DNA of 36,502 nt from a virus. Lineage: Duplodnaviria > Caudoviricetes. The stretch is taken from IMG/VR virus record IMGVR_UViG_3300020319_000007, positions 1 to 36,502 of that record. One strand, given 5' to 3'. A program made the translations under genes and the position numbers. The stretch's first letter is position 1; every line of letters starts with the position of its first letter. The notes under the pieces were generated by a model that had not been told where the DNA came from, searched no databases, and worked only from the letters and a program-made list of their open reading frames with translations. Below, piece after piece: positions 1 through 36,502 of the stretch.

Positions 1-3000
1 AATGGTGGTGGAGCTGGTAGTGCTAATAGTGCTGATATTAATACAACCATTACTAATGGTACAGCAACACTATTCAACAACAATACATTTGTCGGTTTAA
101 CAACTGGAACTAGACCAACTCAAGGTCTATTGGTTGGTGGATCTGCAAGAAATATTGAAATTGGTAATGTAACAACTGGATCACAAAACATCAAGATTGG
201 TAATACAAGTGGTGATAGTGAGATTACTATTGGTGATAGTATTGATGGATCTAATACTAACAAATCTAAGTTAACTCTTGGTGGTGCATTCGCAAGCACT
301 GAGTCTGACTCTTTTGTACAGATTGATACTAAGGCATTAAAGACTTCTGGTGATGTAATACTTGGTACTAGAAGAGGATTAACTGATACTACTAAATTTG
401 AGTCTCCATCTGGAACTGTTGAATTCTTATCTGGTAATAGTGCAACAAGTATAGTTGATTTTGCTACTAATGCTTCTACATTAAGAATTGCTGGCCAAGG
501 TGGTACTACTACAATTAGAAACAACTTGGTTGTTGATGCTACATCAAGATTTAATGCTGATATGACATTATGTGGCGGTAATGCTTCTTACTCCTTTGTT
601 GGACGTAGAGCACAGGCTGGTTCCACAATTCAAAGTCATACAAGTGGTATTCTTGGTAATAATCTCTTTGATAATAATGTAGATTTAATTACTGTCTTAG
701 TTTCTACTGCTGCAACAGGAGAACTTAATAAGATTGATACCGCAGGTTCTGGTGATTGGGGTGGAACATCATATCAACAAACTCCTACTGGACAGAGTGC
801 TGCTACATTCCCAGTATTAACAGGAGATAAGTACTACTTACCAATTAAGAGAACTCCTTATGATGCTAACGGTGTTCAGTATTATAACGAGAATGATATT
901 CTACTTATTGATACTGTTGAACAGGGAACAGAGTATGCTGAATTTGTTAAGATCACACGTCTACCACAAATTAATACTACACCATATTATATTGAGGTAC
1001 AAAGACAACCATTTGGAACTTTATCAACAACAAGCACAGAGCATCCTGATACAACAAACATTTATAAATGTAATGTTCAGTTTGATGCTACATGGACTAC
1101 TCAAGTTATTGATGGTTCTGGAACAGAGGATAATGTTTACTTATCACAATTTGGTGGGGTATTAACAGGTTCAGATAGTCGTGCTACAGGACAACCTGGT
1201 GACTATGTAATTATTTCTCGTCCTTCTGGCGGTGCTGATGGTGAGATATTTGAACTTAAGACTACATTATCACAAGTTGCTAAAAAATTCTCCGTCAAAA
1301 ATGGATGTGATACTAATTCAGAAAATACATTATTTGAAGTTGATTCTGTAACTGGTGAAGTAACTATCAATGGTGATACTTCTTATACTGGTGGTTTCAC
1401 ATTAAATGGCACATGCACCACAGCATATCAAAATGCAACTACCAACAAGAAGTTAACTATAACAAATGGTAGTGGTGTTAAAACCTTTGAAGTTGACACC
1501 TGTACAGGTGATACAACGATTGGTAATAAACATGGAACTCATTTTGCTGTCGCTGAATCTTATGGTACAACACCTTCTGGATATACAACATCTGATGTAG
1601 TTCATGTTTATAAACATGATCCACAGTCAACTAACCAGACTCTTGCTACAAGACCATTTACAACAGTAGCAGCTGCTGTTGTAACAGCAACCACTAACAT
1701 TCAAATCCAAGCTAATTATGAATCATTTACAATAGGTGATTATGTAGCAATTTACGATAGTGCTCAGATTGAGATTATTCAAATTACTGCTGCTCCATAT
1801 GTAAGTGGATCTAATCAGTTCTTACCAACATCATCTAACGCCACATATACTAATGGTGGTAGAGGTGTAGAAGGAACAACTGCAATAAATGCTGCTGTTG
1901 GTCTTAATGTTGTTAAATTGAATAAGTTAGGAACTACAACATTATTAGAGGATTTACCTGCTACTCGTGCATTAAGAGCACCTACAACTGGTAAGACATT
2001 TAAGGCAAGAACTCCTAATCAACTTGATACAAGACTTGAATTAGGATTAGTTGATGCTGATCTAATTCAACCAAAACTTGATTATATTCAGTTTATCAGA
2101 ATAGGATCCGAATTCTTTGTTACTGATAGTGTTGATGGAGGTCTTGATGCTTTCTATCAAGTTAAGATGCCTAAGTCTATTAGGAATCCAAACGTCACTT
2201 CTACAACTTCAGTTGATTTATTTGGTGGTGGTCATACAACTGTTAATGATGACTTTACAATTAACAGTGGTGTATTCAGAATGTATGGTTCTGATAGTAA
2301 AACTTTAGTTCTATCTATTGCTAATGATGATGGTCATGCAGGTGATGGATCAATTGAAGATCCTATAACAAATACCAATGGTATGACACTCAAGGGTGCT
2401 GCTAACTTCTTTGGTAATCTTAGAATATTCTATGAGCAGTGTCAGTCAACTGGAGTCTGTAATAGTGTAGAATCTATCAAGATGACAGCTCTTGAAGGTA
2501 GTATTTTCTTAGGAGAGAAATACTATCAGAAGGGTAAGGTTCTTGCTATAGAATCTGCGTCTGAGAAGATGTTCCATGTTGATAACCTTGGATCTGCTGG
2601 AACTGGTGGAACTGAGGGTCCTAAAGACTTTGCAATTTACCATAATAATGCTATTGATTCGTTTGGTATTGAAAAATACTGGACAGCAAATGGTGGTAGA
2701 AGACAAACATATGTTGCATTTGATATTACAACTGGTATAGGTCAACAAGAGACTAACCCATTACAGAACAATAATAACTATTTGATCAATTCTACATCTG
2801 GAAGTAATATGGTTCTATATCTACCAGACAATCCACAAACAGGTGATATGATTAGATTTACTGAACTTGCTGGTAATCTAACATATAATACAAGTTTGAT
2901 TATTAGAGCGAAGAAGATCAATGCAGTTGCTACAGCAATTCAAGGTGATTCAACTGGATCTAAACTTGAAGCAGGTGCTGGACAAACAAGGACAGTAGCA

Positions 3001-3141
3001 TGGGATTCTGGTGAAATGGTTGTTCAAACACGTAACTGTGCATTTGGATTAGTTTATGTTGGTACATATGATGTAGAAGGATCTGCAACACAACAAACAA
3101 TACCAGCTTCATTAAGAGGTTGGTGGTTAATGGAGTTATAA
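1..3141 (+). CDS. Large tail fibre / virion structural protein, C-terminal part (5' end lies outside the window)
   Basis: Frame 1 is open from base 1 (AAT GGT GGT GGA...) to TAA at 3139-3141, so the TTG at 130 is not the real start. Gly/Thr/Ser/Asn-rich beta-repeat composition. The C-terminal 'VLYLPDNPQTGDMIRFTEL...LVY...GWWLMEL' segment resembles T4-like baseplate/fibre end domains. Lies directly upstream of the collar genes. Confidence 0.75.
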   Translation, partial: NGGGAGSANSADINTTITNGTATLFNNNTFVGLTTGTRPTQGLLVGGSARNIEIGNVTTGSQNIKIGNTSGDSEITIGDSIDGSNTNKSKLTLGGAFASTESDSFVQIDTKALKTSGDVILGTRRGLTDTTKFESPSGTVEFLSGNSATSIVDFATNASTLRIAGQGGTTTIRNNLVVDATSRFNADMTLCGGNASYSFVGRRAQAGSTIQSHTSGILGNNLFDNNVDLITVLVSTAATGELNKIDTAGSGDWGGTSYQQTPTGQSAATFPVLTGDKYYLPIKRTPYDANGVQYYNENDILLIDTVEQGTEYAEFVKITRLPQINTTPYYIEVQRQPFGTLSTTSTEHPDTTNIYKCNVQFDATWTTQVIDGSGTEDNVYLSQFGGVLTGSDSRATGQPGDYVIISRPSGGADGEIFELKTTLSQVAKKFSVKNGCDTNSENTLFEVDSVTGEVTINGDTSYTGGFTLNGTCTTAYQNATTNKKLTITNGSGVKTFEVDTCTGDTTIGNKHGTHFAVAESYGTTPSGYTTSDVVHVYKHDPQSTNQTLATRPFTTVAAAVVTATTNIQIQANYESFTIGDYVAIYDSAQIEIIQITAAPYVSGSNQFLPTSSNATYTNGGRGVEGTTAINAAVGLNVVKLNKLGTTTLLEDLPATRALRAPTTGKTFKARTPNQLDTRLELGLVDADLIQPKLDYIQFIRIGSEFFVTDSVDGGLDAFYQVKMPKSIRNPNVTSTTSVDLFGGGHTTVNDDFTINSGVFRMYGSDSKTLVLSIANDDGHAGDGSIEDPITNTNGMTLKGAANFFGNLRIFYEQCQSTGVCNSVESIKMTALEGSIFLGEKYYQKGKVLAIESASEKMFHVDNLGSAGTGGTEGPKDFAIYHNNAIDSFGIEKYWTANGGRRQTYVAFDITTGIGQQETNPLQNNNNYLINSTSGSNMVLYLPDNPQTGDMIRFTELAGNLTYNTSLIIRAKKINAVATAIQGDSTGSKLEAGAGQTRTVAWDSGEMVVQTRNCAFGLVYVGTYDVEGSATQQTIPASLRGWWLMEL

Positions 3142-3144
3142 TAA

Positions 3145-4797
3145 ATGGCAGTAAAATACGATTCAATAAAAACGATGAGAGCTGCCAAGATTGGCACTAT
3201 CATGCCTTGGGGTGGTGATGGAGGAACTGGGTTTCTTGAATCCAACATTCCTAAAGGATGGATTACATGTAAAGGAGATACATTATCTGCTTCTGATTAT
3301 CCTTTATTAGCATCAGTTATAGGTGATACCTATGGTGGTAACATGATTGATGGTCAAGGTAATCATTATGAGTTCCCTTATATTGATACAGTAGCGACAT
3401 TTAGATTACCACAACTATCTAATAGTGTATTGATGGATTTAGAACCTATCAATTTGCAACAAACAAAGTATCAACAAAATCAGTTAGATGCTGCGACTGT
3501 AATAGGAAATAGAGTTGCAGATTATGGTGAGACTAATCCAGTATCAACAACATATCAAGCAACATCAGATATTGATTTTCAATTAAATCTTGCTGGTAAT
3601 TTATATTTTAAATTTTCTGGATTTATATTAAGTGCTCCAGATTTTTTAGAAACAGCATATGTACTTAATCGTAAATTGGGTATTAATCATACACCAGCAC
3701 ATAGTCATCCTGATACTATTCAATCTGTTAACCCAAATGCCACTGGACCTATGGTATTTAAAACAGATGCAGGCGTTTCAATGAGTGGTACTGCAACAAC
3801 AAATATATGTGCTCAAACTAGAGGTCCTAATACATGTGCTAATGCTGCTTCTCAACCAGTATCATGGCAAAATGGTGCAGTTAATACAACATTTTATGGT
3901 GATGAACAACATGAATGGACATTACCAAGAATGGAAAGATTCTACGAATTTACTAATGAAGCTGGTAAAAATTATTGGAATAATGTTCCAGCTGGTGCAT
4001 CTAACTGGAGAGGTGTTGATAGAGGATCTGGTCAAGGAACTCAAACTTATACACAAAATATATTTGGTCAAGGAAATACCTCTACCATTAATACTTCAAC
4101 ACCAGTAGAAACACATCAAATGCCAGCACACGTTGGTATGTTTCCAAGACCAATGGAAAGAAGATCAAGACCAAATTTCTTTGGGTACGATGGAGTTGCA
4201 AGACCTGCTGATGCTATGCCTGACGATCCAGAACATGTAAATGCAAAATTTGAAGTTGATAATGTAACTATTACTGCTACAACAAATCAAATTGAGTTAC
4301 CAGCAGCAACAGATATTAGTAGAACTTATGGTACTGCACCAAATACATGGGTGCAACATGATAAGATTACTCCATTAATGTTTGTTACTGTAAAAGATCC
4401 TACTAAGAAATATACTTATTGGACAAATACTGGTGGATCACAAGTAACTAAGGTTGAATATGATCAACCAACTGACAAATATACAATTACTGTAACTGAT
4501 CAGACAGGAACAGTTTCTGGTACAGAAACCTTAGTATTCAGACATGGTGCATGGCCAATGTCACTCAATCAAGGTAAGGAAAATAAAAATCCCTTAGAGC
4601 AAGCATTTAGAGCACATAATCATGGTAGTTTTGAAATAGCTCAGGGAATTGGTTCAATGACTGGTCCTCCATCACATACTGCTGATAATGCAAATGGATC
4701 TTCATTACAGGCAGATAGTCTTGAAAATGCTCTAAATATTTCATGTGATACATCACAACCTAGTTGTACAATTACGTTCCTAATTAAAGCATACTAA
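3145..4797 (+). CDS. Tail collar domain protein (short-fibre-like) 1
   Basis: N-terminal collar motif IGTIMPWGG...PKGWITCKG...YPLLASVIGDTYGG...FRLPQL; HxH motifs (HTPAHSH, HNH); C-terminal 'TITFLIKAY' typical of collar/fibre proteins. Confidence 0.85.
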   Translation: MAVKYDSIKTMRAAKIGTIMPWGGDGGTGFLESNIPKGWITCKGDTLSASDYPLLASVIGDTYGGNMIDGQGNHYEFPYIDTVATFRLPQLSNSVLMDLEPINLQQTKYQQNQLDAATVIGNRVADYGETNPVSTTYQATSDIDFQLNLAGNLYFKFSGFILSAPDFLETAYVLNRKLGINHTPAHSHPDTIQSVNPNATGPMVFKTDAGVSMSGTATTNICAQTRGPNTCANAASQPVSWQNGAVNTTFYGDEQHEWTLPRMERFYEFTNEAGKNYWNNVPAGASNWRGVDRGSGQGTQTYTQNIFGQGNTSTINTSTPVETHQMPAHVGMFPRPMERRSRPNFFGYDGVARPADAMPDDPEHVNAKFEVDNVTITATTNQIELPAATDISRTYGTAPNTWVQHDKITPLMFVTVKDPTKKYTYWTNTGGSQVTKVEYDQPTDKYTITVTDQTGTVSGTETLVFRHGAWPMSLNQGKENKNPLEQAFRAHNHGSFEIAQGIGSMTGPPSHTADNANGSSLQADSLENALNISCDTSQPSCTITFLIKAY

Positions 4798-6182
4798 TGG
4801 CAGTTTTATACAGTAAAGAAAGATCTAAGTATGGTAATCTAACAGGTCAAATTATAAATTGGCCAGTTGATTACAGTGGATTACCAGACGACGGAGCAAA
4901 TAAAAATAATTTACCTGCTGGTTATTTAAAATGTGATGGCACAAAATATTTTGCTGCTGATTATCCACAACTTGCTGCTATATGTGGAGTAGGAACTAGT
5001 TGCAAGTTCTTACGAAAAAATGCAGATGGCACTGATTTTGATACCTTATTAGACACTCAATTTATGGTTCCTGATATGGGATCTAAGTATGCAGAACCAA
5101 CTTCAGGTGCTAACGCTGGTGTGTATAATAATATAAGACTAGATAATTCTTTAGGTAATGAGTTTAGTAGATCTGGTATTGGTATTGAAGCACAGTCTGC
5201 TATAGGAAGTCCTGTTAATATAGAATACACAGGACAGATTAATGTTCCTAGTCAAGAGATTGAAGTTAAAGGCAAACCATCATGGACATACGCTGGTGCT
5301 ACTCATTATACTGATACAGAGGGTGTTGAAGAAAATGCTATTCATCCACATTCACATTTTCATAATGCTCTTAGAGAAAGAATATTAACAACTAATGAAC
5401 CAAGTAGTAATGAACCACAGGTGCAAGGATTTGCTGGATACAGAAATGCGTCAACAATTCCTATACAGGATTGGTTAGATGCTACAAAAAATGGTAGTAA
5501 TTCGCCTGGAAGTGGTCAAGAACAATGTCGTACTCAGCGTTGGTGTCCTGTTAGTCCTTGTGGAAATGCAGTTAGTACTCAGTTAGCTGGATTACAACAA
5601 ACAATTTATTGGGGTCATTGCATTCAAGGTGGTTGGGAACCAGGTGGTACTCAGTACACATATCAATGTCTTAATAATGTACAATATTCTTTGGATGGTG
5701 GAACATTAAATGGATCACCAGATGGACAAAACACTGCTTACTATGCAAATATGCTTAATGCTCCTTTATTTGGAGTATGTATATCTATCGGTGGTGGTGC
5801 ATCAGCATCACATAATTTTACTGTTCCTGTAACATATGCTAATGGATTACAAGGTGTGCCACTAGATTCTAATAGTGTAAGTTTATATGATGTTATGCCT
5901 ATGCAATCAAACCAAGAGGTTAGTACAAGTAGAGTAGTTCCTGATGTACAGAACAATGAAACTGATACTGCTGATCTAGCTCAACCAAGTGGTGATCCAA
6001 CATTACATAATCATCGTGTTGATTTAGTCAAAGGTGATCATACATATAAAGTAAAAACAAATGCTATTGTTGTTAATCCAGAAAATTTATCAACAACAAT
6101 GACTGTGGGAGCTGATGCTTCAAGATCAATTGATTCTGCAACTGCTCCATTTATTGTGATGGAATTTCTAATTAAGATATAA
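4797..6182 (+). CDS. Tail collar domain protein 2
   Basis: GQIINWP...PAGYLKCDGTKY...YPQLAAICG...FMVPDM collar motif; HPHSHFH and HNH motifs; ends 'MEFLIKI'; TAATG coupling to the upstream gene. Confidence 0.85.
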   Translation: MAVLYSKERSKYGNLTGQIINWPVDYSGLPDDGANKNNLPAGYLKCDGTKYFAADYPQLAAICGVGTSCKFLRKNADGTDFDTLLDTQFMVPDMGSKYAEPTSGANAGVYNNIRLDNSLGNEFSRSGIGIEAQSAIGSPVNIEYTGQINVPSQEIEVKGKPSWTYAGATHYTDTEGVEENAIHPHSHFHNALRERILTTNEPSSNEPQVQGFAGYRNASTIPIQDWLDATKNGSNSPGSGQEQCRTQRWCPVSPCGNAVSTQLAGLQQTIYWGHCIQGGWEPGGTQYTYQCLNNVQYSLDGGTLNGSPDGQNTAYYANMLNAPLFGVCISIGGGASASHNFTVPVTYANGLQGVPLDSNSVSLYDVMPMQSNQEVSTSRVVPDVQNNETDTADLAQPSGDPTLHNHRVDLVKGDHTYKVKTNAIVVNPENLSTTMTVGADASRSIDSATAPFIVMEFLIKI

Positions 6183-6184
6183 TT

Positions 6185-9100
6185 ATGACACAAGGATATA
6201 GAAATGCTAGGAAGGGATATTTAACAGACCTTCTCACAGATACTACACCTATCGGTTCTATTGTAACTAACCTCAAAGCGGGTCAAAATTCATATGATCA
6301 TAGTTTTGTTAAGGCAACTGCTAGTAACTATCCAAATTTAACTGAATCTGCTGGTAATGCTTATGTTGCTGGTGATAGTCCAGCATATACACATGAAGGA
6401 TACTTATATTGTGATGGGACAGAATATAATATAGGTGATTATCCAGGATTATATCAGATTGTTGGTTCAAAATATGGTGGAAGATCTAGTAATGGTATTG
6501 ATGTAGTTAATGGTGGATCAGGATATACAACATCATCTGTTGTTACAATAACTGCTGCACCTACTGGTGGAGTTAATATGGAAGCAACAGTTGGATCTGT
6601 TGATTCAAATGGAAAGATTCTTTATTTAAACGTCACAAATAGTGGTTCAGGATATACTTCAGTCCCTACTGTATCAGTAGCAGGTGGAACTAGTGCTACA
6701 TTTACATTAAGAATGACTGATCTAACTGCTCAAGGTGGAGCAACATTACAACCTATTAATACTAATAATGTACTAGAAAATTGGGGTGATCAATACTTAG
6801 GAACATTTAAAGTTCCTGATTTAATTGCCAAGAAGGTAGTTGGTAATGGTCCTGTATATGGTAACAACTCTCCCAATATAGGAAATGTCAGTATTGCAAC
6901 AGGTACTACAGGTGGTGCATGGTATCTTGATAAAGATCAACAAGATGAATATTTTTCTTTAGGTACAATCGTTACAAGTGGATATGATCAAGTAATTGAG
7001 ACTACTGGTTGTACAATTATTGGTAGTCAGGATGTTACTATATCAATGAGAGAAAGAAAACTTTCTGGTGTCCCTCAACATAGTCACATCATGTATCATT
7101 CTACTCCTGGTGGTGCTGAGTGGGTTGGTGGTGCAAGTGGAGATAGATATTTACAAGATTATAAAGCATCAACAGGAAGAGTTACTAGATGGTATCCAAC
7201 TGGTGATGGTATTGTATTAACACATAAACATGGTCTTTTAAGACAACCTCTTACAGATAATACAGTTGCAACATACGATTCTCTAGACTATGCAGGTGGA
7301 GCTGGTGGTACAGGTGGTACTGCTGATCCTACAGCAGCATTTGCAACTGGTGCTAATGAACCTGGTGATTATTATCTTGCATCTGGATCTGGGTCTGGAT
7401 CTTATGAATTTCAAACTACTATACCTAACCCCATATGTAAACCTATTCTTACTACCACACAACTTGGTGGTAAACTATCTACAACAGGTGGCACACCAAT
7501 ATTTGATAATAGTAATGAATTTGAATATACAGTTCCTGGAACATATACTATTGATTTAACTGCTATTACTGGTACATTTGATAGGCTAACATATCAAATG
7601 TATGGTGGTGGAGGATCAGGTGGTGCTGGTACACAAACAGGTAATAATGGTACAGAAAGTCATTTAAAGGTTGGTGATGGATCAAAAGTATTTTTAAAAG
7701 CAGCTGGTGGAGAAGGAGGAGGTGCTACTAGTGGATTACAAGGTGGATTAGGAAAATCTGGTGGAGCATCAATTAATACTGGTAGTGAAACTGCTCCTGG
7801 TGCAATAACAGGACAAGCAGGTTCTGCTGGTACAGCAGGTAATTCAGGAAATGGATGGCCATATTTAGATTATCCAAGTAATCCTAATGGTGGAGGTTCT
7901 GGTGGTGCTCAAACTGGTTCATATAGTGATGGTAGTGCAGGAATAAACGTATTAGTTGGTGGACAGAGTGGTTCTAGCACTCAAGAATTTACTGGTGATG
8001 GTACTTTTAACTTAACTGGTATTACAGGACTTACTTCAGTTACTTTTGAATTACATGGTGGTAAAGGTAGAGACTCATTTTATGGTGGTTTAGCAGGTGG
8101 TGGTGGAGGTAAGATTAATATCTCCTTAAAACAAAGTGAATTGGCAAATTTTACAACTGCTGGTTGGACATGTCAAATAGGACCAGGTGCTACAGCTAAA
8201 GATGGAGCACAAACATCGTCCTCTGGTGATGGTGGAGCTGGTGGTAATGGTCATCCAGGTGGTTCAGGAACTGCTCATGGTGGTGGAGGTGGTGCTGCTA
8301 CAGCACTATTAAGAAATGGAACTTGTGTTGCTGGTGCTGGTGGTGGCGGTGGCGGTGGTTCTAATGGATATGATGGAGGTCCAGGATCACCAGGACAAGG
8401 AAATCCACTTGGAGGTATTCAAGGAACAGCACAATCACTCGGAATGGGTGGCGGTGGACCTGGTGGTAATTATGGATGCATCGGTGGCGGTGGAGGAGGA
8501 GGTGGCGGTGGCTGCGGTACTCCTGGTCAAATCACTGGTGGTGTTGGAAATGGTGGTGGATCTGGTGGTGTCGGTGGTGGACCTGGTGGTGATGGAGGTC
8601 ATGGAGGTGGTGCTGGTGGTAATCAAGGAATTTCATCTTATTCTACTAATTATTTTTCTACTGGAACTCTTGTTGATTCTTCATTAACAAATGGTAAAGT
8701 TATAATGGTGGCATCATATAATAATGATTATTGGACTCCTGGTGGAGGAGGAGGTGGTGCTGGTGGAATTTGGACTGGATATGTACAATTTACAAATTTA
8801 GGTAATCCCGCATCAGTTGAAGTTAAAGTAGGTAGTGGTGGTGCAGGTGTATCAATGAGTGGTCAAACAACAGGAACTAGTAATAATGGTGGTGATGGAT
8901 ATGCTAAGGTGCAACTTGGTATTATTACTGGATATGATAATCCTCAACAAATTACAACTTCAGATGCTCTTATTAAATCAGCATCATTTAGTAATACAGT
9001 TGATGATGTTACAATCAATACTAATGGTGCTGGAACTGGCACTGCTGGTGGATTTAAACTTCCAACCGCAGATCCAATTGTATTAATATCTGGAGGTGGT

Positions 9101-10039
9101 GGAAATGGTGCAACAGCAACACCAGTTATGACTAATGGTTTAGTTACAGGCATTACTGTGACTTCTTCTGGTTCTGGATATACTGAAACACCATATGTTT
9201 ATGTGTTGCATGGTCAGAGTGGAGGAACAATTGCAACTGCAACTCTAGGAAGTGGAGGTAACTCTGATAAAGTTGATAGTATTACTGTCGCATCAGGATC
9301 ATCAAAAGCATATTCAAATTATGTGTTATTTGGTGGAGCACATACTCAAACTGCTATTGGTGCTAAGACAAGATGGGTAGAATTGATGCCTGTAGATACA
9401 TCAAATGCTACTCATTTTTCTATCAAGGCAGCAAGAGGAAATGGTGTAAATGGTGGTGATGCTTCAGAAGAATCAATGCAAATCTATTATTCAACAGCTG
9501 GATCTCCTACTACTTGGATACTTGTTGACACTATCATTGCAGGAAGAACTACACCAAGAACTGATCCTTTTGCTGGTACTATACCTCAAGTTGATTTGAA
9601 TAGTAATTGGGATGGTGCTGCTGGTGATACTAAATGGTATACTTATACTGTTTCACTACCACAAAATGCAAAAGCAGCAGGTACTAATTTCAAAGTAGAA
9701 CAAGTACGTGCTGATTCATCATCTACAAATGATAATGCTGGTAATACAGATCACTTTGCAATTTGTGAATTTGTATGGTGGAATGGAAAGGCAACTACTT
9801 TAGTATATGTTCCTACTGCTGGTAAAATTCTTAAGAATAATGTTGACGCATTAACATATACTGTTCAAGGTGAAGTGGGACCTTCTATAACATATAGTTC
9901 TGGTCTTGGTTGTAGTGATGCCACATTGACATTGAAAGCAACAACTAAGATTGAACCACAAGCAACTATTGATCCAGATATAGATGTACCATTATTACAT
10001 CCATATAGAACATGTAAATACTTAATTAAAGCATATTAA
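6185..10039 (+). CDS. Tail collar domain / glycine-rich tail fibre protein 3
   Basis: PIGSIV...GYLYCDGTEY...YPGLYQIVGSKYGG...FKVPDL collar motif; GSGYTSxPTV-type repeats; long Gly-rich segments; ends 'CKYLIKAY'. Confidence 0.85.
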   Translation: MTQGYRNARKGYLTDLLTDTTPIGSIVTNLKAGQNSYDHSFVKATASNYPNLTESAGNAYVAGDSPAYTHEGYLYCDGTEYNIGDYPGLYQIVGSKYGGRSSNGIDVVNGGSGYTTSSVVTITAAPTGGVNMEATVGSVDSNGKILYLNVTNSGSGYTSVPTVSVAGGTSATFTLRMTDLTAQGGATLQPINTNNVLENWGDQYLGTFKVPDLIAKKVVGNGPVYGNNSPNIGNVSIATGTTGGAWYLDKDQQDEYFSLGTIVTSGYDQVIETTGCTIIGSQDVTISMRERKLSGVPQHSHIMYHSTPGGAEWVGGASGDRYLQDYKASTGRVTRWYPTGDGIVLTHKHGLLRQPLTDNTVATYDSLDYAGGAGGTGGTADPTAAFATGANEPGDYYLASGSGSGSYEFQTTIPNPICKPILTTTQLGGKLSTTGGTPIFDNSNEFEYTVPGTYTIDLTAITGTFDRLTYQMYGGGGSGGAGTQTGNNGTESHLKVGDGSKVFLKAAGGEGGGATSGLQGGLGKSGGASINTGSETAPGAITGQAGSAGTAGNSGNGWPYLDYPSNPNGGGSGGAQTGSYSDGSAGINVLVGGQSGSSTQEFTGDGTFNLTGITGLTSVTFELHGGKGRDSFYGGLAGGGGGKINISLKQSELANFTTAGWTCQIGPGATAKDGAQTSSSGDGGAGGNGHPGGSGTAHGGGGGAATALLRNGTCVAGAGGGGGGGSNGYDGGPGSPGQGNPLGGIQGTAQSLGMGGGGPGGNYGCIGGGGGGGGGGCGTPGQITGGVGNGGGSGGVGGGPGGDGGHGGGAGGNQGISSYSTNYFSTGTLVDSSLTNGKVIMVASYNNDYWTPGGGGGGAGGIWTGYVQFTNLGNPASVEVKVGSGGAGVSMSGQTTGTSNNGGDGYAKVQLGIITGYDNPQQITTSDALIKSASFSNTVDDVTINTNGAGTGTAGGFKLPTADPIVLISGGGGNGATATPVMTNGLVTGITVTSSGSGYTETPYVYVLHGQSGGTIATATLGSGGNSDKVDSITVASGSSKAYSNYVLFGGAHTQTAIGAKTRWVELMPVDTSNATHFSIKAARGNGVNGGDASEESMQIYYSTAGSPTTWILVDTIIAGRTTPRTDPFAGTIPQVDLNSNWDGAAGDTKWYTYTVSLPQNAKAAGTNFKVEQVRADSSSTNDNAGNTDHFAICEFVWWNGKATTLVYVPTAGKILKNNVDALTYTVQGEVGPSITYSSGLGCSDATLTLKATTKIEPQATIDPDIDVPLLHPYRTCKYLIKAY

Positions 10040-10046
10040 CTAAATA
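10040..10046 (+). promoter_or_regulatory. T4-type late promoter (CTAAATA)
   Basis: CTAAATA immediately after the fibre stop codon and 22 nt before ATG 10069; resembles the T4 gp55 late promoter consensus TATAAATA. Confidence 0.55.
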
Positions 10047-10068
10047 AGACGGAGACTATAATTTTAAA

Positions 10069-10938
10069 ATGTCAGTACCAGTATTACAAGTGCAATTAGA
10101 TGTAATAGCACAAGAATTATCATATATGGGTTCAACAAAACCTGTTCCAGAGAATTATTGGACAGATACACTAGTCCCTTTGTTGTACCCTGATTGGGAC
10201 AGTGATAAAGATAAACTTATAACATTTAGTTACTATAGTGATAGTAATAAGTATATTGCTGCACGTAGAAAATATGTGAGAAATTTTAAAACTAATACAG
10301 ATGAGTGGAAAGACTATGAGATGGAGTCAGTTGATAATGCCAAGGCTACCACTCTTAAAGATAAATTAATTGAAGGTTGGTACTTGATTGATTCTATTGA
10401 GAATACTAATTTTCAAACAGAACTAGCACAAATGTATGCCAAGCAAGCAACTGTTACACCATTGAGTGTGAGACTTGCAAGAAATTTCTTACTAGATGAA
10501 TCTGATTGGGTAATGTGTAGTGATTGCCCATTAAGTGCTGATGATAAGGCATTGTATACTACATATAGAACTAAACTGAGAGATATTACTGGTACTCCTG
10601 AGTTTTCTGGTAATGCAGAAGGAACTAAGTTTCCAATATCACCTGAGTTCTATAATAAAATCTATAAGGTAGAGAACCCATCTAATGCATATCTTGCAAC
10701 GGATGATCAGTTCTTACCACTATCAAACCATTATCTTAAAGAGTTCAAAGATAAGATATCACATTTTATGTTATTGAAATCATTAACACAGACTAACTAT
10801 TTCAGTCAACTTATTGCTGAGTATCAAATAAGTAAATCAGCTACGTATACTGCTACTGATGACATGGCAAATACATATGATAAGACAGAATTCTTGAATT
10901 TAATAATTCAACAAGCACAAAATGAATTAGGATCATGA
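10069..10938 (+). CDS. Putative tail fibre assembly chaperone
   Basis: Contains 'RLARNFLLDESDW...YTTYRTKLRDIT...FP', matching the RxxRxxLLxxSDW...YRxxLRDIT tail-assembly-chaperone motif; follows the fibre genes. Confidence 0.75.
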   Translation: MSVPVLQVQLDVIAQELSYMGSTKPVPENYWTDTLVPLLYPDWDSDKDKLITFSYYSDSNKYIAARRKYVRNFKTNTDEWKDYEMESVDNAKATTLKDKLIEGWYLIDSIENTNFQTELAQMYAKQATVTPLSVRLARNFLLDESDWVMCSDCPLSADDKALYTTYRTKLRDITGTPEFSGNAEGTKFPISPEFYNKIYKVENPSNAYLATDDQFLPLSNHYLKEFKDKISHFMLLKSLTQTNYFSQLIAEYQISKSATYTATDDMANTYDKTEFLNLIIQQAQNELGS

Positions 10939-11288
10939 TTGTACAAGGAAACGAACTATCTTTATTTGATTTAATATCTTATTATGCCAATAGAAACCAA
11001 TGTGCATGTTTGTATTTCAACTTAGACAAATATAATAATCTTGATGCCACGAAGAAAGCAACTGTTACAACATATTACGAAGGTTTCGTGGATGACTATG
11101 TTATGGATATAATAAAACAAGGTGGCATATTCAATACTATCAAATTTGATGACGAAACCGCTGCTGCTATTAATGCAGGATCATGGTTTCCCAAAGAATC
11201 TCTTTGCCCAGATGCAGATCATTATATAAAAGCATACGTGGTTGACCTATTTGGTGACATATCTTGGGAGAATGCACCCAAGTCATAG
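10935..11288 (+). CDS. Hypothetical protein (tail module)
   Basis: 117-aa ORF with ATGA overlap to the chaperone gene; ends just before a terminator. Confidence 0.7.
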   Translation: MIVQGNELSLFDLISYYANRNQCACLYFNLDKYNNLDATKKATVTTYYEGFVDDYVMDIIKQGGIFNTIKFDDETAAAINAGSWFPKESLCPDADHYIKAYVVDLFGDISWENAPKS

Positions 11289-11345
11289 GACACTATTACA
11301 AACTGTCACACACCCCCTTCACAGGGGGTTTTTTAGTGCTATAAT
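11288..11345 (+). promoter_or_regulatory. Early promoter cassette head (palindromic motif + sigma70-like -35/-10)
   Basis: GGACAC-TATTACAAAC-TGTCAC at 11288-11309; TTCACA 11318-11323; TGcTATAAT with -10 at 11340-11345. Confidence 0.75.
11312..11334 (+). terminator. Intrinsic terminator embedded in the early promoter
   Basis: Stem ACCCCCT/AGGGGGT, loop TCAC, followed by a T-run; closes the tail module. Confidence 0.8.
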
Positions 11346-11369
11346 AAGTACATAACAAACAAATCACTC

Positions 11370-11534
11370 ATGATCAAACTCGGTACTCAAGTTCAACACA
11401 AACTACATGATGATCTAAATGGTGATGTAGTTCAACTCAACAGACGTAGCAATACCGCTACTGTTAAATTTTGGAATTACCAAGATGAAATGATGCTTGC
11501 ATCCGTTTACTTATCTGACTTGGAGGTTGCGTAA
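11370..11534 (+). CDS. Hypothetical protein, 54 aa (MIKLGTQVQHKLHDD...LEVA)
   Basis: Read by hand; first ATG after the promoter; TAATG coupling to the next ORF. Confidence 0.7.
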   Translation: MIKLGTQVQHKLHDDLNGDVVQLNRRSNTATVKFWNYQDEMMLASVYLSDLEVA

Positions 11535-11764
11535 TGATTTCACAATTAAACCAAGACATTAATTATTGTACACGTGTATTAGGTTGCAATGCAGAACAAA
11601 CTGATGAACTTATCAGTGCTGCTAGTACTTTAAATTTAAATGCACAGTATTTCGTTGAAGAGTTTATATTTGATTGTGATAATGTCATGAAGTATCATGA
11701 TGATGATACATTGAGTCTTGATGCATTCAATGCTTATCATGGTATATATTTTGAGGAGGAGTAA
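11534..11764 (+). CDS. Hypothetical protein, 76 aa
   Basis: GGAGG SD upstream; TAATG coupling on both ends. Confidence 0.75.
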   Translation: MISQLNQDINYCTRVLGCNAEQTDELISAASTLNLNAQYFVEEFIFDCDNVMKYHDDDTLSLDAFNAYHGIYFEEE

Positions 11765-12357
11765 TGTTCTCAACTAAACTACTCAAACTTGCAGTAGATC
11801 GTTCATTAGGTAAACCAACTAAGAATCAAGGAGAACTGTTTGAAGAACTGTATAAAGAGTATATGGGTGACCCAAACAGTTCTACGTTACGTGAACAGAT
11901 AACTGCTGCTGTTGCAGGTTGTAAGACTATACCAGGTAAATTAGGTCGTGATGCCATTGACATCAATGGTGTTGAAAAAGAAATTAAACCTAAGAACTAT
12001 ACTGGTAAGAGAACTAATGGCGGTGGATGCTTCAATGATTATACCAGAACTAGGTATGAAAAAGATGTAAGTGTTAATTTACCTATCATTGCTTCCCTTT
12101 TTGCCGATGGTATGCTAATATATGTTGTAGAGTTTAAATTTGAATCAATTGCCGAGAGATTAAATGATCAAATTATACGTATATGTGAGGAACAAGGGAA
12201 CAGATACGTCCGTTCTTGCTCTTGGACTTATAGTAATTGGATTGATAATCCAGATCTTACAGTCCACTACATAAACAAAGATTTACTAAAGGAACATGCT
12301 CACTATAGTGAGGGAGTCGTAGTAGGTCCTTTATATAAAAAATTAATGTCTTTATAA
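11764..12357 (+). CDS. Putative PD-(D/E)xK-fold endonuclease
   Basis: GAGGAG SD; 'GRDAIDINGVEKEIKPKNY' fits D-x(n)-E-x-K catalytic spacing; 197 aa. The function is inferred. Confidence 0.5.
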   Translation: MFSTKLLKLAVDRSLGKPTKNQGELFEELYKEYMGDPNSSTLREQITAAVAGCKTIPGKLGRDAIDINGVEKEIKPKNYTGKRTNGGGCFNDYTRTRYEKDVSVNLPIIASLFADGMLIYVVEFKFESIAERLNDQIIRICEEQGNRYVRSCSWTYSNWIDNPDLTVHYINKDLLKEHAHYSEGVVVGPLYKKLMSL

Positions 12358-12359
12358 CA

Positions 12360-12704
12360 ATGCCATCTAAAGATCAGAGATCAATAGACGAACCTTCATC
12401 ATATGAGAAGTGGGATCGTGCTAAGAGTTTATTCTTAGAATCATTACATAAACCAGATCATGACCTTCGTGGTTGTGCTCATAATCAACATTGCTATGAT
12501 GAACTCATGCAAATACGTGAAGACATTCTTACATTAGTGGAGAAGATGATCAATCCTCGTCCATATGTTGAAACAGGATTACCTGGTAAACTACCAGATG
12601 AACCACCAAAAGTAGAATCATATGTTAAATCTAAATCATATGAGTATGCTGCTGATATAACATTACAAGATATTGCCAAGTTTCAACGTGGTAGTTCATT
12701 GTGA
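12360..12704 (+). CDS. Hypothetical cyanophage protein
   Basis: 114-aa ORF packed 2 nt after the previous stop; 'KPDHDLRGCAHNQHCYDELM' is His/Cys-rich. Confidence 0.75.
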   Translation: MPSKDQRSIDEPSSYEKWDRAKSLFLESLHKPDHDLRGCAHNQHCYDELMQIREDILTLVEKMINPRPYVETGLPGKLPDEPPKVESYVKSKSYEYAADITLQDIAKFQRGSSL

Positions 12705-12904
12705 AGTCATTCCCATTCAATGTGGGAGATCGTGTGGAAGTAAAGAGAGACATGTTACATGAGACAGGTTTCATTACATTCATAGACTCTCATTATTTCA
12801 CGCTATGCGTTAAACAGTGGGAAGATAAAGATACACTACATGGTGTAGGACAGTGTAAACTTTGTATATACCGTCATGATTGGCAGTATACTAAAATCTT
12901 ATAA
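12701..12904 (+). CDS. Hypothetical protein, 67 aa (SH3/KOW-like N-terminus)
   Basis: GTGA overlap; 'FNVGDRVEV...GFITFI' pattern. Confidence 0.7.
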   Translation: MKSFPFNVGDRVEVKRDMLHETGFITFIDSHYFTLCVKQWEDKDTLHGVGQCKLCIYRHDWQYTKIL

Positions 12905-13837
12905 ATGAAAGACCTTATATTATTTGGTGATTGTCGTGAGTCACTCAAGACATTCGCAACCTATGATCAGAAGGCACGGATGTGTGTCACTTCTCCACCT
13001 TACTATGGTTTACGTAACTATGGTGATGAGGATAAACAAATAGGTATGGAACAGTCTCCAGAGGAATTCGTACAAAATCTAGTAGAAGTATTCTCATTAG
13101 TACGTGATGCACTCACTGATGACGGAACACTATGGTTAAACTTAGGAGACTCTTACTATAACTATAGATCTGATGGTAATTACCCTAAACAGACAGTGAG
13201 TAAAACTAATCAAGATCTACCTTCATTCTCTCCAGTTAGAGGTAACAAGTTAGAAGGATTGAAGAGTAAAGATCTAATTGGTATACCTTGGATGGTAGCA
13301 TTCGCATTACGTGCGGATGGTTGGTATCTACGACAAGATATTATATGGCATAAACCTAATCCTATGCCTGAGAGTGTGAAGGATAGATGTACTAAGGCAC
13401 ATGAGTATATCTTTCTACTCAGTAAGAGTAAGAACTATTATTATAACAATGAAGCAATTAAAGAACCCGCAAAAGACTGGGGGACAAGAGACCGCACTAA
13501 AGGTAAGTACCATAATCCTGGTACTGGCTTACAGCCTCATAGTGGTCTTACCAAGTCTTATGACAGGAAGAATAAACGATCTGTTTGGACAGTAAACAAG
13601 AAACCATACAAGGGAGCACACTTCGCAACATACCCAGAGGAACTTATTGAACCATGTATACTAGCAGGTAGTGAGAAGGGAGATATAATATTAGATCCTT
13701 TTATGGGATCAGGAACAACTGCTGCGGTTGCCAAGAAGAATAGTAGAGCATATCTTGGGTGTGAATTGCATGAGGAGTATGCCAGTTTACAAACTGCACG
13801 TATTTCTACCATTCCCAACAAATTACCATTATACTAG
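12905..13837 (+). CDS. DNA amino-methyltransferase (N4-C/N6-A), beta class
   Basis: Catalytic motif IV 'VTSPPYY' near the N-terminus and SAM-binding motif I 'ILDPFMGSGTT' near the C-terminus; also 'IIWHKPNPMPESVKDRCTKAHEYIFLL' and 'HFATYPEELIEPCI'. Confidence 0.93.
   Translation: MKDLILFGDCRESLKTFATYDQKARMCVTSPPYYGLRNYGDEDKQIGMEQSPEEFVQNLVEVFSLVRDALTDDGTLWLNLGDSYYNYRSDGNYPKQTVSKTNQDLPSFSPVRGNKLEGLKSKDLIGIPWMVAFALRADGWYLRQDIIWHKPNPMPESVKDRCTKAHEYIFLLSKSKNYYYNNEAIKEPAKDWGTRDRTKGKYHNPGTGLQPHSGLTKSYDRKNKRSVWTVNKKPYKGAHFATYPEELIEPCILAGSEKGDIILDPFMGSGTTAAVAKKNSRAYLGCELHEEYASLQTARISTIPNKLPLY
13779..13835 (+). promoter_or_regulatory. Early promoter cassette head inside the 3' end of the MTase gene
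   Basis: ATGCCA-GTTTACAAAC-TGCACG at 13779-13800; TATACT at 13830-13835 (same ~52-nt offset as the other copies); AAGGAG SD before ATG 13861. Confidence 0.6.
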
Positions 13838-13860
13838 GTATATACAAATCAAGGAGCACA

Positions 13861-14298
13861 ATGCCTAAGACATTAACATCAAACGAACTAAAAGTCTTGA
13901 GTAGAGTGGATATATTATGTGGTGCATTAGAAAAAGACTATGAGAATGATAGCAAAAGATTACACGAGAGTTCACTTCGTGACGAAATGCACTACTCTCC
14001 ATATCATGAGGAGCAACTAGCAGCAATAGAAGACGGAACTGCTAACCTAAACAAATTTGTATCATATGCAGGTAAGAGATACCACAAGATAATCATGCAA
14101 GAGTATGGAAGACGTGGTGAAGGTTATCAGGACAGTACAGTTCACGCATTTATAGATAAGAAAACAGGAGAAGTATTCAAACCAGCAGGTTGGCAAGGTC
14201 CCGCAAAGCATGTAAGATATAATTTATTAGAAGAGAACTCATATAATGAGTGCTTATTCAAAGCAAGTTGGGCAGGTGGTTATCTCTATATGAGATAA
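13861..14298 (+). CDS. Conserved phage early protein (VHAFIDKKTGEVFKPAGW motif)
   Basis: 145 aa; strong SD; the motif 'KYxKI...SVHxFxDxxTGxVxKPAxWxxPAKxxRxN' recurs in phage early regions; function unknown. Confidence 0.8.
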   Translation: MPKTLTSNELKVLSRVDILCGALEKDYENDSKRLHESSLRDEMHYSPYHEEQLAAIEDGTANLNKFVSYAGKRYHKIIMQEYGRRGEGYQDSTVHAFIDKKTGEVFKPAGWQGPAKHVRYNLLEENSYNECLFKASWAGGYLYMR

Positions 14299-14334
14299 TC
14301 CTCCAACACATGTAAACCTTACTATTGTAACACA

Positions 14335-14625
14335 ATGAGAAATCTACCTAGACGTACAAAACTGAAGAAACAGGTCGCTGCTCCCATGATTGTTAGTCAT
14401 GTAAAAGAATTGTTAGCACCACTTGACTTACAGAACAGTAAGCAGTATACTGTAAAGGTAAAGACAAATGCTGAACCATTCTCTGATGAAGAGAAGAAGT
14501 TTTGGCGATATCAGTCTTTCTACACCCTAGAGTTCTGTAAGGCACTTGAAGATGTTCTACCATCAGATCTATCTTTTATGTCTTATAATCATCTTACAAA
14601 CGATTTAACGGTGGTTAGACAATGA
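14335..14625 (+). CDS. Hypothetical protein, 96 aa
   Basis: ORF track; ATGA-coupled to the next ORF. Confidence 0.7.
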   Translation: MRNLPRRTKLKKQVAAPMIVSHVKELLAPLDLQNSKQYTVKVKTNAEPFSDEEKKFWRYQSFYTLEFCKALEDVLPSDLSFMSYNHLTNDLTVVRQ

Positions 14626-14795
14626 ATAACGAGAACAAAATCACAAAGAAACAACAGGAGCAACTGATAGAAATGATGGAGATCATGGAGGATACTGTAG
14701 AGTATTTCTGTGATCAGAACACAGTATCAGGTGAAACTGCATGGAACATGGTGGCATCACTCGCTGAAGCAAAGTTAGGACAATTTGACAAATGA
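14622..14795 (+). CDS. Hypothetical protein, 57 aa (MNNENKITKK...EDTVEYFCDQNTVSGETAW...)
   Basis: Read by hand; ATGA overlaps at both ends. Confidence 0.75.
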   Translation: MNNENKITKKQQEQLIEMMEIMEDTVEYFCDQNTVSGETAWNMVASLAEAKLGQFDK

Positions 14796-14938
14796 ACAAC
14801 GTACCGTTTTATGATTTCCCACAGTCTCCAATATTATGGATAGGACTTGGTGGCATATTATTCACATTAGTATTATACTTTGTAACAAACAGAGCATATA
14901 CTATATCTCCATTCAATGAGGACAATGACAAAACTTGA
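14792..14938 (+). CDS. Small single-pass membrane protein, 48 aa
   Basis: Read by hand: MNNVPFYDFPQSPILWIGLGGILFTLVLYFVTNRAY...; one hydrophobic helix; ATGA-coupled. Confidence 0.7.
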   Translation: MNNVPFYDFPQSPILWIGLGGILFTLVLYFVTNRAYTISPFNEDNDKT

Positions 14939-15188
14939 AGTTATTTTAGATCGTTATCCTTATAGGTTCGTACAGTTTGGCGAACTAGAGTCTGGTTATC
15001 CAGATCTTAGGATACAAAAGATGAATTACAATACATGGCGATGGAATGACATGTATTACCTAGATAGTCAAACACAACTTGATTGTTGTATTGAAGATCG
15101 TGAGTATGTTAAGTGGTTAGACCCTGATCCAGAGGTCGCTGCTTATCCACGTAAATCAGACACAGTAAGGAGTCCTTATGCCACCTAA
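14925..15188 (+). CDS. Hypothetical cyanophage protein
   Basis: ORF track 14916-15188; GAGG SD favours ATG 14925 (MTKLEVILDRYPYRFVQ...). Confidence 0.75.
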   Translation: MTKLEVILDRYPYRFVQFGELESGYPDLRIQKMNYNTWRWNDMYYLDSQTQLDCCIEDREYVKWLDPDPEVAAYPRKSDTVRSPYAT

Positions 15189-15432
15189 GAATCATATGTA
15201 CACACCTGCACCTGATGGTGATGCACCAAAATTGAATCAACAGAGATCCGCACTAGTGCGTTGGGCTTGTACTAAGTTCAATACTCTACTTGCGGATGAT
15301 AACTATGATGCAGGTCATGCACTCATAGAAGAGTGGTTTGAATGGGTTGATGTAAAATCCTATATAAACGAGTCCACTCTATTTTTCAATGGAGACGAGT
15401 TAAATGAACTCTATAAACAAAGCAAAGGTTGA
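15178..15432 (+). CDS. Hypothetical protein, 84 aa
   Basis: AAGGAG SD upstream; overlaps the previous ORF end. Confidence 0.75.
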   Translation: MPPKNHMYTPAPDGDAPKLNQQRSALVRWACTKFNTLLADDNYDAGHALIEEWFEWVDVKSYINESTLFFNGDELNELYKQSKG

Positions 15433-15544
15433 GGACGAGTTGAAGAAACTCACTGCTGAGTACATCAAAGCGACTCATAGTGAGGATAAACAACTCGCAA
15501 AGAATATCATGCAGAGTATGGAGGAACTAAAGAAACTTGCCTAG
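15404..15544 (+). CDS. Hypothetical protein, 46 aa (helical)
   Basis: Read by hand: MNSINKAKVEDELKKLTAEY...LKKLA; fills the gap between flanking ORFs. Confidence 0.6.
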   Translation: MNSINKAKVEDELKKLTAEYIKATHSEDKQLAKNIMQSMEELKKLA

Positions 15545-15845
15545 AACACAAAAGAGTCTAGATAAGAATATATCTAAACTCACAACTCAAGAAGCAAAAC
15601 GAGCACCTAGAAAGACTCGTAGCGACAAGAAACCAGTCTTTAAGAAGACTAAGAAGAATGATCTATGGGAACTATGTAATGGCAATGGTAATTGCTCTCA
15701 CAGATTTCCTTGGTATCTTGAACCAACCAAGAAGGATGCATTCAATAGATCATGGTACGGACACTATGATGACGTTTACAAATACATCACAAATACAAAG
15801 TTAAGACCAGAGGAGTACACATTATGGCACTATCAAAAAAAGTAG
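15537..15845 (+). CDS. Hypothetical basic protein, 102 aa (TTG start)
   Basis: GGAGG upstream; Lys/Arg-rich N-half. Confidence 0.65.
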   Translation: MPRTQKSLDKNISKLTTQEAKRAPRKTRSDKKPVFKKTKKNDLWELCNGNGNCSHRFPWYLEPTKKDAFNRSWYGHYDDVYKYITNTKLRPEEYTLWHYQKK

Positions 15846-16030
15846 ATGAGTATCTAGTTGAAGCACAAGGTAACATTCGTAATGCCTTGGCATATGCAGC
15901 ACGTAGCGAGCGTCCAGTTACTATCAATGCCCTCGGTAGATTATTAAATGATATTGAGGCTTTGTCTAAATTTGATGATCTCTTAGATAAATTAGATCAG
16001 GAAATAGAACATAAATTTACAGAAGAATGA
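15824..16030 (+). CDS. Hypothetical cyanophage protein, 68 aa
   Basis: GAGGAG SD; 'EAQGNIRNALAYAARSERP' helical motif. Confidence 0.8.
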   Translation: MALSKKVDEYLVEAQGNIRNALAYAARSERPVTINALGRLLNDIEALSKFDDLLDKLDQEIEHKFTEE

Positions 16031-16116
16031 CAATACTCGCTATATTCGGAGTCGCTCCCCTAATTGTATACATCGCATACATCCTACGTTATTATGACCC
16101 CCATAATTCAATATGA
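16027..16116 (+). CDS. Hydrophobic micropeptide, 29 aa (MTILAIFGVAPLIVYIAYILRYYDPHNSI)
   Basis: Read by hand; exact ATGA overlaps with both neighbours. Confidence 0.65.
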   Translation: MTILAIFGVAPLIVYIAYILRYYDPHNSI

Positions 16117-16685
16117 AACATACATTTGATGATACTGACCATAAACATCTAGACACGCTACTACACCTATTAAAAGAGAAAGCGTACAAATACGGAAACT
16201 TCACCCTATCATCTGGTAAACCATCTGAACACTACGTGAACTGCAAACCTGTCACATTATCATGTGAGGGAAATGCACTGCTATCACACCTGATGCTCAA
16301 GTGCATTGATGATGATGCAAAGGCAGTGGGTGGGTTAACACTCGGTGCAGATCCATTGGTATGTGGAGTCGCACAGAGAGCATATAATAGATTAGAGCAT
16401 CACAGGAACGTGGATGCACTCATCGTCCGTAAGTATACCAAGGGTTATGGTACAAGAGAGAGCATTGAAGGTCCTAAACCAAGAAAAGGAAGTGTCGTCA
16501 CGGTACTGGAAGATGTGACCACAACAGGTAGTAGTGCAATGTATGCTGTAAAAACACTACGTGAACAAGGATATATTGTCAAGAGAGTGGTTGCAATAGT
16601 TGATCGTCTAGAAGACCATAAGGTATGGTCTGACAATGACATTGAATTCCTCTCATTATTTACATTAGATGACCTATGCGAATGA
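16113..16685 (+). CDS. pyrE: Orotate phosphoribosyltransferase
   Basis: 'GNFTLSSGKPSEHYVNCK', 'VGGLTLGADPL', 'IVRK..KGYGT' and the PRPP-binding loop 'VTVLEDVTTTGSS'. Confidence 0.95.
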   Translation: MKHTFDDTDHKHLDTLLHLLKEKAYKYGNFTLSSGKPSEHYVNCKPVTLSCEGNALLSHLMLKCIDDDAKAVGGLTLGADPLVCGVAQRAYNRLEHHRNVDALIVRKYTKGYGTRESIEGPKPRKGSVVTVLEDVTTTGSSAMYAVKTLREQGYIVKRVVAIVDRLEDHKVWSDNDIEFLSLFTLDDLCE

Positions 16686-16879
16686 ATAACCAAACTAAAC
16701 TAGTCTTTGCACTTGAACACATTGCACACCTACATGACCTGATAGAAGACAATGAGTTTGAGAGATACTTGAAAGATGCACTACTCACACTTGAAAATGA
16801 ATGTGAAAGACAACTCAAACTAGAACTGGAAAGAAAATATCCTAAAGAACTAGAGAGTCTATCAGAGGGTAAGGCATGA
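16682..16879 (+). CDS. Hypothetical cyanophage protein
   Basis: ORF track 16676-16879; ATGA overlap with the pyrE stop favours 16682. Confidence 0.75.
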   Translation: MNNQTKLVFALEHIAHLHDLIEDNEFERYLKDALLTLENECERQLKLELERKYPKELESLSEGKA

Positions 16880-17070
16880 AGAAATCTGAATTGATACACT
16901 GGCAACTACAGGCAATGCTACGTGAGCATAGTTTCAGTAAGGACAACCTAGCATATCTTGGTGTACGTGAGGATAGTATTGGTATGCCACAACACTGGTA
17001 TAGTATCGGTGGTAATGAAGTACCAGTTGATTCAATAGAGGAGTTAGAAAGTGAAGAAAAAGAAGATTGA
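16876..17070 (+). CDS. Hypothetical cyanophage protein, 64 aa
   Basis: ATGA overlap; GAGGG upstream. Confidence 0.75.
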   Translation: MKKSELIHWQLQAMLREHSFSKDNLAYLGVREDSIGMPQHWYSIGGNEVPVDSIEELESEEKED

Positions 17071-17218
17071 ATTCCATCCGAATCCCCAAGAACTATGGGA
17101 AGAGTTTCATGGTGTAGTTGCACCAGTGATCAGTGTGGATGGATTTGAATATGAACGTAAGTATGATGATGAACCAAGTTACTGTTTACACCCAGATGAA
17201 GAATCAGATAATATTTAA
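17051..17218 (+). CDS. Hypothetical acidic protein, 55 aa (GTG start)
   Basis: Read by hand: MKKKKIEFHPNPQELWEEFHGVVAPV...; GAGGAG upstream; fills the gap. Confidence 0.6.
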   Translation: MKKKKIEFHPNPQELWEEFHGVVAPVISVDGFEYERKYDDEPSYCLHPDEESDNI

Positions 17219-17645
17219 ACAGATTGACGATCTTGAAGCACTCATCACATGTGAGTATATGATACAGGATGGTATTGTTGCATGTACACAAAAGACAATT
17301 GGTACATTCGTAAACTACAATGCATATCAATCGCCATTATATACTGAACGTGATGCAGGTGCTATCACATGGAGAGTCAAGCGATGGTTAGAAAAGAGAT
17401 TGAATCGTGAGTTGAGTATGCAGTTTACATGGTGGATCAATGTTAACTACAATGATGCATACAAACCAAAGGGAGACATCACAGCAATATTCTATCCAAA
17501 GGCATCAGGTGAACTTAAAGTGTGGAGTAATAGTATACCAATGAAGGAAGCACATGCATATGCATTTCCTGGTAATGTATCATATAGTCATACACCAGCA
17601 GTAAATGATCGGTATTCATTCAACTGGTCATTCAACTATAAATAA
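17196..17645 (+). CDS. Degenerate 2OG-Fe(II) oxygenase-like protein
   Basis: 'WWINVN...ITAIFYPK..GEL...AYAFPG..Y...P...RYSFNWSFN' follows the TIGR02466-like oxygenase layout but lacks the His ligands; start moved to ATG 17196. Confidence 0.5.
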   Translation: MKNQIIFKQIDDLEALITCEYMIQDGIVACTQKTIGTFVNYNAYQSPLYTERDAGAITWRVKRWLEKRLNRELSMQFTWWINVNYNDAYKPKGDITAIFYPKASGELKVWSNSIPMKEAHAYAFPGNVSYSHTPAVNDRYSFNWSFNYK

Positions 17646-17656
17646 AGATTACGATA

Positions 17657-18121
17657 ATGGAACAGACACTCATGGCAGGACATGAACCAATCAAAGGTGA
17701 GGTGACCGATCCAATAGAAAGGTTACATAACGATATAAAAAAGGCAATAGATGGTACACAGATTCAAAGAGATACTACCGAACACAAAGAAGAAGAGGAA
17801 CTGGATTGCACTGACAAACTACTTGAATGTACCAGTGAATGTGATCCTAACGATAAGGAATGTGAGGAAGAATGTGTTGAGGAGTATAAAGAATGTGATC
17901 TCCCTTGGGAAGATGAAGTAGACCAAACACCTGATCAACATATCATAGATCCTAATCAACCTTGGGATAAACTCGTAGTATATCCAACAGAAGAACAACA
18001 TCTAGTGAATGAGATATCACATCTTGCATCTCTCCTAGAAGGTAAGATAACGAAGTCATCTACCACAGATAAAGATGGAAAAGAGAGCAAGAAGATCATT
18101 ATTGAGTATGAACTTCATTGA
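17657..18121 (+). CDS. Hypothetical acidic, Cys-rich protein, 154 aa
   Basis: Central 'CTDKLLECTSECDPNDKECEEECVEEYKEC' segment. Confidence 0.75.
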   Translation: MEQTLMAGHEPIKGEVTDPIERLHNDIKKAIDGTQIQRDTTEHKEEEELDCTDKLLECTSECDPNDKECEEECVEEYKECDLPWEDEVDQTPDQHIIDPNQPWDKLVVYPTEEQHLVNEISHLASLLEGKITKSSTTDKDGKESKKIIIEYELH

Positions 18122-18653
18122 GGTTTTTCCACAGGCACTATCATCTAATACATGTAAGTTAATCATTGATAGATTTGAAGAGTCACCACATAAGAAAGAA
18201 GGTATCGCAGGACCATTTAATCATGGTGTTGCAAAGATAAAAGATTCAACTGACATTACTGTTAAAGGACAACAAGACGATCCAATATTAAATGCAGTAG
18301 AACCATGCTATCATGAATATTGTAATAAGTATGGTTATCTTAAACTCACAAGACAAATCAATGCAATAGATGCAGGATATAATCTACAAAGATATACAGA
18401 TAATCAAGGATTCTTCTATTGGCACTGTGAACATTCAATGCATCATCCTAAACGAACAATAGCATGGATGGTATACTTAAATGATGCTGAATGTGGTACA
18501 ACATGGATGCATCAAAACTATACAAGTCAAGCAAGAGAAGGTGATATATTAATATGGCCAGCATCATGGACACATGCACATAAAGGAGTTACACCTAACA
18601 TCGGAACCAAGTATATTGCAACAGGATGGATGAGTTACCATAGTATAAGATAG
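18108..18653 (+). CDS. 2OG-Fe(II) oxygenase (prolyl-hydroxylase-like)
   Basis: 'WHCE' (HxD/E), 'WMVYLND', 'WPASWTHAHKG' (distal His) and 'KYIATGW'; ATG 18108 is the likelier start. Confidence 0.9.
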   Translation: MNFIEVFPQALSSNTCKLIIDRFEESPHKKEGIAGPFNHGVAKIKDSTDITVKGQQDDPILNAVEPCYHEYCNKYGYLKLTRQINAIDAGYNLQRYTDNQGFFYWHCEHSMHHPKRTIAWMVYLNDAECGTTWMHQNYTSQAREGDILIWPASWTHAHKGVTPNIGTKYIATGWMSYHSIR

Positions 18654-18704
18654 TCAAGGATACTACCCTTTCAACACAAGTGTCCGCACATTGATATGAC
18701 TGAG

Positions 18705-18736
18705 TTTTCCACAGGTTTTTGAGGTATTGTGGAAAA
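18705..18736. promoter_or_regulatory. Inverted pair of DnaA-box-like 9-mers
   Basis: TTTTCCACA 18705-18713 and TGTGGAAAA 18728-18736. Confidence 0.55.
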
Positions 18737-18783
18737 GTATTGAAATCATTAAATAAATATAGGTAAGGTGCGGTGTTGTTGCT

Positions 18784-18812
18784 GTCTTAGGCTGCTATGT
18801 ATCAAAAGTCAA
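18784..18812 (-). promoter_or_regulatory. Leftward sigma70-like promoter
   Basis: On the - strand: TTGACT (18812-18807), 17 nt, TAAGAC (18789-18784); the -10 is imperfect. Confidence 0.45.
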
Positions 18813-18840
18813 CCCCTCTGTAACAAACTGAAATATTCCG

Positions 18841-18898
18841 AGTCCTGTTAACGAACTGTCACACAAGACTTGACAAAACTCAGAAAATCGGTTATATT
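18841..18898 (+). promoter_or_regulatory. Strong early promoter
   Basis: AACTGTCAC half-site (TGTCAC 18857-18862); TTGACA 18870-18875, 17 nt, TATATT 18893-18898. Confidence 0.85.
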
Positions 18899-19009
18899 AG
18901 AAACATGGGAATCTGAGAAACTTCAAAAACTTAAAAAGTCGCTTTTTATAAAGTTTGGAAATCTTAAATAAAGTGTATTTTTAGGTTTTTGGGGTTTTTT
19001 TCTTTTAAC

Positions 19010-19030
19010 TTTTCCACAGATTGTGGAAAA
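19010..19030. promoter_or_regulatory. Inverted pair of DnaA-box-like 9-mers
   Basis: TTTTCCACA-GAT-TGTGGAAAA, a perfect inverted repeat preceded by a T-rich tract. Confidence 0.55.
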
Positions 19031-19062
19031 ACTCATAAAATCAACTTTATTTCTTAATTAGA

Positions 19063-19308
19063 ATGACACTTTACTCAAATTTCTTCAGTTCGGCGGTAAA
19101 TTCAGTAGAAACAAAGCCAGATAAGGTATTAATTAGATATTCTTCAAATATTGAGAAAGAATATGTATATAATTGTGAAAATGTAGCAGAATTTACCAAT
19201 GAGCTGTGTTCTGTTCTTACATCTAATGAGTTACTGCAAGATGGTGGCAGTGTGGGCAAGTTTATCCACAAATCTAGACAAAACAACACATTGGTAGAAT
19301 CTAAATAA
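19063..19308 (+). CDS. KTSC-like domain protein, 81 aa
   Basis: 'SSAVNSV...VLIRYSS...EYVY...F...GSVGKFIH' matches the KTSC pattern SSxIxSxxY...LxVxF...YxY...SxGxxFN. Confidence 0.6.
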   Translation: MTLYSNFFSSAVNSVETKPDKVLIRYSSNIEKEYVYNCENVAEFTNELCSVLTSNELLQDGGSVGKFIHKSRQNNTLVESK

Positions 19309-19334
19309 TTGTAATTTCATTCAATTAAACCACA

Positions 19335-19487
19335 ATGGGTTCAACTCGCAATTTCAAGACTCACTCAGATGAGTATGGGACAGATTACGGCAAATACAGC
19401 ACTGAGGTTAAAAACATTAGAAGAGGTAGCAGGAAGAAGGTAGCAAAACATAAGGAGTACCAACCGTGGGAGGAGGACAGTTATTAA
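19335..19487 (+). CDS. Hypothetical basic protein, 50 aa
   Basis: Read by hand: MGSTRNFKTHSDEY...RRGSRKKVAKHKEYQPWEEDSY; stop codon lies inside the next promoter palindrome. Confidence 0.65.
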   Translation: MGSTRNFKTHSDEYGTDYGKYSTEVKNIRRGSRKKVAKHKEYQPWEEDSY

Positions 19488-19532
19488 ACTGTCACACAGG
19501 TAGTAGACAAACACCCTAAAATGGGTTATATT
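19474..19532 (+). promoter_or_regulatory. Early promoter cassette head
   Basis: GACAGTT-ATTA-AACTGTC palindrome 19476-19493; TAGACA 19504-19509, 17 nt, TATATT 19527-19532. Confidence 0.75.
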
Positions 19533-19567
19533 ATAAATGGTCGTCCAAGAGATCACCGACCCACTAT

Positions 19568-19625
19568 GTGACAATCATATTAGTGGCACAACATCGGTAG
19601 ATTTCTTGGCGATCTCGTCTATAAT
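19568..19625 (+). promoter_or_regulatory. Early promoter cassette head
   Basis: GTGACA-N10-TGGCAC 19568-19589; TATAAT 19620-19625; leader AGATTTCCAA before ATG 19651. Confidence 0.85.
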
Positions 19626-19650
19626 ACAGTCATACGACACAGATTTCCAA

Positions 19651-19812
19651 ATGGTCACAATCACACTCACAACAGAAGAAGCAGCAGCATACGTTGCAGC
19701 ACTAGAGAGGGCAACAGATAACCCTTTCATCCAAGATGACGACGAGTGCTCACCACTCTTCACCCTTCAAGGTCACATTGAAGGTGCTCTATACAACACA
19801 TCATCAAACTAG
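19651..19812 (+). CDS. Hypothetical early protein, 53 aa
   Basis: Start reassigned to ATG 19651, after the promoter and shared leader (MVTITLTTEEAAAY...). Confidence 0.7.
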   Translation: MVTITLTTEEAAAYVAALERATDNPFIQDDDECSPLFTLQGHIEGALYNTSSN

Positions 19813-19820
19813 GAGTTACC

Positions 19821-20141
19821 ATGAGAAAGATTGAAGCACAGATGAACGCAGCAATTGCAGGTCGCCGTAACTGGGCAAAAGATAACACCCGTGTTGAGGT
19901 TAACAAGCACGGCGACACCTTTGTTTACCTACACGGTCACAACATCGCTACGATATCCAACGAAGGTGACATCAGATTGTCATCATGTGGATGGGAGACA
20001 GTCACCACTAAATCCAGGTTGAACGCAATCCTTGACTGCTTTGTACATAACATCGGCATCTTTCAAAGGGACTGGCAGTGGTACATCACAGGCAGAGACT
20101 TCACAGAACCATTTTTTGATGGATATCTAATAGAGCGATAA
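19821..20141 (+). CDS. Conserved phage early protein, 106 aa
   Basis: AGGAG SD; 'VYLHGHNIA...GWETVTTKSRLNA...FQRDWQWY' motif set; function unknown. Confidence 0.85.
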   Translation: MRKIEAQMNAAIAGRRNWAKDNTRVEVNKHGDTFVYLHGHNIATISNEGDIRLSSCGWETVTTKSRLNAILDCFVHNIGIFQRDWQWYITGRDFTEPFFDGYLIER

Positions 20142-20154
20142 GGTCCTTTCCCAT

Positions 20155-20201
20155 AAACTCAGAAAGTCACATTTTTGACTTTTTGAGTTTTTTTGTTTTT
20201 T
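20155..20201 (+). terminator. Long AT-rich hairpin followed by a T-tract
   Basis: AAACTCAGAAAGTCA (20155-20169) pairs with TGACTTTTTGAGTTT (20176-20190; one G-U), then T-runs. Confidence 0.6.
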
Positions 20202-20320
20202 GATATATTTACTTTTATGAATAAAACCCAAATACCAACTAGTTGCAATAATGAACTGCTACCTTGGTTCCTTTACGTAATAACTCGTAAATTGATTAGA
20301 TCCGTTCTAAATGTTACGAA

Positions 20321-20350
20321 TTGATAACATTTGGAATTATATGGTATAAT
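20321..20350 (+). promoter_or_regulatory. sigma70-like promoter without the upstream palindrome
   Basis: TTGATA 20321-20326; TGgTATAAT with -10 at 20345-20350. Confidence 0.6.
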
Positions 20351-20373
20351 TAGTAATAGGACTCAATAGACTC

Positions 20374-20508
20374 ATGTTCAACTTCCAACAAGAAATAGAG
20401 GATCAGCTTAGAGAAATAAGAGAGCAGTACGGTGAAGAGGTACTGAAGGAATTACTGGATCAGGACTACTACGACGGTGAATACTGCAATCCTCCAGTAT
20501 ACCGCTGA
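20374..20508 (+). CDS. Hypothetical acidic protein, 44 aa
   Basis: Read by hand: MFNFQQEIEDQLREIREQYGEE...; follows the promoter. Confidence 0.65.
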   Translation: MFNFQQEIEDQLREIREQYGEEVLKELLDQDYYDGEYCNPPVYR

Positions 20509-20533
20509 TCCAGACCAGCTGACTCAGCTGAGT

Positions 20534-20590
20534 GTGCCAGATATCAAACTGTCTAACAGCGGTTGATATCTATCAGGTCCATGGTATTAT
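20534..20590 (+). promoter_or_regulatory. Early promoter cassette head
   Basis: GTGCCA-N10-TGTCTA 20534-20555; TTGATA 20563-20568; TGgTATTAT with -10 at 20585-20590. Confidence 0.8.
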
Positions 20591-20612
20591 AAAGTATAAC
20601 AACATTTAATTT

Positions 20613-20882
20613 ATGCCACAGTCTACAGATTCCAATTACGATGCCTTGGTTGAACAATACGCAGAGATCGTCACTGACAGATTGCACAGTGAAGGATCAT
20701 TATATGACTTTGCACTTGAAACTCTCATAGATCGTTATGAGAACCTGACTGAAAAGGATCTAATAGAACATGTCGCCGAGATGGGGGACGAAGAACTCGT
20801 TGAATCCATTTACGGGAACTACCCACCGCAAGACATAAAGGGACAGTACTCGTTAAAGAAAGGAGAGTCTATAGTAGTATGA
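20613..20882 (+). CDS. Hypothetical acidic early protein, 89 aa
   Basis: First ATG after the promoter; the TGA stop is part of the next palindrome. Confidence 0.8.
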   Translation: MPQSTDSNYDALVEQYAEIVTDRLHSEGSLYDFALETLIDRYENLTEKDLIEHVAEMGDEELVESIYGNYPPQDIKGQYSLKKGESIVV

Positions 20883-20936
20883 CAATATTATTAGTGGCAC
20901 ACTATCACTTGTGAAGTGGTGGTGTCTTGCTATAAT
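20879..20936 (+). promoter_or_regulatory. Early promoter cassette head
   Basis: ATGACA-ATATTATTAG-TGGCAC 20879-20900; TGcTATAAT with -10 at 20931-20936; leader AGATTTCCAAACT-ATG. Confidence 0.85.
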
Positions 20937-20962
20937 ATAACTATACATAAGATTTCCAAACT

Positions 20963-21463
20963 ATGCCCAATCATTGCTATAACAGAGTCAACGTGTACTC
21001 TGACGAACCAAAGGTGATCAAAGAGATACATGACATCTTTGAGAATGGTACTAACCCATACAAATCAGAAACAGTATTTGGACAAATCATACCCGAACCA
21101 GATTGGAAGAATATACCGCTTGCAGAGAATGACGTGCAAGAGTACAGTTGGGATAAACCCAGAGGTGAGAAGGGTGAACTACCAGTTGCGATAGATAAAG
21201 GTTTTGGCAAAGGTCTCTATTTTGCATCAACAGACAAACAAGATGATCGCTGGTATAACTGGCGAGTACAGAATTGGGGAACTAAGTGGGATTGCTATGA
21301 TCTCACCATTGAGAGTGATGACGAGCATGAGGTGAGTTTCACGTTTAATACTGCATGGTCACCACCCGAAGAGATATGTAGAGCATTGAAAGAAAAATTT
21401 GAAGATGCGAGCATACAATGGTTTTATGATGAACCAGGAATGGAGTTCGCAGGTTACCTATAA
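20963..21463 (+). CDS. YubB/DUF1281-like (ferredoxin-like fold) protein
   Basis: 'MPNHCYN', 'WYNWRVQNWGTKWD', 'FNTAWSPP' and 'YDEPGMEFAG' are hallmark motifs of this plasmid/phage family. Confidence 0.8.
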   Translation: MPNHCYNRVNVYSDEPKVIKEIHDIFENGTNPYKSETVFGQIIPEPDWKNIPLAENDVQEYSWDKPRGEKGELPVAIDKGFGKGLYFASTDKQDDRWYNWRVQNWGTKWDCYDLTIESDDEHEVSFTFNTAWSPPEEICRALKEKFEDASIQWFYDEPGMEFAGYL

Positions 21464-21624
21464 TGAACAACTACGTAGCACTATTAACTCTCATAGGTGA
21501 CATCAACAATGCATTTTGTCACCTAGAGGATGAGGAGTCATGTGACATTTGTGATGGTGACATCAAACTGTTAGATAAGGCAGTCAAACGATTTAAAAGT
21601 CAAGTCTGGGAAAATCAGTTGTGA
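21463..21624 (+). CDS. Hypothetical protein, 53 aa
   Basis: Read by hand: MNNYVALLTLIGDINNAFCHLEDEESCDICDGD...; TAATG coupling; stop lies inside the next palindrome. Confidence 0.7.
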   Translation: MNNYVALLTLIGDINNAFCHLEDEESCDICDGDIKLLDKAVKRFKSQVWENQL

Positions 21625-21678
21625 CAATATTATTAGTGGCACATCATGTATTGATATGTTGTGTCACTATGGTATTAT
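21621..21678 (+). promoter_or_regulatory. Early promoter cassette head
   Basis: GTGACA-ATATTATTAG-TGGCAC 21621-21642; TTGATA 21651-21656; TATTAT 21673-21678; shared leader. Confidence 0.85.
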
Positions 21679-21705
21679 TATAGTATACAAACAGATTTCC
21701 AAACT

Positions 21706-21846
21706 ATGTCAGTATTACATCATGAATCCATTCTAGAGGATTGTTATCTAGAAGTCCTTGAAGAGTTCAGAACAGATTGTCTATTCATGACTCAAGACCA
21801 GATAGACGCACTCGTATATGAGAAATTTGAAGCGAGGTGTCAATGA
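21706..21846 (+). CDS. Hypothetical early protein, 46 aa (MSVLHHESILED...)
   Basis: Start reassigned to the ATG after AGATTTCCAAACT. Confidence 0.75.
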   Translation: MSVLHHESILEDCYLEVLEEFRTDCLFMTQDQIDALVYEKFEARCQ

Positions 21847-22058
21847 ACTATTACGATGTCATCGGGTTCCTCAGTGACGAGGAACTCCTCAAGGTGTGGG
21901 ACATATGTGCCGAAGCACTAGAACGTAAGGGATGGGATTGCGACAACTCAGAATTATCAATCCGTGCGTTTGATGACAACTTAAAACAAATAGTAGACTC
22001 AGACTCAGCATGCGACCCTACCCCATTTAATGATCACCCATACTACTATGAATGGTAG
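21843..22058 (+). CDS. Hypothetical acidic protein, 71 aa
   Basis: GAGGTG SD; ATGA overlap. Confidence 0.75.
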   Translation: MNYYDVIGFLSDEELLKVWDICAEALERKGWDCDNSELSIRAFDDNLKQIVDSDSACDPTPFNDHPYYYEW

Positions 22059-22059
22059 T

Positions 22060-22117
22060 ATGCCAATTTTATTTCTGTCACACCTAGTATTGTTTGTGGT
22101 TCTACCGCTGCTATACT
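22060..22117 (+). promoter_or_regulatory. Early promoter cassette head
   Basis: ATGCCA-N10-TGTCAC 22060-22081; TGcTATACT with -10 at 22112-22117. Confidence 0.8.
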
Positions 22118-22140
22118 GTTATTATAACAAACAAATTTTT

Positions 22141-22446
22141 ATGCAAAGACTTGAACTAATCATGGGACGCAACATTCCAAACAACGGAAGAGTTACAGAT
22201 CCAATGATGAACGGTTTTATTAAAGAGTACATCATCCCATTTTTTGAGTATGGCACGTTCATTGATGGTGAGGGTCTATGGAAAGGCGAACTAGAACAAA
22301 CTAAAATCTTTTATCTTGAATTGCCTGATAATGAGGTAGACGGGATCAGAGAAATGTTTCAACAGATTGCCATTAAATACAAACAAGCGTTTAATCAGGA
22401 TTCTGTCTTGATCTCGCAAATTGACTCAAAAATAGCATTTGTGTAA
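22141..22446 (+). CDS. DUF3574-like protein, putative SAM lyase (PII-like fold), 101 aa
   Basis: 'ELIMGRNIP..G.V.....FI.E.I.P.F..GT..DG.GLWKG..EQTKI...IA..YKQAFNQDSVL' matches the DUF3574 pattern; start reassigned to ATG 22141. Confidence 0.7.
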   Translation: MQRLELIMGRNIPNNGRVTDPMMNGFIKEYIIPFFEYGTFIDGEGLWKGELEQTKIFYLELPDNEVDGIREMFQQIAIKYKQAFNQDSVLISQIDSKIAFV

Positions 22447-22447
22447 C

Positions 22448-22585
22448 ATGAGAATTATTTTAGTATTACTAGTTGTACTTTGTGGATCTATACTAGGATC
22501 CACATTCATTTCACACTTTCAAGAGAAAGTGGATCAGAGAAACAGCCAGATTTGTTCCATTGATCCGTCCTACTGTGCCAATTAA
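22448..22585 (+). CDS. Small membrane/secreted protein, 45 aa
   Basis: Read by hand: MRIILVLLVVLCGSILGSTFISHF...QICSIDPSYCAN; N-terminal hydrophobic helix. Confidence 0.7.
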   Translation: MRIILVLLVVLCGSILGSTFISHFQEKVDQRNSQICSIDPSYCAN

Positions 22586-22633
22586 ATTAGTGTCACATCT
22601 ACTGGTTGTATTGTTGCCTGTAGTGTGTATAAT
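22575..22633 (+). promoter_or_regulatory. Early promoter cassette head
   Basis: GTGCCA-ATTAAATTAG-TGTCAC 22575-22596; TTGTAT 22606-22611; TATAAT 22628-22633; shared leader. Confidence 0.85.
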
Positions 22634-22662
22634 AGTAGTATAAACAAACAGATTTCCAAACT

Positions 22663-22830
22663 ATGTTTGACAACCAATTAAAACCTTACTTTGAAGGTCG
22701 TGTACTTGCTAACGAATCAGCAATGAAAGATCCTGCTGTGATCGCTGCATTACATAGCATGGCAAAGAGAAACTTTGCACCTCAAGAGATCAACAACCAC
22801 GGCATATGGTATATTTCAGACAGGCACTAA
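22663..22830 (+). CDS. Hypothetical early protein, 55 aa
   Basis: Read by hand: MFDNQLKPYFEGRVLANESAMKDPAV...GIWYISDRH; follows the shared leader. Confidence 0.75.
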   Translation: MFDNQLKPYFEGRVLANESAMKDPAVIAALHSMAKRNFAPQEINNHGIWYISDRH

Positions 22831-22848
22831 ACCGCCTGTCCGTCCTGT

Positions 22849-22907
22849 GTGACAATCTGATTACTGGCACAATCAGCACACTATTTTGGGACAAGTGCCA
22901 GTATAAT
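22849..22907 (+). promoter_or_regulatory. Early promoter cassette head
   Basis: GTGACA-N10-TGGCAC 22849-22870; TATAAT 22902-22907; poor -35; shared leader. Confidence 0.8.
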
Positions 22908-22934
22908 AATACTATACAAGCAGATTTCCAAACT

Positions 22935-23204
22935 ATGCAAGCAACTCAATCAAAACTCAACCTTTCAGACATCAAAGATGACTACAACGGTTGGACAGAC
23001 TGGACTACATGGAATGTAGCACTATGGATCAACAACGACTCATGTTTTAATTCAATCGCTTCAGAGTGTAGAACATGGGAAGACTTCCTATTTGAAATGC
23101 AATTCATGATTGGATCAATGGCAACACCTGATGGAGCAGACTGGGGTGAAGCAGATCTTACAGAGATGCAAGAACTCATTGACGAAATCAGAGAAGGTGT
23201 GTAG
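22935..23204 (+). CDS. Conserved phage early protein (YNGWTxxxTWNVALW motif), 89 aa
   Basis: Start reassigned to the ATG after the shared leader; Trp-rich motif and 'TPDG'. Confidence 0.8.
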   Translation: MQATQSKLNLSDIKDDYNGWTDWTTWNVALWINNDSCFNSIASECRTWEDFLFEMQFMIGSMATPDGADWGEADLTEMQELIDEIREGV

Positions 23205-23209
23205 TCGTG

Positions 23210-23890
23210 ATGCTGTCAACAGAATTCCCTCTCACCCACGACATCACGGGCAGAGACAAAAAAAAGACAGGCAAACAGGTAGGATCTCAACCGAAGGGGT
23301 GGGGTTCTATCTATATCGCAGAATCAGAGAATTGTGCAGTTACAGAATTATCTAATGGTGAGTGGACTTGCTTTAAGATAGGTCTAGCAAGCGATGGCGA
23401 AGCTTCATCATTTAAAATAAAATGTGATCAAGCGACAGGCAACTCAGGCAATTACTCTCAGGTAAGGAACTACCCAGTTAAGAACGTAGGCAAGGCAGAA
23501 GCAACAGCACACCAAATTTGGAGGGGTAGAGGATACAGCACAATCAAAGGAGCTGACCACAATGTCCCCGAAGAATTCAAAAGATTTTTTGATAAACAGA
23601 CTGGTGGCACTGAGTGGTTTTGTGTCCCTCGTCAATTACTACTGGATGAGATGGACAAATGGTATGCCACATATAAAGGCAAATCTAATATAGTATGGAC
23701 TTGCGACTGGATAGGGCAATCATTACACAATGACCCAATCATATTTAAATACAACGAGCAAGGGTTGCCAGTGGTTGCAAACTGGAAGGGACGCACAGGC
23801 AGACCAGTTGAGATTGAAGCAATTATATTTGCATGGGACTACCGAGTCATGACAGGATTTGCACCAGAGGGTTGTTGTAGTGCCAATTAA
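23210..23890 (+). CDS. T5orf172/GIY-YIG-like domain protein
   Basis: 'GSIYIA...FKIG...QATGN...AEATAH...GGTEWF' motif order; start could be 23207 (GTG) or 23210 (ATG). Confidence 0.7.
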   Translation: MLSTEFPLTHDITGRDKKKTGKQVGSQPKGWGSIYIAESENCAVTELSNGEWTCFKIGLASDGEASSFKIKCDQATGNSGNYSQVRNYPVKNVGKAEATAHQIWRGRGYSTIKGADHNVPEEFKRFFDKQTGGTEWFCVPRQLLLDEMDKWYATYKGKSNIVWTCDWIGQSLHNDPIIFKYNEQGLPVVANWKGRTGRPVEIEAIIFAWDYRVMTGFAPEGCCSAN

Positions 23891-23937
23891 CAAAGTGTCC
23901 ACTAAGTGTTTACTTTTCACCCAGTAGGCACTATAAT
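23880..23937 (+). promoter_or_regulatory. Early promoter cassette head
   Basis: GTGCCA-ATTAACAAAG-TGTCCA 23880-23901; TTTACT 23909-23914, 17 nt, TATAAT 23932-23937; leader AGATTTCCAAAC. Confidence 0.85.
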
Positions 23938-23965
23938 TATTATATAAACAGATTTCCAAACATTT

Positions 23966-24136
23966 ATGAATTTTTTCTACATTGACCCTACAGACTACAC
24001 CGATCTCTACGAAGCGTGTTATGCTGAGGTAGTCGCAGAAGCGAAAGACACAGGCGATTTTCCTATGTACGGCGAAGCAATGCTAAAGCAATCCGCACAG
24101 TGGAAAATGGAAGACCTACTCAGGGAGGTTGCTTAA
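23966..24136 (+). CDS. Hypothetical acidic early protein, 56 aa
   Basis: Read by hand: MNFFYIDPTDYTDLYEACYAEVV...; stop abuts the next ATG. Confidence 0.75.
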   Translation: MNFFYIDPTDYTDLYEACYAEVVAEAKDTGDFPMYGEAMLKQSAQWKMEDLLREVA

Positions 24137-24322
24137 ATGTCATTTTTCAAGCACGTCAAACTTCACCAGTACGACATCACAGATAAGGGCATCTCTCAAG
24201 CATGCTATGACGAGATGAAAGCAGACGGTTATGATATCGTCATCACAGAGAAAGAGATGAGAGTCCTTGCTGCTCACAGATGCGAAGAGTTTAAGAACTA
24301 CATGAGACCTTTATTTGCTTAA
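24137..24322 (+). CDS. Hypothetical protein, 61 aa
   Basis: GGAGG SD. Confidence 0.8.
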   Translation: MSFFKHVKLHQYDITDKGISQACYDEMKADGYDIVITEKEMRVLAAHRCEEFKNYMRPLFA

Positions 24323-24326
24323 CCCT

Positions 24327-24560
24327 ATGCCAGACAACACATTTATTTACGACACAGTGTATCAGGAGTTCATGGAAGAACTTCAGTTCACACCAGATGA
24401 GATGAGCGAAGCGATTATGTTTGATGAGGATCGCACCATATTTGATCAACTGATGGAAAGAGTCAAGCACACACAGTGGCAAGACGCACAGCGGTTGGCA
24501 TGGATGCAAGGCGAACCACCAGAGTTTGAGAGACGAGTCCCCGAAGACTGTCCATTTTAA
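24327..24560 (+). CDS. Hypothetical acidic protein, 77 aa
   Basis: ORF track 24315-24560; ATG 24327 preferred. Confidence 0.7.
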   Translation: MPDNTFIYDTVYQEFMEELQFTPDEMSEAIMFDEDRTIFDQLMERVKHTQWQDAQRLAWMQGEPPEFERRVPEDCPF

Positions 24561-24758
24561 AATCAGGGCATTGATAAGGCAAGGGTGAGCGACCCCAGAG
24601 GAATATGCTCTTAATGTTTGGAGACCTCTTATCATGTAAGTCCCATTGCTATGAGTTGACCACTCAGAACTGTGTACATACCAGTATAAACTATGAGACG
24701 CATGGAATTTGCGAGGGGGACAGGTCATCCCCCGACAACCACACACATTAACAGAGAC
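24561..24758 (+). ncRNA. Candidate structured non-coding RNA (family not recognised)
   Basis: Gap without a credible ORF that holds nested helices and two hairpins with complementary loops (TGACC / GGTCA); ends at a terminator. Confidence 0.5.
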
Positions 24759-24788
24759 AGGGCAGTTATTTTATAATTGCCCTTTTTT
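24759..24788 (+). terminator. Intrinsic terminator ending the early region
   Basis: Stem AGGGCAGTTAT / ATAATTGCCCT, followed by a T-run. Confidence 0.85.
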
Positions 24789-24848
24789 GTTGCCTGAGCC
24801 GTGCAAAAACCGATAAGTCCCTAACCTACAAAAGTATCCAAACGAGCG

Positions 24849-24855
24849 ATAAATA
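24849..24855 (+). promoter_or_regulatory. T4-type late promoter (ATAAATA)
   Basis: ATAAATA after the terminator and upstream of the late/baseplate block. Confidence 0.55.
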
Positions 24856-24912
24856 ATATTGCAAAATGAAAAATTCTGTGCTAGAATTTAGAAAAAATTT
24901 TCCTGGTAAAAA

Positions 24913-25230
24913 ATGACTGAAAAACCCGAGCTAGAAAAAGACGCATATGGTGATATTATAGAACCACCGCTAGAAAATGACTATGGAAGCAATGTTGACG
25001 CACTTGTAGATAGTATGCCCGTTGCACCTCCTACGACACATGATGTAAATACTGTACATAATGAATTACTCAATGATCCTCATTATGCTGTCCACCTACA
25101 CGAGAGACAATTAGAAAGACTCACTACCTTTGTAGAGGAACTTGCAAAACGTCTCATTGCATTAGAAGAACACATACATGGTAAAGACCCCAATCCAGGT
25201 TTAGAAGATTACCCAGAGGTAACACAATGA
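24913..25230 (+). CDS. Hypothetical acidic protein with coiled coil, 105 aa
   Basis: ORF track; ATGA-coupled to the next ORF. Confidence 0.75.
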   Translation: MTEKPELEKDAYGDIIEPPLENDYGSNVDALVDSMPVAPPTTHDVNTVHNELLNDPHYAVHLHERQLERLTTFVEELAKRLIALEEHIHGKDPNPGLEDYPEVTQ

Positions 25231-25493
25231 ACGAAAGAAATCACTACGAAAAGATCTTAGATAACTTTGATCAATTCTGCGATGAATTTGAGTTCGCAGC
25301 AGCAAAAAGATTCTCAGGACAAGATGATGATAGTAGACAACCAATTGACAATGCAGAAATTCAACGACAAACTCCAAGAACTGTCAGAGAAATTAACCAC
25401 GATGGAGAAGAAGTTAACCTCCTTACAGAAGATGCAATTGATGTATCGTCCACCGAACATGGAGGAACACGAAACAATATCCAAGACTCTTGA
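25227..25493 (+). CDS. Hypothetical cyanophage protein, 88 aa
   Basis: GAGGT SD; ATGA overlap; 'LDNFDQFCDEFEFAAAKRF'. Confidence 0.7.
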   Translation: MNERNHYEKILDNFDQFCDEFEFAAAKRFSGQDDDSRQPIDNAEIQRQTPRTVREINHDGEEVNLLTEDAIDVSSTEHGGTRNNIQDS

Positions 25494-25560
25494 TAGATTA
25501 CATAATGACATGTCATTTATCAGAAGTAAAGGAATACCATCACCAGAGGATATAGGATAA
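25324..25560 (+). CDS. Hypothetical coiled-coil protein overlapping the previous gene in another frame
   Basis: AGGA upstream of ATG 25324; heptads 'LQELSEKLTTMEKKLTSL'; 'LMYRPP'; TAATG coupling to PAAR. Start uncertain. Confidence 0.65.
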   Translation: MMIVDNQLTMQKFNDKLQELSEKLTTMEKKLTSLQKMQLMYRPPNMEEHETISKTLDRLHNDMSFIRSKGIPSPEDIG

Positions 25561-25877
25561 TGCCAAATGTTGCATACAAAGGATCAGAATGTTTAACAGG
25601 TCATGGATGTGATACCACTGTTAAAATTAATAGTGGTAGTGGTGATGTGATTATTGCTGGAAATAAGAATGTAGCAAGAAAAAAAGATTTATTAGAAGAT
25701 CATTTGATTACGAATCCTGCTGCAATACCTCCATGTATTGACCACTTAGGGCAAAAGGTTAACGAGGGATCTGCAAGTGTTATCGTGAATGGAGAACCAA
25801 TTGCAAGAGTTGGTGATTCTGTTGACATTGGTGGACAAATTACAGAAGGTGAATCATCTGTAGTTGCAGGTGGTTGA
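25560..25877 (+). CDS. PAAR-repeat spike tip protein (T4 gp5.4-like)
   Basis: 'GHGC', 'VARKKD', 'GSASVIVNGEPIARVGDSV..GG.I..G.S.V..G'; His/Cys metal ligands. Confidence 0.9.
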   Translation: MPNVAYKGSECLTGHGCDTTVKINSGSGDVIIAGNKNVARKKDLLEDHLITNPAAIPPCIDHLGQKVNEGSASVIVNGEPIARVGDSVDIGGQITEGESSVVAGG

Positions 25878-25892
25878 GTTTTATGATATAAT
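25864..25892 (+). promoter_or_regulatory. sigma70-like promoter inside the late block
   Basis: TTGCAG 25864-25869, 17 nt, TATAAT 25887-25892 with extended TG. Confidence 0.6.
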
Positions 25893-25912
25893 ATAGATAA
25901 CCGAAATTAATT

Positions 25913-26050
25913 ATGGCATTATACAGTAGTACTAATAATCTAGTTGCAGCACAACCGAAGAAGACTAGACAAGGCAAATCACAAAATACGAAGCTTAGTG
26001 CGACAGCACGTAATGGGCGTAAGAAGAAGTACAGAGGTCAGGGTAGATAA
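25913..26050 (+). CDS. Small highly basic protein, 45 aa (…PKKTRQG…KKKYRGQGR)
   Basis: Read by hand; no acidic residues; own promoter. Confidence 0.8.
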   Translation: MALYSSTNNLVAAQPKKTRQGKSQNTKLSATARNGRKKKYRGQGR

Positions 26051-26083
26051 AAAAGGGCGTGATCTCCGAGCGAAGACTCCGAA

Positions 26084-26371
26084 ATGACTTATCAAGCATT
26101 ACCGAATGAATTACATATAAAGGATAGTCCTATATCTGGCCAAGGTATCTTCGCTAAAGAAGATATTGATGCTATGATGTTTATTGGTGTGTCTCATATA
26201 ATAATGAATGATATTATATGGAGAACCCCTATAGGAGGGTTTATAAACCATTCTGACGACCCCAATTGTATAAAGTGGTGTGAAGATAATATTTACTATG
26301 TGAAGACGATAAGAGAGATAAAGAAGGGAGAAGAGTTGTTTTTGAAGTACACATTTTATAAAGTAACTTAA
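26084..26371 (+). CDS. Minimal SET-domain protein (putative lysine methyltransferase)
   Basis: 'SPISGQGIFAKEDI', 'FINHSDDPNC' and 'REIKKGEELFLKY' are the SET motifs GxG, NHS and EEL..Y. Confidence 0.9.
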   Translation: MTYQALPNELHIKDSPISGQGIFAKEDIDAMMFIGVSHIIMNDIIWRTPIGGFINHSDDPNCIKWCEDNIYYVKTIREIKKGEELFLKYTFYKVT

Positions 26372-26377
26372 AAGTCG

Positions 26378-26384
26378 CTAAATA
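26378..26384 (+). promoter_or_regulatory. T4-type late promoter (CTAAATA)
   Basis: 25 nt upstream of the gp25 ATG. Confidence 0.6.
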
Positions 26385-26409
26385 TAACTGACTTCGTATA
26401 TTGTCGGTA

Positions 26410-26802
26410 ATGGCGACTAGTTTATCCTTTAAGGATCTCAATATAACTTTTAAAAAGCATCCTGTAACTAATGACGTTGTTGTTAGTCGGGATGCTTCTG
26501 CTATTAAACAGGCAATTGTTAATTTACTTCTAACTAATAAAGGTGAGAAGTTAATGAATCCTAAGTATGGTTCTGATATAAGAAGTTATCTGTTTGAACC
26601 TCTGGACTATGGTACTGCTGCTAGAGTTAGAGAAAGTATTACTTATTGTATAACTAATTTTGAACCAAGAGTAAATGTTGGAGAGGTTCAAGTATTTCCA
26701 GATTATGATGAAAATGGATTTGCTGTTGAAATGACTTATCAAATAAGAGGAACAGACGATCCACCAATAGCCGTAGAATTCTTCCTTGCAAGGACGAGAT
26801 AA
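26410..26802 (+). CDS. gp25: Baseplate wedge subunit gp25
   Basis: 'FKDLNITFKKHPVTND...AIKQAIVNLLLTNKGEK..NP.YGS.I...LFE...I...EPRV'; ATG 26410. Confidence 0.93.
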   Translation: MATSLSFKDLNITFKKHPVTNDVVVSRDASAIKQAIVNLLLTNKGEKLMNPKYGSDIRSYLFEPLDYGTAARVRESITYCITNFEPRVNVGEVQVFPDYDENGFAVEMTYQIRGTDDPPIAVEFFLARTR

Positions 26803-28607
26803 TGCCATATACCCAAATAAACAACCTAGACTTTGCTGATGTTAAAGTAGCTCTCAAAGAGTATATGAGAGCACAGACGGATTTCACTGATTACGATTTT
26901 GAAGGATCCGCAATTAGTCAAATTCTAGATGTACTAGCATATAATACTTACTATACCGCATTCAATACCAATATGGTAGTGAATGAATTGTTCCTAGACT
27001 CCGCAACTCTACGGGACAATGTGGTATCTCTTGCGAAACAACTAGGATACACTCCCAAATCTATTACAGCACCCAAAGCTTCTGTTAATATAACACTGTC
27101 ATTTAGTGGTAGTGCACCTGCGGAAGTATCAATAAAAAGCGGTAGTGGGTTTGTTACAAATTACGATGGTAGTCTATATCGTTACATACTGAAAGAAGAT
27201 ATGAAAGTATCTGTTGTAAACAGTGTAGCAACATTTACAGATATACCAATATACGAAGGATCTCAAATTGTTACTAATGTAGTAATTAACACTAGTTTAA
27301 AGGATCAAAGATTTATTATTGATAACTCAGGTGTTGATATTAATACATTAGGTGTAAGAGTTTTTCAAGCAGCAAACTCAAGTGTATTCACCGATTATAA
27401 GGTAGCAAATAATATTTTAGATATTGGTGCTAGTGATGAAGTATATTTTATAAGTGAGATTGAGGACGAGAAGTATGAAATATTCTTTGGTGATGGTGTA
27501 CTTGGAAAAAAACTAGAAAATAATAATGTAGTTCAAATGAGTTACATTGTAACAAATGGAACTGCTACTAATGGTGCAAAGACTTTTACCTTTAATGGTC
27601 TTATGGAAGATGAGAATGGTACTACTGTAACTCTTCCATTTTCAATAACATCTACAAGCACATCATCAGCAGCATCTGGTGGTGCAGACATTGAAACGAT
27701 TGATAAGATCAAGTACAATGCTCCTAAGTTCTACGGATCGCAAAACAGAGCAGTTACTGGTAATGATTATAAAGCGATTGTGCGGAACTTATATCCTGCA
27801 ACAGGTGATGTTATCGTATTTGGTGGTGAAGATCAAGTGCCACCCGCATATGGTAAGGTATTTCTTTCCGTCAAACCCACTGAGGCTGCTGCACTCTCAT
27901 CATTTACTAAAAATGAGTTAACAACTGAACTTAAGAAGTATACAGTTGCGTCTATTAGACCTGAGTTTGTTGATCCTTCTATTCTATACTTAGAATTGAC
28001 TAGTAGCATATACTACACTGGTACTAAGACACAATTACTACCTACGGAAATAGCAACTAAGGCATCTACTGCAATAGTTGAGTATCTAAAGACATCTCAG
28101 ACTGAGAAGTTTAATGGTAAGTTTAGATATAGTAAGTTTATTGGTGTGATTGACAATTCAGATGTTTCCATCAACTCAAATGATACTACTGTCATGATGA
28201 GAAAGGATTTTATAGCACAGATTAATGCATCTTCTTATTATGAGATATGTTATCAAAATGCATTCTATGTTGATTGTAACAATCCTGTAGTATCATCTAC
28301 AGGTTTCACAGTCTTTGAGTTTCCAACCTATACCTCGTATCTAGAAGATAGAAATGGAAAAATAGTGCTATATAGACTAGATCCTGTAAGTGGCGATAAG
28401 ATTTTATTGGATGATTCAGTAGGAACTATTGATTATGTAAAAGGTGAAATAGAAATGACCAATTTCACTATCTTAAAGGGAACTTTCTCTGACAATCGTA
28501 TTGAGTTAAGAGTTAAACCCGCAAATAAAGATATTGAAGTTAAACGTGAGATGTATCTAGATGTAGATGTATCAAAAAGTAAATTTGTAGCATATAAAGA
28601 AGAGTAG
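26802..28607 (+). CDS. gp6: Baseplate wedge subunit gp6
   Basis: 'LDFADVK..LK.Y...Q..FTDYDFEGS....ILDVLAYNTYY...E.FLDSA..R..VVS.AK.LGY.P.S', 'FGDGVLGK', 'GGAD.E....IK..AP.....QNRAVT..DY'. Confidence 0.95.
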   Translation: MPYTQINNLDFADVKVALKEYMRAQTDFTDYDFEGSAISQILDVLAYNTYYTAFNTNMVVNELFLDSATLRDNVVSLAKQLGYTPKSITAPKASVNITLSFSGSAPAEVSIKSGSGFVTNYDGSLYRYILKEDMKVSVVNSVATFTDIPIYEGSQIVTNVVINTSLKDQRFIIDNSGVDINTLGVRVFQAANSSVFTDYKVANNILDIGASDEVYFISEIEDEKYEIFFGDGVLGKKLENNNVVQMSYIVTNGTATNGAKTFTFNGLMEDENGTTVTLPFSITSTSTSSAASGGADIETIDKIKYNAPKFYGSQNRAVTGNDYKAIVRNLYPATGDVIVFGGEDQVPPAYGKVFLSVKPTEAAALSSFTKNELTTELKKYTVASIRPEFVDPSILYLELTSSIYYTGTKTQLLPTEIATKASTAIVEYLKTSQTEKFNGKFRYSKFIGVIDNSDVSINSNDTTVMMRKDFIAQINASSYYEICYQNAFYVDCNNPVVSSTGFTVFEFPTYTSYLEDRNGKIVLYRLDPVSGDKILLDDSVGTIDYVKGEIEMTNFTILKGTFSDNRIELRVKPANKDIEVKREMYLDVDVSKSKFVAYKEE

Positions 28608-28609
28608 GA

Positions 28610-31600
28610 ATGCCTAAGACTGCTAATAGAATCTCGTTTCTAATTGATTCTCAACTTCCTGATTTTATCAACGAAGAGTATGAACTGTTTGGAAAGTTCA
28701 TACAGAAATACTATGAGCAGTTAGAAATTCAAGGGCAACCATACGACATTATTGAGAATCTTCAAACTTATAAAGACATTGACTTTTATGAACAACAAAT
28801 ACTTAGACAACACGATACTCTTAATGCTGCTATCACTACTTCTAGCGACACAATTCTATTACAAGATGCAACGAGTTTTCCAAAACAAGGTGGATACGTA
28901 AAGATTGATGATGAGATAATTTTTTATGCAACTAGAACTGATACTACATTACAGAACTGTTCTAGAGGTGTTAGTGGTAATACAACATTAGGAGATCTTT
29001 ATAATACAAGTACATTTGTTACAACCCAAGCATCCAGTCATACCAATGGATCTAAGGTACAAAATATTAGTAATCTTTTCTTGTATGCATTAATTAAAAG
29101 TTTTGAGAGTGAGTACCTACATGACTTCCCTGAAGCATACCTGAACGATGCTGTTGATAAAAGAGCTCTTATTAAGAATATAAGCTCATTCTATCAGTCA
29201 AAAGGAACTGATAAGTCAGTCAAATTTTTATTCAAATGTCTAGTTAAAGATGATCCTGAACCAGAAGTTGCATATCCACGTGACTTTACTCTTAAAAGTT
29301 CTGAATCTAACTGGGTTAACAACTATTCTTTAAAAGTTAAGGTATTATCTGGTACAGTAACTGATCTTATTGGTAAAACAATTTCTCAGACAACGCCGTT
29401 TGCATCTGCTATTGTTGATAATGTACGTTTTAATGGTACATATGATGGTGAAGATCTATATGAGATCATACTTAACGAAGCAAGTGTAAATGGACAGTTT
29501 TCCACAGCTGCAAGAACTAAATTAACAGAGTCTATTCTTGTTGGTGATACTGTAGGTGATAGAGTGGATGTAGAATCCACAATGGGGTGGGATAAGAAAG
29601 GTGAATTTACTATTGGTAGTGAGAAGTTTACATTTGAAGATAAGAATGTTAATCAGTTTGTTATAAAGAGTAGAGAAGGCACTACAACGTATCCTATAGG
29701 CACTTCTGTGACTTATGGTGCAAATGTATCTGGATCAAATGTAACATTACTAGTCTATGGTGTCTTATATAATGCGACTAATGAGACAAACTCTCCGTAC
29801 TCAAATGCAGGTGATATACTTGAGATATCTGAGCCAGGTTTTATAACAAATGATATAAAGATCTTTGATGCACAGAACAATCTTCGCTGGGCGTTGCCTG
29901 GTGCTTCTCCACTGATTAGTGACTTAAACACCAATGTATCAGCCATCTATGAGGATGGTGAAGGTTATTACATAGCTTCTTCGGGTTTTCCTTCACATGC
30001 AGTGGGCACAGCAGGTCAGCCAGCTGGTGTAAAAGATCAGAAGCAATTAAAAATTATTAGAAAAACACCTATTTCTACAACTGAGGTTTATGAAACTAAG
30101 TTTAGAGATGTAGGTATTGCAACAAATGGTATTCCATTTACAAGTTACAAAGATTCTGATGTTGTATTTAATGGTGCTCTTCAAACCATTGCTGTTAATC
30201 TTCGTGGTAATGGATATCTTAATGCTCCATATGTATTAGTTGATGGCGTATCTGGTAAAGCAACATCATCACTGTCTGGTCAAGTATTACAATCAATAAC
30301 AATTACTGATGCTGGTGCATATACTTCTATTCCTACTGTTGAAGTATTATCTGGTAGAAATGGAACTGCTACTGCTGTAGTAACAAATGGTGTTATCACT
30401 AGTATTACTGTTACTAATGCAGGTGAGTATTACTCTACTCCTCCTGAAGTTAGAATTACAGATAATTCAGGAAAAGGTAGATTTGCAGATTACGTGGCTG
30501 ATATATCAAGCACTGGTACTATAACTGGATTTACAAAAATCAATGGTGGTGACTTCTATACACAAGCGAATGTTGTAGTTGACTTGATTCCTGTTGGTTC
30601 TGGTGCAACTGCAACTGCAACTATTAAAGAATGGAGAAAAGACAAGTATTTTATAAACAAGACTAATTTAGATTCTGAGAATGGATATTGGTTCCAGAAC
30701 TATGATTCTGCTAAAGGATATGGATATGCTTACTATGCATCTCCTACTACATTAAGAACTAATGACACAGGAGGATCTCATTCTCCTATTCTAGGGTTTG
30801 CTTATGATGGTAACCCCATATATGGTGCTTATGGTTATGGAGATGCACTAGACGCTTCTAGTGCTATTACACAAATGAGTCCTAGTTATTTTAGAAACTC
30901 TACTAGAGTAGGACCTAGCACAACAACATATCCTCTAGGAACATTTATTGATGATTATACATTTACTGATGGTTCTGGATTGTTAGATAAGAACAATGGT
31001 AGGTTCTGTGTTACACCTGAGTATCCTGAAGGGACTTATGCATACTTTATTACAGTTGATGGTAATGGTGATCCATTATTCCCATACATTGTAGGTAAAT
31101 GTTATTATTCTTTACCCTTAGACTCTAACTATAATTCTGCAATGACTCAGGATGATTTACCAGTTGGTGCAAATAGACTAAGAACATCTGGTATATCTAA
31201 GAATGGTGTACAAGCAGTAGCAAAAATTGAAGATGTAACAAGAGGAACTGTATCATCTGCTACAATTGTAAGTAGTGGATCTAATTTTTCTGTTGGTAGT
31301 GGATTAGTAATAGATGATAGTGGTACAGAAGGATCTGGTGCTACAGGTGAGATAGAATCTGTTAAAGGAAAAACAGTATCATCACTTGAATCTCAAACCA
31401 CTAAAGCATTATATGTTGTTCTTACTAATAACAGTTATCTTTTTGATGGAGATACTATTACTCAAGCAAACACTGGTGCTACAGGTAAAATAGTTGGTAA
31501 CGTGTTTACTGCTAAGAACTTTGCACTACGTGCAGTAACAGGGACATTTAATAGTACAGACGTACTATCATCTAATACTAAAGTAATTAATTTAATTCTT

Positions 31601-34600
31601 GATAATCAATCATCATATACCAAAGGTGCTACTTTAACATTTAGTGATGGTATAGCAGCATCAGTAGCAACAGGTGAAGTTCTAGAAACAACAATAGATC
31701 AAAATAATGTCAAGGTAAAAGTTTTGACAGGAACTTTTAGTGTTTCTACAACTTTATTCCTAACAAGTTCTAATTTAATTAATACAACAGGTTCAAAGAT
31801 TGTTTCTTTATCATCTCTAAGTGATAATCTTTCTATTTTTACATTACAAGACAATGTAGCACTATTAACTACATCTTCTACACATGGCGTTGGTATTAAT
31901 GAAGAAATAAATGTTGATGTCAATCCCGATGATGCATCATCTACAACAACTTATTATGTGAGAAAAAGAGTTTATCAAGAAGCAATCCTTAAAACTTCAG
32001 TCATAGCAACTACTCTTAACGATAATAGTATTGGTAGTTTTAGTATAGTAAATGGTGGTGGAGATTATACTGCTAATTCATACACTGGTATTGCATTGTC
32101 TGGTGGTGCAGGTTCTGGTGCAAAAGCAACTATAGTTGTTTCTAGTGCTAAGGTTGTTAGTAGTGTTATATTGACTGATAAAGGAACTGGATATAATAGA
32201 GGTGATATTCTTACAGTTGGAGCGACTGATTTAGGTAAAGCAAACCCTTCAACTAAACCAGATCTTAAAGTACGTGTTGATCATGCAGGATTTGCATCAG
32301 AGAACAATATATTAAATGTTACTAATTCTGATAATATTACAGTTAACGATTTCTTACAAATTGGCAGCGAGATTGTAAAAGTTACTGCTAAAAATAGTAA
32401 TGCTTTGACTGTATCAAGAGCACAAAATTCTACTACAGCTGTTGATCATTTTAATGGTGCTACTATTTCTGTATATAATTTTGGATATAATATTCCTGTT
32501 AATCATCCTGTAGGAAATACTGTTAACGATGCTAAAGTTTTGTCATATGATTCATCTACTCAGAAAGCAGTATTTGTATGGGATTATGATCAAACAATAT
32601 CATCAATTAATCAGATAACTTTATCAACAGTTTTTTATGATACTAGTTCTGATACAAAATTAATACAAATACAATCTATTACTAGTCCAGATGTTTATTT
32701 TGAATTTTCATCAGATAATACTACATTTGTGAGAAATCAAATTATTGATATTAAAGAATACTATAAGTATAAGTTTGATACATCTCATGTATCAATGAGT
32801 GGTGTTGGTTTTGATATATCTCCAAGTAGAAATTTTAATCTTGTTACACCAGAGAAAACTGTAGCAACTAACAATTCATTTGTTGATCTTAAATTAGGTT
32901 TTGGATCAAGAGTATCTACAAACACTTATAGTAAGAAACAACCAATAGTTTACACAAAATATTATTACTATGATAGAGACGGAGTAGTCAACTCTGAAAT
33001 GTCTTACTTCAATGTTATTAGTGATCCTTTACAAGGAACTAAAAATTCATTGTATGTTACAAATACACAGATTCTTTATTCTACTGAGACTCAAGCGTCT
33101 CATGATGGGACAGGTGCTATATCTTATACATCTAAATCTTTATTTTCTGTTGGTGAAATAAATTCAATTAAAATTACAAATATAGGTGGAGATTATAAAA
33201 AAATACCTATTGTAACTGGTATCATTGATAATGATGGTAGTGTTGATACTAATGTAAGTTGTTTTCTAAACAGCACAGATATTGGTGTACCTAGAAGTAT
33301 AAAGATTCATAATAATGGTGGATCATATCATAGTGATCAAACAATAAAATCTAGTATTAGATCAAACTATACATTTACTTTATCTAATTTTATTACTGAT
33401 GGATTTAATGTTGGAGAATATATTGTACAAAAGTCAGGATCAACTGAGGTAGCTAGAGCAAGAGTAACTTCATGGAGAGAAGGATCTAATATACTTAATG
33501 TATCAAATGTTACAGGAATATTCAGAGAGAATCAACAAATCATTGGATTAGCAGGTGGTAAGACTGCAACTCTTGATAGTATCAATTATACAGAGTTTAC
33601 TCCTATTATTAAGACTTACTTTGATAATATTGGAAAGTTTACTTCTGATGTTGGTAAGTTGAGTGATCAGAATCAAAGGATTCATGATTCATATTATTAT
33701 CAAGATTTTTCATATTTAATTAAATCAAAGACTCCAATGGATTCTTGGAGATCTTTAATTAAAGAAACAACTCATCCAGCTGGTTTTAAAATGTTTGGTG
33801 AGGTTGATGTAGAATCTGCTGCTACAACACCAATGAGTAGTAGTACAGTTACTACACATAATAGTTTTGTAGAACTTAAAACAAATATTACTGTACAAAG
33901 TACAACTAAACAAATTACTCAGCATTTAGTATCAGCACAGACAACTACTATTGAAGATGGTGTAGGTTCTGTTGCAAAAGATGCTACTAATACAACTGAG
34001 ATTAAAGCAACTCAAATCAAATTGAGTGCTGCTTTTGATGGTTCGTTGTCAAATAATGGTAATCTTTCAGGAACTAAGACTTTTGGTATCCTTGATATGA
34101 ACAACAACGCTGTAACCCCATATAATGCACAAGCATTAATGATCACTCTTGATGGTATATTCCAAGAACCTGGTGTTGCATATACTGTGTCTGGTAGTAA
34201 TATAACATTTGCACAACCACCTTTAGGACCAGTAACTAAGAATAGTCAAGCAGTACCTGGCGTTAAGTTCTATGGAAAGAATTATCAATTTAAGAATGAT
34301 ACACTAAATGCCAAATATTTTAGAAAGATAAGAAATATATTCCAAAAGAGTGGTAGATGGATTGATGCTGCTAATCAAATTGAACGTAATAGAGTATACT
34401 TACAGTCAGAAACACTTGGATGGGCAAAAAATAAGTTCCCAAATTTAACATGGGGTAAGATAGAAACTAAGTGTTATAGAGATATTGGACTTGTTGCAGA
34501 TGCCATAGCAAATGATATAAGATTTGGTGGCAACTACTACACTGTCACTGCCATTGAGAAGTACTTTAACAACGATATATTAGATTATATCATAGGAGAA

Positions 34601-36502
34601 CAACAAGAGACTACAGAAGCATATGACCACCTTATAGGACTTGCAAAATTAGCAATTAATAATACTCTTCCTACAGGAACTTACACAACGGTTGCTCCAT
34701 ATGCAAATACAAATATAATTGTAGATACTGATCCTAATAAATGTGCTGATGTTATATCTGCATTAACAACTCTTGGAGATATTATAGAAAAGACACTTGG
34801 TGGAGGTGTAGGTACTATACCAATTTCTTATCCTGATTATATTGATGGTAAAAATAAAATATTTGAATTGTATTATGAAGATGGTACAGGTTTATCAACA
34901 GATCCAAATGAAAATTTACTTATAGGTATTAGTGGTGTTATACAACATGACTCTGCATATTCTATTGATAGAACATCTGTTCCTAATAAAGTTGTGTTTA
35001 CAAGTCCACCTATTTGGAGTCAAGGAGTAAATACAAAAACATTACAAGAAGGTGTTGCGGTTGATAAGTTCTTTGCACATAGTATAGGAAGTTATCTTAG
35101 ATGTGAGATTGATAAGAATGATATTCCAACTGGATCTAGTGGTCCTTTCTTGATATTGAATACTGCTGACAAAGAAGTTATTAATATATCTGATCCTCAA
35201 TTTGCTCTTGTCTTTATTGATGGTGTACTACAAAGAGATCAAGATTCATATCTTATTAACGGACCTACTATCAAATTTACAAGAAGTATTTTCCAAGATA
35301 GTAATATTGAAATACTATATCTTTATGGTAGAGACATTTCACAAAGTATTACTCTATATGATTATGAAAGAAGCGAATACTATAATGAGATTACAGTTAA
35401 ATTTACTGGCAGTAGTGGAGACTTTGATGCATTTAAAAACTGGTGGGGTAAATTTAATGAAACTGACATGGTTGCATATCAGAAAGTTGGTGGTATCAAA
35501 AAGTTTATTGGTAGTCTAAAACATTATTATATTGATGGTAGTGACGATTTGGTCATACAAATTGCAGGTTTAAATCCTGATGTTGATAGTAGTGATATAT
35601 TCTTCTCTGGTTTAGATGACTATAGTGACGAGATATCTCTTACACAATCACGTACAGTTACTGTAACTACAAATTCTGATAACACATATAAGATGCAGAG
35701 AAATGCATCTAGATGGTTGTATGGAACTAAAAAGGCAGATGAAGCATTCTATGTTAGAAAGAATGGTCTTGCTAATTTAAATAAGGGTGATCTTATTAAA
35801 ATTAATGGTGAGAATGAATATAGGACTATAAATGAGTTACCTCAATACTTTGAACCTAAAACTTATCTACCTGGTGATGACCCTTCTAATAGTTTCTTTG
35901 GTTCGGTTGCCACTACAAATTATAATGGTGAAGAAAAAGGTGTTGGGTTTGCCGTATCGTGTACAATATCGGGAGGTTCGGTTGACACTATAACATGGGA
36001 TAAGAACATTCCTGTATCAGGGTATACCAAAGCACCTATATTACATTTTGTCCCTGTAGATCAGGCAGGTGGAGGTGCTAGAGCAGAGGTTATCGTTGTT
36101 GATGGTGTTATTGTGGATATTGTATTAACGAATGGTGGTTCTGGATATACTAAAGCACCAAGAGTTGTTGTTGCAAAACAATATTCTATCAAGAAACAAA
36201 ATAGAAAAATTGATTCTTTTGTAAATCTAATTTTACATAATCAATTCTCTAGTGTTGCACAACCAGGTCCTGTTAACGCAGAAAGTTCATATACTCTTAC
36301 TAAAGGAGTTGGTGGGGTTACATCAGGATCTGCTCTCGTTAGCACAATGATATCTCCTGCTGCAATTGGAGGTACATTAATAACAGTTGAGATTCCTTCT
36401 ATTGCACTTGATCAAGCATCAACATTTGCTGTTAGACAAGAACTACTTTATATTCGTCCACCAAGCACAGGGACTGCTGATGTAAAATTAACAGATTCTA
36501 AT
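28610..36502 (+). CDS. gp7: Baseplate wedge initiator gp7-like giant protein (partial, at least 2631 aa; 3' end outside the window)
   Basis: ATG 28610 follows the gp6 stop: MPKTANRISFLIDSQLPDFINEEYELFGKFIQKYYEQLE...; 'FYQSKGTDKSVKFLFK'; 'DSYYYQDFSYLIKS...HPAGFKMFGEV'. It is missing from the ORF track, as expected if no stop occurs, and the same frame is still open at the window end. Confidence 0.85.
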   Translation, partial: MPKTANRISFLIDSQLPDFINEEYELFGKFIQKYYEQLEIQGQPYDIIENLQTYKDIDFYEQQILRQHDTLNAAITTSSDTILLQDATSFPKQGGYVKIDDEIIFYATRTDTTLQNCSRGVSGNTTLGDLYNTSTFVTTQASSHTNGSKVQNISNLFLYALIKSFESEYLHDFPEAYLNDAVDKRALIKNISSFYQSKGTDKSVKFLFKCLVKDDPEPEVAYPRDFTLKSSESNWVNNYSLKVKVLSGTVTDLIGKTISQTTPFASAIVDNVRFNGTYDGEDLYEIILNEASVNGQFSTAARTKLTESILVGDTVGDRVDVESTMGWDKKGEFTIGSEKFTFEDKNVNQFVIKSREGTTTYPIGTSVTYGANVSGSNVTLLVYGVLYNATNETNSPYSNAGDILEISEPGFITNDIKIFDAQNNLRWALPGASPLISDLNTNVSAIYEDGEGYYIASSGFPSHAVGTAGQPAGVKDQKQLKIIRKTPISTTEVYETKFRDVGIATNGIPFTSYKDSDVVFNGALQTIAVNLRGNGYLNAPYVLVDGVSGKATSSLSGQVLQSITITDAGAYTSIPTVEVLSGRNGTATAVVTNGVITSITVTNAGEYYSTPPEVRITDNSGKGRFADYVADISSTGTITGFTKINGGDFYTQANVVVDLIPVGSGATATATIKEWRKDKYFINKTNLDSENGYWFQNYDSAKGYGYAYYASPTTLRTNDTGGSHSPILGFAYDGNPIYGAYGYGDALDASSAITQMSPSYFRNSTRVGPSTTTYPLGTFIDDYTFTDGSGLLDKNNGRFCVTPEYPEGTYAYFITVDGNGDPLFPYIVGKCYYSLPLDSNYNSAMTQDDLPVGANRLRTSGISKNGVQAVAKIEDVTRGTVSSATIVSSGSNFSVGSGLVIDDSGTEGSGATGEIESVKGKTVSSLESQTTKALYVVLTNNSYLFDGDTITQANTGATGKIVGNVFTAKNFALRAVTGTFNSTDVLSSNTKVINLILDNQSSYTKGATLTFSDGIAASVATGEVLETTIDQNNVKVKVLTGTFSVSTTLFLTSSNLINTTGSKIVSLSSLSDNLSIFTLQDNVALLTTSSTHGVGINEEINVDVNPDDASSTTTYYVRKRVYQEAILKTSVIATTLNDNSIGSFSIVNGGGDYTANSYTGIALSGGAGSGAKATIVVSSAKVVSSVILTDKGTGYNRGDILTVGATDLGKANPSTKPDLKVRVDHAGFASENNILNVTNSDNITVNDFLQIGSEIVKVTAKNSNALTVSRAQNSTTAVDHFNGATISVYNFGYNIPVNHPVGNTVNDAKVLSYDSSTQKAVFVWDYDQTISSINQITLSTVFYDTSSDTKLIQIQSITSPDVYFEFSSDNTTFVRNQIIDIKEYYKYKFDTSHVSMSGVGFDISPSRNFNLVTPEKTVATNNSFVDLKLGFGSRVSTNTYSKKQPIVYTKYYYYDRDGVVNSEMSYFNVISDPLQGTKNSLYVTNTQILYSTETQASHDGTGAISYTSKSLFSVGEINSIKITNIGGDYKKIPIVTGIIDNDGSVDTNVSCFLNSTDIGVPRSIKIHNNGGSYHSDQTIKSSIRSNYTFTLSNFITDGFNVGEYIVQKSGSTEVARARVTSWREGSNILNVSNVTGIFRENQQIIGLAGGKTATLDSINYTEFTPIIKTYFDNIGKFTSDVGKLSDQNQRIHDSYYYQDFSYLIKSKTPMDSWRSLIKETTHPAGFKMFGEVDVESAATTPMSSSTVTTHNSFVELKTNITVQSTTKQITQHLVSAQTTTIEDGVGSVAKDATNTTEIKATQIKLSAAFDGSLSNNGNLSGTKTFGILDMNNNAVTPYNAQALMITLDGIFQEPGVAYTVSGSNITFAQPPLGPVTKNSQAVPGVKFYGKNYQFKNDTLNAKYFRKIRNIFQKSGRWIDAANQIERNRVYLQSETLGWAKNKFPNLTWGKIETKCYRDIGLVADAIANDIRFGGNYYTVTAIEKYFNNDILDYIIGEQQETTEAYDHLIGLAKLAINNTLPTGTYTTVAPYANTNIIVDTDPNKCADVISALTTLGDIIEKTLGGGVGTIPISYPDYIDGKNKIFELYYEDGTGLSTDPNENLLIGISGVIQHDSAYSIDRTSVPNKVVFTSPPIWSQGVNTKTLQEGVAVDKFFAHSIGSYLRCEIDKNDIPTGSSGPFLILNTADKEVINISDPQFALVFIDGVLQRDQDSYLINGPTIKFTRSIFQDSNIEILYLYGRDISQSITLYDYERSEYYNEITVKFTGSSGDFDAFKNWWGKFNETDMVAYQKVGGIKKFIGSLKHYYIDGSDDLVIQIAGLNPDVDSSDIFFSGLDDYSDEISLTQSRTVTVTTNSDNTYKMQRNASRWLYGTKKADEAFYVRKNGLANLNKGDLIKINGENEYRTINELPQYFEPKTYLPGDDPSNSFFGSVATTNYNGEEKGVGFAVSCTISGGSVDTITWDKNIPVSGYTKAPILHFVPVDQAGGGARAEVIVVDGVIVDIVLTNGGSGYTKAPRVVVAKQYSIKKQNRKIDSFVNLILHNQFSSVAQPGPVNAESSYTLTKGVGGVTSGSALVSTMISPAAIGGTLITVEIPSIALDQASTFAVRQELLYIRPPSTGTADVKLTDSN

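Follow-up and report, generated by a model that had tools for sequence, protein, structure and literature searches.

The window analysed here, a 36.5-kb stretch of viral DNA (36,502 nt), is a piece of a T4-like marine cyanophage in which tail-fibre genes, a DNA methylase gene and a 2OG-Fe(II) oxygenase gene are followed by an island of small genes and by baseplate wedge genes. The named phages are all distant from it, the large baseplate wedge protein sharing less than 60% identity with the nearest, and when named phages were searched at the nucleotide level the only match was a piece of 47-106 nt lying upstream of the island's first promoter. Besides that promoter, nine further cassettes were located with a profile built from the upstream box and -10 hexamer that the cassettes have in common; we infer them to be early from their sigma70-like promoters and repeated layout. 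The gene content of the island differs among relatives. Nearly all cassettes, here and in relatives, carry a TGTGACA-N10-TG[GT]CACA inverted repeat 5' of the -35 position (for example at 20876-20901 and 21622-21644), which looks like the site of a dimeric transcription factor. A 227-aa ORF of the island (23207-23890) weakly matched T5orf172 (GIY-YIG-like; E 0.009). The non-coding stretch 24560-24790 contains a GCAAGG...GGTGAG...CTCTTTATGTTTGGAGACCTCTT pattern that recurs in several relatives (for instance from L434:2859 onward) and had no Rfam match; it is a candidate for a second conserved leader RNA.

The promoter previously singled out as the strongest, TTGACA-17-TATATT at 18870-18898, was confirmed; it scored 11 of 12, tied with two sites, and was alone in having a perfect -35 hexamer. 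The stretch of about 160 nt said to follow it untranslated is indeed 158 nt long, but it is not strictly untranslated, as a mini-ORF begins at the predicted +1 (Table 1). An ATG occupies this position in 75 of 87 related leaders, a count obtained with a +1 placement rule that favoured such starts, and the mini-ORFs opening there in relatives span 3-46 codons.

Table 1 Coordinates of the features described in the window.
Feature	Position	Strand	Remarks
DnaA-type box, upstream member of the cluster	18125..18133	+	
Two DnaA-type boxes in opposite orientations	18705..18736	.	Upstream of the first promoter
First early promoter	18856..18898	+	Upstream CTGTCACA box common to other cassettes, then TTGACA-17-TATATT; layout kept in relatives
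Predicted +1 and mini-ORF ATG GGA ATC TGA	18905..18916	+	Includes the 5' seed TGGGAATCTG
Hairpin 1	18915..19000	+	Predicted 23-bp lower stem rich in G-U and 6-bp upper stem; U-run at the end
Apical loop, 22 nt	18946..18967	+	Invariant in the lineage; 13-mer at 18952-18964
Hairpin 2	19010..19030	.	Inverted DnaA-type box pair TTTTCCACA / TGTGGAAAA
81-aa KTSC-like protein (phrog_4357)	19063..19308	+	TTATCCACA box at 19262-19270
Target tag, 11-nt exact match	19641..19653	+	Runs into ATG 19651
Terminator-like hairpin after the Kyano_Gp96 gene	20155..20190	+	Same A-tract unit as the leader; L064 counterpart bears an antisense-like loop
Target tag, 15-nt match	20948..20962	+	Before ATG 20963 (Api92-like, DUF1281_C)
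Target tag	21693..21705	+	Before ATG 21706
Target tag	22650..22662	+	Before ATG 22663
Target tag	22922..22934	+	Before ATG 22935
Target tag, 12-nt exact match	23950..23962	+	Before ATG 23966

The preliminary description had also noticed that the first leader contains a 13-mer, AGTTTGGAAATCT, complementary to a word standing before the start codons of several cassettes. Both the sequence and its position were verified, as were the exact sense copies AGATTTCCAAACT at 20950, 21693, 22650 and 22922, the weaker copies at 23950 (one mismatch) and 19641 (two mismatches), the 15-bp duplex with the leader at 20948-20962 and a second seed, TGGGAATCTG (18906-18915), that pairs with CAGATTTCCA using one G-U. 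This 5' seed is replaced by the exact complement GGAAATCT in L075 and L095 and by GGACATCT in sister lineages. Of the nine downstream cassettes detected, six have the tag and three lack it. Degenerate or lost tags do occur, as in L095, where the word reads ACATTTCGGATCT, and in the 20613 cassette, which is untagged in the window and tagged in several relatives; just inside the coding sequence of the latter, CAGATTCCAATT (20630-20643) is predicted to pair weakly with the 5' seed (-6.5 kcal/mol), which may be a chance of coding. With up to two mismatches allowed, the window holds eight matches to the 13-mer against a shuffle mean of 1.76, and none of 100 shuffles reached eight; the eighth match, at 4828, was judged unrelated. 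When the leader was dinucleotide-shuffled 20,000 times, the full 13-mer appeared in one shuffle; no more than 8 nt of it, in either orientation, were present in any of 73 leaders outside the lineage described below.

The tag is quasi-palindromic (AGWTT-N3-AAWCT), and none of the eight leaders checked contains a Shine-Dalgarno-like word (GGAG, GAGG or AGGA). Target tags were predicted to be mostly unpaired. Approximate net binding energies computed for the six tagged leaders ranged from -11.1 to -17.5 kcal/mol, compared with -6.5 and -3.6 kcal/mol for two untagged leaders and with -8.8 kcal/mol for the best of the untagged starts among 48 long + strand ORFs. The tag at 19641 may share a read-through transcript with the antisense 13-mer.

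The first leader (18905-19065) is predicted to fold far better than its shuffled versions (z = -4.86; 0/200 shuffles), and the dominant element, hairpin 1, comprises 29 bp in total and presents the 13-mer within an apical loop of about 22-24 nt. Neither this placement in a loop nor the DnaA-box cluster round the promoter was part of the preliminary description, which had named burial of the seed in stable structure as evidence against pairing; the 13-mer was instead predicted to be exposed, with a computed opening cost of 1.7 kcal/mol, and the apex bases TGGA had unpaired probabilities of 0.73-1.0 in all 14 leaders of the lineage. The 5' seed was predicted to be partly paired in the full leader and largely free in a 92-99 nt form, and such a product, with its freer seed, is possible because the stem of hairpin 1 ends in a U-run.

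The upper stem has been rebuilt: 13 of its 18 columns vary, and L090 and L096 differ by a double change from A-U to G-C. In the lower stem, which changes hardly more than the loop does, 5 of 46 columns vary; no double-sided change was found in its 23 bp, paired changes numbered 3 against 3.2 in shuffles, and RNAalifold did not recover the hairpin from a 23-row alignment. G-U types occurred in nine lower-stem column pairs and A-C types in two (p = 0.03), an excess that could also stem from transcription-linked mutation bias. The + strand folded better than its complement in 23/23 leaders of the same length, but across all lineages in only 29 of 44 clustered leaders. A hairpin acting at the RNA level is best supported, from these comparisons, in the loop-bearing lineage and its nearest sisters. 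The arms of hairpin 2 vary without compensation, with 67.6% of cells paired. Throughout 18905-19062 and in all related KTSC leaders we also observed a 9-nt periodic array of A-tracts and T-tracts, with a unit like AAAACTCA in both orientations; these repeats could bind a protein. The unit recurs at 20155-20190 and in the untranscribed promoter spacer (18876-18892), and given the latter occurrence hairpin 1 may be a by-product of a DNA repeat array.

Relatives of the locus were collected by searching viral and metagenome contigs with the 81-aa protein (80 of 110 metagenome matches were kept), and loop and tag were counted in the 90 non-redundant loci with at least 650 nt downstream. Loop and promoter-linked tag occurred together in 12 of these, the loop never occurred alone, 76 had neither and the remaining two carried a one-mismatch tag site that is a DnaA box. 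The tag was therefore present in 12/12 loci with the loop and in 0/78 without it; a looser count found both in 17/17 loop loci and a tag-like word in 1 of 48 loop-less loci. An exact 17-mer scan of viral contigs returned 39 stretches, of which three were the window locus and the others unrelated. Since the loop-bearing phages together make up one side of a single branch (support 91/27), loop and tag have a single origin; the two loop-bearing subclades are separated, in the KTSC gene, by about 0.43 substitutions per site. The proposed conservation of the antisense seed was borne out, as the 14 distinct lineage leaders all have the same 22-nt loop, with no change in 91/91 pairs, also at 35 or more differences elsewhere; nine sister leaders of the same length averaged 3.25 loop differences at nine or fewer differences elsewhere. 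Of the covariation also anticipated, what was seen is the joint presence or absence of loop and tag, following one origin, and nothing base by base.

On the target side, we gathered 39 promoter-linked contexts, tolerating at most two mismatches within the first nine bases, and dropped one unrelated row; more degenerate tags lie outside this cut-off. The core AGATTTCC, which faces the accessible loop apex, is invariant in 38/38 contexts, a number that represents about ten cassette families; near-copies inflate this and every other count. Position 9 of the tag varies only from A to G, compatible with G-U pairing, and positions 11-13 vary freely. The core stays 2-8 nt from the AUG. In the loci of the lineage, no tag was found upstream of the first promoter save for a single occurrence within a gene. 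Among sister phages many cassettes have no leader, and those of the loop lineage have tagged leaders of about 20 nt.

The first gene of the island had been described as KTSC-like and its product as a possible chaperone of the RNA. The fold assignment stands, with 7x8c as the top structure at Z 6.8 (rmsd 2.5 over 65 residues; next structure 4.7), a Z below 8 being moderate; the model itself had a pLDDT of 72, and Foldseek ranked 7x8c only 42nd (E 3.0). The PF13619 profile did not match the window protein at E up to 1 and matched two of 11 distant homologues at 17.9 bits, below the cut-off of 25; one named homologue is annotated KTSC, and a PDB sequence search with the KTSC-like alignment found nothing. 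A 2022 study by Tian et al. reportedly connects, by its title, KTSC with single-stranded nucleic acid binding. The chaperone role is unsupported, as every lineage has the gene whether or not it has the loop; the KTSC gene served to find all loci, loop-bearing or not, and its co-transcription with the leader consequently says nothing about chaperoning. Nucleic-acid binding by KTSC is mentioned in one sentence of a review (PMC7824862). The KTSC-like proteins of the lineage (window vs L002 and L075) have two different N-terminal halves and one shared C-terminal half, which is at most a weak hint. The window-type gene encodes the TTATCCACA box in frame.

Contigs assembled from RNA runs cover the leader and the island, as assemblies that carry no strand or end information, and one of them bridges the leader, the KTSC-like gene and the next ORF, which is no proof of one transcript. 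A contig start at 18907 was considered as the transcription start and dropped because contigs of two other runs cross the promoter. Host messages did not stand out as targets: across 71 genomes from an unrelated family of cyanobacteria the 13-mer was about as frequent as the controls, and in 61 genomes of a small-genome genus eight of ten fetched 13-mer sites were checked, all eight lying inside coding sequence.

Round the first promoter the window is also rich in DnaA-type boxes. Six of its eight TT[AT]TCCACA boxes lie within 1,146 bp (18125-19270; P ~1e-5), and all six fit the DnaA consensus and are clustered; a similar concentration round the promoter is found in relatives and in some named phages. 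The word TTTTCCACA has been named as a cyanobacterial DnaA box (PMC5987646). Clusters of such boxes, spaced by 12 or 21 bp in named phages, were noted in S-RIM44 (L426:3371-3403), S-SKS1 (L427:449-499), AG-345-P14 (L425) and Syn9 (L422), and none was present in the P-HM2 stretch examined. The arrangement resembles a cyanobacterial oriC in that TTTTCCACA boxes point both ways and also form a 12-bp tandem next to AT-rich DNA (PMC5987646), and differs from it in lying on a phage, round the first early promoter, and in that the tag departs from the box at two positions. We regard the cluster as a candidate DnaA-dependent origin or DnaA sink; GC skew does not switch at the locus. The box tandem of sister phages adjoins dnaA or dnaN in 8 of 23 bacterial loci picked from 120 listed, and in four of the seven cyanobacterial ones.

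These boxes bear on the history of the tag. A box stands directly before the ATG in 17 of 48 loop-less loci vs 0 of 17 loop-bearing loci, and the sister orthologue of the 20613 gene has a DnaA box where the lineage has the tag. Because sisters carry TTTTCCACA before the ATG and a box cluster surrounds the promoter, the tag may descend from a DNA site, and its ancestor was probably a DnaA box; the layout of a sense word before the ATG and an inverted word in the leader probably pre-existed, likewise, as DNA sites. The present tag AGATTTCCAAACT nevertheless agrees with the DnaA consensus TTWTNCACA at only 7/9 positions and has lost the CACA end. This loss speaks for a conversion from DNA box to RNA tag, as do the invariance of the tag where DnaA boxes are free, the failure to find it in untranscribed promoter DNA and the newly placed complement, now at the hairpin apex, with the canonical boxes retained.

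An antisense leader is not a general feature of cyanomyoviruses, since 28 other loci that have two or more leadered cassettes, examined over the 200 nt ahead of the KTSC gene, all lacked a cognate complement exceeding 7 nt. In the distant phage L064 (also L468 and L514), however, ACTAAACA precedes five start codons (tags at 9829, 11215, 11733, 13585 and 15834), and a single inverted copy lies in a 12-nt loop that caps a 17-bp hairpin downstream of the gp96 gene (L064:8868-8920). A strict screen found a cognate loop in one of eight non-lineage clusters with a shared 8-mer (six of them with loops), compared with 8/486 for non-cognate pairs, giving p ~0.1 for L064. That screen missed the window's own loop, and a folding-based screen missed L514 and L075 and returned two further matches at the non-cognate rate (L158 and L491), so neither measures prevalence well. 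A search for a close relative of L064 found none. We take L064 to be suggestive of a second, independent loop-tag system with an unrelated motif. Complements of 9 nt in L453, L491 and L492 were rejected as lying in promoter spacer or apparent coding sequence.

The reading that we favour, tentatively and short of calling it probable, is repression of the early regulon by pairing of its tags with the loop of the first leader. The strong first promoter would let the leader RNA accumulate, perhaps partly as the 92-99 nt product with its 3' end at the U-run that follows the stem; the loop apex UUGGAAAU would nucleate on the target core AUUUCCAA, and the resulting duplex, covering about -13 to -1 of the AUG, would block ribosome loading. 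Pairing would then lower the translation or speed the decay of the six tagged early messages together, with an outcome like the delayed shut-off brought about by T4 RegB, here effected by RNA. The tag, as argued above, likely arose from the DnaA box still found at that position in sister phages. Repression of this kind claims no pairing role for the KTSC-like protein. It is supported by an exact match beyond chance, by the invariance and accessibility of the loop, by the co-occurrence of loop and tag, by the G-U types and + strand preference of the stem, by the steady closeness of the tag to the AUG and by the like layout of an unrelated motif in L064; the single origin, the lack of stem covariation over shuffles, the 0/28 other loci, the p of ~0.1 for L064 and the likeness of the tag to the DnaA box of sister phages count against it. 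The wider proposition that a hairpin of T4-like cyanophages serves as a one-to-many antisense master switch, that a DnaA box became an RNA address tag and that the design re-arose in L064 is possible, and on balance we find it rather doubtful.

The preliminary description had offered an orientation-independent DNA operator as its alternative, and this gained support because orthologous sister positions hold DnaA boxes; we rank it behind RNA pairing, as its main and a real rival, and consider it on balance unlikely. The tag would then be a double-stranded site derived from a DnaA box, bound by host DnaA or a phage protein and acting as a repressor site or roadblock after early starts, the antisense copies would be inverted operators of the first promoter, and the hairpin would be a palindromic A-tract array in an origin-like region. 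Such an account draws on the clustering of boxes round the promoter, on the boxes that sisters carry directly before the ATG, including that of the 20613-gene orthologue, on the inverted box copy in nearly all first leaders, on the sister tandem beside dnaA or dnaN and on the A/T tracts every 9 nt in all KTSC leaders. It fits poorly with a tag that breaks DnaA rules, in which the positions left free in the box (W3 and N5) and the AG flank are invariant; moreover, the same phages keep canonical boxes upstream, untranscribed promoter DNA yielded no copy of the tag, conservation within the quasi-palindrome is highest at the centre and lowest in the 3' half, and no candidate repressor was identified. 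Improbable in our judgement is the simpler view that the tag is a mere initiation element of leaders devoid of a Shine-Dalgarno sequence, spread by cassette recombination, and the loop an old, non-regulatory inverted copy kept for folding or spacing. The leaders of many relatives do end in pyrimidine-rich or CA-rich words, lineage-specific motifs that have no complement, T4-like phages are known to use repeated early promoter cassettes as units of recombination (PMC4122927), and conservation of the lower stem nearly equals that of the loop; an inert copy would hardly have stayed unchanged across subclades as divergent as these two when the same loop positions are free in sister phages, and the 5' end of the leader has also changed towards complementarity.

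Pairing might instead be protective, shielding an AU-rich nuclease site, or act in cis on the 19641 tag of its own read-through transcript in the manner of C4, which we hold to be very improbable. The AGAUUU in the tag, which we take to fit the RNase E consensus, was counted for protection, and the position of 19641 before the first terminator-like hairpin (20155), together with the bridging RNA-run contig, for action in cis. As the duplex would, from established knowledge, cover the ribosome footprint beside the AUG, repression is favoured over protection, and the four perfect sites are served by promoters of their own downstream of the terminator. Least probable of those weighed is a tuning of tag and loop to tRNA-Gly(UCC), in which the tag would mimic the anticodon arm and the host tRNA could be captured by the loop; early expression would thereby be coupled to tRNA-Gly, or an enzyme directed at anticodons would be decoyed. 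In cyanobacteria the arms of tRNA-Gly(UCC) have the pattern AG-N-Y-TTCCAA-N-CT, and the tag fits the constant positions, with 10/13 identity to the arm in a 1.7-Mb cyanobacterial genome that may not be the host's; 30 tRNAs were compared with 206 other leader ends, none of which reached that level in register and one of which did in any register, and viral tRNA-Gly genes dominated a scan for the tag pattern (tRNA loci L607, L613 and L190). The likeness was found post hoc, however, the tag is not predicted to form the arm, and no tRNA gene lies in the window. The loop-arm duplex reached -11.0 kcal/mol before opening of the anticodon stem, compared with -16.6 kcal/mol for the tag, and tRNA-Arg(CCU) scored -10.8 kcal/mol; since the loop binds the tag so much better than the tRNA arm, mimicry was kept as a minor rival.

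Repression by the leader loop has partial counterparts among known systems. Rfam models run over the window gave no family at the gathering score and six weak matches (E 2-10) judged to be chance, and the C4 model had no match at E up to 10 in 18500-20500. C4 of phages P1 and P7 derives from the 5' part of a longer transcript, and its loops pair with same-strand targets and partly occlude ribosome-binding sites (PMC5320573). The leader resembles it in a loop complementary to same-strand target initiation regions, here seen in sequence and predicted structure, and differs in having one long hairpin and a short one instead of three stem-loops, and six separately promoted targets in a T4-like phage, whereas C4 acts in a temperate-phage immunity operon; the leader, as we read it, works like C4 but is not a member of that family. 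SviR of the Vibrio satellite PLE is one small RNA addressing several phage or satellite transcripts (bioRxiv 10.1101/2022.04.08.487710), and other trans-acting phage sRNAs have been reviewed (PMC12197685). Unlike in these, the targets predicted here from sequence share one repeated start-codon tag of a repeated cassette, and there is no helper-satellite conflict of the SviR kind.

T4 RegB is an endoribonuclease that cuts GGAG in Shine-Dalgarno sequences and shuts off early mRNAs (PMC9409239). What we propose shares with it a motif common to the initiation regions of many early mRNAs that leads to their joint switch-off, but the leaders checked here have no GGAG and the proposed effector is an RNA loop. 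PeSL cassettes carry a stem-loop 5' of the promoter and a Shine-Dalgarno sequence at their 3' end (PMC4122927). The island matches them in its repeated sigma70-like early promoters within a hyperplastic region, each heading a small cassette, and departs from them in its upstream TG[GT]CACA box and tag, without the 3' Shine-Dalgarno sequence; the available text on PeSLs does not describe a complementary master copy (PMC4122927). Among T4-like cyanophages, the non-coding RNA CfrI of S-PM2 is cis-antisense to psbA, and wcaG, manA, glnA and PhotoRC-II are cyanophage cis-regulatory elements of Rfam (PMC9602691, PMC12197685); none of these four elements matches the window.

A literature search found neither the antisense switch nor the promoter DnaA-box cluster described, an earlier mention of the promoter motifs or boxes being possible. 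To our knowledge, the turn-off of early genes in T4-like cyanophages has not been worked out. If repression by the loop is true, shut-off of six cassettes, each with its own promoter, by one phage RNA that addresses a common tag would be a compact mechanism, and loop and tag would form a ready-made orthogonal repressor-tag pair. Should the tag be a DNA site after all, the box cluster would point to host DnaA in cyanophage replication or early control and would name a candidate origin. If the hairpin is the master switch, the shut-off of host-takeover genes would be timed by RNA.
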